IMG/VR virus record: IMGVR_UViG_3300042350_003419
Location: 17,975 to 81,974 of that record
DNA from: a virus
Lineage: Duplodnaviria; Caudoviricetes
Reading direction: 5' to 3' (one strand)
Length of the DNA stretch: 64,000 nt
Shown: piece after piece, positions 1 through 64,000 of the stretch
Layout: every line of letters begins with the position of its first letter
How positions within the stretch are numbered: position 1 is the stretch's first letter
Position numbers and translations under genes: made by a program
Notes under the pieces: model-generated
The model's database searches: none
What the model was told of the DNA's origin: nothing
Seen by the model: the letters and a program-made list of their open reading frames with translations, nothing else

Positions 1-2
1 TT

Positions 3-1136
3 CCAGTAACTAAAATTGTTTTACCTAAATCAAATTCTGTAATAAAATTAATATATAAAAAGTCTGGAGGTGGTGGATCTGGCGCAGGGGCTGCTCTTAC
101 GAAATTGTCAGAATCTTCTCAGGCATTATATGCTGCGGTAGTATTTAATGTCTTGAGAAGAGAAATGACAATTCTTGATGTTACTAAAGATAATTTTATA
201 AAGGCATCATCTACATCGTTTATTGATTCATCTGTTCAGAGTATAATTAATGATCTTCCTGATGATTGGATAAATTCATCTATTCTGGGGGCAAATGCTC
301 TATATAGATATTTTAACGGTAAAGGAAAGTTCACTTTTCATAGGGGTTCTGGTGAAGTTTCTTTGATTGAATCTGCTTTTAGTAGAATTAATAAAGATGA
401 AAAGGCATTTGGTAATTTAAATAAATGGAGCCCAGCAGACATTTATATGATAAGTAATGGCGTCAATCTAGGAAAATTAAGTCAGGAAAGATCTTTAAGA
501 GGTTTAAATGCTCAGATGTATGAGTATATTAAAAATAATCAGGTTATTGGAGTATCTCTTAAAAAAATGTACGGTAGCGGAAAAATATCAAAGAAAAATT
601 TTCCCTCAGATACTAAGGTAAATAGCGCAAAATTTTATGGGACAACTAGTAATGTAGATTCTATGGATGGGTATATTCGGTGGGGATCTCTCAATAATGA
701 AAAGATACAGTTTAGAAGTTTTGGAGGTGAGACATCCTTGACAGGTTGGCAGGGAGAAATTAAAGGTGCATCTGCTAATCAAGGAAAAATTTCTCTTGGC
801 CCAATTAATTTTATTTTAAGAAGACATGGTTTATCTCAAATTCCATCTTCTACAGAGTCTGCGTCACTTGCCACAAAAAATACTATTGAGCATTGTATGA
901 ATATATCCCAGTTAATGGCATCGGATGGAATAATTAAACCACAACAAATTGAAGATATTGCAAATCTTATACAAAAAAAATCAAATAAGTATAGATATTC
1001 AAAATATCTTGTTATGAAGTTGTTTCAAATAATTAATTCAATATCTGGGGAAATGCGAGATAGTGTAGTTCAAGATTTTTATTTGTATGCAAGTTCTCAA
1101 GCAACTTATTCTGCTCCATATTATAAACTTGAGTGA
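3..1136 (+). CDS. 5'-truncated hypothetical protein, possible PD-(D/E)xK nuclease-like
   Basis: Frame is open from position 3, upstream of the TTG at 105; motifs NKWSPADIY and GVSLKK resemble a PD...xK nuclease core. Confidence 0.55.
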   Translation, partial: PVTKIVLPKSNSVIKLIYKKSGGGGSGAGAALTKLSESSQALYAAVVFNVLRREMTILDVTKDNFIKASSTSFIDSSVQSIINDLPDDWINSSILGANALYRYFNGKGKFTFHRGSGEVSLIESAFSRINKDEKAFGNLNKWSPADIYMISNGVNLGKLSQERSLRGLNAQMYEYIKNNQVIGVSLKKMYGSGKISKKNFPSDTKVNSAKFYGTTSNVDSMDGYIRWGSLNNEKIQFRSFGGETSLTGWQGEIKGASANQGKISLGPINFILRRHGLSQIPSSTESASLATKNTIEHCMNISQLMASDGIIKPQQIEDIANLIQKKSNKYRYSKYLVMKLFQIINSISGEMRDSVVQDFYLYASSQATYSAPYYKLE

Positions 1137-1153
1137 AATAGAACTAGTTTAAT

Positions 1154-1402
1154 ATGAAAGACCTTCAATTATTTCTGAATAATATTCTTGATATTTTTAC
1201 CACAAAAAAATCAATACCAAATGATGTCTTTAATGATTTTATCAAGTATTTCTATTTCACACTTGATAAGGAAATCAAATCAAATAAATCAGATTTGTTA
1301 AAGAATAAATATATTAAGATTAGAAAAAATGGTTTAAACTATATTATTGCTAATAAAGAAGCAATAATGGCGAATATTTGTAAGAAAAAATTAAGTAAGT
1401 AA
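1154..1402 (+). CDS. hypothetical protein
   Basis: 82-aa ORF; stop overlaps next ATG (TAATG). Confidence 0.6.
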   Translation: MKDLQLFLNNILDIFTTKKSIPNDVFNDFIKYFYFTLDKEIKSNKSDLLKNKYIKIRKNGLNYIIANKEAIMANICKKKLSK

Positions 1403-2721
1403 TGAAAAGTTTCCTCCAATTTATATCAGAAGCAACTTCTGCAGCAGACCAAGCTCAGCGTCTTGGGTTGCAGGGAGACGGACACGGAGGTTGGTATGAC
1501 AGATCAACAGGAGAGTTTGTTGCCAAGACCGAAGGTGGAAAGTTAAAGTTCTATAATAAGAGACAAAGAGTAGGAAAAGACCCGGTTCAGACTCCACACG
1601 AAAAGGATGTTCCTTCTCCAAGTTATAATGACCCAAATGCCCAACAACCACCTCAACAGCAGCAACAACCCGCACCAGAGCAGCAACCAGTAGCACAGGA
1701 ACCCCAACAACCTGTGGCAACTCCACCACCTGTTCCTAAGACTAAAGGAACTCTTACTGTTGCTTTCGGTCGTTTTAATCCTCCTACAGTCGGACACCAG
1801 CAATTGATGGATGTTGCTGCCGCATCATCTCAGGCAGATGGTGGAGACTATTTAATCTATCCGTCCAGAAGTCAGGATAAGAAAAAGAATCCACTAGACC
1901 CTGATACAAAGATTTCATATATGAGACAGATGTTCCCTGCTCATAGTGAAAGAATTGTAAATGATGCCGCAAATAAGACTATCTTTGATGTTCTTAAAAA
2001 GGCACATAACGATGGATATACGAATGTTAGAATTGTAGGTGGTTCTGATAGAGTCAAGGAGTTTGAGAAACTATCTAATAATTACAACGGTCAATTATAT
2101 GCCTTTGATGCTATTGAAGTAGTTTCTGCCGGTGATAGAGACCCCGATGCAAAAGGTGTGGAAGGTATGTCTGCATCCAGAATGAGACTTGCCGCTGCCG
2201 AAGGAGATTTTCGTAAGTTTAGAGAGGGTCTTCCTCCCGATATGAAGCGTAAATCCGCACAAGAATTATTTGATTCTGTACGAGCATCCATGGGTATTAA
2301 TGAGAACTGGAATCTCTGGGAAATTGCTCCTAAGTTTGATTACCAGACTCTTCGTGAGAATTATATTTGCGAAAAAATATTCCAAATTGGTCAGTTAGTG
2401 GAGAATCTAAACACCGGTCTTGTTGGAAGAATCTTACGTCGTGGAACTAATTATCTGATTTGTGTAACCGAATCTGGTATGATGTTTAAGTCCTGGATTA
2501 AGGATGTGATGGAAACAAAGAAATATACCGAAGTTCAAATGGATAAAAAAATGAGAGAACCCGGAAAACCAAATACTTTAGTTGGAACTTCTGGATTCTA
2601 TAAGTATGTTGCGGATATGACACCAGAGGCACCCGAAACAAATCTACAATACGGAGCAAAACCCTATCGTGGTTATAAAGCATCTAATATTAAGGACTTT
2701 ATAAATAAGTATAGAAAATAG
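1402..2721 (+). CDS. cytidyltransferase-family (HIGH-motif nucleotidyltransferase) protein of T4-like cyanophages
   Basis: FGRFNPPTVGH (HIGH-like), VGGSDR and GMSASRMR motifs; N-terminus MKSFLQFISE. Confidence 0.85.
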   Translation: MKSFLQFISEATSAADQAQRLGLQGDGHGGWYDRSTGEFVAKTEGGKLKFYNKRQRVGKDPVQTPHEKDVPSPSYNDPNAQQPPQQQQQPAPEQQPVAQEPQQPVATPPPVPKTKGTLTVAFGRFNPPTVGHQQLMDVAAASSQADGGDYLIYPSRSQDKKKNPLDPDTKISYMRQMFPAHSERIVNDAANKTIFDVLKKAHNDGYTNVRIVGGSDRVKEFEKLSNNYNGQLYAFDAIEVVSAGDRDPDAKGVEGMSASRMRLAAAEGDFRKFREGLPPDMKRKSAQELFDSVRASMGINENWNLWEIAPKFDYQTLRENYICEKIFQIGQLVENLNTGLVGRILRRGTNYLICVTESGMMFKSWIKDVMETKKYTEVQMDKKMREPGKPNTLVGTSGFYKYVADMTPEAPETNLQYGAKPYRGYKASNIKDFINKYRK

Positions 2722-2741
2722 TAAAGTAGTAAAGTCTTAAT

Positions 2742-4586
2742 ATGAAAAATCATATTGCCGAAGAGTTACCAGCGAGAAAACACGCTCCTGCCGCTGCTGG
2801 TTCTGGTTCCGGTGCTACTCCCGCCGATGGAGACAAAAAGAAAAATAGTGAAAAGTCCCCAGAACAAAGAGCAAAGCAGGCAGTATATGATATTCGCTAC
2901 AGAGCAAGAAGAGAAGATATTCCACTTCGCCAGGCATTCTCTCAATATATGCAAAATAGTAGTATGGGAGGTCAAGAAAAAACTATTGTTAAGGCAAAAC
3001 TATTCGGTAAAGAGGGTGGTGGTATGAAGGCAGAAGATTTTAATCCTATCTTTAAGGATGCGGCATCTGATAATGTTGCCAAAGCACTTTTTAAGGTTTT
3101 TGTTGAAGGAACCGAACAAGAACAAGAATCAATTTCTTTAACCTATCTTGAAGAACTTGATAGTGCAGAGCACAGAAAGTATAAGGTTAGAGTAACCGAT
3201 AAGAATACCAAAAAGTCTTATGTAAGATATGCAACTCGTGAAAAGATTAATCAACTTCGTGCAAATTCAAATATTGAATCAGTTGAAATGACCGGATATG
3301 GCGAACCCTATGAAGGTGAAAAGAAAAAGGGTGAGCAAACCGCAAAGGTTGCATCAGGTAAGGGACTAGACCCTGTTGGTAAGGAAGATTCTGATATTAA
3401 TAATGATGGTAAGGTCAATAAGACCGATGATTACCTCAAGAATCGTCGCAATAAAATCGGTTCGGCAATTGCTACTCGTAAAGAAGAGTTCATTCACGAA
3501 GCAGAAACCGAAGACTCAAATGATAAAAAAATTGATATAATGAAGAAGGGAAAAAAGAATAAAGTTATTATTGCACCTACTCAGGATAAAAGTGTAGGAT
3601 TGATGAATCATCAAGAACTTGATGGCGAACTAATTTCTGAAAAGGCAGTCAGTTCGGCACAGCAGCGTTTTATGGGAATGGTTTATGCTGCTAAAAAAGG
3701 CGAAAAACCCGCAAGCCCTGAAGTTGCAAAAGCAGCAAAAGGTATGAGTAAGAAAGAAGCAAAGAAATTTGCATCAACAAAGCACAAAGGTCTTCCAGAA
3801 ACTGTAAAGGAATCTGGATACTTTCCTACACCCGAATCGCAAAGAAAAGATGAGGCAAAGTATAATCTGAGAGGTCAAACTGTAAAACCCAGAACTCCTC
3901 AAACTCAATTGGGTGCAAAAATGAAGCCACAAACTCCAGTTAAAGAAGAATCTGAATGTGGTATGGGCGACAAACCAAAACTCAAAAAGAGTGAATCTGA
4001 TGTTAGAGAAATTCCAACTAAAGTAAATCTGGTTAAAAATAAGTTAAGAGCAATGGGTCTCAAGATGTCTTATGAACCCGATGGTGAAATGGTTGATGAA
4101 GCAATTGCTGGACTAAGACCGGCTTCCGAGAGAACAAAGAATACAATTACTCCAGCACAAAGAAAGAAGCAAGAGCAAGAGCGTAAAAGAAAAGAAGAAC
4201 TGACACATAGAGCAAATTTAGAACTTGCTGGTATGAAGAATACTGCCAAACCAGGAGCAGTAACAAAAACTGAAACAAAACCATCTGCACCAGAATCAAA
4301 TCGTAAGATTAAGACTGGTAAAAAAGTTGATACTCTTGCGGTAAAGGCAAACAAGATTATCTCTTCTTCTTATGAACCAGAAGGTGAAATGGTTGATGAG
4401 GGGCAAGGAGAATTCAGAAGTCTTGGTAGAGCAGACCAAAATAGAGGAAGAAATCGTTATATGGGGGGTGGAACCGCCGATGACATGGCAGACGACCAGA
4501 AAAGAGGAGATAGGGCAGCTGCTCGTGCTGTAGAACAGTTAAGAAGAAGACGTGCAGCCGAAGAGAGACGTAAACAAGAAAAATAA
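2742..4586 (+). CDS. charged low-complexity protein, putative internal virion protein
   Basis: 614-aa ORF after late promoter TATAAATA (2700-2707); repeated SYEP(D/E)GEMVDE; AVSSAQQRFMGMV...STKHKGLPE module. Confidence 0.7.
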   Translation: MKNHIAEELPARKHAPAAAGSGSGATPADGDKKKNSEKSPEQRAKQAVYDIRYRARREDIPLRQAFSQYMQNSSMGGQEKTIVKAKLFGKEGGGMKAEDFNPIFKDAASDNVAKALFKVFVEGTEQEQESISLTYLEELDSAEHRKYKVRVTDKNTKKSYVRYATREKINQLRANSNIESVEMTGYGEPYEGEKKKGEQTAKVASGKGLDPVGKEDSDINNDGKVNKTDDYLKNRRNKIGSAIATRKEEFIHEAETEDSNDKKIDIMKKGKKNKVIIAPTQDKSVGLMNHQELDGELISEKAVSSAQQRFMGMVYAAKKGEKPASPEVAKAAKGMSKKEAKKFASTKHKGLPETVKESGYFPTPESQRKDEAKYNLRGQTVKPRTPQTQLGAKMKPQTPVKEESECGMGDKPKLKKSESDVREIPTKVNLVKNKLRAMGLKMSYEPDGEMVDEAIAGLRPASERTKNTITPAQRKKQEQERKRKEELTHRANLELAGMKNTAKPGAVTKTETKPSAPESNRKIKTGKKVDTLAVKANKIISSSYEPEGEMVDEGQGEFRSLGRADQNRGRNRYMGGGTADDMADDQKRGDRAAARAVEQLRRRRAAEERRKQEK

Positions 4587-4627
4587 ATTCTAAATAGTAC
4601 AGGATACTCTTTCACACGGAGATTATT

Positions 4628-4813
4628 ATGACAATCGCAGCAATTATCGCTTGGGCAAATGCCAATCAAGCACTTATCGCAACTGTTCTTTTTGCAGTTT
4701 CGGAAGCACTTGGAGCAAACCCAAAAATCAAAGCAAACGGTATTCTTTCACTCATTCTTATTCAGGCACAAAATGCTCTGAAAGCAAAAGGTGCAAAAGA
4801 TATTACTCCTTGA
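4628..4813 (+). CDS. small hydrophobic hypothetical protein
   Basis: GGAG SD; Ala/Ile/Leu-rich; followed by terminator. Confidence 0.65.
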   Translation: MTIAAIIAWANANQALIATVLFAVSEALGANPKIKANGILSLILIQAQNALKAKGAKDITP

Positions 4814-4831
4814 GAGTTAATCAAAAATGTT

Positions 4832-4872
4832 AAGGAGACCTATAAAGTAAAGGTCTCCTTTTTTTATAAATA
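4832..4872 (+). terminator. intrinsic terminator fused to late promoter TATAAATA
   Basis: AGGAGACC...GGTCTCCT stem, T-run running into TATAAATA. Confidence 0.75.
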
Positions 4873-4904
4873 TTATTAGAAAAAGAATTTTGTAGGTAAG
4901 AAAC

Positions 4905-5927
4905 ATGTCACTTTGGGGCATTTCAACAAACGCTGAAACTGCAGCAAATAATTACGCAATTCCAAAATTCCAACTTGAGACTGATCGTAACACAAGTCCT
5001 TGGAATACTTTTGCAGATGTTCGTGGTTGGATTCAGAGAAGATATAAGACTAAAGTAAATTCGGGAATTTCTACTCGTTACTTTGACGAAGTTTTAGTCC
5101 CTGTTACTGGGATTAATAGTACTAATGTTGGTGGATCTACTGGTATTGGAACTGCTGAACCAGTCGCAGTTTTCTTTGAAGATCCTAATCAGGCATCACC
5201 AATTTCTATCGGCGGTGGAGCAACTACTGGCATTTCAACTGGTGCTACTGGTTATGTTCATGTTGTGTTTAATGAACTTGTTTTTGCTGGTGCTGGAGCA
5301 ACTGTTAGTATTCGTGCCTTTGATGCAAACAATGCAAATGAAACAACAAGAATCGTTGGAACTGCAGTATCAAACACTGGCACTCAATATGCTTGGGCAG
5401 GATCTGCTGCTATTCATGGATCTCCAGATGTATATACGAATTTCAACGGTCAGATTACAAATAGAGTAGCATTTGCATTCACTGCTCCAAGTACAGTTCT
5501 TACTGCAAATGTTAATTTCTTAACTACTTCTATCAATTCCACAGTTGCTGCTGGTTCTACTATAATTTTTGTTAGCAGTTTGACTGGTGTTTCTGCGGGA
5601 AGTTCAATTACTGTTGGAACTGCGATCACAACAAGATCTGTAGTTGCTGTTGGAGATACCTTTGTTACAATTGGAACAGCATCTACGGTTCCATCTGTGA
5701 TTGGTATTACTACTGCTGTTACATTTAGTACTCGCACAAATGCCACTAAGTTATCTATTGATCTCTCGCGTGGTTTTGTTGGAGTGATTACTGATGGATC
5801 AAATGGCGTTGGTGTGATTAGTTCGTTCACATCACAATTTGGAGATGTTCTTCTTCGTAATGTTGCTGGTGCTGGAACAACTTCTGGAGTTGGTATTGGT
5901 ACAACCACTTTAACTGTTACTGCATGA
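4905..5927 (+). CDS. putative virion structural protein
   Basis: Gly/Thr/Ser/Val-rich beta-type composition, late promoter upstream. Confidence 0.7.
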   Translation: MSLWGISTNAETAANNYAIPKFQLETDRNTSPWNTFADVRGWIQRRYKTKVNSGISTRYFDEVLVPVTGINSTNVGGSTGIGTAEPVAVFFEDPNQASPISIGGGATTGISTGATGYVHVVFNELVFAGAGATVSIRAFDANNANETTRIVGTAVSNTGTQYAWAGSAAIHGSPDVYTNFNGQITNRVAFAFTAPSTVLTANVNFLTTSINSTVAAGSTIIFVSSLTGVSAGSSITVGTAITTRSVVAVGDTFVTIGTASTVPSVIGITTAVTFSTRTNATKLSIDLSRGFVGVITDGSNGVGVISSFTSQFGDVLLRNVAGAGTTSGVGIGTTTLTVTA

Positions 5928-5928
5928 T

Positions 5929-6300
5929 ATGAGATTTGATGAGTTGAATGAAAATAATTATATATTATTTGCCATTAAATATTACGAAAATCCTCAATCA
6001 GTAACGATGGAGGATTTTGAGTCTGATTTGAAAAGAATTAGATATGTAAAAAGATTATTAAAAAGATATAAAAATACTGGCGAATTAAAAACTCATCTCA
6101 TCTTAAATCATCTTATTATCCTCTTTAATGTTTTTAACGATGCCGCAGTTCCTTTGTTATTCTATAATTTAGAAAAGGAACTGTGGCCGTCTATTAAAAG
6201 TTTTTTACTGTTTTTAAATCGTTTACCAGAATATCCCAAAACTCAGATACACGAAATTATTGAAGATTCTGAGTGTCTGTCCCAATTGCAGAAAATCTAA
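5929..6300 (+). CDS. conserved T4-like phage hypothetical protein
   Basis: 123-aa ORF with motif LILNHLIILFNVF. Confidence 0.75.
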   Translation: MRFDELNENNYILFAIKYYENPQSVTMEDFESDLKRIRYVKRLLKRYKNTGELKTHLILNHLIILFNVFNDAAVPLLFYNLEKELWPSIKSFLLFLNRLPEYPKTQIHEIIEDSECLSQLQKI

Positions 6301-6512
6301 TGGATATAAACAAGATTATTGATATTATTCATACTCTCAAAGAAGAAGGTGAGGGTGGCGGTGCTCCCACTAATAGTCTTGTTGGTGGAAAGATTGCGGG
6401 TACAGCAGAAGCGGGTGATAGTCCTCCAGTAGATTTGAGAAAAGGAAAAAGAAGGAATTGGAATCCATTCTTCAAAAATCTTGCCAGAATGCAAAGAAGA
6501 AAATCCAAATAA
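6300..6512 (+). CDS. hypothetical protein
   Basis: ATG overlaps preceding stop; LKEE...APTNS motif. Confidence 0.6.
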   Translation: MDINKIIDIIHTLKEEGEGGGAPTNSLVGGKIAGTAEAGDSPPVDLRKGKRRNWNPFFKNLARMQRRKSK

Positions 6513-6574
6513 ATAATAATATAATTACTACTTGATTTTTTTGTTTCGTAAATCCCATACCAACCAACAAAAAA

Positions 6575-7018
6575 ATGTTTAACAAATCATCCAACGAAAC
6601 AAAAATTGCGGTTCTCGAAGAACGTCTTACTTCCTATGAGGTTATGATGAAAAAGATAGATGAAGCAATTCAGATAATGGGTAAGACAAGTCAAAGCATT
6701 TCTAAAATGTTGGCAGTTCATGAAGAAAAATTGGAAAATAGTGGTAAAAATGATGACTTAATTATTGATAGAATTAAAACAATTGAAGTAAAAAATACAG
6801 AAGAGCACGGTAGAGTAATTGAAAGATTTGAATCGCTGGAAGAAAAAATAGATGAGCGTATAATTAATCTTGATAAAAAAGTTGATGATGTCGTTAAGTT
6901 TCGTTGGTTAGTTGTGGGTGCTTTAGTAATAATTTCTTTTGTATTTTCTCAGTCATCTATGGTGGTGGATGTCTTGACACCAGACTCAGAAAAGATTAGG
7001 ATAGAAAGAGCAAAGTAA
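6575..7018 (+). CDS. coiled-coil protein with C-terminal transmembrane helix
   Basis: Helical charged N-part, hydrophobic WLVVGALVIISFVF. Confidence 0.7.
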   Translation: MFNKSSNETKIAVLEERLTSYEVMMKKIDEAIQIMGKTSQSISKMLAVHEEKLENSGKNDDLIIDRIKTIEVKNTEEHGRVIERFESLEEKIDERIINLDKKVDDVVKFRWLVVGALVIISFVFSQSSMVVDVLTPDSEKIRIERAK

Positions 7019-7028
7019 AACCCTTATA

Positions 7029-8000
7029 ATGGATTTAATTGATTCCAAGTATATTGGACTAGTTTCCTCACGCCTTCAAAAATTTAAAAGAGTCAAGGCA
7101 GATCTCTACAATTTTCGCTGCCCTATGTGTGGAGACTCTCAAAAGAATAAAAATAAGACTAGAGGATATTTGTATCCTGTAAAGAACAATACTAATTTTA
7201 AGTGTCATAACTGTGGGGCAAGTATGTCCTTCAATAACTTTCTCAAAGAACTAGACTCCACTCTTCATAAGCAATATACGATGGAGAAGTTTAAGGAAGG
7301 ATATACCGGTAAGAACTTTGTAGTTGAAGAACCAAAGTTTGAGTTCTCAAAACCAACATTTTCCAAGAAACTGGACCTTCCAAAAGCATCATCAAATCAA
7401 CTTGCCAAGGAATATCTAGAAAAAAGACAACTCAATCCGGAAAAGTTTTATTTTGCTGACAAGTTTCAGGAGTGGGTGAATACTCAAAAACCCACATATA
7501 GTAGGATTGTAAAGGATGAGAGTCGTATAGTCATACCACTATACACTAGGGAAGGAGAAGTCTTCGGATTTCAGGGAAGAGCACTAGGTCCGAATAGTGT
7601 TAAATACATTACCGTCATCTTGGATGATTCAATTCCCAAACTTTATGGACTCAATAAGGTAAATGCAAATGAGACGGTTTATATTGTTGAGGGACCATTT
7701 GACTCTGAGTTTGTAGAGAATGGAATCGCTATGTGTGGTGCCGATGTTGATGTATCATCCTGTAATTTTAAGGATGTAGTTTATGTCTTTGATAATGAAC
7801 CACGAAACCGAGAAATCTGCAATCGTATGAATAAGATTATTGAGGGTGGAAATAAAATTATAGTATGGCCCAAATCCATTCAGCAAAAGGATATAAACGA
7901 TATGATTCTTGCTGGACTTTCGGTTATGGATATGTTAAAATTGAATACACACTCAGGTTTAGAAGCAAAAGTAAAGTTTAACGAATGGAAGAAAGTATGA
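7029..8000 (+). CDS. gp61: T4 gp61-like DNA primase
   Basis: Zn ribbon CPMCGDS...CHNCG; TOPRIM motifs YIVEGPFDS, VFDNEPRN, KDINDM. Confidence 0.95.
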   Translation: MDLIDSKYIGLVSSRLQKFKRVKADLYNFRCPMCGDSQKNKNKTRGYLYPVKNNTNFKCHNCGASMSFNNFLKELDSTLHKQYTMEKFKEGYTGKNFVVEEPKFEFSKPTFSKKLDLPKASSNQLAKEYLEKRQLNPEKFYFADKFQEWVNTQKPTYSRIVKDESRIVIPLYTREGEVFGFQGRALGPNSVKYITVILDDSIPKLYGLNKVNANETVYIVEGPFDSEFVENGIAMCGADVDVSSCNFKDVVYVFDNEPRNREICNRMNKIIEGGNKIIVWPKSIQQKDINDMILAGLSVMDMLKLNTHSGLEAKVKFNEWKKV

Positions 8001-10294
8001 ACAACGGAACAAAAGTCACTAAAAGAAATGGAAATACTGAACCACTTGATTTGAATAAACTTCATGTTATGGTGGAAGAATCCTGTAAGGATCTTGCTGG
8101 AGTTTCTGCATCTCAAGTTGAAATGCAATCTGGAATTCAGTTTTATGATGGAATTACTACAGCAGAGGTTCAGGAAATTCTGATTCGTTCTGCTTCTGAT
8201 TTGATTGATCTGGATCATCCTAATTATCAATTTGTTGCTGCTCGTCTTCTTCTGTTTGCTCTTCGCAAGCAATTGTTTGGACGTATGCATGAATTCCCAA
8301 CCGTAAAGCAACACGTTCTTGATTGTGTTGATGACGGAGTTTATGATTCAGAAATTCTTGATCTTTACACAGATGAAGAATTTGAGAAACTTGAGTCGTT
8401 TATTGATCATGATCGTGACTACTTGTTCACTTATGCAGGACTTAGACAAGTAGTGGACAAGTATCTTGTTCAAGATAGGAGTAGTGGTGCTCTTTATGAG
8501 ACCCCACAGTTTATGTACCTTTTGATTTCAGCAACTATTTTTTCTAAGTATCCAAAAGAAACTCGTCTAGATTACGTTAAGAGGTATTATGACGCAATCT
8601 CCAAACATAAAATCAACATTCCCACACCAATCATGGCAGGTGTTAGAACCCCACTTCGCCAATATGCAAGTTGTGTTCTTGTTGATGTTGATGACACCCT
8701 CCCTAGTATTGAGTCTAGTGATTCTGCAATCTTTAGGTATGTTGCTCAAAGAGCAGGAATTGGCATCAATGCAGGTAGAATCCGTGGCATCAACAGTAAA
8801 ATCAGAGGGGGAGAAGTTATTCATACAGGTGTTATCCCATTCCTCCAAAAGTTTCAGGCAACTGTCAGATCTTGCACTCAAAACGGCATCCGTGGTGGAT
8901 CAGCAACTGTCCACTTTCCAATCTGGCACCAAGAAATCCAAGACATCCTAGTATTAAAAAATAACAAAGGAACCGAAGATAACCGTGTTCGTAAGTTAGA
9001 CTACAGTATCCAAATCAGCAAAATTTTCTATGAACGATTCATTCAAAACGGAGAAATCACACTCTTCTCCCCACACGACGTTCCTGGTCTTTATGATGCT
9101 TTTGGCACTGATCGATTTGACGACCTTTATGTGGGTTATGAACGAGATGGATCTATTCCAAGAAAAACTATCGGCGCTCAAGAACTATTTCTGGATCTTC
9201 TGAAAGAACGTGCCGAAACTGGTCGTATTTACATTATGAATATTGACCACTGCAACTCCCACTCTTCCTTTATGGATAAAGTTGAGATGAGTAATCTTTG
9301 TCAGGAAATCACACTCCCAACAAAACCGATTCAACATATTGATGATCCAAATGGGGAAATTGCTCTTTGTATTCTTTCTGCTATTAATGTTGGTAAAATT
9401 AAAAGTAATGAAGATCTTGAAGTTCTTTGTGATCTTGCTGTTAGGAGTCTTGATGAACTTATTGATTTTCAAAGATACCCCGTCAAAGCAGCAGAAATCG
9501 CCACCAGAGCACGTAGGTCACTTGGCGTAGGTTATATTGGTTTGGCACATTATCTTGCCAAGCACGGGCAGAATTATGCCGATCCTGGGGCATGGCAATT
9601 AGTTCACGATCTGACTGAGGCATTCCAATACTATCTCATTCAGGCAACTGTCAATCTTGCTAAAGAAAAGGGTGCCTGTGAATACTCTCATCGCACCAAG
9701 TATGGTAATGGTATTTTGCCCATTGATACATACAAAACTGACGTTGATGAAATCATTCCAAATAATCTGAAGTATGATTGGGAAAGTCTTAGAGCACAGG
9801 TCAAACAGTATGGAGTTAGGAACTCAACACTGTCCGCACAGATGCCATCGGAGAGTAGTTCCGTTGTGTCAAATGCAACAAACGGAATTGAACCTCCCAG
9901 AGGATATCTGTCCGTTAAGAAGTCGAAGAAGGGACCGCTCAAGCAGATTGTTCCACAGTATCATACTCTTAAGAACAATTATACGCTTCTTTGGGATATG
10001 CCTAGCAATCGTGGTTATATCAATATTGTTGCTGTTATGCAAAAATTCTTTGATCAGGCGATTTCTGGAAACTGGTCATATAACCCAGAGAATTATGAGA
10101 ACAATGAGGTTCCTGTTAGCGTAATGGCACAGGATATGCTTACTTGTTTCAAATTGGGGCATAAAACAGCATACTATCAAAACACTTATGATAATAAGAC
10201 AGATGAAGTTGAAGAACCAAAACAACAACTTCAATCTCTTCTTGATGACATTATGAGTTCTGGCGAAGACGATTGTGAAAGTTGCAAAATCTGA
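7997..10294 (+). CDS. nrdA: class Ia ribonucleotide reductase alpha subunit
   Basis: ATP cone; PTPIMAGVRTP, SCVL, SNLCQEI, YYQ, C-terminal CESCKI; likely ATG at 7997 overlaps primase stop. Confidence 0.97.
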   Translation: MNNGTKVTKRNGNTEPLDLNKLHVMVEESCKDLAGVSASQVEMQSGIQFYDGITTAEVQEILIRSASDLIDLDHPNYQFVAARLLLFALRKQLFGRMHEFPTVKQHVLDCVDDGVYDSEILDLYTDEEFEKLESFIDHDRDYLFTYAGLRQVVDKYLVQDRSSGALYETPQFMYLLISATIFSKYPKETRLDYVKRYYDAISKHKINIPTPIMAGVRTPLRQYASCVLVDVDDTLPSIESSDSAIFRYVAQRAGIGINAGRIRGINSKIRGGEVIHTGVIPFLQKFQATVRSCTQNGIRGGSATVHFPIWHQEIQDILVLKNNKGTEDNRVRKLDYSIQISKIFYERFIQNGEITLFSPHDVPGLYDAFGTDRFDDLYVGYERDGSIPRKTIGAQELFLDLLKERAETGRIYIMNIDHCNSHSSFMDKVEMSNLCQEITLPTKPIQHIDDPNGEIALCILSAINVGKIKSNEDLEVLCDLAVRSLDELIDFQRYPVKAAEIATRARRSLGVGYIGLAHYLAKHGQNYADPGAWQLVHDLTEAFQYYLIQATVNLAKEKGACEYSHRTKYGNGILPIDTYKTDVDEIIPNNLKYDWESLRAQVKQYGVRNSTLSAQMPSESSSVVSNATNGIEPPRGYLSVKKSKKGPLKQIVPQYHTLKNNYTLLWDMPSNRGYINIVAVMQKFFDQAISGNWSYNPENYENNEVPVSVMAQDMLTCFKLGHKTAYYQNTYDNKTDEVEEPKQQLQSLLDDIMSSGEDDCESCKI

Positions 10295-10340
10295 CCTGAT
10301 TAAATATAAAAGTGTGAGTTAATTTAGAGAAGAAAAAATT

Positions 10341-11522
10341 ATGGATTTTAACTTTAAGACAAAACTAGCGGAGAAGAATGTGGTCAATCAAATGACAGTT
10401 TTTAACTCTGAAGAGGTTGATACCAAAAAGCAACCTATGTTTTTTGGACAACCACTAGGAATTCAAAGATACGATTCTTACAAATATCCAATCTTCGATA
10501 AATTAACAACTCAACAACTAGGATATTTTTGGAGACCTGAAGAGGTCTCTCTTCAAAAGGATAGAGGAGATTATCAATCTCTTCGCCCAGAACAAAAGCA
10601 TATTTTCACCAGTAATCTGAAGTATCAGGTTATGCTTGATTCTGTTCAGGGAAGAGGTCCTGGTATGGCATTTGCTCCTTACTGTTCTCTTCCTGAACTG
10701 GAAGCATGTATGAAGGTGTGGGAGTTTATGGAGATGATCCATTCCCGTTCATATACATATATTATCAAAAATGTTTATTCAGATCCTTCTGAAGTCTTTG
10801 ATACGATTCTGAAAGACGAACGTATTATGGAACGTGCTGTCAGTGTAACTGAGGCATATAATGACTTCATTAATAGTGCTCAACATTATGGAACTTCTGA
10901 ACTTTGGAAACACGCCCAAGAACAAGTTCCCCACGCACAGGAAGAAAGATATGAACTCAAACGCAAATTATTCAGAGCAGTTGCAAATGTTAATATACTT
11001 GAAGGTATTCGCTTTTATGTCAGTTTTGCTTGCAGTTTTGCATTTGGCGAACTCAAGCTTATGGAAGGAAGTGCAAAAATCATAGGTCTAATTGCCCGTG
11101 ATGAGAATCAACACCTTGTCATTACTCAGAACATTCTAAACAAATGGAAAGAGGGTGATGATCCTGATATGGCACGTATTTCAAGAGAAGAAGAACAGTG
11201 GGTCTACAAGACCTTTGAGAATGCTGTCAATCAAGAAAAACTTTGGGCAGAGTATCTGTTCAAAGATGGTTCTATGATTGGTCTAAATGACAAACTGTTA
11301 CAGCAGTATGTTGAATGGATTGCTAACCGTAGAATGAAGGCAATCGGACTGAAACCTCTTTATGATATTCCGGCAAAGAATAATCCCCTTCCTTGGACTG
11401 AGCACTGGATTTCCTCTAAAGGACTTCAAGTGGCACCTCAGGAGACGGAAGTTGAGTCTTATATCGTTGGAGGAATCAAGCAAGATGTTACCAAAGATAC
11501 TTTCTCAGGATTCCAACTATGA
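10341..11522 (+). CDS. nrdB: ribonucleotide reductase beta subunit
   Basis: FWRPEE, EMIHSRSY, LEGIRFYVSF, ARDENQH, VAPQETE motifs. Confidence 0.97.
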   Translation: MDFNFKTKLAEKNVVNQMTVFNSEEVDTKKQPMFFGQPLGIQRYDSYKYPIFDKLTTQQLGYFWRPEEVSLQKDRGDYQSLRPEQKHIFTSNLKYQVMLDSVQGRGPGMAFAPYCSLPELEACMKVWEFMEMIHSRSYTYIIKNVYSDPSEVFDTILKDERIMERAVSVTEAYNDFINSAQHYGTSELWKHAQEQVPHAQEERYELKRKLFRAVANVNILEGIRFYVSFACSFAFGELKLMEGSAKIIGLIARDENQHLVITQNILNKWKEGDDPDMARISREEEQWVYKTFENAVNQEKLWAEYLFKDGSMIGLNDKLLQQYVEWIANRRMKAIGLKPLYDIPAKNNPLPWTEHWISSKGLQVAPQETEVESYIVGGIKQDVTKDTFSGFQL

Positions 11523-11637
11523 TGAATGGTGCGAACAGGAAATCCTGAACGCATATCAAGAGGCAGCAGAGTGTGATGAGTTTCTTTTTGGTGATTATGA
11601 TTATGAAAAAGAATGGATGAATAATGAGGGTCCTTGA
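11485..11637 (+). CDS. small acidic hypothetical protein
   Basis: ATG at 11485 overlapping the nrdB 3' end, 50 aa. Confidence 0.4.
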   Translation: MLPKILSQDSNYDEWCEQEILNAYQEAAECDEFLFGDYDYEKEWMNNEGP

Positions 11638-11658
11638 GACCCTCTTTTTTTATAAATA
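11627..11658 (+). terminator. terminator fused to late promoter
   Basis: GAGGGTC-cttga-GACCCTC, T-run, TATAAATA. Confidence 0.75.
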
Positions 11659-11686
11659 AAACTATAAAGAACTAAAAAAGAAAAAA

Positions 11687-13117
11687 ATGTCAAGAATTAC
11701 AGGTAGTGACGCTAAGGGTTTGATGGAAGCGTATGCTGCAGTTTATGCTCCTCAAGAACTTACTGAAGAACAAATCTGGGAAGAAGTTGAGAACTGGGTC
11801 AACTCACTTCTAGAAGAGGGTTATGACCTGAGTGAGTATACCTGGGAAGAGATGTATGAGTCTTATTTAAATGAGTTTAGTGTCAGAGATGTTACTGCAG
11901 GAGCAAGACAAAATCTAAATAGAGCTGCCTCGACTGTTAGTGATATTGCAGGATCAGGATTACGAGGATATGCTGGCAAAACGACTACATCTACAAATCC
12001 AATATCTAGAACTTTTAATGCTGCTACTAGGGGAGTAAGAGATGCAGCAGCTGGGTTTGTAACAGGTAGAGGTTCTACTCCTGAAGCAAAACCTTCTTCT
12101 TCAAGCAAATCAGATCAAAAACCAGGAGTTTCAAATATTCCTGCAGGAACAAAAAATTCACCATATAACCAACAGAATTTGGGTGGAGACCAGTTTAAAG
12201 CATATAAAGCTGGTGGTGGTGATGCAGCAATGGCTAAAGGAAGTGGAACTGCTGCTGAGATAATCGCAAGAGGAAGAAAATCTTTAACCCCACCAGGTTC
12301 AGGGCTCCCTCCTGAAGCGCTGATGCGAGTTCCTGGACCAAAACTAACCGCAACTCAACCTGTTTCTCCCACAAGACCCGCTGCTGCTGCTCCTGCCGCT
12401 ACTAGACCTGCAGGACCAAAAGTTGCTCCAACAAAACCAGCACCAGCACCAACAAAACCAGCAGGGTCTGCAATGGACCAGTGGGCATCAACACCAGCAA
12501 ATAAACGTCTTGCCGCTGCCGCTGCAGAAAAGGCAAGAATTCGTGGAACTCAACAGACTGATAATCCTTTAATGAAGGATATGAGGTCCAGACTTCCTAT
12601 GAACTCTCCTTCAGTTCAATCTCCTGCAGTTTCTAACCTTGGTAAAGGTAATCAGTCCTTATCACAAAATCCAAATGCTTTTAAGGCAGCAACTCCATCT
12701 AAAGCAATTGCTGCTGCTCCTAGCACCTCTGCTGCTGCCTCTGGAAGCGTTGTACCTGCCACTGCCGCAATTGCCTCAAGCCCTAAACCAACCCCTGTGG
12801 CACCCAGACAGACCGCTAGAGAGAAGGTTCTAAACCAGTCCTATGAGTATGATGCTTTTGATCTAGTCCTTGAGTATCTCATCGACAACGAGCACGTAGA
12901 GACCGTAGATGAGGCACTTTATGTGATGATGGAGATGGACTCCGAGACTATTCTGGGAATAGTTTCCGAGCAATCTAATACTCTTATTACACCGGAACAA
13001 AGAAGAGCAGACGAACTGAAATATGGTATAAAGAGAACTACTCCAGTGCCTCCTCCAGTGCCTCCTGCTAAACCTGGTGGAGCGAAAGTAAAACCAGGTT
13101 CAAAGATGCCTCTATAA
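11687..13117 (+). CDS. putative internal virion protein with Pro/Ala-rich insert
   Basis: Late promoter; LMEAYAAVY, LLEEGYDLSEYTWEEM and DAFDLVLEYL motifs flank low-complexity sequence. Confidence 0.7.
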   Translation: MSRITGSDAKGLMEAYAAVYAPQELTEEQIWEEVENWVNSLLEEGYDLSEYTWEEMYESYLNEFSVRDVTAGARQNLNRAASTVSDIAGSGLRGYAGKTTTSTNPISRTFNAATRGVRDAAAGFVTGRGSTPEAKPSSSSKSDQKPGVSNIPAGTKNSPYNQQNLGGDQFKAYKAGGGDAAMAKGSGTAAEIIARGRKSLTPPGSGLPPEALMRVPGPKLTATQPVSPTRPAAAAPAATRPAGPKVAPTKPAPAPTKPAGSAMDQWASTPANKRLAAAAAEKARIRGTQQTDNPLMKDMRSRLPMNSPSVQSPAVSNLGKGNQSLSQNPNAFKAATPSKAIAAAPSTSAAASGSVVPATAAIASSPKPTPVAPRQTAREKVLNQSYEYDAFDLVLEYLIDNEHVETVDEALYVMMEMDSETILGIVSEQSNTLITPEQRRADELKYGIKRTTPVPPPVPPAKPGGAKVKPGSKMPL

Positions 13118-13223
13118 TAAATTCCTAATATAACTCAAAGCACCTCTTGACAAGGTGCTTTTTTATTGCTAGAATCGCTTTGCTAAGGATGAAGGATAAA
13201 TAATAGCTCTTTAAGATTACTCT

Positions 13224-13679
13224 ATGAGCTATGAGAACCCATGGAAGTTTAATGGGGAAATCTTTGAGTCTCAGCATATAGGAGATTATTTTGGATTCGT
13301 ATATCTCATATCCTGTAAGACCACCGGTAGAAAATATATTGGACGTAAGTATCTTTGGCAGTTTAGAACACCAAAAGGAAAAAAAAGAAAAGTAAAGTCT
13401 GAATCAGATTGGAAAAATTATTATGGTTCTTGTCCTGAACTTAAGGAAGATATTACGAAATATGGTAAGGAATGTTTTGAAAGAAAAATAATATCATTAC
13501 ATAAAACCAAAGGTAAATGTAATTTTGAAGAAACACGACAACTGTTCCTAAATAATGTACTGACCGAATCGCTTGACACTGGAGTTCCTGCATACTACAA
13601 TAGTAACATACTCTCCAGATATTTTAGAAAGGATTATTTTGATGGAAACTTTGGAACAGACACTTCGGTCATCACATGA
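13224..13679 (+). CDS. GIY-YIG family nuclease
   Basis: GFVYLI...RKYIGRK...YYGS, FEE, YYNSNI. Confidence 0.8.
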   Translation: MSYENPWKFNGEIFESQHIGDYFGFVYLISCKTTGRKYIGRKYLWQFRTPKGKKRKVKSESDWKNYYGSCPELKEDITKYGKECFERKIISLHKTKGKCNFEETRQLFLNNVLTESLDTGVPAYYNSNILSRYFRKDYFDGNFGTDTSVIT

Positions 13680-13818
13680 TTGGGCAATTGAACGAATTCA
13701 TTATTTGAGTGAGATGGATATTGATAATGCATATGCGATTCAATCGGAATTTAGTGAGTGGTTGAATCCTGATATTCCAGAGCATGATATTTTTTCATTA
13801 GAATACCTAGGAGATTAA
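13642..13818 (+). CDS. hypothetical protein
   Basis: 58-aa ORF overlapping upstream gene. Confidence 0.55.
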   Translation: METLEQTLRSSHDWAIERIHYLSEMDIDNAYAIQSEFSEWLNPDIPEHDIFSLEYLGD

Positions 13819-13819
13819 A

Positions 13820-14533
13820 ATGCGAATAGATCTTCATAACTTTTTTAAGCATTATGACGAAAATAACCCAAAGCATGTTGCAGCAGTAGAGCAACTTGAA
13901 GTGGATCTTGCGGACAAGAATCCTGATTTGATTGATGATACTTCAAACTGGGTTCGTATTTTCAGAACAAGACCAGTTTACGGAACAAAACCAGCAGATC
14001 CCGGTGTTCTTAATGTTCCTTACTACCCACAAACAGATAATTACAGAGATGCTCAAAGAACCTGTAATTCATCTGCTTGTGCGATGTGTTTAGAATACTT
14101 TAAACCAGGGACTCTTCAGGGAACAAAGGGTGATGACTCTTATATTCAAAAAGTATTTGCAATTGGTGACACCACTGATCATACCGTTCAGACAAAAGTT
14201 CTGGAAGGTTATGGAATTAAGTCACACTTTAGTTATAATCTTTCTTTTGCTGATCTTGATCGTGAGCTTGCTGCTGGGAGACCCGTTGTTATCGGGATCT
14301 ATCACAGGGGCACTCTATCTGCTCCTTCTGGTGGGCACATGGTTGTAGTGATTGGTAAGAGGGGTGAAGATTATGTGGTAAATGATCCTTATGGTTCTCT
14401 GAATGATGGATATACTGGTCCCGCAACAAATGGTAAGGGTGCCGTCTATAAGAAGTCTGATCTGATGTATCGTTGGTTGGAGAAAGGAAAAGATAAGACT
14501 GGATGGGGAAGGATCTTTAATGTAAAAAAGTAG
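13820..14533 (+). CDS. C39-like cysteine peptidase (putative endolysin N-part)
   Basis: LNVPYYPQ, RTCNSSACAM (Cys), GGHMVVVIG (His), VNDPYG. Confidence 0.85.
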   Translation: MRIDLHNFFKHYDENNPKHVAAVEQLEVDLADKNPDLIDDTSNWVRIFRTRPVYGTKPADPGVLNVPYYPQTDNYRDAQRTCNSSACAMCLEYFKPGTLQGTKGDDSYIQKVFAIGDTTDHTVQTKVLEGYGIKSHFSYNLSFADLDRELAAGRPVVIGIYHRGTLSAPSGGHMVVVIGKRGEDYVVNDPYGSLNDGYTGPATNGKGAVYKKSDLMYRWLEKGKDKTGWGRIFNVKK

Positions 14534-14564
14534 AAAGTTCTATTCTGAAAGAAGGAATAGAACT
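14505..14564 (+). promoter_or_regulatory. candidate -1 programmed ribosomal frameshift signal
   Basis: GGGGAAGGA, 10 nt, A_AAA_AAG (14524-14530), 5 nt, hairpin AGTTCTATTC/GAATAGAACT. Confidence 0.75.
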
Positions 14565-15000
14565 AATCAAAGAATTTGAAGGATGTCATTTAAAGGCATA
14601 CCCAGATCCTTTAACTGGAGGACTTCCAATTACGATTGGATGGGGAAGTACAAGAGACTTTAATTACACTCCATTTAAAAGAGATAAAGTCATTACTCAA
14701 GAGTATGCTGACCGTCTGTTAGAGCACGATGTATTGAATCGTTTTCTTCCTAAAATTTCTAAAATTCCCTATTGGGGTGAGATGAATGATAATCAAAGAG
14801 GAGCATTGCTCTCTTTTGCTTATAATCTTGGTGCTGATTTTTTTAACGCTCCTGGATTCAATACGATTACCAAAAAGTTAAAAGAAAAAGATTGGAAAGC
14901 AATTCCGGCAACTTTGGAAATGTATCGCAATCCTGGTAGTAAAGTGGAGGCAGGATTGAGAAGAAGACGAATTGCAGAAGGAAAACTCTGGGTGTCTTAA
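14521..15000 (+). CDS. GH24 phage lysozyme domain without its own start codon, in -1 frame to the peptidase
   Basis: Frame opens after TAA 14518-14520: EGIELIKEFEGCHLKAYPDPLTGGLPITIGWGST...ALLSFAYNLG...GLRRRRIAEGKLW; first canonical start (TTG 14734) lies after the catalytic E/D/T. Confidence 0.85.
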   Translation, partial: CKKVESSILKEGIELIKEFEGCHLKAYPDPLTGGLPITIGWGSTRDFNYTPFKRDKVITQEYADRLLEHDVLNRFLPKISKIPYWGEMNDNQRGALLSFAYNLGADFFNAPGFNTITKKLKEKDWKAIPATLEMYRNPGSKVEAGLRRRRIAEGKLWVS

Positions 15001-15188
15001 CTTTTTTCTTGATTATGAATCCAAATCTTTAAGTCTTTTACATACTTCCGTAATATTTCTGCTTGCATTAAGTGCCATTCATCCCCTGTCTTAATATATG
15101 TCTTGATGTGCTCGTCGATAGCATCAAGACATTTTTTAATGACAGGATTCCATGGTTCTCTAATTGGAGTGTTCCACTCTCTTGACAT
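14997..15188 (-). CDS. hypothetical protein
   Basis: 63-aa ORF MSREWNTPIREPWN; rare minus-strand gene. Confidence 0.65.
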   Translation of the reverse strand: MSREWNTPIREPWNPVIKKCLDAIDEHIKTYIKTGDEWHLMQAEILRKYVKDLKIWIHNQEKS

Positions 15189-15239
15189 TGGAGATAATGC
15201 GGACTCTGTATTTATAGGACACTTTACAAACTGTCATAC

Positions 15240-15268
15240 TTGACAAACACTAAATATTAACTTATTAT
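15240..15268 (+). promoter_or_regulatory. sigma70-type promoter
   Basis: TTGACA-17-TATTAT preceded by a palindromic motif. Confidence 0.65.
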
Positions 15269-15398
15269 GAAGAAATCCCTGTTATGAGCAGGGTAATTAT
15301 TATGAGTCTTTGATCGTGACAATTAGAGCCGTGGAAGGTGCCTTTTGAGAAAGAGGTGGACCCCCCTTCTATACGGATGCCGAATTCAATTAAACTTA

Positions 15399-16046
15399 AT
15401 GCTTAAAAACCTAACAAATGTAACCGTAGCGATTTTGGGTGCGGTTGCAACATCAGCGGCAACACTGCCAGCACCGAGTATGGCAACATCTTCAGCACTA
15501 CAACCGCCTTTCGCAATTGTTCCTGAAGGTCCTACTCAAGAGACAGAGACCAAAGAGGTTGTTCCCGAAAAACCTAAAGTAAAACGATTAGTTTGTAAAG
15601 GATGTAATACTAATGAGTCCCGTACTCTGGAATTCTTACAGAAACGAGGAATCAGTGACAAAAACGCCCTAGCAACCATTATGGGCAATATCCGACAAGA
15701 ATCTACCTTCACTCCTAATATCTGTGAAGGTGGTGCTAGAGTGCCTTATCACCAGTGTAGGAGTGGTGGGGTAGGAATACTCCAATGGACAAATGCTCCA
15801 AGATATTATGGTCTTGGTAAGTTTGCCGCTCGTATTGGGGGAGACCCTTCCACACTTGATACTCAATTGCAATATATGATGTATGAAGGTGATTGGAAGA
15901 TGATTGAGAATCAAATGAAAACACCTGGCAAATCCATTAATGATTATATGAGACTTGCTAAAAAATGGATACGTTGGGGGCATCATGGTGCCAGAACTGA
16001 CTTTGCTTATAATTATGCCAACCGACTGATCCTAGCAGAAGTTTGA
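15399..16046 (+). CDS. cell-wall hydrolase, phage tail lysozyme-like domain with signal peptide
   Basis: Hydrophobic N-terminus; ALATIMGNIRQES, GVGILQWT, LDTQLQY; likely ATG 15399. Confidence 0.8.
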   Translation: MLKNLTNVTVAILGAVATSAATLPAPSMATSSALQPPFAIVPEGPTQETETKEVVPEKPKVKRLVCKGCNTNESRTLEFLQKRGISDKNALATIMGNIRQESTFTPNICEGGARVPYHQCRSGGVGILQWTNAPRYYGLGKFAARIGGDPSTLDTQLQYMMYEGDWKMIENQMKTPGKSINDYMRLAKKWIRWGHHGARTDFAYNYANRLILAEV

Positions 16047-16122
16047 CACAATAGAATAACTGAAGGGGGGGGGGGTCTTAGTACCCTCCTTTTTTTATAA
16101 ATAACTAAAAAGTATTCGTAGA

Positions 16123-16575
16123 ATGGACGCACAAGAACTTCGCAATCTTCAAGAAGCATATATGGAAGTTTATGAAGAAAAAGGTGATATTAAAGATAGG
16201 GATGAAAAAGCATCTAAACAAAAAGCAGATAATATAATGTCGGGGACAAAAGCAATAACAGCATATCAATCTAGTGCTGGATACATTTCAAAAGGTGAAG
16301 GAGAACAAAGGTTAAATACTGTAAAGAAAAAAATAAACAAAAAATTGGAAAAAAGGAAAGAAAAAGTGGGAAATAGAAATCTTACTTTTTCCAGAACAAA
16401 AGGAGATGACGCATTAAAAATGGGAAAATCTCCAAGAAATCAAAAAGAACAAACAGACCTCTACGACATCATCCTCTCACACCTTCTTGATGAAGGGTAT
16501 GCCGAAACACCAGAAGCAGCAGAAGCAATTATGGTGAATATGAGTGAAGAGTGGAGAGAGAGTATTATTGGATGA
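16123..16575 (+). CDS. putative internal virion protein
   Basis: Late promoter; LQEAYMEVY and LLDEGYAETPEAAEAIM motifs shared with the 11687 ORF. Confidence 0.7.
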   Translation: MDAQELRNLQEAYMEVYEEKGDIKDRDEKASKQKADNIMSGTKAITAYQSSAGYISKGEGEQRLNTVKKKINKKLEKRKEKVGNRNLTFSRTKGDDALKMGKSPRNQKEQTDLYDIILSHLLDEGYAETPEAAEAIMVNMSEEWRESIIG

Positions 16576-16985
16576 ATTTCAATTTTGGAAATAAAAAACC
16601 AGATATAAAGCAGTATGCAATTATAGGAATTGTATTATCTTCTATTATTGCAATACTTTCCCAGTGTACTGGAGTATCTGAAAATGGACTTTGGGATTTA
16701 TTTGATGAGATTCAAAGAAAATATTTCCCACAAACTATTCTTAATGAATTTATAATTAAAGATCCTGAAAAACTGAATCGCAGAATTGGCAGAGATGTTG
16801 ATAGAGAAATTCAAAATGTAACTTCAGAATATGATCGTATTATTGAAGAAGCAGATCAAAAATATAAACCAAAATATGTTGATGAAAAGAATGATGAAAG
16901 TGTCTGCTATACTGATGAATGTAAGGCACTTGCACCTCCAATGAGAATTTGTGCAGTTTGGGTAGAAGATTGTCCAAAAAACTGA
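16572..16985 (+). CDS. hypothetical protein with N-terminal TM helix
   Basis: YAIIGIVLSSIIAILSQC; Cys-containing C-terminus. Confidence 0.65.
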   Translation: MNFNFGNKKPDIKQYAIIGIVLSSIIAILSQCTGVSENGLWDLFDEIQRKYFPQTILNEFIIKDPEKLNRRIGRDVDREIQNVTSEYDRIIEEADQKYKPKYVDEKNDESVCYTDECKALAPPMRICAVWVEDCPKN

Positions 16986-17022
16986 CTATATAAACATATC
17001 CTATTTTATTTTGGAGATTATT

Positions 17023-17211
17023 ATGTCCGTATCACAAGAACTACTGAGTGCTGTTGAAGCATGGAAAGTAGAAGACGAAAAGTTTGCTGCTGGCAATAGT
17101 GCAGCAGGAACTCGTGCTCGTAAGGCACTTCAGGAGATTGCCAAGCTGGTCAAGGCACGTAGAACCGAGATTACCGAAGAAAAGAACGCTCGTAAGGAAG
17201 CAAAGGGTTGA
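17023..17211 (+). CDS. histone H1-like (Hc1-type) small basic protein
   Basis: GNSAAGTRARKALQEIAKL motif; GGAG SD. Confidence 0.7.
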   Translation: MSVSQELLSAVEAWKVEDEKFAAGNSAAGTRARKALQEIAKLVKARRTEITEEKNARKEAKG

Positions 17212-17324
17212 CTTTAGTGCCCTGATGCCTTATAGTGGTATCACGGGTGAAGGAGGTCCAAACTTCTTATAAATCCCACACCTCCCATGCCTCTCAACGA
17301 TGCACAAACAGGGAGGTTCCTTAT

Positions 17325-17397
17325 GTCCCGTTAGCTCAGGAGACAGAGCAATTCTCTTCTAAAGAATCGGTCGTGGGTGCGAATCCTACACGGGACG
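17325..17397 (+). tRNA. tRNA-Arg(TCT)
   Basis: GTCCCGT/ACGGGAC acceptor, loop CTTCTAA; atypical T-loop TGCGAAT. Confidence 0.85.
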
Positions 17398-17451
17398 CTT
17401 TCGAATAATGCTATATTACTTGTATAAATAAACACACTTAGGTCGAAAACA

Positions 17452-17550
17452 ATGTCTTTCCAAATGAACAAACAGATTATTACCAGCGATTGCCGCTATT
17501 GGCATATCGAGGGTACTCCCCTGTTTGCGAATATGGAAAAACATATGTAA
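17452..17550 (+). CDS. 32-aa small ORF
   Basis: Between late promoter (17423-17430) and terminator hairpin (~17574-17610). Confidence 0.4.
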   Translation: MSFQMNKQIITSDCRYWHIEGTPLFANMEKHM

Positions 17551-17732
17551 GATGTAATCCATAAAAGCAAAAGAAAGGGGAGAGAAACCAAAAGTTTTCT
17601 CCCCTTTTTTATTGCCTGTGACAGTTTCCTAAGTGTCCACCAATCTCCCCCCAGAGACCAAACGGTGATATTCTTAAAGGGTGGTTGAGAGACCACCAGC
17701 ACATCGACAACCGAATATTTTCCACATTATAT

Positions 17733-17805
17733 GGGTCTGTAACTCAGTTGGTAGAGTAGCGGGCTTTTAACCTGTAAGTCGTCGGTTCGATCCCGACCAG
17801 ACCCA
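17733..17805 (+). tRNA. tRNA-Lys(TTT)
   Basis: Cloverleaf, loop CTTTTAA. Confidence 0.93.
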
Positions 17806-17809
17806 TCGT

Positions 17810-17891
17810 GGGAGGATTTCCGAGTGGCTAAAGGAATCTGACTGTAAATCAGACGGCTCTGCCTTCGCAGGTTCGAATCCTGCTCCTCCCA
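17810..17891 (+). tRNA. tRNA-Tyr(GTA)
   Basis: Cloverleaf with long variable arm, loop CTGTAAA. Confidence 0.93.
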
Positions 17892-17895
17892 CCTT

Positions 17896-17969
17896 GACCC
17901 ATTAGTGTAGCGGTCTATCACGCCACCCTGTCACGGTGGAGATCACGGGTTCAAATCCCGTATGGGTCG
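17896..17969 (+). tRNA. tRNA-Asp(GTC)
   Basis: Cloverleaf, loop CTGTCAC. Confidence 0.93.
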
Positions 17970-18017
17970 TTGCTACTCTGCCTATGGAGTGTTCCTCCTT
18001 GGCGGTTGTAGCATCAA

Positions 18018-18089
18018 GTTCCTATCGACTAGCGGTTAGGTCACTACCCTTTCAAGGTGGCAGCACGGGTTCGAATCCCGTTAGGAATA
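18018..18089 (+). tRNA. tRNA-Glu(TTC)
   Basis: Cloverleaf, loop CTTTCAA. Confidence 0.93.
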
Positions 18090-18093
18090 CTAT

Positions 18094-18166
18094 GGAAACA
18101 TAGCTTAGTTGGTAAAGCATTCGACTGATAATCGAAAGACCACTGGTTCGAGTCCAGTTGTTTCCA
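18094..18166 (+). tRNA. tRNA-Ile(GAT)
   Basis: Cloverleaf, loop CTGATAA. Confidence 0.93.
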
Positions 18167-18168
18167 TT

Positions 18169-18258
18169 GGAAGTGTGGCAGAGTGGCTTAATGCAGCGGT
18201 TTGCTAAACCGCCGATGTCTTTAAGAGGCATCCGTTGGTTCAAATCCAACCACTTCCG
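18169..18258 (+). tRNA. tRNA-Ser(GCT)
   Basis: Long variable arm, loop TTGCTAA. Confidence 0.92.
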
Positions 18259-18262
18259 CCTC

Positions 18263-18334
18263 AGCAGTATAGCTCAGTGGTAGAGTACGGGTTTCATACG
18301 CCTATGGTCGGTAGTTCAAATCTACCTACTGCTA
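18263..18334 (+). tRNA. tRNA with CAT anticodon (Met or Ile2)
   Basis: AGCAGTA/TACTGCT acceptor, loop TTCATAC, weak anticodon stem. Confidence 0.85.
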
Positions 18335-18335
18335 T

Positions 18336-18409
18336 GTGTCGTTAGTCTAATGGTAAGACAGGAGATTGTGGTTCTCTGTATGAGGGTTCGATTCCCTCAC
18401 GGCACCCCA
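18336..18409 (+). tRNA. tRNA-His(GTG)
   Basis: Loop TTGTGGT, C discriminator, encoded CCA. Confidence 0.9.
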
Positions 18410-18410
18410 T

Positions 18411-18482
18411 TCTGAGGTCGCCAAGTGGTAAGGCAGCGGGTTTTGGTCCCGCCATTCGTGGGTTCGAATCCTACCCTCAGAA
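18411..18482 (+). tRNA. tRNA-Gln(TTG)
   Basis: Loop TTTTGGT. Confidence 0.92.
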
Positions 18483-18485
18483 TTT

Positions 18486-18559
18486 GTCCTCTTAGCTCAG
18501 TGGAATAGAGCAATCGGCTACGAACCGATGTGTCGTAGGTTCAAATCCTACAGAGGACG
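18486..18559 (+). tRNA. tRNA-Arg(ACG)
   Basis: Loop CTACGAA. Confidence 0.93.
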
Positions 18560-18602
18560 CTTGACAAACTTCTTAAAGTTTGTTACTATATAAATTGTTG
18601 GA

Positions 18603-18647
18603 GGTTAAGTCCCTGTTATGTCCTTATGAGATATATTACACTTAACC
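18603..18647 (+). ncRNA. candidate small structured RNA, copy 1
   Basis: GGTTAAGT/ACTTAACC outer stem, TATGTC/GATATA inner stem, loop CTTATGA; downstream of TTGACA-17-TACTAT (18561-18589). Confidence 0.55.
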
Positions 18648-18653
18648 CATCTT

Positions 18654-18726
18654 GGGGAATTAACTCAGTTGGTAGAGTATCGCCTTTGCAAGGCGGGTGT
18701 CAGGAGTTCGAGTCTCCTATTCTCCA
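18654..18726 (+). tRNA. tRNA-Ala(TGC)
   Basis: GGGGAAT acceptor with G3:U70, loop TTTGCAA. Confidence 0.93.
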
Positions 18727-18761
18727 TTGGAGATTTATTCTCCATATATAAAAGTGATAGA

Positions 18762-18806
18762 GCGTAAGTCCCTGTTATATCCTTATGAGGTATATCACAC
18801 TTATGC
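18762..18806 (+). ncRNA. candidate small structured RNA, copy 2
   Basis: GCGTAAGT/ACTTATGC outer stem, TATATC/GGTATA inner stem, loop CTTATGA. Confidence 0.55.
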
Positions 18807-18812
18807 CATCAT

Positions 18813-18884
18813 TCCGAGTAGCCCGCAAGGTGCGGGAGCAAACTGTTAATTTGTTATAGGTCAGTTCGATTCTGACACTCGGAG
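18813..18884 (+). tRNA. tRNA-Asn(GTT)
   Basis: Loop CTGTTAA, T-arm GTCAG-TTCGATT-CTGAC; atypical D-arm junction. Confidence 0.8.
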
Positions 18885-18938
18885 TTTTACCCTTGAAATA
18901 TGCTATTATTATAAATAGTAATAAAATATTTGTAGGGT

Positions 18939-19499
18939 ATGTCTAATAAAAAAGCAGTTTCTGATTATAGAAGAAGAGCAAAAGAATATGCTTTAAAAGC
19001 ATTTAAAGAAAAATGTGGAATATGTGGATATAATAAATGTATCGGGGCATTAGAGTTTCATCACTTAAATCCTGATGAAAAAGATTTTGGTTTATCTTCA
19101 AAAGGAGTAACTCGTGCTTGGAGTAAAGTTTCTGATGAACTCAAAAAATGTGTTTGTCTTTGTGCTAACTGTCACAGAGAAGTTCATAATGATATTACCA
19201 GTATTCCAGATGATGTGGTAAGATTTGATGAGGAATATACTATTTGGAAAAGTGAGTTTACTAAAAAAATGATTCCTTGTCCAGTATGTAATTCTGAAAT
19301 GTCTATTAGGCAGAAATATTGCTCTGATAAATGTGCTAAAAAGGTTAGAGAAAAGGCAAACTATCCAAGTGATGAAGAACTTTTAGAAATGGTTAAAAGT
19401 TATGGTTATTCTCATACTGGTAGAGTTTTTGGTGTAAATGGAAATTCTATTAAAAAAAGATTACAGCGACGAGGACTATTGACAACTACGTCAAAATAA
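18939..19499 (+). CDS. HNH homing endonuclease
   Basis: CGICGY...LEFHHLNP...CVCLCANCHREVH plus Zn-finger/HTH C-terminus; late promoter 18910-18917. Confidence 0.88.
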   Translation: MSNKKAVSDYRRRAKEYALKAFKEKCGICGYNKCIGALEFHHLNPDEKDFGLSSKGVTRAWSKVSDELKKCVCLCANCHREVHNDITSIPDDVVRFDEEYTIWKSEFTKKMIPCPVCNSEMSIRQKYCSDKCAKKVREKANYPSDEELLEMVKSYGYSHTGRVFGVNGNSIKKRLQRRGLLTTTSK

Positions 19500-19666
19500 T
19501 GTAACATATATAAGTCGGTTCTGGGTGGAACTCCCAGAAGTTCCGTTAGGGACTGTCCTTTGTAGGTTCGATACCTACATCTTCCTTATGGGAGATAAGA
19601 ACGGCTACTGGAAACCTTACTAAATCCTAAGTTTTCTTAGGTCGGGGATTTGATCACCCCCGTGTT

Positions 19667-19737
19667 GCCCTATAAGCATTGTGGTGATGCAGCAGTTTTG
19701 TAAACTGCAGAGAACAGTTCAATTCTGTTATGGGGCT
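19667..19737 (+). tRNA. tRNA-Thr(TGT)
   Basis: Loop TTTGTAA. Confidence 0.88.
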
Positions 19738-19815
19738 TGACATAATACTCATTATGTCATATACTTCATATGTCCGTGTGAAGGCAAGTGCCGGGAGAGT
19801 CAAATCTCCCACATT

Positions 19816-19887
19816 GCGGATTTAATTCAGTGGTAGAATGGCTGCCTTCCAAGCAGTTCGTCAGGGGTTCGAATCCCCTAATCCGCT
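19816..19887 (+). tRNA. tRNA-Gly(TCC)
   Basis: GCGGATT acceptor, loop CTTCCAA. Confidence 0.93.
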
Positions 19888-19945
19888 TGCTCCATAATTC
19901 CTGGAGCTTCTAAATAAACACTGTAGTTGTAAATCTTAACACAAT

Positions 19946-20830
19946 ATGACTTTTCAAAATATTATTGCTGCCGGTGTAGTTGCTGCGTCTTCTATCGCTT
20001 CTCCTGCAATGGCACAAGTCACCAGCGTTAAGCAACTGGGTGATGTTCAACCCACCCAGTGGTCTTATCAAGCAATCACTAATCTGGTAGAGCGTTACGG
20101 TTGTGTTGCTGGTTATCCTGATGGCACTTTCCGTCCCGGTCAACCTGCTACTCGTGCTGAACTTGCTGCTCTGACGAATGCCTGCCTTGACCGCATTAGT
20201 GAGTATCAAACCGCTGCTGATGCTGCTCTTGCCGCTGCCCTGCGTGCTGAATTCTCTAAAGAGATTGCTGCAACCAATACTCGTGTGAGTGCTCTTGAGG
20301 TTGCTGCTGCTCAAAAGGCACAAGGAGTTGGTAACTATCTAGGTGTTGGTGTGCTTCTCGATCAGCAAGGTGTTGCTGGCAATGGTTACAGTGCTCAGCG
20401 TACTGTTTCTGGTGCCACGATTCAAGCACGATATGCCGTGAAGAACTTCACTAATCTGAATGCTGTTTCGGTCCGCCCCTATGCCAACCTTGTTGGTAGT
20501 CCTGCTGGTCAAATCGGTGCTGGTGGTGGTGCTCTGGTTTCCTATGATTGGAGTATTTCCCGTGCCAAGAGTGGTGTGAGTCGTGCCAATGTGTATGCTG
20601 GTGCTGGTTATCAGATTCCTTTCGTGAATGAAACTGCTGCTAACTATCAGTCTGCTGTCGGCAATCGTGGTCAATTTGTTCTTGCTCTTGGAGTCGAAGG
20701 TCGTATCAGCAATTCACTCGTTGGTTTTGCTGACCTGAAGTTCCCTACCACCAATTCTGCTAACAGTTACGGTGCTACCAATGGAACTTACTCACCAGTC
20801 TTCACTACTGGTCTTGGTTTCAAGTTCTGA
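19946..20830 (+). CDS. SLH-domain outer-membrane protein (cyanobacterial porin-like N-terminus)
   Basis: Signal peptide; DVQPTQWSYQAITNLVERYGCVAGYPDGTFRP...TRAE; C-terminal GLGFKF beta-signal. Confidence 0.85.
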   Translation: MTFQNIIAAGVVAASSIASPAMAQVTSVKQLGDVQPTQWSYQAITNLVERYGCVAGYPDGTFRPGQPATRAELAALTNACLDRISEYQTAADAALAAALRAEFSKEIAATNTRVSALEVAAAQKAQGVGNYLGVGVLLDQQGVAGNGYSAQRTVSGATIQARYAVKNFTNLNAVSVRPYANLVGSPAGQIGAGGGALVSYDWSISRAKSGVSRANVYAGAGYQIPFVNETAANYQSAVGNRGQFVLALGVEGRISNSLVGFADLKFPTTNSANSYGATNGTYSPVFTTGLGFKF

Positions 20831-20909
20831 TATTTGAATACATAGTGTGAATTGGGGAGTTGACAACGACTCCCCTTTTCAGTATAATAAGTATCGAGTC
20901 AGGAGGATT

Positions 20910-21068
20910 ATGTCTCTTATATCCCAAATGGACCGCCAAATGGTTATTGAAGCACTTGAATATTACGTTCAGAAACTCAAAGAAGATAACTGCACCGAGA
21001 ATTCTATTACTGCATTTCAAACACTTCTTAATTGGATAGAACTGGAGTATTATAAGAATGAAAATTAA
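20910..21068 (+). CDS. hypothetical protein
   Basis: AGGAGG SD, sigma70 promoter upstream. Confidence 0.65.
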   Translation: MSLISQMDRQMVIEALEYYVQKLKEDNCTENSITAFQTLLNWIELEYYKNEN

Positions 21069-21222
21069 TTTGTGGTTCTGCTCCGAAATGAATCATTGGA
21101 GGTGGACTCTCTGCGATAGTTCTCGTCCAATTCGTAAACAGGAATCTGGGCAAAGAGAAAATCTCCGTGATGCTATGAGCGATATTGCCAATACTGTAGA
21201 GTATATGCTAGGATCTCATTGA
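21058..21222 (+). CDS. hypothetical protein
   Basis: MKINLWFCSEMNHWRWTL..., 54 aa, below the ORF-track cutoff. Confidence 0.55.
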   Translation: MKINLWFCSEMNHWRWTLCDSSRPIRKQESGQRENLRDAMSDIANTVEYMLGSH

Positions 21223-21229
21223 TTTTATT

Positions 21230-21302
21230 GCCCGATGACCCAGCAAGTGAAGGGACCTGATTTACACTCAGACATCGACGGGAGCATTACCTGTATCGGG
21301 CA
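21230..21302 (+). tRNA. tRNA-Val(TAC), atypical
   Basis: GCCCGAT/ATCGGGC acceptor, loop TTTACAC, T-loop AGCATTA. Confidence 0.75.
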
Positions 21303-21334
21303 CTTATTATAAATACTTGAAAAGTATTGGTGTA

Positions 21335-21769
21335 ATGGAAAAACTTTATAAATTATTAAGTGATACTCAAGCATCACTTTTTTTGCTATTCCAAAAAACC
21401 TGGGTCTATCACTGGCATGTTGTAGGACCAGACTTTAAGCAAATTCATGATTTGTTTGGAGATCAATATGAAGCAATTCAAGAAGAAGTTGATCGTATAG
21501 CAGAACATATGAGATTTTTGGGTATTAAACCTATCAGCTCTTTATCTAGAGTTCTGGAAGTCTCTGGTGTTGGGGAAGCAAAAACTAATATTTCTGAAAT
21601 GGAAATGATTAAAGATTTACTTGATGGGCATAAAAAGATTATAGATATGTTAGGTGAAGTTGCTGAAGAAGCAGAAGCACAAAAGTCAAGAGGAACTGTT
21701 AATCTTGTTGATGATTTAAATGAAGCACACGGTAAGTTCGTTTGGATGCTTCGTTCATTTACTGAATAA
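21335..21769 (+). CDS. dps: Dps ferritin-like DNA protection protein
   Basis: KTWVYHWHVVGPDFKQIHDLF...DRIAEH...HGKFVWML. Confidence 0.9.
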   Translation: MEKLYKLLSDTQASLFLLFQKTWVYHWHVVGPDFKQIHDLFGDQYEAIQEEVDRIAEHMRFLGIKPISSLSRVLEVSGVGEAKTNISEMEMIKDLLDGHKKIIDMLGEVAEEAEAQKSRGTVNLVDDLNEAHGKFVWMLRSFTE

Positions 21770-21781
21770 TTAATTGTAAAG

Positions 21782-22042
21782 ATGGAAAATTTAAAAATTA
21801 GATGTAAATCTTGCGGAAGTGAGATAGAAGGAAAGTCTGGAAAAACAGTTGCGTGTGGATGCCCTAATATGGCAACTGTTCGTAATAATGAAAATATTGC
21901 GGCACTTGACTTATCAAAGGTTGTCATAATAAACTATATGAGTACCAAAGAGAAATCTAATGTTCTTACTAATGAAGACCTTGCCTTTCAAGAAGCAAGG
22001 CGTCGGCGTAAAGTAAGACGCTTAGATTTTGAAGTCCGATAA
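21782..22042 (+). CDS. small Zn-ribbon hypothetical protein
   Basis: CKSCG...CGC. Confidence 0.65.
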   Translation: MENLKIRCKSCGSEIEGKSGKTVACGCPNMATVRNNENIAALDLSKVVIINYMSTKEKSNVLTNEDLAFQEARRRRKVRRLDFEVR

Positions 22043-22052
22043 GGACTTATTT

Positions 22053-22135
22053 GGAGAGAGTCCGGTTGGTCGAGGACACCGCCTTGAAAGCGGCTGGGTT
22101 TAAAAGCTTCGCAGGTTCGATTCCTGTTCTCTCCG
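22053..22135 (+). tRNA. tRNA-Ser(TGA)
   Basis: Long variable arm, loop CTTGAAA. Confidence 0.9.
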
Positions 22136-22249
22136 TTACAAATGCTACAAAATTTTAGATTTTTTTAATCTATATTTTTGTATCAACACATAGTTGACAT
22201 TTGCAAAATACTTACTAAGATAACTAGTAAGTATCAAACTAAATTCCCA

Positions 22250-22402
22250 ATGGATGATCACACTTACCAAAATTGGGTGAAAATTAAAGCAACCTTTGAA
22301 AACTCTGGTAATACTGACAATACATTTTACCGAAGAGCGTGTGAAATAGTCAAAACCAAAAAAGATCCTCTCGCAAAGTATCTTGGAGATAAGAATGACT
22401 AA
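22250..22402 (+). CDS. hypothetical protein
   Basis: MDDHTYQNWVKIK... Confidence 0.55.
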   Translation: MDDHTYQNWVKIKATFENSGNTDNTFYRRACEIVKTKKDPLAKYLGDKND

Positions 22403-22473
22403 CACACTTATAGTTGCTGTTATTCTTCTCGGATTAATTTCATTCTTCATTCAGTGGAGTCTTACGCACGCAT

Positions 22474-22659
22474 ATGGATAAGCAAAGATATAGTTTCGCT
22501 ATGACTTGCTTTGTAAGGTCTTATGGCAGACATGTCTTGAATGATAATCACATCAAACAGTTTTGTAGGGAATGGTCTGAATGGGGGGTAGATGCTCCAT
22601 TAGGCGATATTGTAGATCAATACTTCCATTATGAATATAAGAATTGGAGAGGAATATGA
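22474..22659 (+). CDS. hypothetical protein
   Basis: 61 aa; resembles 46341..46547 (AMTCFVRSYG vs IMSSFARTYG; VDQYF...NW vs VDLYF...NW). Confidence 0.6.
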   Translation: MDKQRYSFAMTCFVRSYGRHVLNDNHIKQFCREWSEWGVDAPLGDIVDQYFHYEYKNWRGI

Positions 22660-22846
22660 TTTTTCACATTGTGGAATATCTGGCACAAAGTCCAGTTTGG
22701 TTGGGTCTTTGTGGGGCAGGATTGACAGTTGCCCCGATTATGGGTATAATGCTTATACACAAACAAAATGGTAAGTAACTTGTTTTGAGATAATCCCGAA
22801 ACTTATTACTTTTATAAATAGTTATAAGAAAAGGTTTTTATCTTTT

Positions 22847-23401
22847 ATGAAAAGGCATACCACTAAAGAACAACTTTTGAGTGCTTGTGTAGGATCAAAT
22901 GGTCCAGCACAAGTTTTAAAAAAGTTAGGTTTGTGTGAAAATGGAGCAACTCGTGCTTATCTTAAAAAAATTGCTTTGCAATATGATGTAGAAATACCAA
23001 AGTATGAAACTCCAAGAAAATATGAATTAATTGAAAAAAAATGCCCTGTTTGTGGTAAAATATTTACAGCATCAAAGGGTAACAAAAGAGAAAAAACAGT
23101 TTGTTCTCGTGCCTGCTCTAATACACATTTTAGAAGCGGGGAAAATAATCCAAACTTTAAAGATGGATTTGATGGTGATAAAGCATATAGAAAAATATGC
23201 TTCAAATATCATCCAAAAAAATGCTGCATTTGTGGATTTGATCACATTGTTGAAGTTCATCATATGGACTGTAACAAGGAAAATAATAACCCAAATAATT
23301 TAATTCCTCTGTGCCCAAATCACCATAGAATGTTTCATTCAAGATATCGTCAGTTAGTATCTCCACTAATTGAAGACTATATAAAATATAACCAGGAGTA
23401 A
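22847..23401 (+). CDS. HNH homing endonuclease
   Basis: CCICG...VEVHHMD...NNPNNLIPLCPNHH; GENNPNF motif; late promoter 22813-22820. Confidence 0.88.
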   Translation: MKRHTTKEQLLSACVGSNGPAQVLKKLGLCENGATRAYLKKIALQYDVEIPKYETPRKYELIEKKCPVCGKIFTASKGNKREKTVCSRACSNTHFRSGENNPNFKDGFDGDKAYRKICFKYHPKKCCICGFDHIVEVHHMDCNKENNNPNNLIPLCPNHHRMFHSRYRQLVSPLIEDYIKYNQE

Positions 23402-23463
23402 GTCAGCGGTAGACGGCACCGTTTGGGGCGGTGAAGACGTTGGTTCGATCCCAACCTTCTGGA
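23392..23463 (+). tRNA. tRNA-Pro(TGG)
   Basis: CCAGGAG/CTTCTGG acceptor, loop TTTGGGG; overlaps the HNH stop codon. Confidence 0.88.
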
Positions 23464-23487
23464 TTGCCAGTTTCTTCACTGGTACAC

Positions 23488-23516
23488 TTGACACAAAACT
23501 CTCCAACCCTTATAAT
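23488..23516 (+). promoter_or_regulatory. consensus sigma70 promoter
   Basis: TTGACA-17-TATAAT. Confidence 0.8.
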
Positions 23517-23539
23517 ACTAGAGTAAACAAATCAAAGCA

Positions 23540-23755
23540 ATGTCTCTGGCTATCAAATTCAAGAAAGATATTAGTACTCTTCGTGCCGCAGCGAATGGTG
23601 ATTTTTATCTTGATGTAAAGAATCCGAAACTTTATAAAAAGATTCGTCGTTATTATCAAAATGAAGGAGTAATCTTCTCCGATGATCCTTTGGATAATTA
23701 TGATATTCTTATTGAGTGCATCGCTCAAGATCTTGAATCTGTTGAAGTTGCATGA
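23540..23755 (+). CDS. conserved cyanophage hypothetical protein
   Basis: LDVKNPKLYKKIRRYY motif. Confidence 0.7.
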   Translation: MSLAIKFKKDISTLRAAANGDFYLDVKNPKLYKKIRRYYQNEGVIFSDDPLDNYDILIECIAQDLESVEVA

Positions 23756-24003
23756 TTAAAGTTCTTTTAGAGCGTGAAGGATATCGCTTTATTGAATCGG
23801 GTATTCTTGAGATAAACGGTAAACCTGATTATCGTTTACAAAAGCAAAATTATTACACCAAACGATGGAATGATATTTATCTTTTTGATAATAGTCTACA
23901 ATGTTCTACTGCAATGGAGGATCACCAATATTGTAGGTGGTTAGATCCAGAAAGAGTTCCTTGTTATATAAAAGATGACAAAGAAGACACGGATGGTCTA
24001 TAA
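23752..24003 (+). CDS. hypothetical protein
   Basis: ATGA overlap with upstream gene. Confidence 0.65.
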   Translation: MIKVLLEREGYRFIESGILEINGKPDYRLQKQNYYTKRWNDIYLFDNSLQCSTAMEDHQYCRWLDPERVPCYIKDDKEDTDGL

Positions 24004-24031
24004 CAGCACTTGTCAGTTATGAATCCCCCTT

Positions 24032-24259
24032 ATGTCTAAAACAAGTATCCTGAGATACATTGGCAACTTTCTCCTCTTACTTGGTTATCAAATCATGTTG
24101 TGGGGAGATTTTAAAAGTGGTTTGATGATAAAATTTATCGGAGGACTACTCGGTATTCCTTTTGCTATCAAGCTCAAACTCTGGGATGTGTTATTTTTAA
24201 TATCATTTTTTGGCATTTCTGAGATATCAAAATTATCCCAACTTTTCTTGGTTTCGTAA
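24032..24259 (+). CDS. small membrane protein
   Basis: Three hydrophobic segments. Confidence 0.65.
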   Translation: MSKTSILRYIGNFLLLLGYQIMLWGDFKSGLMIKFIGGLLGIPFAIKLKLWDVLFLISFFGISEISKLSQLFLVS

Positions 24260-24264
24260 AACCA

Positions 24265-24392
24265 AGTGGTGGAGTCAAGTTCAAACCCTGATTTGCCCTC
24301 GTCGTATGGGCATTATAAGTGACGACTGGTGCGGATGGGACTCTCTCCCGCCTGGTTTCTTATTTCCAGTCAAAGAATAAGTGGCGAGCCTA
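24265..24392 (+). ncRNA. wcaG RNA motif
   Basis: TGGTGCGGATGGG...CCCGCC.GGTTTCTTATTTCC...AAGAATAAGTGGCG matches the cyanophage wcaG motif as recalled; lies upstream of gmd/fcl; boundaries approximate. Confidence 0.7.
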
Positions 24393-24459
24393 AAGACCCC
24401 AAAGGGGGAGTTGCATAAACTCTCCTTTTTTGCTATAATAATAAAAAAGTAGTTCTTAT

Positions 24460-25461
24460 ATGAAAGTTGCTTTAATTTCTGGGATCACGGGGCAAGATGG
24501 TTCATATCTTGCCGAACTTCTTTTGGAAAAAGGATATGAAGTTCACGGTATTATTCGTCGTGCCTCCCAAATCAATACGCAAAGAATAGATCATATTTAC
24601 AATCAAATTAAGTTGCATTATGGAGATCTTACTGACTCTACAAATCTTGTGAGAGTTATTCAGCAAGTTCAACCCGATGAAATATATAATCTAGGTGCTC
24701 AAAGTCACGTAAAGGTTTCTTTTGAGATGCCTGAATATACTGGTATGGTTGATGGTCTTGGAACTCTTCGTATTTTAGAATCAGTTCGTCTTCTTGGAAT
24801 GGAAAATAAGACTCGTATCTATCAAGCATCAACATCAGAAATGTTTGGTAAAGTACAAGAAATTCCTCAAAAAGAAACCACGCCTTTTTATCCTCGTTCA
24901 CCTTATGGAGTTGCAAAAGTCTATGGATACTGGATTACAAAAAACTACAGAGAATCTTACGGACTACACGCAAGTTCTGGAATTCTTTTCAATCACGAAT
25001 CCCCTAGAAGAGGAGAAACTTTTGTCACAAGAAAAATCACTAGAGGATTATCACGCATTTCAGTTGGGGAACAAGATATACTATATCTCGGGAATTTAAA
25101 TGCCAAGAGGGACTGGGGACACGCCAGGGACTTTGTAGAGGCGATGTGGTTAATGCTTCAGCAGGATGAACCTGATGACTATGTAATCGCCACAGGAGAG
25201 CAGTATTCGGTGCGTGAGTTCGTTGAGGAAGCAGCACCCTATTTTGGAATGAAGATTGCTTGGGAAGGTGAAGGACTTGATGAAGTTGGATATGATACTT
25301 ATTCTGGAAACCAAGTCATTCAGGTCAATCCTAAATATTTTAGACCTGCTGAAGTAGAGACTTTATTAGGTGATGCCACTAAGGCAAAGAAAAAATTAGG
25401 TTGGGAACCTAAAATTTTATTTAAACAATTAGTTGAGGATATGTGCATTTATGGACAATAG
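24460..25461 (+). CDS. gmd: GDP-mannose 4,6-dehydratase
   Basis: [35 protein letters not shown]. Confidence 0.96.
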
Positions 25462-26701
25462 TATGTTTCATAAAATAGAAAAATGTAGAGTCTGTGGTAA
25501 TGAACATTATTCCACAGTTTTAGACCTGGGAAATCAATATCTATCTGGAATTTTTCCAAAATCTATAGATTTTGATATGTATCGTGGTCCCTTAAAACTT
25601 GTTAAGTGTGATGAATTAACGGGTGGATGTGGGCACGTTCAATTGGAGCATACCTTTGATCTTCCTACGATGTATGGGGAAGAATATGGGTATCGTTCTG
25701 GATTAAATGCCAGTATGGTAAAACATCTAAAATCTAAGTGTGAAAAAATTTCTAATTTTCTTGATCTAAAAGAAAATGATATTGTGATTGATATTGCCGG
25801 AAATGATGGAACATTCCTTGGATTCTTTTCACCAGAATTAAAACTGGTAAGTATTGATCCAACTTCTAAAAAGTTTTCAAAGTATTTCAAAGAACATGTA
25901 GATTATATCGCAGACTTTTTTACTGAAAAAACTTTTAGACAATTCTTTGGAGATTTTAATGCAAAGTTAGTAACTTCATTTTCAATGTTCTATGACTTAG
26001 AAGATCCTTGTCAGTTTGCTAAAGAGGTTAATTCTATTTTAGATCCCGAAGATGGAATTTGGGTTTTGGAGCAGAGTTATATGCCTGAGATGCTTCGTGC
26101 AAATTCTTTTGATACTGTATGCCATGAGCATCTATCATATTATGGAATGCGACAACTAAAATACATCATGGATCAGGCAGGATTGAAGATTATTGATTTT
26201 GAATTTAATGATGTAAATGGTGGAAGCATTTCACTTGTAGTTGCAAATAAAGACAGTAAATATGAAGAGGCAACTCAAATGTTAAATGATCTTCTTCAAG
26301 AAGAATTGGATCTTAAACTTAACACTACTGAACCTTGGAATGATTTTTCTTTCCGCATTGAAGAATGTAGAATTAAGTTTTGGCAACTTATTAACAAGTG
26401 TAAAGAAGATGGATTAAAAATTGCTGCCCTTGGAGCTAGTACAAAGGGTAATGTAACACTTCAAACTTGGGGGGTTACTAATGATGATATTACTGTTGTA
26501 GGTGAAGTTAATCCTGATAAAGATGGATCATTTACACCAGGAACTTGGATACCAATTAGAAATGAAGATTCTGTAATTGAAGAATATGATATTTTTATAA
26601 TTCTTCCTTGGCACTTTAAAAATTTCTTTATTAATAGTACAAAGTTCAAAGGTAAAAAATTATTGTTCCCACTCCCCAATGCCGAAATTGTAATTCCTTA
26701 A
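25451..26701 (+). CDS. NDP-sugar C-methyltransferase (SAM-dependent)
   Basis: CRVCG Zn site, [27 protein letters not shown]; start 25451 or 25463. Confidence 0.85.
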
Positions 26702-26705
26702 TATC

Positions 26706-27641
26706 ATGAAAAAACAATCTAAAATATTTGTTGCGGGACACCGAGGACTTGTTGGATCTGCCATTGTGAGAAACTTAAAAGAAAATGGATATACAAATAT
26801 TCTTACTAAAACTCGTCAAGAGTTGGATCTTTTAAATCAAAAAGATGTTCTTGATTTTTTTGAAGATCAAAAACCAGAGTATGTTTTTGATGCAGCTGCC
26901 CGTGTTGGTGGTATCTATGCAAATGATACATTCTCTGGAGATTTTATCTACGAGAACATACAAATTCAAACTAATTTGATTAATAGTTCTTATAGATCTG
27001 GTGTAGAAAAGTTCTTATTTCTTGGATCTGTTTGCATCTATCCCAAGTTTGCTGAAGTCCCGGTTAAAGAGGAATCTCTTCTTACTGGATATCTTGAACC
27101 AACAAATGATGCTTATGCTATAGCAAAGATATCTGGAATTAAAATGCTTCAGGCATATAATAAACAGTATGGATTTAAAGGAGTCTCACTAATGCCATCG
27201 AATCTTTATGGTATTGGAGATAATTTTCATCCAGATAATGGTCATGTAATTCCGGCAATGATGACAAAATTTAATAACTCAAATGGAAAATCTGTAACTT
27301 TTTGGGGAGATGGTACTCCAATGCGAGAATTTCTTTATTCTGATGACCTTGCGGATGCTTGTTTATTTGCGATGGATAATTTTGAGAATGCTGAATTGAT
27401 TAATGTTGGATCTGGAGAAAATATTAGTATTAAGAATTTAGCACAAACTGTAGCATCTGTTGTTGGTTATACTGGTGAAATTGAATGGGATACTTCTCGT
27501 CCGAATGGTACTCCAAACAGACCATTGGATTGTTCAAAAATGACAAATTTTGGATGGAAACCAAAATATACTTTATATGATGGATTGAAAAAAACCTATC
27601 AATGGTTTATAGAAAATTCCCACCATGATTCCTTAAAATAA
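26706..27641 (+). CDS. fcl: GDP-L-fucose synthase
   Basis: AGHRGLVGSA, AAARVGGI, LGSVCIYP, YAIAK. Confidence 0.95.
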   Translation: MKKQSKIFVAGHRGLVGSAIVRNLKENGYTNILTKTRQELDLLNQKDVLDFFEDQKPEYVFDAAARVGGIYANDTFSGDFIYENIQIQTNLINSSYRSGVEKFLFLGSVCIYPKFAEVPVKEESLLTGYLEPTNDAYAIAKISGIKMLQAYNKQYGFKGVSLMPSNLYGIGDNFHPDNGHVIPAMMTKFNNSNGKSVTFWGDGTPMREFLYSDDLADACLFAMDNFENAELINVGSGENISIKNLAQTVASVVGYTGEIEWDTSRPNGTPNRPLDCSKMTNFGWKPKYTLYDGLKKTYQWFIENSHHDSLK

Positions 27642-28477
27642 TGAATTTTTCTTCAGGATTATCTGGGTGTAAAATACAACTTTTAGATAATAAAATAGTA
27701 AGAAAATCTTCACCATCCATAAATTATAATTCTAGATTGATATTGCAAATAGATAAGCAAAATTTATTTTCAAATTTAATTTTTAAAAATATCAATACTC
27801 CAAAAATTTTAAATATTAATCAAGATAGTTTATATTATTTTGATATGGAGTATATACATGGAAAATGTTTTTCTGAGTATTTTTCAGTTGCTAATAATTT
27901 CGATATAAAATTCGTTTTAGAAACTTTATTTGAATATTTTGATACATTAATTGGAAATTATAAAACAACTAATGTTCAAAATAGTATTTTAAAAAAAATA
28001 AAAATACTAAAAGAAAAAACTGCTTATAAAGAGTATCTAAATTACTTGGAAAATTATGTGATAAAAGAAAAGATTATCATTCCAAAAACTTTTTGTCATG
28101 GAGATTTGACATTTAATAATATTATTTTTCATAAAAAAAGATTGTTTTTCATAGACTTTTTGGATTCATATATTGATAGTTTTTTGTGCGATTTAATTAA
28201 ATTAAAACAAGATTTATTTTACTCTTGGGGAATTTCTATTGAAAATAAAAAATGTATAAGAATCCATCAAGTTTATACTTATATTTGGAAAGAAATTGAA
28301 GACAAATATTTTAGATATATTAATCATATAAATTTTGATATTCTGGATGCTCTTAATCTCCTAAGATTAGAACCATACTTGACTAATCAATATCAAAGAA
28401 GTATACTTAATCAAATAATAAAAACTACAAAATTATATGAGAAGTTTAGTAATACCTATGGCAGGGAAATCAAGTAG
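27641..28477 (+). CDS. aminoglycoside/choline kinase-like phosphotransferase
   Basis: CHGDLTFNN and FIDF motifs. Confidence 0.8.
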   Translation: MNFSSGLSGCKIQLLDNKIVRKSSPSINYNSRLILQIDKQNLFSNLIFKNINTPKILNINQDSLYYFDMEYIHGKCFSEYFSVANNFDIKFVLETLFEYFDTLIGNYKTTNVQNSILKKIKILKEKTAYKEYLNYLENYVIKEKIIIPKTFCHGDLTFNNIIFHKKRLFFIDFLDSYIDSFLCDLIKLKQDLFYSWGISIENKKCIRIHQVYTYIWKEIEDKYFRYINHINFDILDALNLLRLEPYLTNQYQRSILNQIIKTTKLYEKFSNTYGREIK

Positions 28478-29495
28478 ATTTCCCAATATGAGACCTAAGT
28501 GGATGTTAACGCATCCAATGTCTAATCGCTTTATGGCAATAGAATCTATTTTAGGATTAAATTTAGATTTCTTTGATAAAATATATTTCATTTGCTTAGA
28601 GGAGCACGAAGAGCAATATTCTTTTTCTTATGGATTTCAAAAAGAAATTGAATCTTTAAATCTACAAAATAAAACTGAAATATCTTTTTTAAAAAAACAA
28701 ACAAAATCTCAATCAGAAACAGTTTATAATTTTTTAATTCAAAATAATATAGATGGATTTATTTTCATAAAAGATTCTGATGGATATTATCAATGCAATA
28801 TTGAAACTGAAAATAATCAAGCTGCATTTTTTGATTTAAATGATATGGATAATATTAATGCTAGAACAAAGAGTTATATTGAATTTGATATTAATGGTAT
28901 TATTACAAATATTGTAGAAAAAAAAGTAATCAGTTCTACTTTTTCTGTCGGTGGGTATGGGTTTTCATCAGCATCAGAATTTTGCAAAACTTATGAAAAA
29001 TTTATGGATACTGAAGAAGAGTGTTATATTAGTCATATTATTTTTGATATGATTTTGTCAGGATCTCTTTTTTATGGAATTAAAACATCTAACTTTAAAG
29101 ACTGGGGAACCATAGAATCTTGGAACTTATATAAAAGTCAATATAAGTGTTTGTTTGTAGATATCGATGGAACACTCGTTACTAATTCTTCAATTCATTT
29201 TCCACCATATGTTGGGTCAGGAATTAGTATTCAAGAAAATATAGATTTTTTAAGAGAGTTACATCAGTCTGGAAAAGTTAAAATAGTTCTTACTACTAGT
29301 AGACCAGAATATCTTAAAGATGTTACTGTTTTGGAGATGGAAAGTAAGGGCATTCCATATGATCATTTAATTATGGGACTGCCGCACTGTCAAAGAATTT
29401 TAATTAATGATTTTGCAAAAAGTAATCCATATCCATCTTGTTCTGCAATTAATATTACTAGAAACTCTAATCAATTGAGAGAGTATTTTAAATGA
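28437..29495 (+). CDS. nucleotidyltransferase-HAD fusion
   Basis: IPMAGKSSRF N-domain; FVDIDGTL HAD motif. Confidence 0.82.
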   Translation: MRSLVIPMAGKSSRFPNMRPKWMLTHPMSNRFMAIESILGLNLDFFDKIYFICLEEHEEQYSFSYGFQKEIESLNLQNKTEISFLKKQTKSQSETVYNFLIQNNIDGFIFIKDSDGYYQCNIETENNQAAFFDLNDMDNINARTKSYIEFDINGIITNIVEKKVISSTFSVGGYGFSSASEFCKTYEKFMDTEEECYISHIIFDMILSGSLFYGIKTSNFKDWGTIESWNLYKSQYKCLFVDIDGTLVTNSSIHFPPYVGSGISIQENIDFLRELHQSGKVKIVLTTSRPEYLKDVTVLEMESKGIPYDHLIMGLPHCQRILINDFAKSNPYPSCSAINITRNSNQLREYFK

Positions 29496-30484
29496 AAATA
29501 TTAATTACTGGTGCTGCTGGGCAAATTGGATCTGGATTGGCAAAGTTACTTATAAAAAAAAATCATCAATTGGTGTTAGTTGATAATTTAAGAAATGGGC
29601 ATAAAACAAACTTAATATCTAAAAATAAATTAATTGCACCTTTTGTAAAAGTAGATATTACAACACAGGATTTTTTTGATACATGTTCCCAACATTATGA
29701 TTGTATTATTCATTTAGCTGCTATTACTTCTTTACCAGATTGTGAAAATAACCCATATGAAACAATATCAATTAATGTTGGTGGAACAAGTAATGTTTTA
29801 GAATTTGCAAGAAGAAATAATATTCCGCATGTAATTTTTGCAAGTACTAGTGCTGTTTATGAAAATTCAAATGCCGAAATTTTTACCGAAGATTTAGAAA
29901 TTAACCCAACTCTTTACTATTGCCTATCAAAAAAGATGGCTGAAGATTTGGTAAATTCGTATAGGGAAAATTATAATCTTAAAGTTACTACTCTAAGATT
30001 TTTTAATGTCTTTGGTCCAGATGGAGATCACACTCGCCTTCATCCACCTTTAATTAATTTCTTAGTTCGTGAATTTAAAAAAGGAATTTCGCCACAACTG
30101 AGTGGAGATGGAACTCAAACTAGAGATTTTATATGGGTAAATGATGTTGTTTCTATGTTAGATATTTGCTTAGATAAACAACCAAATGATACATTTAATG
30201 TTTGTACAGGACAGGTAATAAGTGTAAATCAAATGGGTCAGTGGGTTGCAGAATCTTTGGAATGCGAACACATTGGGTTATCATATAAACCACCACAAGA
30301 ACTATGGAGTAGATATCCACAATTATTTGACGGTGGTTATCCATTGAATAAAGAAGTGGTTTCTACAGAGACTACTAGACCTTCTAAAGGGTCCTATCAA
30401 AAAGCAAAAGATTTATTGGGGTGGGAACCTAATTTGGATATTGAAAGTCTTGTAAAAAAAGTTGCCAAAGAGATTGTAATATGA
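29492..30484 (+). CDS. NAD-dependent epimerase/dehydratase
   Basis: TGAAGQIG, YCLSK, RFFNVFGP. Confidence 0.9.
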   Translation: MKILITGAAGQIGSGLAKLLIKKNHQLVLVDNLRNGHKTNLISKNKLIAPFVKVDITTQDFFDTCSQHYDCIIHLAAITSLPDCENNPYETISINVGGTSNVLEFARRNNIPHVIFASTSAVYENSNAEIFTEDLEINPTLYYCLSKKMAEDLVNSYRENYNLKVTTLRFFNVFGPDGDHTRLHPPLINFLVREFKKGISPQLSGDGTQTRDFIWVNDVVSMLDICLDKQPNDTFNVCTGQVISVNQMGQWVAESLECEHIGLSYKPPQELWSRYPQLFDGGYPLNKEVVSTETTRPSKGSYQKAKDLLGWEPNLDIESLVKKVAKEIVI

Positions 30485-31221
30485 GAGTTGCTTTATGTTT
30501 ATCCGGTCAACCAAGATTTGTTGACGAGGTTGCACCTTATATTATTGCCAATGCTTGTCGGGGGTATCAAGTTGATGTATTTGCTCATATATGGTTTGAT
30601 GAAGAACTTTTGAATAATCCATATAAGCATGAGGGTAATTGGTCTAGTCAAAGACTTAAGTCCAATGCTGTTGATGATCTATTGAAAATATATAAACCAG
30701 TTTCTTATATTATTGAACCTAGTAAAAAATTTATTGATGATCAAATTCATTTTGAAACTTCTTTTAAAAGATATTGGACTTGGGGTGAACCAGGATTAGA
30801 ATTTAGAAACAGAATTATTAATAATACTCTCTCTTATTTTTATGGATTGAATCAAGTTAATAACTTGAAAAAGGTACATGAATATGCAAATGGATTTAAA
30901 TATGACTGGGTTGTTAGATGTAGAACAGACACAATTTTACACACTAAAATAAATTATGAAAACTATGATCAAAATGTCATTAATTTCTCTGGTTTGTCAA
31001 ATCAACCAGATGGTATGATTAATGACTGGTTTGATTTTGGTGGGTCTAAGGTTATGGATGCCTTTATGAGTTTGTTTCCTGTTTTTGATCTTGTTATGGA
31101 TAAATGTTTGAAAGAAAATGATATGGCATTTTGTCCGGAGTTGCTACATAGAAAGATGATTGATTGTTTTAATATTAATATTCAACCACACCCAATTCAT
31201 ATAACGTTACCAAGATTTTAA
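30481..31221 (+). CDS. putative glycosyltransferase-like protein
   Basis: VALCLSGQPR...YDWVVRCRTD family. Confidence 0.65.
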   Translation: MRVALCLSGQPRFVDEVAPYIIANACRGYQVDVFAHIWFDEELLNNPYKHEGNWSSQRLKSNAVDDLLKIYKPVSYIIEPSKKFIDDQIHFETSFKRYWTWGEPGLEFRNRIINNTLSYFYGLNQVNNLKKVHEYANGFKYDWVVRCRTDTILHTKINYENYDQNVINFSGLSNQPDGMINDWFDFGGSKVMDAFMSLFPVFDLVMDKCLKENDMAFCPELLHRKMIDCFNINIQPHPIHITLPRF

Positions 31222-32142
31222 ATGTATTTTATTACTTTTATTACTGAAGGATACCCGTATGATGGAGGTTTCGATTTAACAGAAACTGGAAATAAAATTA
31301 AAGAGAAACTTTCGGATTTTTTTGAAGAGGTATTTATTTTTACAAAAAGAACTTTAAAACAAATTCCTGGTAGTGAAGAAGTTTGCAATTCTTTTCTAGA
31401 ACCTCTTGATAATAATCCAAATGCAAATCATATCGGATATTTTGACTTTAAACCATTTTTAATTCAACATGTTTTAACAAAAGTTCCAGAGGGAAGTCTT
31501 GTTTTATATCATGATGGTAATTTTAAAAAGAATCCACATTACTTTGATACAGACTGGAAAAACATTTCTTCTATTTGTGAAAATCTATTGGAGGAAAACC
31601 AATCTGACTTTTGGGTTCAGATAGAAAGAGATCCAACTTTAGTGAAAGAGCATGTTAAACAATATACTCTTTCTCAAGTTATATCTAATGAAAATGAATG
31701 CCGCTTAGCTTCTAATTCTAGACTCATAAATGCGGCTAGAATTTTAGTTAGAAATACTAATTCATCTAAGCAGTTTATTCAAGATTATCTAAATTTGTGT
31801 TTAGATAAAAAATTAATTCAAAAAACACCAGATGATAATAGAGACGTTTATGCGAAAAACTATTGTGGAGATCAAGATGTATTAAATGCGTTAGTTTATA
31901 AGTATATTTTTGATGGAAAGATAATTCCAGAATTTCCCAAATATACTTTTGGTGATAGAGTTATCAGAATGGAAAAAATTAAAGGTCAAGATGGTATTAT
32001 TCGTGGAGGTAGGAAAACATTAATTGATAATAATATAGTAGAATATATGAAGTCAAATAAAACTATATTAAATATTGAGGAGAGAATACCCTTAAATCCG
32101 CAACAGTTTCAAGAGTGGTGGAATAGTGAGTTTAAAATATGA
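31222..32142 (+). CDS. putative glycosyltransferase-like protein
   Basis: FKPFLI, LYHDG, GDQDVLN motifs in the sugar cluster. Confidence 0.6.
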   Translation: MYFITFITEGYPYDGGFDLTETGNKIKEKLSDFFEEVFIFTKRTLKQIPGSEEVCNSFLEPLDNNPNANHIGYFDFKPFLIQHVLTKVPEGSLVLYHDGNFKKNPHYFDTDWKNISSICENLLEENQSDFWVQIERDPTLVKEHVKQYTLSQVISNENECRLASNSRLINAARILVRNTNSSKQFIQDYLNLCLDKKLIQKTPDDNRDVYAKNYCGDQDVLNALVYKYIFDGKIIPEFPKYTFGDRVIRMEKIKGQDGIIRGGRKTLIDNNIVEYMKSNKTILNIEERIPLNPQQFQEWWNSEFKI

Positions 32143-32876
32143 AAAAATTCGCAGTTTGTTTTTCGGGATATCCAAGATTCGTGAGAGAGTGTTTGGATAG
32201 TATTAAAAAAAATTTTTTAGATGGGTTGGGTGAATATGATGTTTATGCTAATTTTCAATGGAATGATGATTGGCAGAATACTTTAATACATCATGAATTT
32301 ACAGACAAGTACGAAAAAAATGAATTGAGTGAATTCATTGAATTATATTCTCCATTAAATCTTAAAGATGTAAAAGTAATTCAACCATATAATTTTGACA
32401 CTTCATTTTACAATAAATTATCTGCTGAACCAGATATGGTTTTTGAAACAATTGAGAAAAGTAGAAGTCAATTTTATAGATCTAAATGTCAGTATCAAGG
32501 AATTTTGGATTGTGTTAAATTAGTTGATCCTAATGAATACGAGTTTATTGTAAGAATTAGAACTGATAATATTTTTGGTACTGAATTAAATTTCAGTCAG
32601 TTAGAATCGGATCATATTCTTTGTCAAGATGGATATGAAGCTGGTTGGGATAGACATTATGCTGATTGGTTTTTTATTGTTCCAACTAGTCAAGTTAATT
32701 TCTTTTATGACTTAGCAAATGTGGAAGAACATTATAAAGATGGAATTATACATATGCATAAACTTATAGAAAATGTTGGAAAACCATATAATATTCAACA
32801 TTATCAATTTAATATAACCACTACATCAATTTGTAGTTATAAAAATACTAAAAATTTTTTGGAGATTAAAAGATGA
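32139..32876 (+). CDS. putative glycosyltransferase-like protein (paralog of 30481)
   Basis: FAVCFSGYPR...YEFIVRIRTD. Confidence 0.65.
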   Translation: MKKFAVCFSGYPRFVRECLDSIKKNFLDGLGEYDVYANFQWNDDWQNTLIHHEFTDKYEKNELSEFIELYSPLNLKDVKVIQPYNFDTSFYNKLSAEPDMVFETIEKSRSQFYRSKCQYQGILDCVKLVDPNEYEFIVRIRTDNIFGTELNFSQLESDHILCQDGYEAGWDRHYADWFFIVPTSQVNFFYDLANVEEHYKDGIIHMHKLIENVGKPYNIQHYQFNITTTSICSYKNTKNFLEIKR

Positions 32877-33838
32877 AAATTATTATCTGGGGTTTTTATC
32901 CTGAAAATGGAGTTTTGAAAAATACAATCAGTTACGTTTGGAATTCTTTTTATAATGCATTTAAGTATTTGGGTCATGATGTTTACTGGTTTCCAAATGA
33001 AAAAATAGAAAATTTTGATTTTTCTAATTGTATTTTTATTGCAGAGGGATATGATGATTCAGAAATTCCTTTAGATAAGACTTCTACTTATTTTGTTCAT
33101 TGTGCTTATAACCCAGCGAAATATGTTGGCAATGTCCGTAAGTTTGTTGATATGAGATATAATCTCAAAAAGATTGATCATCCCAATTATGTTTATGAAC
33201 TTGATAAAGAAAAAACAAAAATGGACAAGGGATGTTATTATGAACCATCTACTAATCAAGTTATTGATTTTAAAAATGGTAGAGTAAATTATAGAATTGA
33301 TGATTTTGATAAAGTCTATATTGGTTGGGCGACAAATTTAATGCCAAACGAGATAGATGAAAATGATGTTTATTATCCTAGAAGTAACAATGTTTATTTC
33401 CTTGGTTCAATATCAAATGATGGAAGATACTCTAATATTCATTTGATTGAAGAGTTTGCAAATGAATGTAGAAAAAATAATATTGAATTTGTTTTAAACA
33501 ATTTTTCTGCAAACCAATTATCTGAGGAGGATTATATTCGCCTTTCGAAAGAGTCATTGTTGGGATTTGATATTAGATGCCAAGCTGATGTAGAATGGGG
33601 AAGAATTTCTTGCAGATTATATAAAAATATGAGTTATGGTCATCTTGGAATGACTAACTGCTATGAGGCATATAAAGAACTTGACGAATATTGCTTATAT
33701 AAAGAATCTCCAACGGAGTTATTTTATGCCGCGATGGAAAGAAAGGATGATTATGAGTTTATTAAGCAAAGTGTTAACTACATTAAAGAATATCATACTT
33801 ATGTCAATCGAGCCCAAAGTCTTTTAAAAGTGTTATGA
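32873..33838 (+). CDS. putative glycosyltransferase (GT-B-like)
   Basis: AFKYLGHDV, FLGS, CRLYKNMSYG, HTYVNRA. Confidence 0.6.
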   Translation: MKIIIWGFYPENGVLKNTISYVWNSFYNAFKYLGHDVYWFPNEKIENFDFSNCIFIAEGYDDSEIPLDKTSTYFVHCAYNPAKYVGNVRKFVDMRYNLKKIDHPNYVYELDKEKTKMDKGCYYEPSTNQVIDFKNGRVNYRIDDFDKVYIGWATNLMPNEIDENDVYYPRSNNVYFLGSISNDGRYSNIHLIEEFANECRKNNIEFVLNNFSANQLSEEDYIRLSKESLLGFDIRCQADVEWGRISCRLYKNMSYGHLGMTNCYEAYKELDEYCLYKESPTELFYAAMERKDDYEFIKQSVNYIKEYHTYVNRAQSLLKVL

Positions 33839-34566
33839 AATTAGCAGTTTGTTTATCTGGTCAACCAAGGGATGTAAAAAATAGTTTGGAGAATATTAAA
33901 GAATCGTGGTCATGCGAACAAAACGTTGATTTCTTTTTTCATAGTTGGTGGGGTGTAGAAGGAGTTCCATTTAGAGATGATGCACCATCTGATGTTTATA
34001 CTGATGATTTGTTTGACTATATCATCACTACTCTAAATCCAGTTCACTACAAAATTGAAAATCCAATACAGTTTGAAAAACAATATCCAGATTCCGCTCA
34101 TTGGGGTTGCTATCATCCTAGATTTAATAGAAATCCATCTCAAAATATTCAATCAATGTTTTACTCTTTAAATCAATGTAATAATTTAAAAGTTGAATAT
34201 GAAATAAAAAATAACTTCAAATATGATGCCGTTTTGAAGTGTAGATTTGATTATATTTTTAATAAAAAATATGATGTTAAAAATTTTAATTTAAAATATT
34301 TGAATACAAAAAATGATTGTAAGCATACGGAATATGCAATCAACGATCATATTGCATTATCAAATAGTGATAATATGAATATGTATTCTGATGTTATTCA
34401 CCATCTTGACAAATACTATGGGATGGGTGTAGAATTTAACCCAGAGGTTCTTCTGGGATTTCATGTTTACCATAATCAAATTCCAGTTGCTAAAACTTTG
34501 GGGGATAATGACGAATCTTATGTATCTACAAAAAATGAAAGGTCTTTTATGTATTCAAATGGGTAA
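33835..34566 (+). CDS. putative glycosyltransferase-like protein (paralog of 30481)
   Basis: LAVCLSGQPR...YDAVLKCRFD...NDH...PE. Confidence 0.65.
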   Translation: MKLAVCLSGQPRDVKNSLENIKESWSCEQNVDFFFHSWWGVEGVPFRDDAPSDVYTDDLFDYIITTLNPVHYKIENPIQFEKQYPDSAHWGCYHPRFNRNPSQNIQSMFYSLNQCNNLKVEYEIKNNFKYDAVLKCRFDYIFNKKYDVKNFNLKYLNTKNDCKHTEYAINDHIALSNSDNMNMYSDVIHHLDKYYGMGVEFNPEVLLGFHVYHNQIPVAKTLGDNDESYVSTKNERSFMYSNG

Positions 34567-34574
34567 TAATTAAT

Positions 34575-35471
34575 ATGAAATCATTAGTTACTGGCGGTGC
34601 GGGATTTATTGGTTCTAACCTAGTTGATCGTCTTCTAGAAATGGGACACGAAGTAGTTGTAATTGATAATGAATTTTCTGATGTCCACGATCAGTTTTAT
34701 TGGAATGATAAAGCGCAAAACTATAAGTATGATATTCGTGACTATGGAAATACTCGCCCTCTTTATGATGGTGTAGATTATGTGTTTCATCTTGCTGCTG
34801 AAGCGCGTATTCAACCAGCAATTAAAAATCCTATAGAAGCAGTTAGTATTAACTCAGTAGGCACTGTGACTGTTCTTCAATGTGCTCGTGAGGCAGGTGT
34901 GAAGCGTGTAATGTATTCTTCAACATCATCTGCTTATGGATTGAATTCGCATCCAAACGTTGAGACACAACCAGATGATTGTTTGAACCCATATTCAGTA
35001 TCTAAAGTGAATGGTGAAAAACTGTGTAAAATGTATACAGATCTTTTTAATCTCCCTACAATTTGCTTTAGATATTTTAATGTTTATGGTGAAAGGCAAC
35101 CTCTTAAAGGGCAGTATGCTCCTGTAATTGGTATTTTTATGCGTCAAAGGGATGCTGGGGAATCTCTCACAATTGTTGGGGATGGTAATCAACGCAGAGA
35201 TTTTACTCACGTTTCTGACGTGGTTAACGCAAATATTTTAGCAGCAATTTCAAATCCAAATCCAGAAGTTTTTGGTCAAGTTTTTAATGTTGGAACTGGA
35301 AGAAATCACTCAGTTAATGAGATTGCTGCAATGATTTCTGATCATACTGTTCACCTTCCAGAACGTCCTGGCGAATCAAGGGTGACTCTTGCAGACAATC
35401 AAAAACTTAAAAACACTTTTGGATGGGAACCAAAAATTAAAGTTGAAGAATGGATAGGTAATTGTAAATGA
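34575..35471 (+). CDS. NAD-dependent epimerase (UDP-glucose 4-epimerase-like)
   Basis: TGGAGFIGS, YSVSK, RYFNVYG. Confidence 0.92.
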   Translation: MKSLVTGGAGFIGSNLVDRLLEMGHEVVVIDNEFSDVHDQFYWNDKAQNYKYDIRDYGNTRPLYDGVDYVFHLAAEARIQPAIKNPIEAVSINSVGTVTVLQCAREAGVKRVMYSSTSSAYGLNSHPNVETQPDDCLNPYSVSKVNGEKLCKMYTDLFNLPTICFRYFNVYGERQPLKGQYAPVIGIFMRQRDAGESLTIVGDGNQRRDFTHVSDVVNANILAAISNPNPEVFGQVFNVGTGRNHSVNEIAAMISDHTVHLPERPGESRVTLADNQKLKNTFGWEPKIKVEEWIGNCK

Positions 35472-36430
35472 ACATCGCTTTTATTGGACCTGGAATTATG
35501 TCTATCCCTCCAGTTGGATGGGGTGCAGTTGAAATGTTAATCTGGGATTATGCAAATATACTAGGAGAACTTGGGCATACTGGTGTAATTATTAATACAC
35601 CAGATAGAAATCAAATTATTGAAGAACTAAAACAAGATAAGTTTGATGTTATTCATCTACATTATGATGTTTTTCATGATATTATTCCTCAAATTTTAGA
35701 ATTAAATAATGGAAAATTAATCGTATCTAGTCATTACCCGTATATTGGCAATCAGTCTATGTGGAAATATGATAGATATAATTCAATTGTAGAATCTTAT
35801 ACTAAAAATAAAGAGTTTAACATTTTTGCATCTAGTCAAAATGATATTGATGTTTTTGTTGAGAATGGTGCAGTTGAATCTAATTGTTGGTTAAATCGTC
35901 TTGGTGTTGCTGTTGAATCTTATACATATGAAGAAACACCGGTTTATAATAAGACTTTATGTTTTTCTCAAATTTGTGATCGTAAGCGCCAATACCTAAT
36001 TGAAAATATTGAAGATATTGATTTTGTTGGTAGGAGAGAAAGTGGGAGATTTACAAATCTTAAAAATTATAAAGGAGAGTATGATAGAGAAAAACTTAAC
36101 CAAGAAATTACAAAATATTCAAACTTTATTTTATTGAGTTCTACAGAAAATACAACGCCTCTTGTAGTTAAAGAGGCATTGATTTGTGGTTTGGGTGTTG
36201 TAGTTTCGGAGTCTGTTTCTCTGGAACTTGATTTGTCTGAAGAATTTATTGATGTAATTCCTGAAAATAAAATTGAAGATATTGATTACATTATTGAAGT
36301 AATATCAAGAAATAAAAAATATTCTGTAAAACACCGAGATCAAATTAGAAAGTATGGTATTGAAAAATTTAGTTTAGAAAAAATTATTGAGATTGAATAT
36401 ATTTCAAAATTACAATCATTAATAAGTTAA
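35468..36430 (+). CDS. GT4-like glycosyltransferase
   Basis: IPPVGWGAVE; ENTTPLVVKEALICGLGVV. Confidence 0.8.
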   Translation: MNIAFIGPGIMSIPPVGWGAVEMLIWDYANILGELGHTGVIINTPDRNQIIEELKQDKFDVIHLHYDVFHDIIPQILELNNGKLIVSSHYPYIGNQSMWKYDRYNSIVESYTKNKEFNIFASSQNDIDVFVENGAVESNCWLNRLGVAVESYTYEETPVYNKTLCFSQICDRKRQYLIENIEDIDFVGRRESGRFTNLKNYKGEYDREKLNQEITKYSNFILLSSTENTTPLVVKEALICGLGVVVSESVSLELDLSEEFIDVIPENKIEDIDYIIEVISRNKKYSVKHRDQIRKYGIEKFSLEKIIEIEYISKLQSLIS

Positions 36431-36431
36431 T

Positions 36432-38168
36432 ATGAAAATAAGTATCATTGGACCAAATACTCAAATACCTCCAGTAGGATGGGGTGCAGTCGAAAGTTTG
36501 ATATGGGACTATAAAATATTTTTAGAAAAAATGGGTCATGAGATTCAAATCGTCAATATTAATGATCCCATAAAAATTATAGAAACAATCAATAGATTTA
36601 ATCCCGATTTTGTTCATATTAATTATGATGATTGGGTTGGTCTATATCCATACATTAATTATCCTTGTGCTTGCACTACTCATTTTGCTTATCTAGAAAG
36701 ACCGGAAATGATGGGTGGATATATTAATATCTTTAATCTCTTTGAAAATATTAAACCCAATGTTTTTTGTTTATCCGAATCAATTAAAGAAGTTTATAAA
36801 ACTAAAGCAGATATTCCGAGTCATAGATTATTTGTAACTCCAAATGGTGTAAATACAGATGCGTTTGAATTTACTTTAAATCCAGAGTATCCTGATCGTA
36901 GTATTTACTTAGCAAAAATAGATTATCGCAAACGCCAATATAAATTTCAAAATATTGATTCTATATGGTATGCAGGAAATATTGCGGATTCTAGATTTGA
37001 TGAGTCAAAAAATTATCTTGGTGAATGGAATAAAAATATTTTACACGAAAATCTTACTAAATATGGAAATCTAATTCTTTTATCCGATGGTGAAGCTCAT
37101 CCTTTAGTTTGTATGGAAGCATTTGCTGCTGGATTGGGTGTAGTTATAAGTGAATATGCAACAGCAAACTTAGATCAAACTAAAGAATTTATTACAGTAA
37201 TTCCCGAAAATAAGATTGATGATTTAGAATATATAGAGAGACAAATTATTAAAAATAGAACTTATTCAGTTCAACATAGGGAAGAAATTTTAGAATATTC
37301 TAAAATATTTTCTTGGAAGCATACTTTAACATCTTATTTTATTCCAATGGTTAAAAAAGTAATTACTGATTATAATAATTCAAAGAAAAAAATTGCTATT
37401 AATTTTATAGGTACTGGAAATTACTTAAAGTTTTTCCCAAAATATTATGAAACACTTATGGAATATTTTGTTCCAGAATGTCAGAAAGATTTTTTTGTTT
37501 TTACAGATGGAGATCTTGGAGATGACATTCCAGACAATATTAAAATTATACCATCATCTGAAAATATTGAAATTACCACATCAGATTATTCTTCAGATAA
37601 TTGGTATAATTTAATGTATAATAGTATTGGTGGATTGAGAAGATTTGGAGAAATCAAAAAAATTGAAAGCCAATTAAAGGATTATGATTGGTATGTATAC
37701 TTTGATGCAGATATGTATTGCTGTGATCAACTAATCACTTATGAAGAATTCTTTAATGATGAAAAACCATTCTTTGGAGTTCAGCATCCAACTTTTAGTA
37801 CTCACTGGAGTAAATTTATTGGTCAACTACCATTTGAAAGAAACGAAAAGTCTTTATCATCTATAAAAGTGGGGGATGAAAGAGATGACATATATCTTCA
37901 AGGATGTATTTGGGGAGGTAAGATTCCAGAAATTTTTAAATTAATTGATGAACTTGATGGAAGAATTAAAAAAGATTTGGAAAATAATGTAATGGCAGCA
38001 GCGCATGATGAAAGTCATTTAAATAGATATAGGATTGATAATTTTGAAGATTTTCATGTATTACATTCTTGCTTTGCAAAACCTGGGAATTACCCTGATA
38101 GTGAGTTTGATTTTTCCGCAAGAATGATTCACTCCCCTGCCGATAAAAAAACTATTCTTTATTCTTGA
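36432..38168 (+). CDS. GT4-like plus GT6 glycosyltransferase fusion
   Basis: N-half IPPVGWGAVE...EAFAAG; C-half GTGNY, FVFTD, FDAD, HDESHLN. Confidence 0.82.
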   Translation: MKISIIGPNTQIPPVGWGAVESLIWDYKIFLEKMGHEIQIVNINDPIKIIETINRFNPDFVHINYDDWVGLYPYINYPCACTTHFAYLERPEMMGGYINIFNLFENIKPNVFCLSESIKEVYKTKADIPSHRLFVTPNGVNTDAFEFTLNPEYPDRSIYLAKIDYRKRQYKFQNIDSIWYAGNIADSRFDESKNYLGEWNKNILHENLTKYGNLILLSDGEAHPLVCMEAFAAGLGVVISEYATANLDQTKEFITVIPENKIDDLEYIERQIIKNRTYSVQHREEILEYSKIFSWKHTLTSYFIPMVKKVITDYNNSKKKIAINFIGTGNYLKFFPKYYETLMEYFVPECQKDFFVFTDGDLGDDIPDNIKIIPSSENIEITTSDYSSDNWYNLMYNSIGGLRRFGEIKKIESQLKDYDWYVYFDADMYCCDQLITYEEFFNDEKPFFGVQHPTFSTHWSKFIGQLPFERNEKSLSSIKVGDERDDIYLQGCIWGGKIPEIFKLIDELDGRIKKDLENNVMAAAHDESHLNRYRIDNFEDFHVLHSCFAKPGNYPDSEFDFSARMIHSPADKKTILYS

Positions 38169-38172
38169 TAAA

Positions 38173-38955
38173 ATGATTGGATTTAATTATCTTGGACAAA
38201 ATGGTCGTTTAGCAAATCAGATGTTTCAGTATGCTTCTTTAAGAGGTATTGCTGCAACAAAAGGATATGATTTCTGTATTCCTAAAACCGACTATGGTGA
38301 TGAATGGAAAGATAATAAATTATTTGATGTGTTTGAACTTAATAATTTAAAAAATGTGGGTTTTTTGCCTGCGGATTTTTATGCAGAAAACCAGTTTCAC
38401 TATGATTCTGAGTATGTTGAAAATTGTCCAGATAATGTAAATTTACATGGATATTTTCAGAGTGAAAAATACTTTAAGCATATTGAAGATAGTATCAGAG
38501 AAGACTTTAAGTTTAAAGAATATATTTTAGAACCTTGTGTAACTAATTTTGATTTTGATGATATTATTGCCTTGCATGTAAGAAGAACTGACTACGTTTC
38601 TAATTCAGAAAATCATCCTCCGTGCGATCTTTCTTATTATGAAAGAGCATTAGAACATTTTGATTCTGATATTCCTGTAATGATTTTTTCGGATGATGTT
38701 GGATGGTGTCAGTCTCAGACTTTATTTGAATCAGATAGATTTATTATTTCAGAATCTCATAATGGATTTATTGATTTATGTTTAATGAGTATGTGCCATT
38801 ATCATATTATTGCAAACTCTTCATTCTCTTGGTGGGGAGCATGGTTGGCAAAGAGTAAAAAAGTTATTGCTCCTTTACGGTGGTTTGGTACAGAGGGTAA
38901 TACTTCTAAAAATCAAACTCAAGATTTATATTTAAATGATTGGATTAGAATATGA
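38173..38955 (+). CDS. alpha-1,2-fucosyltransferase (GT11)
   Basis: GRLANQMFQY, GYFQSEKYF, HVRRTDY, ANSSFSWWGA. Confidence 0.92.
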   Translation: MIGFNYLGQNGRLANQMFQYASLRGIAATKGYDFCIPKTDYGDEWKDNKLFDVFELNNLKNVGFLPADFYAENQFHYDSEYVENCPDNVNLHGYFQSEKYFKHIEDSIREDFKFKEYILEPCVTNFDFDDIIALHVRRTDYVSNSENHPPCDLSYYERALEHFDSDIPVMIFSDDVGWCQSQTLFESDRFIISESHNGFIDLCLMSMCHYHIIANSSFSWWGAWLAKSKKVIAPLRWFGTEGNTSKNQTQDLYLNDWIRI

Positions 38956-39797
38956 AAAAAATAGATCTCTCCAACTGCACTTTTATAATTCCGATTAGAC
39001 TTGACTCTGGAGATAGGACTAGGAATATTACTACAGTTCTTTGCTATCTTCTAAAAACTTTTAACACTAAAGTGATATTAAAAGAAGTTGATTCCAGACC
39101 TTTTGTTGAAGAGTGTGTTATAAAACAAATTAAAGAATTTTTAGATAAGGATGAAATTAACAATCTGATATATCTGTTTGAAAAATCTGATAGTTCAGAA
39201 TTTCACAGAATGAAAATTTTAAATGAAATGATAGAACAGGTAAAAACTGATATTGTGGTTAATTATGATTGTGATGCTTTATTAAAAGCAGAAACTTGCA
39301 TAGAAGCAGTAAAATTAATAGTAAAGAAAAATTATGATTTAGTTTATCCCTATGGATTAGGAGACTATCAATATCAAATTTTTGCAACTGATGCACTTGT
39401 AAGTGACTTTATTAATAATAATTTTGATTTTTCAATTTTAGAAAAAAATTCCAATATTCATAGGTCTGAGTTTGGACACGTTCAATTCATTAAAACAAAA
39501 TCCTATATTAATGCTGGAATGGAAAACGAGAACTTTATTTCCTGGTCTCCAGAAGATAAAGAAAGATATTTTAGATTTAATGTTCTTGGATATAATGTGG
39601 GTAGAATTGATCACTCATATGTATATCACTTAGAGCATTATAGGGGACATAACTCTGGTTTTGAAAATCCATATATTACTAGAAATAATGAATTGTGGAA
39701 TTATCTTCAAACATTAAATCAAAAACAATTAAGGAGATATTATCAATCACAAAAATATTTAAAGAAATATCAATCTCATAACTTAAATAAGGTTTAA
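38952..39797 (+). CDS. GT2/GT7-like glycosyltransferase
   Basis: FIIP, YDCD, ENENFISWSPED, YHLEH. Confidence 0.8.
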   Translation: MKKIDLSNCTFIIPIRLDSGDRTRNITTVLCYLLKTFNTKVILKEVDSRPFVEECVIKQIKEFLDKDEINNLIYLFEKSDSSEFHRMKILNEMIEQVKTDIVVNYDCDALLKAETCIEAVKLIVKKNYDLVYPYGLGDYQYQIFATDALVSDFINNNFDFSILEKNSNIHRSEFGHVQFIKTKSYINAGMENENFISWSPEDKERYFRFNVLGYNVGRIDHSYVYHLEHYRGHNSGFENPYITRNNELWNYLQTLNQKQLRRYYQSQKYLKKYQSHNLNKV

Positions 39798-39803
39798 TTT
39801 GTC

Positions 39804-40598
39804 ATGGATAAAAACAAAGCAATCTATAAACTCAAAGGTCTTCCCCCCATCTATTATCTCAATCTGGACGAACAACCAGAAAGAGCAGAGTATATGGAGG
39901 ATCAATTCAAGTATTGGGAAATTGAAGATTATACTCGCATCTCTGCTTATGATGGTAGGGATGGTAGAGACTTAGGTGATATTCTTAAAGGTCGTTATCC
40001 TGATATGATGTCTTCTGGTGAAGTCGGTTGCGTAACATCTCATCTGAAGGCACTCAGGCACTTCTTAGAGACTTCTGATGCACCTTGTGCTCTCATTATG
40101 GAGGATGATTGTGATTTAGATACTGTAAAACATTGGGGATTTAATTGGAAAGATTTCTTTTCTAAGATTCCTTATGCTTATGACGTTGTTCAACTTGCAA
40201 TCATTAATCCTGCACAAGTTCATATTAAGTTGCATCGTAGATTTGTGAATGATTTTTCTACTGCTTGCTATTTAATTACTCGTCATCATGCACAAAAACT
40301 TATCAGTCTTCATGTTCGTGGTGATAGGTATAAGATTGACAATGGAGTTAAACCCAGAGCAGTTGCTGATGATTTAATTTATAATTCTGGAAATACATAT
40401 TCAATTCCATTATTTCTTTATAAGATTGAATTGGGATCTTCTATTCATAATGAACATATTGATATTTTTCATAAGTCAAGTTATGAAGGACTTTGGAATT
40501 TTTGGAGAAATGATTCCAGTAATATAAGTGATTGGAATCCAATATTTGATTATGATCCTTATTTCGGAACTCTACCGCCAGGATTTGAAAACAAATAG
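39804..40598 (+). CDS. GT25 glycosyltransferase
   Basis: YYLNLD, GEVGCVTSH, IMEDD, STACYLI. Confidence 0.88.
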   Translation: MDKNKAIYKLKGLPPIYYLNLDEQPERAEYMEDQFKYWEIEDYTRISAYDGRDGRDLGDILKGRYPDMMSSGEVGCVTSHLKALRHFLETSDAPCALIMEDDCDLDTVKHWGFNWKDFFSKIPYAYDVVQLAIINPAQVHIKLHRRFVNDFSTACYLITRHHAQKLISLHVRGDRYKIDNGVKPRAVADDLIYNSGNTYSIPLFLYKIELGSSIHNEHIDIFHKSSYEGLWNFWRNDSSNISDWNPIFDYDPYFGTLPPGFENK

Positions 40599-40657
40599 GG
40601 CTTGACACTCCTCCTTTTCTGCTATATACTTGTGTAACAGTTCTTCACAAAACTTAT

Positions 40658-40852
40658 ATGACTGTAACAACTAATGAATATGGGCAACAAAATATGTTTG
40701 CCAAAGAACCCGTAATGTATTATGAGAATTACGGAATGCTGACTCCAAATCAAGTTAAGGAGCGTACTAATGGACGCTGGGCAATGGTCGGTTTTGTTGC
40801 TGGTGTTATTTCTTATTCTATCACTGGCAACTTCTTCTTCGGGATCTTCTGA
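40658..40852 (+). CDS. hli: high-light-inducible protein
   Basis: ERTNGRWAMVG chlorophyll-binding motif. Confidence 0.9.
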   Translation: MTVTTNEYGQQNMFAKEPVMYYENYGMLTPNQVKERTNGRWAMVGFVAGVISYSITGNFFFGIF

Positions 40853-40948
40853 TGACTGAAATCATCTTCACAATTACAGGAGTTGCATTTTTGGTTCTCC
40901 TGAGTTATGCTGTAGAAAAACTTTCTGAAACTTACTGAGGTAAAACAA

Positions 40949-41068
40949 ATGGACAAAATTTTCACTGAAACTGCTGAGCGTTGGAACGGAAGACTTGCGA
41001 TGCTTGGATTCGTAATTGCAGTTGGTACTTACTTCACCACTGGGCAAGTAATTCCTGGTCTGTTCTGA
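40949..41068 (+). CDS. hli: high-light-inducible protein (39 aa)
   Basis: AERWNGRLAMLGF...TGQVIPGLF; below the ORF-track cutoff. Confidence 0.9.
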   Translation: MDKIFTETAERWNGRLAMLGFVIAVGTYFTTGQVIPGLF

Positions 41069-41079
41069 TGGAGGTTACT

Positions 41080-41607
41080 ATGCGTAAAGAAGGATATGAA
41101 ATTCCTCAAGTTGAATTTGTATTTCGTGAATCTGGGGAGTTTGTAACTCGTACAAGTAATGAACTTTTTAAAGATAAAAGAGTTGTACTCTTCTCACTTC
41201 CTGGAGCGTTCACTCCTACTTGCTCCGCTTATCAACTTCCTGGATTTGAAGAGAAGTATGATGAGTTCACTGCTCTTGGTATTGATGCTATTTACTGTAT
41301 TTCTGTTAATGATGGTTTCGTGATGAATGCCTGGGCACAAGACCAAAACATTCAAAACGTACAACTCATTCCCGATGGAAATGCTTACTTCACTCGCTCT
41401 ATGGGTCAACTCGTTTCCAAGACCAATCTTGGTTTTGGTGAGCGTTCTTGGCGATATGCTGCTGTGGTGAAGGATGGTATCATTGAGAAACTCTTTGAGG
41501 AAGCAGGAAAGCAAGATAATGCTCCTACTGATCCTTATGAAGTGACAACTCCAGAAAATGTTCTTGAGTATGTAAAAACAGAATTGCGTGAAGCAGTACT
41601 CGCATAA
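41080..41607 (+). CDS. peroxiredoxin (Prx5-like)
   Basis: SLPGAFTPTCS, SVNDGFVM, RSWRY; GGAGG SD before ATG 41080. Confidence 0.92.
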   Translation: MRKEGYEIPQVEFVFRESGEFVTRTSNELFKDKRVVLFSLPGAFTPTCSAYQLPGFEEKYDEFTALGIDAIYCISVNDGFVMNAWAQDQNIQNVQLIPDGNAYFTRSMGQLVSKTNLGFGERSWRYAAVVKDGIIEKLFEEAGKQDNAPTDPYEVTTPENVLEYVKTELREAVLA

Positions 41608-41665
41608 TATTAGAAAATATTTTTTAAACTCTACCTCTAAATAAGGGGTAGAGTTTTTTTTTATT

Positions 41666-41830
41666 ATGCCAAGAGGACAACTGACTAAAGATATTATTAA
41701 ATGTGAAGTTCTTAAGTTAAAAAAAGATTTGGATAATGAATGGATGAATAAGACTGGATATGACCCAAAGTGGTTAGCGCATCAATATCTGAATAAGGTT
41801 CTGGACAAAATTGAGGAATATTCCAGATAA
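41666..41830 (+). CDS. hypothetical protein
   Basis: MPRGQLTK...AHQYLNKVLDKIEEY, 54 aa. Confidence 0.6.
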   Translation: MPRGQLTKDIIKCEVLKLKKDLDNEWMNKTGYDPKWLAHQYLNKVLDKIEEYSR

Positions 41831-41914
41831 GCATTCATACCTATTGACAGGGATCCCTGACAGTGCTATGATAAATACAACAACAAGTTAAGGAATGTAA
41901 CAAAACCTTAACGT

Positions 41915-41995
41915 TGTCCTCTGCCTAACCGAGACCTATGGGGAGGTTAAACACAGTCTCTCATACCCACGATGGAGGGTGTCGTGGGGAATACT
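41915..41995 (+). ncRNA. PhotoRC-II RNA motif (psbA leader)
   Basis: CCTAACCGAGACC...GTCTCTCATACC...GGAGGG in the psbA 5' UTR, matching the motif as recalled; boundaries approximate. Confidence 0.7.
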
Positions 41996-42042
41996 TGTAC
42001 CGTTCAGTTCCCCCTGGACACATACTTACCCTTTAACGAAAA

Positions 42043-42795
42043 ATGACTGCTACAATCGCTACACGTCGCCCAACTACTTCGGCGTGGAACTCATTCTGTG
42101 AATGGATTACTTCAACGAACAACCGCCTTTATGTTGGTTGGTTCGGAACTCTGATGATTCCAACGTTGCTTGCTGCAACTATTTGTTTCATCGTCGCCTT
42201 CATTGCCGCACCCCCGGTGGACATTGACGGTATTCGTGAACCTGTTGCTGGTTCACTCATGTACGGAAACAACATCATCTCTGGTGCTGTTGTTCCTTCA
42301 AGCAACGCCATTGGTCTTCACTTCTATCCCATCTGGGAAGCAGCAAGTCTTGATGAATGGCTTTATAACGGTGGACCTTTCCAACTTGTTGTATTTCACT
42401 TCCTCATTGGCATCTACTGCTATATGGGACGTGAATGGGAACTCTCATACCGTCTAGGTATGCGTCCTTGGATTATGGTTGCTTACAGTGCTCCTGTTGC
42501 TGCTGCATCTGCTGTATTCCTGGTTTATCCTTTCGGACAAGGTTCATTCTCTGATGCGATGCCTCTGGGCATCTCCGGAACATTCAACTACATGCTTGTG
42601 TTCCAGGCAGAGCACAACATCCTGATGCACCCCTTCCATATGCTTGGAGTTGCTGGTGTGTTCGGTGGTTCTCTGTTCAGTGCTATGCACGGTTCTCTTG
42701 TGACTTCTTCACTGGTTCGTGAAACCACAGAAACTGAGTCACAGAATTATGGTTATAAGTTTGGTCAAGAAGAAGAGACTTATAACATCGTGGCT
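42043..42795 (+). CDS. psbA: photosystem II D1 protein, exon 1
   Basis: [28 protein letters not shown]. Confidence 0.97.
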
Positions 42796-43004
42796 TGACA
42801 GAGCGGGTCACGTTAAACTGGGTGAACTGCTGGAAACCTAAGTCCTTTATGGATATGGCAATCAGCATCCAAGTCCTAGATACATCTAGGAAAGGTTCAG
42901 AGACTACCTGAGGGATACAGTTCCCTTAATAACAGGCAAGAGCGCCCAGCACCTTTAATAGGTGAAGATATAGTCCAACCCTTAAGGAAACTTTTGGACA
43001 ATTG
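42796..43004 (+). mobile_element. group I intron (209 nt, no ORF) in psbA
   Basis: P1 CGTGGCT/GGGTCACG with U.G at splice site; P AACTGCTGGAAA, Q AATCAGCA, R GTTCAGAGACTA, S AAGATATAGTCC; ends in G; removal restores NIVA-AHGYF. Confidence 0.93.
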
Positions 43005-43334
43005 GCTCACGGTTACTTTGGACGACTCATTTTCCAATATGCTTCGTTCAATAATTCTCGTTCACTTCACTTCTTCCTCGCCGCTTGGCCCGTTGTGGGC
43101 ATCTGGTTTACTGCTCTAGGCGTAAGCACTATGGCATTCAACCTCAACGGACTAAATTTCAATCAGAGTATTCTGGATAGTCAAAACCGGGTAATTCCTA
43201 CTTGGGCGGACATATTGAACAAATCTGGGTTGGGTATGGAAGTTATGCACGAGAGAAATGCACATAATTTTCCTTTAGATTTGGCTGCAGCAGAAACAAC
43301 TTCGGTTGCTCTAACTGCTCCTTCTATCGGTTGA
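43005..43334 (+). CDS. psbA: photosystem II D1 protein, exon 2
   Basis: [20 protein letters not shown]...[13 protein letters not shown]. Confidence 0.97.
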
Positions 43335-43360
43335 TATAATCACTAAATTGTGATATAATG

Positions 43361-43393
43361 AAGAGACCTGTAAAGGTCTCTTTTTTATAAATA
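43361..43393 (+). terminator. terminator fused to late promoter
   Basis: AAGAGACC-tgtaa-AGGTCTCTT, T-run, TATAAATA. Confidence 0.75.
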
Positions 43394-43402
43394 ATAATAT
43401 CC

Positions 43403-44032
43403 GTGAGCAGACCACAAATGAATATAAAATATACTGATAAGGATAGGGAGATTTGGAAACAAATGTATTTGTCTGGTTTATCCTCCCACGAAATTGGAAG
43501 ACAACTAAACATACCAAGAGTTTCCGTATATAAGTATCTTAAAACAATTGGTGTAACAAGAAACTTTTCTGAATGGCAGGTTGGTAAAGAACCTTGGAAT
43601 AAAGGAAAGAAAACAGGTCAAAAAGTTTGGAATAAAGGATTAACCAAAGAAACTGATGAAAGAGTCAAAAAATATGGAGAAAAAATAAAGGGCAATAATT
43701 GCCAAAATCCTTGGAAAGAAAGATATTTTGATACTGATTATTTGTATTTGGTTATTGTTTATCTTGAAGGTAAACTGGTTTATAAGGTTGGAAGAAGTTT
43801 CAACAAATTAGCAAATCACACAAAAAATAAATTACATAGTGTAATTAAAATATGGAAAGGAATTCATTATCAAGTTCATCATCTTGAAAAGTTCATTCAT
43901 CAAAAATACCAAGATTATAAAATTGATTTTGAATCCAAGGACGCTGGACATACTGAGTGTTATATGGTAGAATTGCCCATAACTGAAATCATCAACCTTA
44001 CAGAAAAAACATTAAAACATTATGATTACTAA
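43403..44032 (+). CDS. putative free-standing homing endonuclease (HTH, NUMOD-like repeats, GIY-YIG-like C-domain)
   Basis: HTH N-terminus; PWNKGKK/VWNKGLTKETD; YLYLV...YKVGRS...LE...GHTECY. Confidence 0.72.
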   Translation: MSRPQMNIKYTDKDREIWKQMYLSGLSSHEIGRQLNIPRVSVYKYLKTIGVTRNFSEWQVGKEPWNKGKKTGQKVWNKGLTKETDERVKKYGEKIKGNNCQNPWKERYFDTDYLYLVIVYLEGKLVYKVGRSFNKLANHTKNKLHSVIKIWKGIHYQVHHLEKFIHQKYQDYKIDFESKDAGHTECYMVELPITEIINLTEKTLKHYDY

Positions 44033-44177
44033 AGAAGGATTTATTGAGGCAACCAATCTAGCACCTGAAAATGCAGAAAAAATTTATCAAGAACTTAATG
44101 ATAGGTTTAATGGGGATTGGGATAAGGCATCTGACTACCTTAAAGATTTGGTTGCATATTTACAAAAGCACCAATAA
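44022..44177 (+). CDS. hypothetical protein
   Basis: MITKEGFIEATNL..., 51 aa. Confidence 0.45.
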   Translation: MITKEGFIEATNLAPENAEKIYQELNDRFNGDWDKASDYLKDLVAYLQKHQ

Positions 44178-44181
44178 GACT

Positions 44182-44331
44182 ATGAAATTACCTATAAGTA
44201 AAAAACTAGAAGAGATACTCAGAGACCCTGTTGCAAGTAAACAATTACGAAAAGCATTGACAGGAGAAGGTGATGGTAAAATTACAGTAAATGGAAAGAC
44301 TTATAAATTAAATAAAGATGCTTTTTATTGA
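44182..44331 (+). CDS. hypothetical protein
   Basis: MKLPISKKLEEILRDP... Confidence 0.5.
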   Translation: MKLPISKKLEEILRDPVASKQLRKALTGEGDGKITVNGKTYKLNKDAFY

Positions 44332-44377
44332 CATAAGACTCCCAACTCTGCTAAGATAATCATAAACCCCAAAACAT

Positions 44378-44638
44378 ATGAAACAACTAACAACAGAACA
44401 AATCAAAACACTGGAAGATGCTTTTGTAAGTTATCCAGAGGACTTTCCAACAACTTCTAATTATGCATCAATGGAAGGAATTCAAACACAACTGAATCAA
44501 CTTAAAGATGATATAGGACGTATTTACTATATTAGTAAAGTTAGTAAAAATCAAAAAGTCAATGCATATAATTTTACAATGAATGCAATGGAAGTCGGAA
44601 TTCAGGAACGAGATACTAATGATAAACCCAATAATTAA
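44378..44638 (+). CDS. hypothetical protein
   Basis: 86 aa, after a TTGACA promoter. Confidence 0.55.
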   Translation: MKQLTTEQIKTLEDAFVSYPEDFPTTSNYASMEGIQTQLNQLKDDIGRIYYISKVSKNQKVNAYNFTMNAMEVGIQERDTNDKPNN

Positions 44639-44651
44639 AAGCACCAATAAT

Positions 44652-44771
44652 ATGAGTCACAATCCTCAACACGAACCTATGGAACCTTGGATAATCTGGG
44701 CAGGCGTAGGTATTATGATGTTCACAGTTATCATATTTGTCATATTTACTCTTTCAGTAATGTATTTTTAA
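44652..44771 (+). CDS. small membrane protein
   Basis: Single TM helix. Confidence 0.5.
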   Translation: MSHNPQHEPMEPWIIWAGVGIMMFTVIIFVIFTLSVMYF

Positions 44772-44895
44772 GAATATGTTTTTCATTCTCACAGTCTTCA
44801 TACTCTTCGGAATCTTTATGTTTATAATGTCAGTAACACAAGACCTCTAAGAATCCTACATATAAAAGAACACAGTATAATGGGTGGAGATTAAA

Positions 44896-45606
44896 ATGAG
44901 TTCAAATTTTGATACAGTCTTCGTCAGTGATGTTCATCTTGGGACTCCAAGATGTAATACTGAAAAGTTCTTAAAGTTTTTAAAAGAACTCAAAACTAAA
45001 AAGTTAGTAATGGTAGGTGATATTATAGACATCTACTGTATGGAAAAATATAATACTCGTTGGACAAAAGAACATACCGAGTGTGTTCATCAAATCTTAA
45101 ATCTTGCTAAAAGGGGAACAGAGGTCATTTATATTCTTGGAAATCACGAAGGGCAAATTCGTCGCTACTGTGATTTTGAACATAAGAACTTCCGAATGGT
45201 AGATGAATATACGCATAAAGATTCAAAAGGTAATAAGTTTCTTTGTGTTCACGGAGATAAGTATTCCGAGTATTCATCCGGTTCCTGGAAACAATTAATG
45301 TTTAATAAAGGATATGAATTGATTACACCGATCAGTTTGTTCCTGGAAAGATTCTTCAGATTCTCTTTGGTTTATGCACTGAAGAATAGTGTTCGGGGTA
45401 AGAACTATATCAATCAATATGAGACTGATATTGCATCATATTGTGTTCAGAGAGATAAGAAATATGACGGAGTAATTTGTGGTCACATACATTCCGGAAA
45501 TATTCGTAAGTTTAATAAAATTACTTATATGTGTTGCGGAGATTGGTGCGATACATGTTCTGCAATTGTAGAAAGAAACGGCGTATATTGCTTGGAAAAG
45601 TATTGA
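44896..45606 (+). CDS. metallophosphoesterase, UDP-2,3-diacylglucosamine diphosphatase-like
   Basis: SDVHLG, GDIID, GNHE, HGD, GHIH, GDW motifs. Confidence 0.85.
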   Translation: MSSNFDTVFVSDVHLGTPRCNTEKFLKFLKELKTKKLVMVGDIIDIYCMEKYNTRWTKEHTECVHQILNLAKRGTEVIYILGNHEGQIRRYCDFEHKNFRMVDEYTHKDSKGNKFLCVHGDKYSEYSSGSWKQLMFNKGYELITPISLFLERFFRFSLVYALKNSVRGKNYINQYETDIASYCVQRDKKYDGVICGHIHSGNIRKFNKITYMCCGDWCDTCSAIVERNGVYCLEKY

Positions 45607-45684
45607 ATAATATCTTCAAATCCCAACAATTCATAGACACCTAAAAAGAACTTCTTATAATTACTAAGGAGTTCTTTTTCTTTT

Positions 45685-46344
45685 ATGAAGATCTTTTTAG
45701 ATACGGCAGATGTTTCAATGATTAGTTCAGCATATGATACTGGACTACTAGATGGAGTTACTACAAATCCCACTTTGATTCTTAAAAGTGGTAGACAACT
45801 TCAAGAAGTTATTAGTGAAATTTCAAAAATATTTCCAGAGTTAGAAAGCATTTCGGCAGAAGTCGTTGCAGATACTGCCGAAGAAATGCTTACAGAAGCA
45901 AAACATTATTATACAATCGCACCAGCAGTTACAATCAAAGTTCCTTGTACAGTAGAAGGATTGAAGGCTTGTAAGTTCCTGTCTGGGCAGGGAATTCAAA
46001 CGAATGTAACTCTTGTATTCTCGGTGGCACAGGCAATACTTGCATCAAAGGCAGGAGCAACTTATATCTCACCATTTGTGGGTCGTTGGATGGATAATTC
46101 TGTAGATGGTATTGAACTGATCAAGAATATCCGTAAAGCATTTGATTACTCAGGAACCAGCACACAGATTCTTGCAGCATCTCTTCGTGATGTAAGACAA
46201 GTAGAACAATCTGCACTTTATGGTGCTGATGTTGTTACAATTCCTCCAGTTGTATTCTGGGCGATGTATAAGAACATTATGACAGATAAGGGACTTGAGT
46301 TATTCCAGAAGGACTGGGAGGAAGTTCTGAAAGGAAAAGAATGA
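45685..46344 (+). CDS. talC: transaldolase TalC
   Basis: FLDTAD, GVTTNPTL, TIKVP, NVTLVFS, ISPFVGR, LAASLR. Confidence 0.95.
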   Translation: MKIFLDTADVSMISSAYDTGLLDGVTTNPTLILKSGRQLQEVISEISKIFPELESISAEVVADTAEEMLTEAKHYYTIAPAVTIKVPCTVEGLKACKFLSGQGIQTNVTLVFSVAQAILASKAGATYISPFVGRWMDNSVDGIELIKNIRKAFDYSGTSTQILAASLRDVRQVEQSALYGADVVTIPPVVFWAMYKNIMTDKGLELFQKDWEEVLKGKE

Positions 46345-46547
46345 AACGCGAAGATCAGTGCTGGAATTTCATAATGTCCTCATTTGCGAGAACTTATGGA
46401 GTTGAAAGAACTATATCGGAACAAAAATTTCATGAAATTGCATTAGAATGGTGTGATGATCATAACTACACTTGTGATGTTCATCTGGATGATTTAGATA
46501 AAGTTGATTTGTATTTTAGAAACATTTATGAAAACTGGGAGGGTTAG
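46341..46547 (+). CDS. hypothetical protein
   Basis: ATGA overlap with talC. Confidence 0.6.
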   Translation: MKREDQCWNFIMSSFARTYGVERTISEQKFHEIALEWCDDHNYTCDVHLDDLDKVDLYFRNIYENWEG

Positions 46548-46673
46548 GTGATTAGTTCAGAGACACCTTATAAACTTGCAGAGATTATTAGAGACACTTG
46601 GCCTGGTCTTTACAGGAAACCCCAAGTGTCCTATAATAATCAAAAGACTTCTAAAAATGAAAAAATACAATAG
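46548..46673 (+). CDS. small hypothetical protein
   Basis: GTG start, ISSETPYKLAEIIRDTWP. Confidence 0.45.
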   Translation: MISSETPYKLAEIIRDTWPGLYRKPQVSYNNQKTSKNEKIQ

Positions 46674-46971
46674 TGAAGATTATTTTTCTGTAATTGAAAT
46701 TAAAACTGGAAGAAAAATTGCTGATTGTGGTGAAGAGGCAGATGCTCTTGCGATGGTTTCTTTTGATCCGCAAAATAGGACAATCACAAGAAATAAATTT
46801 ATGATGGGTCCAGTAGTTGATATTGAAATTCCAAAGCAACTTCCTACTACTGGAATTCAAATTGATTCTACTCTTTATAAAGAACATCAAGAAAATTGGA
46901 TGGTTGAAAAAATTAATCAACTACCACAAATAAAATTACCAGAAGGGCAAGGAGAACCTGTGATTATATGA
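46657..46971 (+). CDS. hypothetical protein
   Basis: ATG 46657; TGRKIADCG motif. Confidence 0.6.
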   Translation: MKKYNSEDYFSVIEIKTGRKIADCGEEADALAMVSFDPQNRTITRNKFMMGPVVDIEIPKQLPTTGIQIDSTLYKEHQENWMVEKINQLPQIKLPEGQGEPVII

Positions 46972-47109
46972 TAAAGAAAATAACTCATTTTCTCAAAAGA
47001 GATTCGGACATTACTTATTATGAAGAGTTTCATTACATATACATTACTTTGAAAGAACTAGTAGAAGTTATAAGAACAAAGAATAAATAATCATAAGTTG
47101 CAAATACTT

Positions 47110-47481
47110 ATGGTTCCCTTCCATAATCCTAAAGAATATGTCTTTAATCTTCATACAACATCAAGTTCTGAAGCAAAAAGATTATGGAGAAAACATATAA
47201 AGGAAAGTTGGGATAATAAGTGTGCCTATTGTGGGTCTGATGAAAATCTTACAATTGATCATATTGTCCCACAATCAAAAGGTGGGGAAGATACTACAAA
47301 AAATGTAGTATGTTGTTGCCACGAGTGTAATCAATCAAAAGGTCATGAACACTGGAAGTTATGGTACATCCAACAATATTTTTATGACGAGCAAAAGTTT
47401 AATAAAATAGAAGAATGGATGAAACCAGATCCTCCAAAAAACTTACATACTTATCGTCCAAGACGCAATAATTTATCTTGA
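47110..47481 (+). CDS. HNH endonuclease
   Basis: CAYCG...LTIDHIVPQSKGG...NVVCCCHECNQSKG. Confidence 0.88.
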   Translation: MVPFHNPKEYVFNLHTTSSSEAKRLWRKHIKESWDNKCAYCGSDENLTIDHIVPQSKGGEDTTKNVVCCCHECNQSKGHEHWKLWYIQQYFYDEQKFNKIEEWMKPDPPKNLHTYRPRRNNLS

Positions 47482-47536
47482 ATAAATAACTTAAAGCAGA
47501 TTATTCTGCAAGTTTGATAAATAACCGATGCGATAA

Positions 47537-49396
47537 ATGCCAACTCCTATTAGAATTAAAAGATCTGCTGTACCTGGTAAAAAACCTACAGCATCTCAAT
47601 TACTATCTGCAGAACTTTCATATAACACATATGATGCGGAGTTGTATGCCAAGAGGGAAAGGAGCGGAATTGGAACCGATATCATTCGCATCGGTGCAGG
47701 AGCAACAGTTACAAATATTCTTTATGTCACAAAAGATGGAAGTGATACAAACACAGGAAGAAAACTTGGAGACGCAAAAGCAACAATCGGAGCAGCACTT
47801 ACAGAATCAACAACAGGAACAGTTATTAAAGTTAGTGCTGGAACTTATCTAGAAAATAATCCATTAATTATTCCAGAACAAGTTTCAATTGTTGGTGATA
47901 GTTTAAGAGAAGTATCAGTATCACCATTAAATCCTGATGAAGATTTGTTCTATGTGAGCACTGGCAATTATATTGCCGAAATGTCTTATACCGGAACTTT
48001 GAATTCTGGTAAGGCAATTTTTGCATTTAATCCAAACATTCCAGTTTACAATGATCAATCACCTTATGTGCAGAACTGTACTAACTTTATTCCAAATAGT
48101 ATTGGAATGAAGATTGATGGTTCCAAATCAATTGGACAAACAAAATCTATGGTGGTTGATTCTTATACTCAATACAATCAAGGTGGCATTGGAGTTTCAA
48201 TCACAAATGAAGGTTATGCTCAGTTAGTTTCTTTGTTTACTATTTGTGATGAAATTGCAGTTTTTTGTGGTAGTGGTGCTGCTTGTGACCTTACAAACTC
48301 CAACTCATCTTTCGGTAATTTTGGTTTGATTGCTGATGGAGTTGGACCTAAGAAATACACGGGAATTGTTACAAGTTCTGCCGCAGCAAGTTCTTTTGAG
48401 TTTGTTCTTGACTTAAATACTCCAACACTGAATGTTACAAATGCACTTTATGATAATACAACAGGACTTACAACAATCACGGTAAATTCTAATCATAATT
48501 TTAATGTGGGAATGGGTGTTTCAATTGTTGGACTTGGGTTTACCTGCCCTTCTGGTCCAGGAATTGTAACTTACCCATCAGGTAATAGTGGTTATGTTTT
48601 TGAAATTCAAAGTATTCCATCATCAACTTCTTTTTCTGTTTATGTTGGTGTTTCTACACTCTCACACACATATCAATCAGGTGGTACTGTAAAAATTAAT
48701 GTAGTAAGACCCTTTGATGGGCAAGTGATTTATCTGGATGAGTTATATTTTACCGTAGGTGGAGTATCAGTAGGTTCTGGTGGTACTGGATACACACAGA
48801 ATGTTGATATTACTTTTAGTTCTCCTGATGAACCTTGGGGTATTCCTGCAACTGCTGTGGGTGAAGTTAAAAATGGTTCAGTGACTAATGTTGAAATGGT
48901 TTCAAATGGAAGGGGTTATTCTACAGCACCAACAGTAACTTTTTCTTCTCCTAGTAGTGGTATTAATACTGCAACAGGAACTGCAAATTTAGTTCCAACT
49001 TATTATTCAATTTTAAGTTCCACTCCAATTTCTGCCGGTATTTGTACCATTACCTTAAGTGATAATGTTCCTTATGCGGTGGGAGTTGGTAGTACTGTTC
49101 CTTTCTTTAAACAAAGTCGTGTTCTTGCATCGGGACATTCACTTGAATACATTGGTTCTGGAACGAATATTGCAACTGCTCTTCCTGCTTCTGGTGGAGT
49201 TCCTATTCAAGAAAATGAAACTGATGCTCGTAATGGGGGATTGGTTGTTTTTACTTCAACTGACCAATCGGGAAACTTTCGTATTGGTGATGGTGTTGTG
49301 ATTAATCAACAAACAGGAACAATTAGTGGAACATTTTATTCCAAGAGTTTGTTCTCGACAATGACACCATTTATACTCGCACTAGGAGGAGATTAA
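47537..49396 (+). CDS. virion structural / tail-associated protein
   Basis: IRIKRSAVPGKKP N-terminus, beta-helix-like middle, GGTGY/GRGYSTAPTV repeats. Confidence 0.75.
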   Translation: MPTPIRIKRSAVPGKKPTASQLLSAELSYNTYDAELYAKRERSGIGTDIIRIGAGATVTNILYVTKDGSDTNTGRKLGDAKATIGAALTESTTGTVIKVSAGTYLENNPLIIPEQVSIVGDSLREVSVSPLNPDEDLFYVSTGNYIAEMSYTGTLNSGKAIFAFNPNIPVYNDQSPYVQNCTNFIPNSIGMKIDGSKSIGQTKSMVVDSYTQYNQGGIGVSITNEGYAQLVSLFTICDEIAVFCGSGAACDLTNSNSSFGNFGLIADGVGPKKYTGIVTSSAAASSFEFVLDLNTPTLNVTNALYDNTTGLTTITVNSNHNFNVGMGVSIVGLGFTCPSGPGIVTYPSGNSGYVFEIQSIPSSTSFSVYVGVSTLSHTYQSGGTVKINVVRPFDGQVIYLDELYFTVGGVSVGSGGTGYTQNVDITFSSPDEPWGIPATAVGEVKNGSVTNVEMVSNGRGYSTAPTVTFSSPSSGINTATGTANLVPTYYSILSSTPISAGICTITLSDNVPYAVGVGSTVPFFKQSRVLASGHSLEYIGSGTNIATALPASGGVPIQENETDARNGGLVVFTSTDQSGNFRIGDGVVINQQTGTISGTFYSKSLFSTMTPFILALGGD

Positions 49397-49400
49397 TTCA

Positions 49401-49730
49401 ATGGCATTAGCACTTAATGTATTCCAGACAGTTACTGCAGTTGTACCAACAAGTCCAACAGTCGTTTATACGGCACCGGTAGGTTATACTGGTGTAGTTC
49501 TTTTAGCACAAGTTGCAAATATTGGGGCAACAAGTGAAGATGTAACTTTTGTACACCGCAGAAGTTCAACTGATACTGAACTATTAAAAGAATATCCAAT
49601 TTCTGCAAATGATACTTCTAGTCTTCTTGCTGGAAAATTGGTATTAGAAAGTGGAGATAGGTTAGTTCTATCTGGTAGTAATGGAAGTAACTTGAAGTTT
49701 GTCGCAAGTCTTTTAGAAACACTCAACTAA
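49401..49730 (+). CDS. small structural protein
   Basis: VVYTAP...LVLESGD motif; GGAGG SD. Confidence 0.7.
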   Translation: MALALNVFQTVTAVVPTSPTVVYTAPVGYTGVVLLAQVANIGATSEDVTFVHRRSSTDTELLKEYPISANDTSSLLAGKLVLESGDRLVLSGSNGSNLKFVASLLETLN

Positions 49731-49739
49731 TACAAGAAA

Positions 49740-52700
49740 ATGGCAAAGTATATCAGTAACCGTCAACAAAATCTAAAAATTGGTATTGTTTCTTATACTG
49801 AAAATCAAACAGTACTTGAGGTTACTGGTAAAGTTGGTATTGGAACCACAAATGCTTCGGCACCTTTAGAAGTCGTAGGAGGTGCGGTATTTGCGGGAAA
49901 CAGTCCAACTGAGATAGTAAGAATCACCCAAACTGGTACTGGACCTGCTTTTATCGTAGAGGATAGTGAAAATCCAGATGTCACACCATTCGTAGTTACA
50001 ACTGAGGGTCAAGTTGCGATTGGTGTTGGTGCCGGTGGAATAAGCACTGGTTATAAATTAGAAGTTGATGGTGGAGATATAAGATTTGTAACTGGTGGTG
50101 AAGGTGATTTAATCTTTAGTCATTCAAATTTAGTTTCTAATATTCGTGCTGCTGGATCTGTTCAACTCGGTCTCGGTGCGAATGGTGGAGATGCAATAAG
50201 AATTAATCTGAATAATAATGTTGGACTTGGTACTACAAATCCAACTTCGGCACTCTATGTTGTTGGTGATAGTTATATCACAGGAATTCTAACTGCAAAT
50301 AGAATTGTTAGTAGCGTTTATGGTGAATTTACCGGAGGTGGAATATCAGGTACTAATATTGTAGGAACTGCATTAAGTATTTCTGGTATAAGCACTCTTG
50401 GAGTTACTAGCACTACTAATCTAACAGCACAACAACTAAGTGTTTCTGGTGTTTCTACAATTGGAAACTTTAGAATAACACCAGTTGGAAGTGGTGCCAC
50501 TGTTGGCGGAATTGGAATTACCTACTATGGTGATGGTTCTAATTTAACAGGAACAATTTTAAATACAATTCAAAATATTGATAATAATCAAATATATTAT
50601 CCAGTATTATCTCCAATAATATCTGGAACAATTTCAAGTATTTCTGTATCTAGTGATTCTATAGTATTTAATCCAGGTACAAATTCCTTGGGTATAGGAT
50701 CCACTCGACCAACTACCAGACTTGATGTTATTGGTGATGCAAAAGTTTCTGGTATTTTGACAGCAGCAAATATTTTACCACCTACTGATAATACTGGTGT
50801 TGTTGGAAACACTGCCTTTACTTGGAGTAATGGGCAATTTACCAATTTAACGATAGATAGTACGTTAAATGTTCGTGCTGCTATTGATTTAGCAGATAGT
50901 GATATCTTGCAATTTGGTACAAGTGATGATGTTAAAGTATTTTATGATGGAACTGCAAATGATTTAGAAATTGAACTTGAGTCTGCTGCAAATCAAATTG
51001 CTATTACTGATAATGGAACATATACGGTAGTCATTAAAAAGGATGGTTCTGTTGGTATAGGAACCACAAATCCAACATCTAAACTTTATGTTGTTGGTGA
51101 TGGGAGATTTACTGGTGTAGTAACAGCAACCACATTCATTGGAAATCTAACCGGTATAGCAACTTATGCTACTAATGCTGGAATCTCTACATTCTCTGGA
51201 TACGCTTCTAATGCTGGTATAGCAACTTATGCCTCTAATGCTGGTATAGCAACCTTTGCAACTACAGCGGGCATAGCAACTTATGCAACCAATGCCGGTA
51301 TAGCAACTTATGCAACTCAATTAGTAACCCCAAGGACTTTTGAGATTACTGGAGATATAGTTGCTTCTCCAATTAGTTTTGATGGCACTGGAAATGTATC
51401 CTTAGCAGCAACCATTCAACCAAACTCAGTTTCTCTTGGATCTGATACAACTGGTGACTATGTAGCAAACATCACTGGAACCGCAAACCAGATTAGTGTA
51501 AGTGCAACTTCTGGCGAAAGTTCAACACCAACTTTAAGTATTCCTAATCAATTGACTGCTCCACAAGATGTAACAGTCACAAGAGATTTACAAGTCAATC
51601 GTAACTTAAATGTCACTGGCAATATAACAATTGGTGGAACTTCTGCCACAATCTTTTCGCAGTCATTAAACATATTTGACCCTGATATCATTCTTGGTTT
51701 TAGAACTGATGGAAGTGGTAATGATGTTTCTAATGATAATACTGCAAATCATGGTGGCGTTGCTGTTGCATCTACTGAAGGAACACCATTAGTTCAATTA
51801 CTCATTGCAGGTATTGAAACAAATCCCGCCACATATAAAAAGATTATGTGGTTCAAGGCAGGCACATTTGCCGGACTTGGTACTGATGCTTGGTTAAGTA
51901 ATTATGCGGTTGGTATTGGAAGTACTCAATTCCCAACAGGAACTCGTCTTGCTGCGGGTTCGGTTCAATTTACTGAAAATGATCTAGCGGTTGTAAGAAA
52001 CATCAATGCTTCTGGTATTATAACTTCAACTGGTGGATTTATAGGAAATCTTACAGGCACTGCGACCACGGCAACCAATCTTTCTGATGCTGCCAATATC
52101 ACAACTGGCACAATCAATTCTGCTAGACTCACTGGAATTTATAATATTAATATTAGTGGTAATGCTGCAACTGCAACTTATGCCTCTAATGCAGGTATAG
52201 CAACTTATGCCTCTAATGCAGGTATAGCAACTTATGCAACCAATGCCGGTATAGCAACTGCAACTTATGCCTCTAATGCAGGTATAGCAACTTATGCCTC
52301 TAATGCAGGTATAGCAACTTATGCAACCAATGCCGGTATAGCAACTTATGCAACCAATGCTGGAATCTCTACATTCTCTGGATACGCTTCTAATGCCGGT
52401 ATAGCAACTTATGCAGACAATGCTGGTATAGCAACTTATGCCTCTAATGCCGGTATAGCAACTTATGCCTCTAATGCAGGTATAGCAACTTATGCAACCA
52501 ATGCCGGTATAGCAACTTATGCCTCTAATGCCGGTATAGCAACTTATGCAACCAATGCTGGAATCTCTACATTCTCTGGATACTCTAATGTAGCAGGTAT
52601 AGCAACTTATGCCTCTAATGCAGGTATAGCAACTTATGCAACCAATGCTGGTATAGCAACTTATGCCTCTAATGCAGGTATAGCAACTTATGCAACCAAT

Positions 52701-54437
52701 GCCGGTATAGCAACTTATGCCTCTAATGCCGGTATAGCAACTTATGCAGACAATGCTGGTATAGCAACTTATGCCTCTAATGCCGGTATAGCAACTTATG
52801 CCTCTAATGCTGGTATAGCAACTTATGCCTCTAATGCAGGAATTTCTACATCAGTCATAGGTGGCATAGGTTCTATTGCACAACTTCAAGTAACTGGAAT
52901 TTCTACCTTCACTAATGGACCAGTATTAATTGGTGCAGCAACTTCTACTGGAACAGCATCACAAAGACTTCAAGTTACTGGTGGTGCTTATGTAAGTAGT
53001 AATTTAGGTATAGGAACCACAAATCCACGAGGATCTTTGCAAGTTGGAACTGCAATCACAATGTATGGTTCCACAGGAATCATAAGTGCTACAAGATATT
53101 ATGGTGATGGTACTAACTTAACCGGTATTCTTAATAATACAATCTCACCATCTAGTGCATCAACATCCCAATTTATTGGATTCTCATCAGTTTCTTCTGG
53201 TGTCAATACTTCTATTGGAGTAAGTTCTACTTTTGTCTTTATTCCTTCTAGTGGTAATCTTGGTATAGGAACCACAAATCCACAAGGATCTTTGCAAGTT
53301 GGAACTGCAATCACAATGTATGGTTCCACAGGAATCATAAGTGCTAGAAGATATTATGGTGATGGTACTAACTTAACCGGTATTCTTAATAATACAATCT
53401 CACCATCTAGTGCATCAACATCCCAATTTATTGGATTCTCATCAGTTTCTTCTGGTGTCAATACTTCTATTGGAGTAAGTTCTACTTTTGTCTTTATTCC
53501 TTCTAGTGGTAATCTTGGTATAGGAACCACAAATCCAACATCTAAACTTTGGGTTAATGGTGATGGATATTTTGTTGGAGTATTAACTGCAAATAGAATT
53601 TATAGTACTGTTTATGGTGAGTTTACTGGCGGTTCTATAAGTGGTACTAATATAGTAGGTACTGCATTAAGTATTACCGGTATTTCTACATTTACCAATG
53701 GACCAGTACTAATAGGAGCAGCAACATCAACAGGAACCGCAGGTCAAGTTCTTCAGGTAACTGGTAGTGCTTATGTTTCTGATTCTGTTGGTATTGGAAC
53801 CACAAATCCATCACAATCTTTACATGTTCAAGGTAATGTAAGAATTACTGGTGGACTTTATGACTCTAACAATAATGTAGGAACTGCCGGTTCTGTTCTT
53901 TCGTCTACTGGTTCCGGTATTTCTTGGATTGCCGCTGCTTCTGGTGGTGGTATTGCCATTTCCACAAACACTACAAATCAAAATCAATTCTTAACTTATG
54001 CAACCGGAACTGGATCTACAACTGGTCTTGGTGTAACTACTACAGGTCTTGTATTCAATCCTTCAAGTGGAAATCTTGGTATAGGAACCACAAATCCAAC
54101 CTCAAAACTTTATGTTGTTGGTAATGCTTATATTACTGGAGTTACAACCTCTACTGACTTTGATTCACTTTCTGATATAAATCTCAAAACAAACATCAAT
54201 CAAATTGCAAACCCACTTGAAAAGGTAATGCAGATTCGTGGAGTTACATTTAATTGGAAGGATGGCAATCGTAATTCTGCTGGTGTCATCGCACAAGAGA
54301 TTGAAAAAATTCTGCCAGAACTGGTTCACGGCGGAGAAACCAAGACAGTAAACTATAATGGATTGATTGGTCTGTTGATTGAATGTGTGAAGAAACAGCA
54401 AGAAGAGATTGATGAACTAAAGAGGAAAGTCAACTAA
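49740..54437 (+). CDS. long tail fibre with C-terminal intramolecular chaperone (peptidase S74)
   Basis: GIGTTNP repeats, 9-aa repeats, SDINLKTNI...GVIAQE...VNYNGL, terminal coiled coil. Confidence 0.88.
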   Translation: MAKYISNRQQNLKIGIVSYTENQTVLEVTGKVGIGTTNASAPLEVVGGAVFAGNSPTEIVRITQTGTGPAFIVEDSENPDVTPFVVTTEGQVAIGVGAGGISTGYKLEVDGGDIRFVTGGEGDLIFSHSNLVSNIRAAGSVQLGLGANGGDAIRINLNNNVGLGTTNPTSALYVVGDSYITGILTANRIVSSVYGEFTGGGISGTNIVGTALSISGISTLGVTSTTNLTAQQLSVSGVSTIGNFRITPVGSGATVGGIGITYYGDGSNLTGTILNTIQNIDNNQIYYPVLSPIISGTISSISVSSDSIVFNPGTNSLGIGSTRPTTRLDVIGDAKVSGILTAANILPPTDNTGVVGNTAFTWSNGQFTNLTIDSTLNVRAAIDLADSDILQFGTSDDVKVFYDGTANDLEIELESAANQIAITDNGTYTVVIKKDGSVGIGTTNPTSKLYVVGDGRFTGVVTATTFIGNLTGIATYATNAGISTFSGYASNAGIATYASNAGIATFATTAGIATYATNAGIATYATQLVTPRTFEITGDIVASPISFDGTGNVSLAATIQPNSVSLGSDTTGDYVANITGTANQISVSATSGESSTPTLSIPNQLTAPQDVTVTRDLQVNRNLNVTGNITIGGTSATIFSQSLNIFDPDIILGFRTDGSGNDVSNDNTANHGGVAVASTEGTPLVQLLIAGIETNPATYKKIMWFKAGTFAGLGTDAWLSNYAVGIGSTQFPTGTRLAAGSVQFTENDLAVVRNINASGIITSTGGFIGNLTGTATTATNLSDAANITTGTINSARLTGIYNINISGNAATATYASNAGIATYASNAGIATYATNAGIATATYASNAGIATYASNAGIATYATNAGIATYATNAGISTFSGYASNAGIATYADNAGIATYASNAGIATYASNAGIATYATNAGIATYASNAGIATYATNAGISTFSGYSNVAGIATYASNAGIATYATNAGIATYASNAGIATYATNAGIATYASNAGIATYADNAGIATYASNAGIATYASNAGIATYASNAGISTSVIGGIGSIAQLQVTGISTFTNGPVLIGAATSTGTASQRLQVTGGAYVSSNLGIGTTNPRGSLQVGTAITMYGSTGIISATRYYGDGTNLTGILNNTISPSSASTSQFIGFSSVSSGVNTSIGVSSTFVFIPSSGNLGIGTTNPQGSLQVGTAITMYGSTGIISARRYYGDGTNLTGILNNTISPSSASTSQFIGFSSVSSGVNTSIGVSSTFVFIPSSGNLGIGTTNPTSKLWVNGDGYFVGVLTANRIYSTVYGEFTGGSISGTNIVGTALSITGISTFTNGPVLIGAATSTGTAGQVLQVTGSAYVSDSVGIGTTNPSQSLHVQGNVRITGGLYDSNNNVGTAGSVLSSTGSGISWIAAASGGGIAISTNTTNQNQFLTYATGTGSTTGLGVTTTGLVFNPSSGNLGIGTTNPTSKLYVVGNAYITGVTTSTDFDSLSDINLKTNINQIANPLEKVMQIRGVTFNWKDGNRNSAGVIAQEIEKILPELVHGGETKTVNYNGLIGLLIECVKKQQEEIDELKRKVN
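52174..52845 (+). repeat. 27-bp tandem repeat (ATYASNAGI)
   Basis: GCAACTTATGCCTCTAATGC.GGTATA units, more than 20 copies. Confidence 0.9.
53007..53538 (+). repeat. 255-bp near-exact tandem duplication
   Basis: GGTATAGGAACCACAAATCCA recurs at 53007, 53262 and 53517. Confidence 0.9.
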
Positions 54438-54475
54438 ATAATACAAAATACCCAGTGGAAACACGAAGACGGTAA

Positions 54476-57400
54476 ATGGCAATAAAAATCATAGGTTCTA
54501 CTATTATTGATGATAGTAGAAATATAGTTAATGCTGGCATTGCAACTGTAACTTCCGTAAGCATCGGTAATACGCAAGTTGTCAGTTCCGCAAGACAACT
54601 GCAAAATATTGCCTCTCTGGATGCGACAACGACTGCGACAATTGAAACTGCCATTCAACAAGCACCTAATGATTTTACCAGTTTAAATATTTCTGGAATA
54701 TCAACACTTCAATCCACAACTTTGATTGGTGGTGGAACTTCAACAGGAACTGCTGGTCAAGTTCTTCAGGTTACTGGAATTAATAGTAGTGTTTATATTG
54801 GTGGTAATCTTGGTATTGGAACCACAAATCCAACATCTAAACTTCAAGTTGTTGGTGATATAACGGCAGCAAATATTTTACCACCTACTGACAACACTGG
54901 TGTTGTTGGAAATACTGCTTTTACTTGGAGTAATGGACAATTTACTGATTTAACTATTAGTGATACATTAACAGTTCGTAATGCCATAGACTTGGCAGAT
55001 TCTGATATTTTAAGATTTGGAACAAGTGACGACGTTCAAGTATTTTATGATGGAACTGTAAATGATTTAGAGATTGAACTTGAGGCTGCTGCAAATCAAA
55101 TTGCTATTACTGATAATGGAACATATAAGGTAGTCATTAAAAAGGATGGTTCTGTTGGTATTGGTTCTACAATCCCAACATCTAAACTTGATGTTGTTGG
55201 TGATGGTAGATTTTCAGGTGTTGTTACTGCCACTACATTTATAGGAGCATTAACAGGTACTGCTACCACAGCAACAAAACTTGCAACGGAAAGAACTTTT
55301 GAGATCACTGGTGATGTTGTTGCATCAGCAATTAGTTTTGATGGTACTGGTAATGTATCATTAGCAGCAACTATTCAACCAAATTCAGTTGCTCTTGGTA
55401 CAGATACAACTGGTGATTATGTTCAATCAATCACTGGCACATCAAACCAAATCACAGTTACTTCTGGTACTGGTGAAGGTTCAACACCAACATTAAGTCT
55501 TCCAAATAATTTAGTTCTTCCACAAGATGCAACGGTTACAAGAGATCTTCAAGTCAATCGTAACTTAAATGTCACTGGCAATATAACAATTGGTGGAACA
55601 ACCGCATTTATTAATGTTCCCACCTTAACTGTTTTTGACCCTGATATTGTTCTTGGATTTAGAACTGATGCATTTGGTAATGATGTTTCTAATGATAATA
55701 CTGCAAATCACGGTGGCGTTGCTGTTGCATCTACTGAAGGAACACCGTTAGTTAATCTTTTTATTGCTGGCATTGAAACAAATCCCGCCACATATAAAAA
55801 GATTATGTGGTTCAAGTCTGGTACTTTTGCTGGTCTTGGTACTGATGCTTGGTTAATTAACTATGCTGTTGGTATTGGTTCAACACAGTTCCCTAATGGA
55901 ACAAGACTTGCTGCTGGATCAGTTCAATTTACTGAAAATGATTTAGCAGTTGTTAGAAACATTAATGCGAGTGGTGTTGGTACAATTCCAACTCTGTCAG
56001 GAACTACAGCAACTTACACGACTGGTAACTTTACGACTGGTAATATTGTAACTGGTATTGTTACGACTTTAACAAGTACTAATGCAACTTTAACAAATAT
56101 TAATTCTTCTGGTATTTCAACACTTGGAATCACCACATTCACTGAAACCGTAAGTTTTGGAACTTCTGCTTACTTTGGTGATAATGATACTTTGTATTTT
56201 GGTGATGGTAATGATTTAAGGATTTATCACAATGGAAGCAATTCCTTTATTCAAGATTTAGGAACTGGTGGATTATATCTTGCAGGTTCAAATGTAATAT
56301 CACTTCAATCTGCTTCTGGAGAAAGTAAATTAGTTGCAAGAACAGATGGTGCAGTAGAACTCTACTTTGACAATGTAAAAGAATTTGAAACCACTGGATA
56401 CGGTGCAACGGTCTTTGGTATTCTTCAAACACAAGGACTTCAAATTAATTCTGGTGTCTCAACATTAGGTATTACAACTGCTACTAATTTAACAACCCAA
56501 AATATTGATAACTCTGGTATTACAACTACCAACTCTCTGAGCATTGGTGCTACTCAAGTTATTAGTTCCGCAAGACAACTTCAAAATATTGCCTCACTTG
56601 ATGCTACAACAACGGCAACAATTCAATCTGCAATCGCTAATGCGACTAATACATTTACTGATTTAAATGTTACTGGTATTTCAACTCTTGGAGTTACCAG
56701 TGCTACTAATCTAACAGCACAACAACTGAATGTTTCTGGTCTTTCTACTTTTAGTAATACTTTAAGAGTTATTCCAACCTCAACTGGTATTGCTGGAATA
56801 TTCTCTGGAACCACATCAGGTGATATGGTTCGCATTACTCAACTTGGAACTGGTAATGCTCTGGTTGTTGAAGATTCTACTAATCCTGATGCATCACCTT
56901 TTGTAATTAAAGGTGATGGGTATGGTTGGGTTGGAATCGGAACAACCAATCCAAGAGAAGAACTGCATTTACAATCAGTCGATCCTATCATTAGATTTAC
57001 TGAAGATGGTGCAACATCTGATAATGGAAATTGGAATGTTGGTGTTAATAATGAAACACTTTATTTTCAAGCAATAAACGACTCTGGTGGTGGTGGTGAA
57101 AACACATTCAGATTCACGAGAAGTTCCAACCAAATTGTGTCATTTGAAGGTCGAAATAGCGGAGTTTCTTGGTTTGTTATTAATAATAGTACTCAAAGAG
57201 TTGGTATAGGAACCACAAATCCATCATCACCACTTACTGTTATTGGTGATGCAAGAGTTTCTGGTGTCGTCACAGCAACAACATTTATAGGTGCTCTTAC
57301 TGGAACTGCAACTACTGCAACTAATGTAATTGGTGGCATAGGTTCTATAACACAACTTCAAGTTACTGGAATCTCCACCTTTACCAATGGACCTGTATTC

Positions 57401-59056
57401 ATTGGTGCAGCAACTTCTACGGGAACAGCATCACAAAGACTTCAAGTTACTGGTGGTGCTTATGTAAGTAGTAATTTAGGTATTGGAACCACAAATCCAA
57501 CATCAAAACTGACTGTTTCTGGCAGTGCTTCAATTACTGGTATACTTACCGCAGATCAAGTATATACATCAAATAATGGTGGAGGTCAAAATGTAAGAAT
57601 AGGTGATGATTTTTGGTTGGGTGATGTTAATGTAGCAGATACTACACGTTTTTCTGGTGCTCAAGATAGCACCAGAGCGTTTGTTATTTTTGGTAGTTCA
57701 GATGCAGTTGCTTTAGGTAGAACTGGAACTGGTCCCTTATATTATGGAGGAAATTTTAATGTTGCAGGTGTAATTACGGCGTCAAGTTTCTCTGGTAATG
57801 CTTCAAGTGCTACTTATGCAACTACAGCGGGCATAGCAACTTATGCCTCTAATGCTGGTATAGCAACTTATGCCTCTAATGCTGGTATAGCGACCTTTGC
57901 AACTACAGCGGGTATAGCGACCTTTGCAACTACAGCGGGTATAGCGACCTTTGCAACTACAGCGGGTATAGCGACCTTTGCAACTACAGCGGGTATAGCG
58001 ACCTTTGCAACTACATCGGGTATAGCGACCTTTGCAACTACAGCGGGTATAGCGACCTTTGCAACCAATGCAGGTATAGCAACTTATGCCTCTAATGCAG
58101 GTATAGCAACTTATGCCTCTAATGCCGGTATAGCAACTTATGCAGACAATGCTGGTATAGCAACTTATGCCTCTAATGCAGGTATAGCAACTTATGCAGA
58201 CAATGCTGGTATAGCAACTTATGCCTCTAATGCAGGTATAGCAACTTATGCCTCTAATGCAGGTATAGCAACTTATGCCTCTAATGCAGGTATAGCAACT
58301 TATGCCTCTAATGCAGGTATAGCAACTTATGCCTCTAATGCAGGTATAGCAACTTATGCCTCTAATGCCGGTATAGCAACTTATGCCTCTAATGCAGGTA
58401 TAGCAACTTATGCCTCTAATGCAGGTATAGCAACTACTGCTAATAATGTAAGTTCTAGTATTAATATCAATACTTCAGGTATTATAACTGCAACCTCATT
58501 CTCTGGTTCTGGAACTAATCTAACAGGTATTGTAACATCTATTGTTGCTGGAACAAATATAACTGTTTCTGGTTCTACTGGACAAGTTACAATCAACTCA
58601 ACTGGTGGTGGAGGAGGAGGAAGTATTGCTATTCTTGATAATACTTCAACCAACGATACTTTCTATGTTGGTATCGCATCAACTACGACTGGAGATCTTG
58701 CAACTCTGAATGTATCCTCCACAAAACTTACTTTCAATCCATCAACAGGAAATCTGGTTGCCGGTGGTACAGTAACGGCAAACTCTGATGAAAAACTCAA
58801 AGAAAACATCAAGACAATTGAAAATGCTCTTGAAAAGGTCTTGTCTTTACGAGGAGTTGAATATGACCGTATAGATACTGGAGATCATCAGATTGGTGTA
58901 ATCGCACAAGAAGTTGAGAGGATTATTCCTGATGTTGTTTATGGTGATGAAACTAAATCAGTTGCTTACGGAAACATTGTTGGATTGTTAATTGAGGCAA
59001 TCAAAGATCAAAATAAACGAATAGAAGAACTAGAAAGAAGATTGGAGGGAAACTGA
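54476..59056 (+). CDS. second tail fibre with S74 chaperone domain
   Basis: Paralogous to the 49740 ORF; SDEKLKENI...GVIAQEVE...VAYGN. Confidence 0.88.
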   Translation: MAIKIIGSTIIDDSRNIVNAGIATVTSVSIGNTQVVSSARQLQNIASLDATTTATIETAIQQAPNDFTSLNISGISTLQSTTLIGGGTSTGTAGQVLQVTGINSSVYIGGNLGIGTTNPTSKLQVVGDITAANILPPTDNTGVVGNTAFTWSNGQFTDLTISDTLTVRNAIDLADSDILRFGTSDDVQVFYDGTVNDLEIELEAAANQIAITDNGTYKVVIKKDGSVGIGSTIPTSKLDVVGDGRFSGVVTATTFIGALTGTATTATKLATERTFEITGDVVASAISFDGTGNVSLAATIQPNSVALGTDTTGDYVQSITGTSNQITVTSGTGEGSTPTLSLPNNLVLPQDATVTRDLQVNRNLNVTGNITIGGTTAFINVPTLTVFDPDIVLGFRTDAFGNDVSNDNTANHGGVAVASTEGTPLVNLFIAGIETNPATYKKIMWFKSGTFAGLGTDAWLINYAVGIGSTQFPNGTRLAAGSVQFTENDLAVVRNINASGVGTIPTLSGTTATYTTGNFTTGNIVTGIVTTLTSTNATLTNINSSGISTLGITTFTETVSFGTSAYFGDNDTLYFGDGNDLRIYHNGSNSFIQDLGTGGLYLAGSNVISLQSASGESKLVARTDGAVELYFDNVKEFETTGYGATVFGILQTQGLQINSGVSTLGITTATNLTTQNIDNSGITTTNSLSIGATQVISSARQLQNIASLDATTTATIQSAIANATNTFTDLNVTGISTLGVTSATNLTAQQLNVSGLSTFSNTLRVIPTSTGIAGIFSGTTSGDMVRITQLGTGNALVVEDSTNPDASPFVIKGDGYGWVGIGTTNPREELHLQSVDPIIRFTEDGATSDNGNWNVGVNNETLYFQAINDSGGGGENTFRFTRSSNQIVSFEGRNSGVSWFVINNSTQRVGIGTTNPSSPLTVIGDARVSGVVTATTFIGALTGTATTATNVIGGIGSITQLQVTGISTFTNGPVFIGAATSTGTASQRLQVTGGAYVSSNLGIGTTNPTSKLTVSGSASITGILTADQVYTSNNGGGQNVRIGDDFWLGDVNVADTTRFSGAQDSTRAFVIFGSSDAVALGRTGTGPLYYGGNFNVAGVITASSFSGNASSATYATTAGIATYASNAGIATYASNAGIATFATTAGIATFATTAGIATFATTAGIATFATTAGIATFATTSGIATFATTAGIATFATNAGIATYASNAGIATYASNAGIATYADNAGIATYASNAGIATYADNAGIATYASNAGIATYASNAGIATYASNAGIATYASNAGIATYASNAGIATYASNAGIATYASNAGIATYASNAGIATTANNVSSSININTSGIITATSFSGSGTNLTGIVTSIVAGTNITVSGSTGQVTINSTGGGGGGSIAILDNTSTNDTFYVGIASTTTGDLATLNVSSTKLTFNPSTGNLVAGGTVTANSDEKLKENIKTIENALEKVLSLRGVEYDRIDTGDHQIGVIAQEVERIIPDVVYGDETKSVAYGNIVGLLIEAIKDQNKRIEELERRLEGN
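57809..58435 (+). repeat. 27-bp tandem repeat (ATFATTAGI / ATYASNAGI)
   Basis: More than 20 units in two sub-arrays. Confidence 0.9.
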
Positions 59057-59057
59057 T

Positions 59058-62000
59058 ATGTCTGTTGAAGTAAAATCCAATCAAATTACTGGTATTACCA
59101 CAACAGTTAATCCAACAGATGCCGCATCAAAACAATATGTTGATGATAATATAACTTCTTCTGGTGTTCCAACACCTACATTTGCTGATCAAAACGAATT
59201 TTTGTTCACCAATGGATCTACTGCATCTTGGGAACCTATTCAAGCAAGTCAAGAATATACTGCAGTAGGAACATATACTTTCACAGTTCCAACACAAGCA
59301 AAGAAGTTCACAATTGAAGCAACTGGTGCTGGGGGTGGTGGAGCAAGTGGAGACCTCATAGCATCAAATTATGTTTCGGCAACTGTATGGAGATTAAGAA
59401 CTGCCGGAAATACAACTCAAATAAACGCATCAATTTATAAATCAAGTGATTCTTCTTATTTGTTTGGAGGTAATTCTGGACTTTTAAATTATTCTACCAA
59501 TGCAATATTTTGGACTTTAAGAACTTCAGGAACCACTGGAGCAATTAATTCTCTTGCACCTTATTTTGTAGATTATATTGCTGGTGGTGCTTCTAACACT
59601 GTAATGTGGACTCAAAGAGTACCTGGATTTGGGTCATCTGCAATTTTTACTTTAATGTATGATGGAACCAATTACTTTGCCGCTGGTGTTGGTGGTGTAC
59701 TGAACTTTTCTACAAATTCAATTCATTGGGAATTGAGAACTTCAGGTAGAACAACTCAAATTGGATATGGAGCAGGTGGTAATGGATTATTATATGCTCC
59801 TGGACAAACTGAGGATTATGTTTATGCTGGTGCTTCTGGTGTCTTAGCATCTTCAACAGATTCTATTGCTTGGACCTTAAGAACTTCACCAAATAGCACC
59901 ATAGCAATTCAGGCATTAGCATTTGGTTCATTACCTACAGCAACTTATGTTCGTTCTACAGCAACCGCCGGAGAAATTGCAACCTCAACCAATGCAATTC
60001 AATGGACACTAAGAACTACAGGTACTGGCACTGGCGTTATTCAATCATTATTGTATTCAACAGCAACTACAGAATATTATGTAAATTGTCGTTCTGCTGG
60101 AGTACTCCAAACATCCACTAATGCAATTCAATGGACTATAAGAACATCAGGAACCGCAGGAAACTTGAGACAAATCATTTATGGTGCAGTCTATGTAGTT
60201 GTTGGTGATTCTGGAGTTATTAATACATCCACAAATGCAATTCAATGGACTCTAAGAACATCAGGAACAGCACAAGCACTTTATGGATTGGGTTATACTG
60301 CAGGTTCTTATGTTGCTTCTGGTGTATCTGGAGTATCTTTACATTCAACTGATGCAATTACTTGGTTAGCAAGAACCTCTGGATTTGGTTCATCAACTAT
60401 TCAAGCAGTTACTTTTGGAAATAATATTTTTATTAATGGTGGTGCTGGAGGAACTTTAACAACAGCAATACCATCAGTATTATCTTCCTCTGGTCTTGGT
60501 GCTTATTTTGCAGTTTCTACAGATACTATATCTTGGACCTTAAGGACAACAAATACTAATATTGAAACTATTAACTCTTTTACTGTTGGGGAATCAAATA
60601 GTTTGATTGCTGGATTTACGGACTATAATAATATTACTAGAGACCTTATCTATTCCACTGATGGAATTTCTTGGGTTTTAAGAACTTCTGGTTTTGGAAG
60701 CACAACTATTAATACTTTATTATATGCAAACAACTTATATGTTCTTGGTGGAAATATTTTTGATCCTGGACAGTGGACTCAAAGAGGTTCTGGTTTTGGT
60801 GCAAGTACAATTTTTACTTTAATGTATGATGGAACCAATTACTTTGCTGCTGGTGCTGGTGGTGCATTAACAACCTCAACAGATTCTATTAACTGGACTT
60901 ATAGAACTTCAGGTAGAACAACTCAAATTGGATATGCAACTGGAGGTAATGGACTTCTTTATGCAGCAGGACAAACTGAGGATTATGTTTATGCCGGTGC
61001 TTCTGGTGTCTTAGCATCTTCAACAGATTCTATTGCTTGGACCTTAAGAACTTCACCAAATAGCACCATAGCAATTCAGGCATTAGCATTTGGTTCATTA
61101 CCTACAGCAACTTATGTTCGTGCTACTGCTACTGCTGGAGAAATTGCAACATCAACTAATGCTATTCAATGGACATTAAGAACTACAGGAAATACTACTA
61201 ACATTATTCAGGCACTATTATACTCTGAAGCAACTACAGAATACTATGTAAACTGCCGTGCTGCTGGAGCACTTCAAACCTCTACAAATGCAATTCATTG
61301 GACTGCAAGAACATCAGGAACAGCATCTGCACTACATCAACTTCTTTATGGAGGTGTCTATGTAGTTTCTGGTGCTTCTGGTGTTATCAATACTTCTACT
61401 AATGCTATTGAATGGACTCTAAGAACATCAGGAACAGCACAGGCACTTTATGGTCTTTCTTATACTTCTGGTGCCTATGTTGCCTCTGGTGTCTCTGGAG
61501 TATCTTTATATTCAACTGATGCAATATCTTGGATATTGAGAACTTCTGGTTTTGGTACTAGTACTATTCAAGCAGTTACTTTTGGAAATAATATTTTTGT
61601 TAATGGTGGCGTCGGTGGAACTTTAACAACAGCAACACCTACATCACTACCATTACAAGGTCAGGGTCTTCTTACTTCAACCAATGCAGTTGAGTGGTCT
61701 TTGAGAACTTCTAATTTCTCTACATCACCAGTTTTCACTTCCATTTATGTTGGAACCTCTTACTTAATTGCGGGTGGTGGAGGAAATTTAGCAACATCGC
61801 CAGATGGAATTACTTGGACTTCAAGAACATCAGGATTTGGAACCACAACCATTAGAGCACTGTCGTATAGTAATTCAACTTATGTAATTAATGGTGACTC
61901 TGGAAAAATTGCAAGTTCAACAGATGCAATTACTTGGATTATAAGAACTTCAAACACCACACAAAATTTATTTACTGGTGTTGGTATTGGAGTCACATTC

Positions 62001-63578
62001 TTAACCGCAGGTGCCGCTGGTGCCGTGTCTCATTCACCAGCAATATTAGGTGCTGGTGGAGCAGGAGGTGGTGGTGGAGCATCTGTTACTTGGGAACTTG
62101 ATAGATCTCAAATCACAGGTTCAACATTTACAGTTAATGTTGGTTCTGGTGGAACATCAAATACTGCAGGAGCAGGAACCACAGTATCTTGGGATGGTCC
62201 TGCAGGAACTTATAGTATCACTGCAACTGGTGGAAATCCTGGTGGTGCATATGCTGGTGGAACTGGAGGAAATGTAAATCTAAATACAAACTACTTAAGA
62301 GAAACTGATGGAAGTGTTGGAGGACAAGCAACATTACTTGGAGCAACTACACCATCTCCAGGAACAAATGCAACACTTGCATATCAAACAACTGGTGGTG
62401 GTGCAGGAAGATTGAATGAAAGTATTACTGGAGCAGTAGGTGCTGTTGGTGGAACTATTAATTATTATAATAATACTTTAGCAGGAGTTACAAATGTAGA
62501 ACTAAATGGTTCTAATGCACTTCAAGTTCCTGGACTTTCTTATGGTGGTGGAGGAAGTGGTGGTGGCGCACAGGCAGGTCCTGGAGTTTTGTGGAGATTG
62601 AGAACTGCTGGTTTTCCTACTAGTGATATTAATGCACTCACCTTTGAAAACAATACTTATGTTGCTACTGGTGCTTCTGGAGTAGTAAACACTTCAACAA
62701 ATGCAATCACTTGGACTTTAAGAACTTCTGGTACTACTAGTATTTTTAATGCTGTTACTTATGCAAACAATACTTATGTTGCTACTGGTGCTTCTGGAGT
62801 AGTAAACACTTCAACAAATGCAATCACTTGGACTTTAAGAACTTCTGGTACTACTAGTATTTTTAATGCTGTTACTTATGCAAACAATACTTATGTTGCT
62901 ACTGGTGCTTCTGGAGTAGTAAACACTTCAACAAATGCAATCACTTGGACTTTAAGAACTTCTGGTTTTACTCTTGATATTTATGCTCTTACTTTTGGAA
63001 ATAATATTTATGTTGCTACATCTGAAATTACTGGTGGTGGTCCTGTTGGTGGTGTGAATACATCAACAGATGCAATCACTTGGACTTTAAGAACTTCTGG
63101 TATAGTTGCTCCTCAACTTCTTCGTGCTATTACTTATGGAAACAATATTTATGTTGTTGGTGGTGGTCTTGTTCCTACTAATGGAGTCTTAACTACCTCA
63201 ACAGATGCAATTCACTGGACTTTAAGAACTGCTGGTTTTGATGTTAATGATATTTATGCACTTATATATGCAAACAATACTTATGTTGCTTCTATTAGTA
63301 GTGGATCATTGAAGACTTCAACCGACGCTATCATTTGGACATTAAGAACTTCTAATAATGTTGTTGCTAGTCTTAATGATCTCGCCTTTGGGGACAATAC
63401 TTATGTTGCTGGTGGTAATAGTGGAACCATAATAACTTCAAGTGCAGTTGGAGGTAATCCTGGAGGTTCTGGAACTCGTGGAGGTGGTGGAGGTGGTGGA
63501 GGTTATGATGCTGTAACCAATTCTTCAGGTGATGGTGGAACTGGTGGTAATGGTTATGTTCGTATCAGTTGGGTATAA
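59058..63578 (+). CDS. large Gly-rich protein with WTLRTSG beta-propeller-like repeats, putative receptor-binding protein
   Basis: Many ST(N/D)AI.WT.RTSG repeats; GAGGGG and GGNGYVRISW glycine-rich domain halves. Confidence 0.8.
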   Translation: MSVEVKSNQITGITTTVNPTDAASKQYVDDNITSSGVPTPTFADQNEFLFTNGSTASWEPIQASQEYTAVGTYTFTVPTQAKKFTIEATGAGGGGASGDLIASNYVSATVWRLRTAGNTTQINASIYKSSDSSYLFGGNSGLLNYSTNAIFWTLRTSGTTGAINSLAPYFVDYIAGGASNTVMWTQRVPGFGSSAIFTLMYDGTNYFAAGVGGVLNFSTNSIHWELRTSGRTTQIGYGAGGNGLLYAPGQTEDYVYAGASGVLASSTDSIAWTLRTSPNSTIAIQALAFGSLPTATYVRSTATAGEIATSTNAIQWTLRTTGTGTGVIQSLLYSTATTEYYVNCRSAGVLQTSTNAIQWTIRTSGTAGNLRQIIYGAVYVVVGDSGVINTSTNAIQWTLRTSGTAQALYGLGYTAGSYVASGVSGVSLHSTDAITWLARTSGFGSSTIQAVTFGNNIFINGGAGGTLTTAIPSVLSSSGLGAYFAVSTDTISWTLRTTNTNIETINSFTVGESNSLIAGFTDYNNITRDLIYSTDGISWVLRTSGFGSTTINTLLYANNLYVLGGNIFDPGQWTQRGSGFGASTIFTLMYDGTNYFAAGAGGALTTSTDSINWTYRTSGRTTQIGYATGGNGLLYAAGQTEDYVYAGASGVLASSTDSIAWTLRTSPNSTIAIQALAFGSLPTATYVRATATAGEIATSTNAIQWTLRTTGNTTNIIQALLYSEATTEYYVNCRAAGALQTSTNAIHWTARTSGTASALHQLLYGGVYVVSGASGVINTSTNAIEWTLRTSGTAQALYGLSYTSGAYVASGVSGVSLYSTDAISWILRTSGFGTSTIQAVTFGNNIFVNGGVGGTLTTATPTSLPLQGQGLLTSTNAVEWSLRTSNFSTSPVFTSIYVGTSYLIAGGGGNLATSPDGITWTSRTSGFGTTTIRALSYSNSTYVINGDSGKIASSTDAITWIIRTSNTTQNLFTGVGIGVTFLTAGAAGAVSHSPAILGAGGAGGGGGASVTWELDRSQITGSTFTVNVGSGGTSNTAGAGTTVSWDGPAGTYSITATGGNPGGAYAGGTGGNVNLNTNYLRETDGSVGGQATLLGATTPSPGTNATLAYQTTGGGAGRLNESITGAVGAVGGTINYYNNTLAGVTNVELNGSNALQVPGLSYGGGGSGGGAQAGPGVLWRLRTAGFPTSDINALTFENNTYVATGASGVVNTSTNAITWTLRTSGTTSIFNAVTYANNTYVATGASGVVNTSTNAITWTLRTSGTTSIFNAVTYANNTYVATGASGVVNTSTNAITWTLRTSGFTLDIYALTFGNNIYVATSEITGGGPVGGVNTSTDAITWTLRTSGIVAPQLLRAITYGNNIYVVGGGLVPTNGVLTTSTDAIHWTLRTAGFDVNDIYALIYANNTYVASISSGSLKTSTDAIIWTLRTSNNVVASLNDLAFGDNTYVAGGNSGTIITSSAVGGNPGGSGTRGGGGGGGGYDAVTNSSGDGGTGGNGYVRISWV
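62649..62966 (+). repeat. 117-bp tandem repeat, about 3 copies
   Basis: AACAATACTTATGTTGCTACTGG at 62649, 62766 and 62883. Confidence 0.9.
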
Positions 63579-63590
63579 GGAGGTAAAGAA

Positions 63591-64000
63591 ATGACAGTAG
63601 CAAATTCTAATTCAATCACAGGGATTACAACAATTACAGCATCAACTGATGTTGCTAATAAAGAGTATGTTGATAGTAAATCTGGTGGAAGTTCTAGCAC
63701 ACCATCACAAACTGGAAATGCTGGTGAATTTCTTACCACAACTGATGGAGTAACTCTTTCTTGGGATTATGTTTCCAACTATGAGGAATTTACAACAACT
63801 GGAGCACAGACTTTTACGGTTCCAAGTTATTCTAATGTTTTATTAATTGAAGCAGTTGGTGCTGGTGGGGGAGGAAGTGCGGGAACATCTGGAGGAAGTT
63901 CTGGTGCTGGTGGAGGTTCAGGTTCCTATACTTCTTGGTATGTTCCAAAAGCAATTGTATCTTCAAACATCACAGTCAATCCTGGTGTTGGTGGTGCTGG
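63591..64000 (+). CDS. 3'-truncated paralog of the 59058 protein
   Basis: SITGITT...DVANKEYVD...TFTVP...IEAVGAGGGG; GGAGG SD. Confidence 0.8.
   Translation, partial: MTVANSNSITGITTITASTDVANKEYVDSKSGGSSSTPSQTGNAGEFLTTTDGVTLSWDYVSNYEEFTTTGAQTFTVPSYSNVLLIEAVGAGGGGSAGTSGGSSGAGGGSGSYTSWYVPKAIVSSNITVNPGVGGA

Follow-up and report, generated by a model that had tools for sequence, protein, structure and literature searches.

The end of a C39-like peptidase gene in a lake-water T4-like cyanophage very probably acts as a cassette for -1 programmed ribosomal frameshifting in the 'reversed dnaX' layout, by which the peptidase would be extended by a GH24 lysozyme that has no start codon of its own. The locus lies within a stretch of 64,000 nt, referred to here as the window, and its layout is common to approximately 100 relatives including the laboratory phage S-PM2. 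A sequence-only reading of this DNA had already proposed a -1 frameshift joining the peptidase to a start-less lysozyme, and this core claim was supported by every comparative test that we ran.

Organization of the junction and the encoded domains

The features of the locus are compiled in Table 1. The peptidase gene was found to end as initially described, with the codons GTA AAA AAG TAG and the heptamer in phase. Likewise, the -1 frame is shut just in front of the slip site and then encodes a full GH24 lysozyme without a start. Behind the closing TAA this frame reads CKKVESSILKEGIELIKEFEG... up to the TAA at 14998-15000 (159 residues, P0001). No ATG, GTG or TTG precedes the FEG motif and the catalytic region, and near-start codons within this stretch are limited to ATT, CTG, ATA and ATC. 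The sizes of 237 aa and about 393 aa given previously for the two products follow from the sequence (237 + 156 residues), and the junction of the predicted fusion would be ...FNVKK/VESSILK.

Table 1. Features of the peptidase-lysozyme locus and position of the phage tRNA-Lys gene in the window
Feature	Position	Strand	Remarks
C39-like peptidase ORF, short product	13820..14533	+	zero frame, 237 aa, ends GTA AAA AAG TAG
SD-like sequence GGGGAAGGA	14505..14513	+	10 nt 5' of the heptamer; not conserved in relatives
TAA closing the -1 frame just 5' of the slip site	14518..14520	+	from the sequence
Slippery heptamer A_AAA_AAG, in phase (GTA AAA AAG)	14524..14530	+	six As at 14524-14529
Zero-frame stop TAG, adjoining the 3' end of the heptamer	14531..14533	+	from the sequence
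-1-frame continuation: linker VESSILKEG, GH24 lysozyme, stop TAA (14998-15000)	14530..15000	+	adds 156 residues
3' hairpin	14536..14564	+	11-bp stem, arms 14536-14546 / 14554-14564, loop 14547-14553 (7 nt)
tRNA-Lys (anticodon UUU), phage-encoded	17732..17807	+	tRNA expected to slip on the heptamer

According to our model, most ribosomes on the late peptidase gene would halt at the TAG and release a 237-aa protein consisting of an N-terminal module and a papain-like C39 peptidase. A fraction of the ribosomes would pause at the 11-bp hairpin, 5 nt downstream, with two tRNA-Lys(UUU) placed on AAA-AAG. Both tRNAs would then re-pair one base back, on AAA-AAA, and reading would resume in the -1 frame with GTA (Val), pass a short linker and enter the GH24 muramidase, giving a 393-aa bifunctional peptidase-lysozyme. 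We infer that slipping occurs at this site and that the stem stimulates it. The fusion protein would then exist beside the peptidase, with the two products made at a set ratio, and both may act on the host peptidoglycan at lysis.

Both catalytic domains were recognized by Pfam. Peptidase_C39_2 (PF13529) was assigned with 53.3 bits at a cut-off of 24 (residues 64-191, positions 14009-14392) and Phage_lysozyme (PF00959) with 83.9 bits at a cut-off of 22.3, the latter matching the whole profile (1-125 of 125) at positions 14569-14979. The peptidase contains the motifs CNSSACAMC and GGHMVVV, which are probably the Cys and His catalytic motifs, and its putative substrate is the stem peptide of peptidoglycan. 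In the lysozyme (EFEG...YPD...TIGWG), we take the Glu of the FEG motif and the downstream Asp to be the GH24 catalytic residues. The structure model of an in-frame homolog disclosed similarity of the peptidase domain to the papain-like protein Alr0975 of Nostoc (E 8e-5) and of the lysozyme to phage GH24 endolysins, with target-normalised TM-scores of up to 0.88. The model had a pTM of 0.53 and pLDDT values below 50 for the linker residues 233-241, and it is uninformative about the arrangement of the domains. On the 405-position profile phrog_3617, the peptidase aligned at 1-235 and the lysozyme part of the window at 243-404.

The peptidase ORF begins with a helical module of approximately 50 aa (13820-13972). 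Residues 2-51 match, at 50% identity and E 3e-15, the N-terminal end of the lysozyme that stands alone in DSL-LC03. The idea that the lysozyme requires this N-terminal module was weakened by lysozymes of the S-SRM01 type, which begin with MKIPEP...LIKEFEG and are devoid of it.

Conservation of the slip site and the hairpin among relatives

Comparative analyses were performed on 168 sequences representing 112 unique junctions. They comprised the window, 160 IMG/VR loci kept out of the 540 + 350 relatives found in that database, and seven GenBank loci. Of the unique junctions, 83 had the lysozyme in the -1 frame, 17 had it in the zero frame and none in the +1 frame; twelve had no lysozyme downstream. 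The proposed combination of heptamer and stop recurred among these loci. An in-phase heptamer was present at 65 of the 83 unique -1-frame junctions, and altogether 99 sequences exhibited the heptamer together with an open -1 frame. The zero-frame stop adjoins the heptamer in 55 of the 65 junctions (TAG 48, TAA 5, TGA 2) and follows one codon later in the other ten. In a peptidase tree the frameshift layout was by far the commonest state of a clade with 149 rows (97/149), and departures from it were scattered.

The presence of the heptamer was closely related to the absence of a lysozyme start. A candidate start, i.e., an ATG at any position of the open lysozyme frame or an ATG, GTG or TTG at most 10 nt away from the peptidase stop, was lacking in 54 of the 65 unique heptamer junctions. 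All 18 of the -1-frame junctions without heptamer have a start at the peptidase stop (17 ATG, one GTG). A possible start in the lysozyme frame was found in the remaining 11 heptamer junctions: eight have just a GTG or TTG, placed no more than 10 nt from the stop, and three have an ATG. One of these three is S-SRM01, whose ATG at the stop is a real start of its own. This test of heptamer versus own start is not circular.

The linker between slip site and lysozyme varies considerably, with 13 different lengths of 12-28 codons in the 65 unique heptamer junctions. Its 966 codons contain no stop in the -1 frame, compared to 111 and 103 in the two alternative frames; the filter for an open -1-frame linker was passed by all 65 junctions. 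In this respect, the linker behaves as translated sequence. The lysozyme ORF is intact (157-173 codons) in 44 out of 45 unique junctions, the remaining one being cut by the contig end.

The 10-bp hairpin reported in the sequence-only reading was also identified, and one further U-G pair extends it to 11 bp. In the window it is separated from the heptamer by a 5-nt spacer, folds with -12.9 kcal/mol (z = -4.5) and was equalled by one of 200 shuffles; its 101-nt context gave a z-score of -3.07. The 3' arm of the window stem overlies the G-I-E-L codons at the start of the lysozyme domain. In the relatives, the 3' arm always resides on G[VI]xLI codons and the 5' arm begins at a median of +6 nt past the heptamer (42 unique junctions). 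The stem sequences themselves are diverse, at least six unrelated ones being found among the relatives. Since the registers of the stem families differ by 3-6 nt, no single consensus structure could be derived across them; instead, cognate and non-cognate arms were compared and one count was made within a family. Cognate arms paired with -17.0 kcal/mol and non-cognate arms with -9.2 kcal/mol (61 unique arm pairs). Within one stem family 96.4% of the cells were paired, compared to 29-53% when the partner was slid. The same family revealed two pairs with compensatory changes, and its seven cells changed on both sides were reached in none of 500 shuffles. The compensatory changes that had been suggested as a check on the hairpin thus do exist, the stem being kept with unrelated sequences and covarying.

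Own-start relatives without the heptamer (L075, L138, L144) gave folding energies of -1.3 to -2.9 kcal/mol, while the median of the 65 heptamer junctions was -15.5 kcal/mol, and by folding the stem is also absent in S-SRM01. The stem of S-PM2 closes a long loop and has a weak z-score (-1.05), and the local hairpins of L085 and L088 are weak as well (z = -1.7 and -1.1). A search of Rfam yielded no family that matched the junction at gathering thresholds.

The sequence-only reading had assumed a complete dnaX-type triad. Heptamer and hairpin were borne out; the SD-like sequence, with AAGGA 10 nt 5' of the heptamer, is present in the window but is not conserved at synonymous sites. Of the 63 unique heptamer junctions examined, 31 use GGT for the Gly of this site, and for the Arg 22 use CGN and just three AGG; conservation of an SD-like stimulator at synonymous sites was not found in this set. 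The duplex with the anti-SD had an energy of -6.1 kcal/mol in heptamer junctions and of -6.6 kcal/mol in relatives without the heptamer. Because the SD-like element shows no such conservation, support is confined to two of the three dnaX elements.

Several relatives combine the two enzymes in other ways. ACG-2014f has a natural in-frame peptidase-lysozyme fusion of 405 aa. Both ACG-2014f and L106 have kept the heptamer within the in-frame fusion and have a -1 stop one codon past it; slipping in relatives of this type would truncate the protein. Five of the 168 sequences (L107-L111) carry A7 alleles, which are in frame and whose ...KKVE... is precisely the reading expected from the shift. These contigs could reflect homopolymer errors or could hint at slippage on the DNA or RNA level. 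S-CREM1 (phrog_10051) encodes an in-frame fusion in the reversed order lysozyme-peptidase. S-PM2 shows the same frameshift layout as the window in two records, and S-CAM7 possesses a start-less -1-frame lysozyme behind U_UUU_UUU and a hairpin. In own-start relatives, lysozymes 88-96% identical to that of the window begin with their own ATG or GTG. As the lysozymes of these close relatives have their own start, fusion is not obligatory for activity. The window locus is of mosaic origin.

RNA and DNA runs were compared as contigs. Five RNA runs covered small shares of the stretch, and contigs of three RNA runs represented own-start (ATGA) relatives of about 94% identity ending at position 14511.

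The tRNA expected to slip on the heptamer is encoded by the phage itself. Lys-CUU is absent from the 17 tRNAs of the window, and a link between the phage tRNA-Lys(UUU) and the frameshift is conceivable. A Cyanobium MAG was selected to stand in for the host on the basis of its psbA, which shares 92% identity with that of the window. Lys-UUU was the sole Lys tRNA among its 41 tRNA matches, in a MAG that is incomplete, misses several expected tRNAs and may not be the host.

Other explanations for the start-less lysozyme

The fusion might be generated on the level of transcription, if the polymerase added one A to the A6 run. A subset of the mRNAs would then encode the in-frame fusion and ribosomes would never shift. 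The slip site is indeed a homopolymer run, in-frame A7 alleles occur in 5/168 sequences, a T8 run occupies the corresponding position in S-CAM7, and an excerpt of PMC5009743 describes such slippage for dnaX of Thermus. However, the run was never lengthened, and all junctions relying on recoding, i.e., those devoid of an own start, terminate in AAG. Two own-start relatives have lost AAA-AAG without a longer run feeding the lysozyme frame. Moreover, six As are short for productive transcriptional slippage in bacteria. The covarying stem 5-8 nt downstream is a hallmark of ribosomal shifting, and it is not yet transcribed while the polymerase is on the run. We therefore regard transcriptional slippage as very unlikely.

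It is similarly improbable that a separate lysozyme is produced by independent initiation, whether from a start codon of non-canonical type, from a GTG/TTG in the vicinity or by reinitiation after termination at the peptidase stop codon. Eight of the 65 unique heptamer junctions could provide such a start by a GTG or TTG lying no further than 10 nt from the stop, and overlaps of the ATGA or GTGA type do occur in relatives. AAGGAG also stands in front of the Ile codon of LIK in the 3' arm of one stem family, but this motif is absent from the other stem families, and 54 of the 65 junctions lack any candidate start. Furthermore, independent initiation leaves unexplained why the -1 frame is open across 12-28 variable codons and why heptamer and stem are lost exactly where an ATG appears.

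As a string, AAAAAAG is found 37 times in the window (39.5 expected), and AAAAAAGTAG twice (0.53 expected; two or more in 10 of 100 shuffles). By these counts, the heptamer motif by itself does not exceed chance; what does is its phase, its position and its conservation. A DNA-run contig of 2199 nt displayed no differences over 13925-15100, in a run that may itself represent the source sample. Both AAAAAAGTAG and the stem arms of the window recur unchanged in the 14 listed IMG/VR contigs L005-L018; among the contigs listed, L010-L018 differ from the window solely just 3' of the stem. Hence, the contigs again contained six As at 14524-14529 and not the seven that an assembly indel would predict, and the six As are not an assembly slip. 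Nor were the homologs uniformly in-frame or self-starting, mixed states being found among them. In favour of an indel introduced by assembly into one in-frame gene, or of an unexpressed lysozyme remnant, homopolymers are error-prone and A7 versions exist. Against this, six As were seen in 99 sequences with 65 unique junctions, in both S-PM2 records as well as the DNA-run contig, and the lysozyme ORF, intact in 44/45, lies well above the Pfam cut-off. On these sequences, artefact or decay is effectively refuted and has a negligible probability.

Comparison with known systems and possible significance

One of the closest known counterparts of the ribosomal frameshift proposed here is E. coli dnaX (tau/gamma), which shares the heptamer A_AAA_AAG, a simple 3' stem-loop a few nucleotides further on and an N-terminal part common to both products. 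An excerpt of PMC5009743 ranks A_AAA_AAG first among E. coli sites in its tendency to shift. The same excerpt (PMC5009743) describes the reversed dnaX arrangement of some bacteria, in which the long product arises by shifting and the zero-frame stop lies right after the site, as in the window. The classical dnaX orientation is resembled by ACG-2014f and L106, with their in-frame fusion and the -1 stop one codon past the heptamer. Unlike dnaX, the cyanophage locus encodes cell-wall hydrolases and not a polymerase subunit, its 5' SD-like stimulator is not conserved, and the 3' arm of the stem lies inside the coding sequence of the downstream domain, with a loop of 7 to about 56 nt.

A_AAA_AAG is also used by OrfA/OrfAB of IS3-family elements (IS911, IS150). 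In these elements, too, the upstream ORF is fused by a -1 shift close to its end to a downstream ORF lacking an efficient start, and a 3' structure is present. The cyanophage locus differs in that it is not a mobile element, encodes wall-acting enzymes and has a simple hairpin instead of a three-way junction. The 3' structure at the IS911 frameshift is mentioned in the excerpted part of PMC5009743.

Both catalytic domains and the N-terminal module of the window recur in phrog_3617/ACG-2014f and phrog_10051/S-CREM1, but there they are encoded by single ORFs, while here two frames would need recoding. Among tailed phages, a conserved -1 frameshift is known from lambda G/GT, which encodes tail assembly chaperones and does not require a hairpin. 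Like the cyanophage locus, it is a late-gene -1 shift that results in a short and a C-terminally extended protein and is kept across divergent phages; it uses another slip site and yields structural chaperones and not lytic enzymes. Two endolysin products from one gene are made by Lys170 (enterococcal), CTP1L (clostridial) and LysA of Ms6 via internal translation starts. In these cases, too, one lysis locus gives a long and a short product sharing sequence, but the second initiation site does not change the frame and the short product corresponds to the C-terminal part, whereas here it would be the N-terminal one.

A published -1 frameshift prediction that involves an endolysin gene is available for genes 39/40 of Alteromonas virus vB_AspP-H4/4, where a slippery sequence was noted (excerpt of PMC5658483). 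This phage is a podovirus, the downstream partner is an internal virion protein and, in the excerpt (PMC5658483), the prediction comprises one line without comparative support. Our full-text literature searches revealed no account of a recoded cyanophage lysin; for any endolysin gene, they yielded this one-line prediction alone.

Lysis of picocyanobacteria by T4-like cyanophages matters for aquatic carbon turnover and, to our knowledge, the mode in which these phages lyse their hosts is poorly known. The family includes a cultured model, S-PM2 on WH7803. The four interchangeable architectures constitute a natural series for the origin, reversal and loss of a frameshift cassette. As a tentative and rather doubtful extension of the frameshift model, the cassette could serve as an evolvable ratio-setter for lysis, in which indel flips tune peptidase alone versus the bifunctional enzyme, and tRNA-Lys(UUU) and host translation modulate the slip rate. 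Four states would be distinguished, i.e., shift-to-extend (window, S-PM2), shift-to-truncate (ACG-2014f, L106), constitutive fusion (A7) and uncoupled (ATGA), between which lineages would flip by single-base indels. If this holds true, lysin composition would track host physiology.

Cyanophage genome records miss the frameshift layout, and the lysozyme of the window would go unannotated or be annotated in truncated form. The real products are probably the peptidase and a bifunctional lysin of about 390 aa. In the records of S-PM2 and S-CAM7, the lysozyme is annotated as a 'putative lysin' of 72-90 aa beginning with an internal Met.

Structure of the peptidase-lysozyme junction

Both halves of the locus were recognized by Pfam. 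Peptidase_C39_2 matched residues 64-191 of the 237-aa ORF (53.3 bits, cut-off 24), and Phage_lysozyme matched the -1 frame over its full length (profile positions 1-125 of 125; 83.9 bits, cut-off 22.3). A scan of the -1 frame between the closing TAA and the lysozyme catalytic region disclosed no ATG, GTG or TTG, and the earliest ORF listed in this frame begins only at 14734. The stem downstream of the heptamer A_AAA_AAG has an energy of -12.9 kcal/mol (z -4.5), an equally good fold being obtained in one of 200 shuffles. The sequence-only reading had interpreted the locus as a -1 frameshift joining the peptidase to the start-less lysozyme; the coordinates, the fusion size of 393 aa and the junction peptide that it gave were all correct. 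As a string, the heptamer is not enriched in the 64-kb window (37 copies, 39.5 expected), and the case therefore depends on context and comparison.

Features of the lysin locus and its surroundings
Feature	Position	Strand	Remarks
476-aa Ala/Pro/Ser-rich ORF	11687-13117		between nrdB and homing endonuclease gene; no Pfam match
SegE-like GIY-YIG homing endonuclease gene	13224-13679		directly upstream of lysin locus; 180.6 bits
Peptidase ORF	13820-14533	+	237 aa; 3' end GTA AAA AAG TAG
TAA closing the -1 frame	14518-20	+	just before the heptamer
Heptamer A_AAA_AAG	14524-14530	+	in phase, stop directly behind
Stem	14536-14546 with 14554-14564	+	11 bp, 7-nt loop; 5 nt past heptamer
-1-frame lysozyme, CKKVESSILKEGIELIKEFEGCHLKAYPDPLTGGLPITIGWG...	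ends with TAA 14998-15000	+	follows the closing TAA
Phage tail lysozyme PF18013, third wall hydrolase	15345-16046		beside lysin locus, downstream; 63.7 bits
17-tRNA array	17281-23463		span includes the abiF RNA motif match (17281-17317) that precedes the array
tRNA-Lys(UUU)	17732-17807		
wcaG RNA motif	24293-24452		upstream of GDP-mannose dehydratase gene; 82.1 bits
PhotoRC-II RNA motif	41909-42002		upstream of psbA
Group I intron RF00028	42744-42997		psbA; 97.9 bits
209-aa ORF	43403-44032		no Pfam match
Candidate slip site U_UUU_UUU of phage S-CAM7	1592-1640 region of S-CAM7 locus (L304)		in T8 run, 6 nt before peptidase stop

Conservation of the junction among related loci

The window was compared with seven GenBank loci and 160 IMG/VR loci, the latter comprising the best 80 relatives of the peptidase (out of 540) and the best 80 of the ACG-2014f fusion (out of 350). 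Together these gave 168 sequences with 112 unique junctions, of which 83 had the lysozyme in the -1 frame and 17 in the zero frame; no lysozyme lay in the +1 frame, and 12 junctions had no downstream lysozyme. An in-phase heptamer was present in 65 of the 83 junctions with a -1-frame lysozyme. In their linkers between the heptamer and the LIK motif, S, T, P and N are abundant and 13 different lengths occur (12-28 codons). All 65 passed the open-linker filter: the -1 frame contained no stop in 966 codons, versus 111 and 103 in the other two frames. Since AAA makes up 61% of the Lys codons (670/1103) and 27% of the codons end with A elsewhere in the compared ORFs, NNA AAA AAG would be expected at KK by chance in approximately 6%. 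Every junction without an own start keeps this sequence.

The first paired base of the stem lay at a median of +6 past the heptamer (42 unique junctions). The 3' arm is always placed over the G-[VI]-x-L-I codons where the lysozyme domain begins, and the 5' arm falls within the variable linker; loop length ranges between 7 and about 56 nt. Six or more mutually unrelated stem sequences were found, e.g., AGTTCTATTC, CAACACCAC, CGACATCACA, GCCAACCAAC, CCCACTAC and one local stem, CTCCCCG. For 61 unique arm pairs, cognate arms gave a mean duplex energy of -17.0 kcal/mol versus -9.2 kcal/mol for non-cognate arms. Within one stem family (10 sequences), 96.4% of the cells were paired, versus 29-53% when the partner was slid. 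Two pairs had changed on both sides in this family (G-C to A-U and U-A to C-G); the seven both-sides-changed cells were matched by none of 500 shuffles. The stem was missing in the own-start, heptamer-less loci L075, L138 and L144 (-1.3 to -2.9 versus a median of -15.5 kcal/mol) and in phage S-SRM01. It was kept, at -21 to -22 kcal/mol, in the in-frame alleles with seven As, and also in those in-frame relatives that retain the heptamer. With its heptamer, adjacent stop and covarying 3' stem, the locus very probably represents a -1 programmed ribosomal frameshift cassette, which would yield a peptidase and a peptidase-lysozyme fusion; transcriptional slippage instead of a ribosomal shift was ranked low. 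Such a mechanism is a classical one, and lysins are an unusual gene class for it.

Likewise ranked low was expression of the lysozyme by non-canonical initiation or reinitiation. In 54 of the 65 heptamer junctions the open lysozyme frame lacks an ATG throughout, and none of the possible start codons lies close to the stop. In eight the sole candidate start is a GTG or TTG within 10 nt of the stop, and three contain an ATG, that of S-SRM01 sitting at the stop as a real own start. An ATG (17) or GTG (1) overlaps the peptidase stop in all 18 heptamer-less -1-frame junctions.

An artefact is improbable as well, since the six As were confirmed and an assembly slip ruled against by a DNA-run contig spanning 13925-15100 with no differences (the run is possibly the source sample), by IMG/VR contigs L005-L018 with identical A run, stop and stem arms, and by the original and re-sequenced records of phage S-PM2, which share the layout GCA AAA AAG TAA with a start-less -1-frame lysozyme. 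The annotated 'putative lysin' of S-PM2 is an internal fragment of 72 aa.

The SD-like element also claimed for the cassette does occur in the window, where AAGGA sits 10 nt 5' of the heptamer, but the W-G-R codons beneath it vary freely (Gly GGT 31/63, Arg CGN 22/63, AGG only 3), and predicted anti-SD pairing was no stronger in heptamer junctions than in heptamer-less relatives. Its role as a putative part of the cassette is regarded as unsupported rather than disproved.

No Lys-CUU was detected among the 17 window tRNAs. Lys-UUU was the sole Lys tRNA among 41 tRNA matches in a Cyanobium MAG, which is incomplete. According to the review PMC5009743, about half of bacteria possess a single tRNA-Lys, the basis of the shiftiness of A_AAA_AAG. 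The phage tRNA-Lys(UUU) may play a part in the frameshift.

In a sub-clade with an NDIPL linker (L027, L029, L036, L048, L019), a second 12-bp pairing of ATGACATCCCTC with GAGGGATGTCAT was observed on the FEGCH codons, about 20-75 nt past the heptamer. It interleaves with the usual stem, making an H-type pseudoknot possible; the window is without this type of pairing.

Fused proteins, alternative layouts and mosaicism

Both domains are found within one 405-aa frame in phage ACG-2014f, a single PHROG profile (phrog_3617) spans both window ORFs in order, and phage S-CREM1 has a 393-aa ORF with the two domains reversed. Contigs L107-L111, which may represent natural alleles or else result from homopolymer errors, carry seven As; their in-frame reading ...KKVE... 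is identical to the junction predicted for the frameshift. In the AlphaFold model of L107 (mean pLDDT 84.5, from a 63-row alignment), a small N-module of helices precedes a papain-like domain, and residues 233-241 form a disordered linker to the lysozyme domain. Foldseek matched the lysozyme domain to GH24 endolysins of phages, with target-normalised TM-scores reaching 0.88, and the peptidase domain to papain-like Alr0975. DSL-LC03 (L086) and DSL-LC02 (L004) possess stand-alone lysozymes with their own copy of the N-module of about 50 aa, which is 50% identical to the N-terminus of the peptidase protein (E 3e-15); the module is common to both enzymes.

In the FastTree phylogeny of 168 peptidase rows, where just 23 of the 115 inner branches are starred, the marine in-frame fusions formed one 19-row clade. 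The frameshift layout was by far the commonest in the 149-row clade (97 rows), with other layouts scattered within it and at least four own-start departures forced by starred branches. Layout changed state 23 times in total, versus 64.7 with shuffled labels.

The window peptidase is 95-99% identical to those of L006-L018, whose lysozymes share only 62-66% with that of the window. The window lysozyme shares 88-96% identity with its counterparts in the own-start loci L138, L144, L158 and S-SRM01, whose peptidases reach only 78-79%. By these identities the window locus is a mosaic, and the exchange point falls on the stem or immediately 3' of it, close to LIKEFEG. The lysozyme body, which has its own start in other loci, is predicted to be expressed in the window only via the cassette. 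The adjoining SegE-like gene fits the mosaic make-up.

In the ACG-2014f type (L085, L088-L091) and L106, the in-frame fusion keeps an in-phase A_AAA_AAG with a -1 stop one codon after it (AAA AAA GTC TGA). Slipping would truncate the protein here, as in dnaX, the classical orientation. Six nt past the heptamer, the ACG-2014f type has a small local hairpin, whose z-scores are weak. S-CAM7 harbors a start-less -1-frame lysozyme behind GTT TTT TTT, a hairpin (GTAGAACC/GGTTCTAC) 5 nt 3' of U_UUU_UUU, and an annotated 'lysin' that is a fragment of 90 aa; a different candidate slip site would thus serve the same logic.

Genome setting and neighboring genes

The window is part of an 81,974-bp virus contig and has the genes of a T4-like cyanomyovirus, including nrdA, nrdB, the SegE-like gene, the PF18013 hydrolase, the tRNA array, a sugar-modification cluster and an intron-bearing psbA (group I). 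Among named phages, the closest are Kyanoviridae that infect Synechococcus, and psbA is nearest to Cyanobium MAGs (92-93%). All sampled words of the stretch occurred in 15 freshwater/lake DNA runs, any of which may be the source.

The N-terminus of the PF18013 hydrolase is hydrophobic and resembles a signal sequence. Elsewhere in the window, AAAAAAGTAG occurs just once more, at 24443 inside the GDP-mannose dehydratase leader. Within 41909-44032, psbA is interrupted, the ORF at 42043-42798 covering just the first ~200 profile positions.
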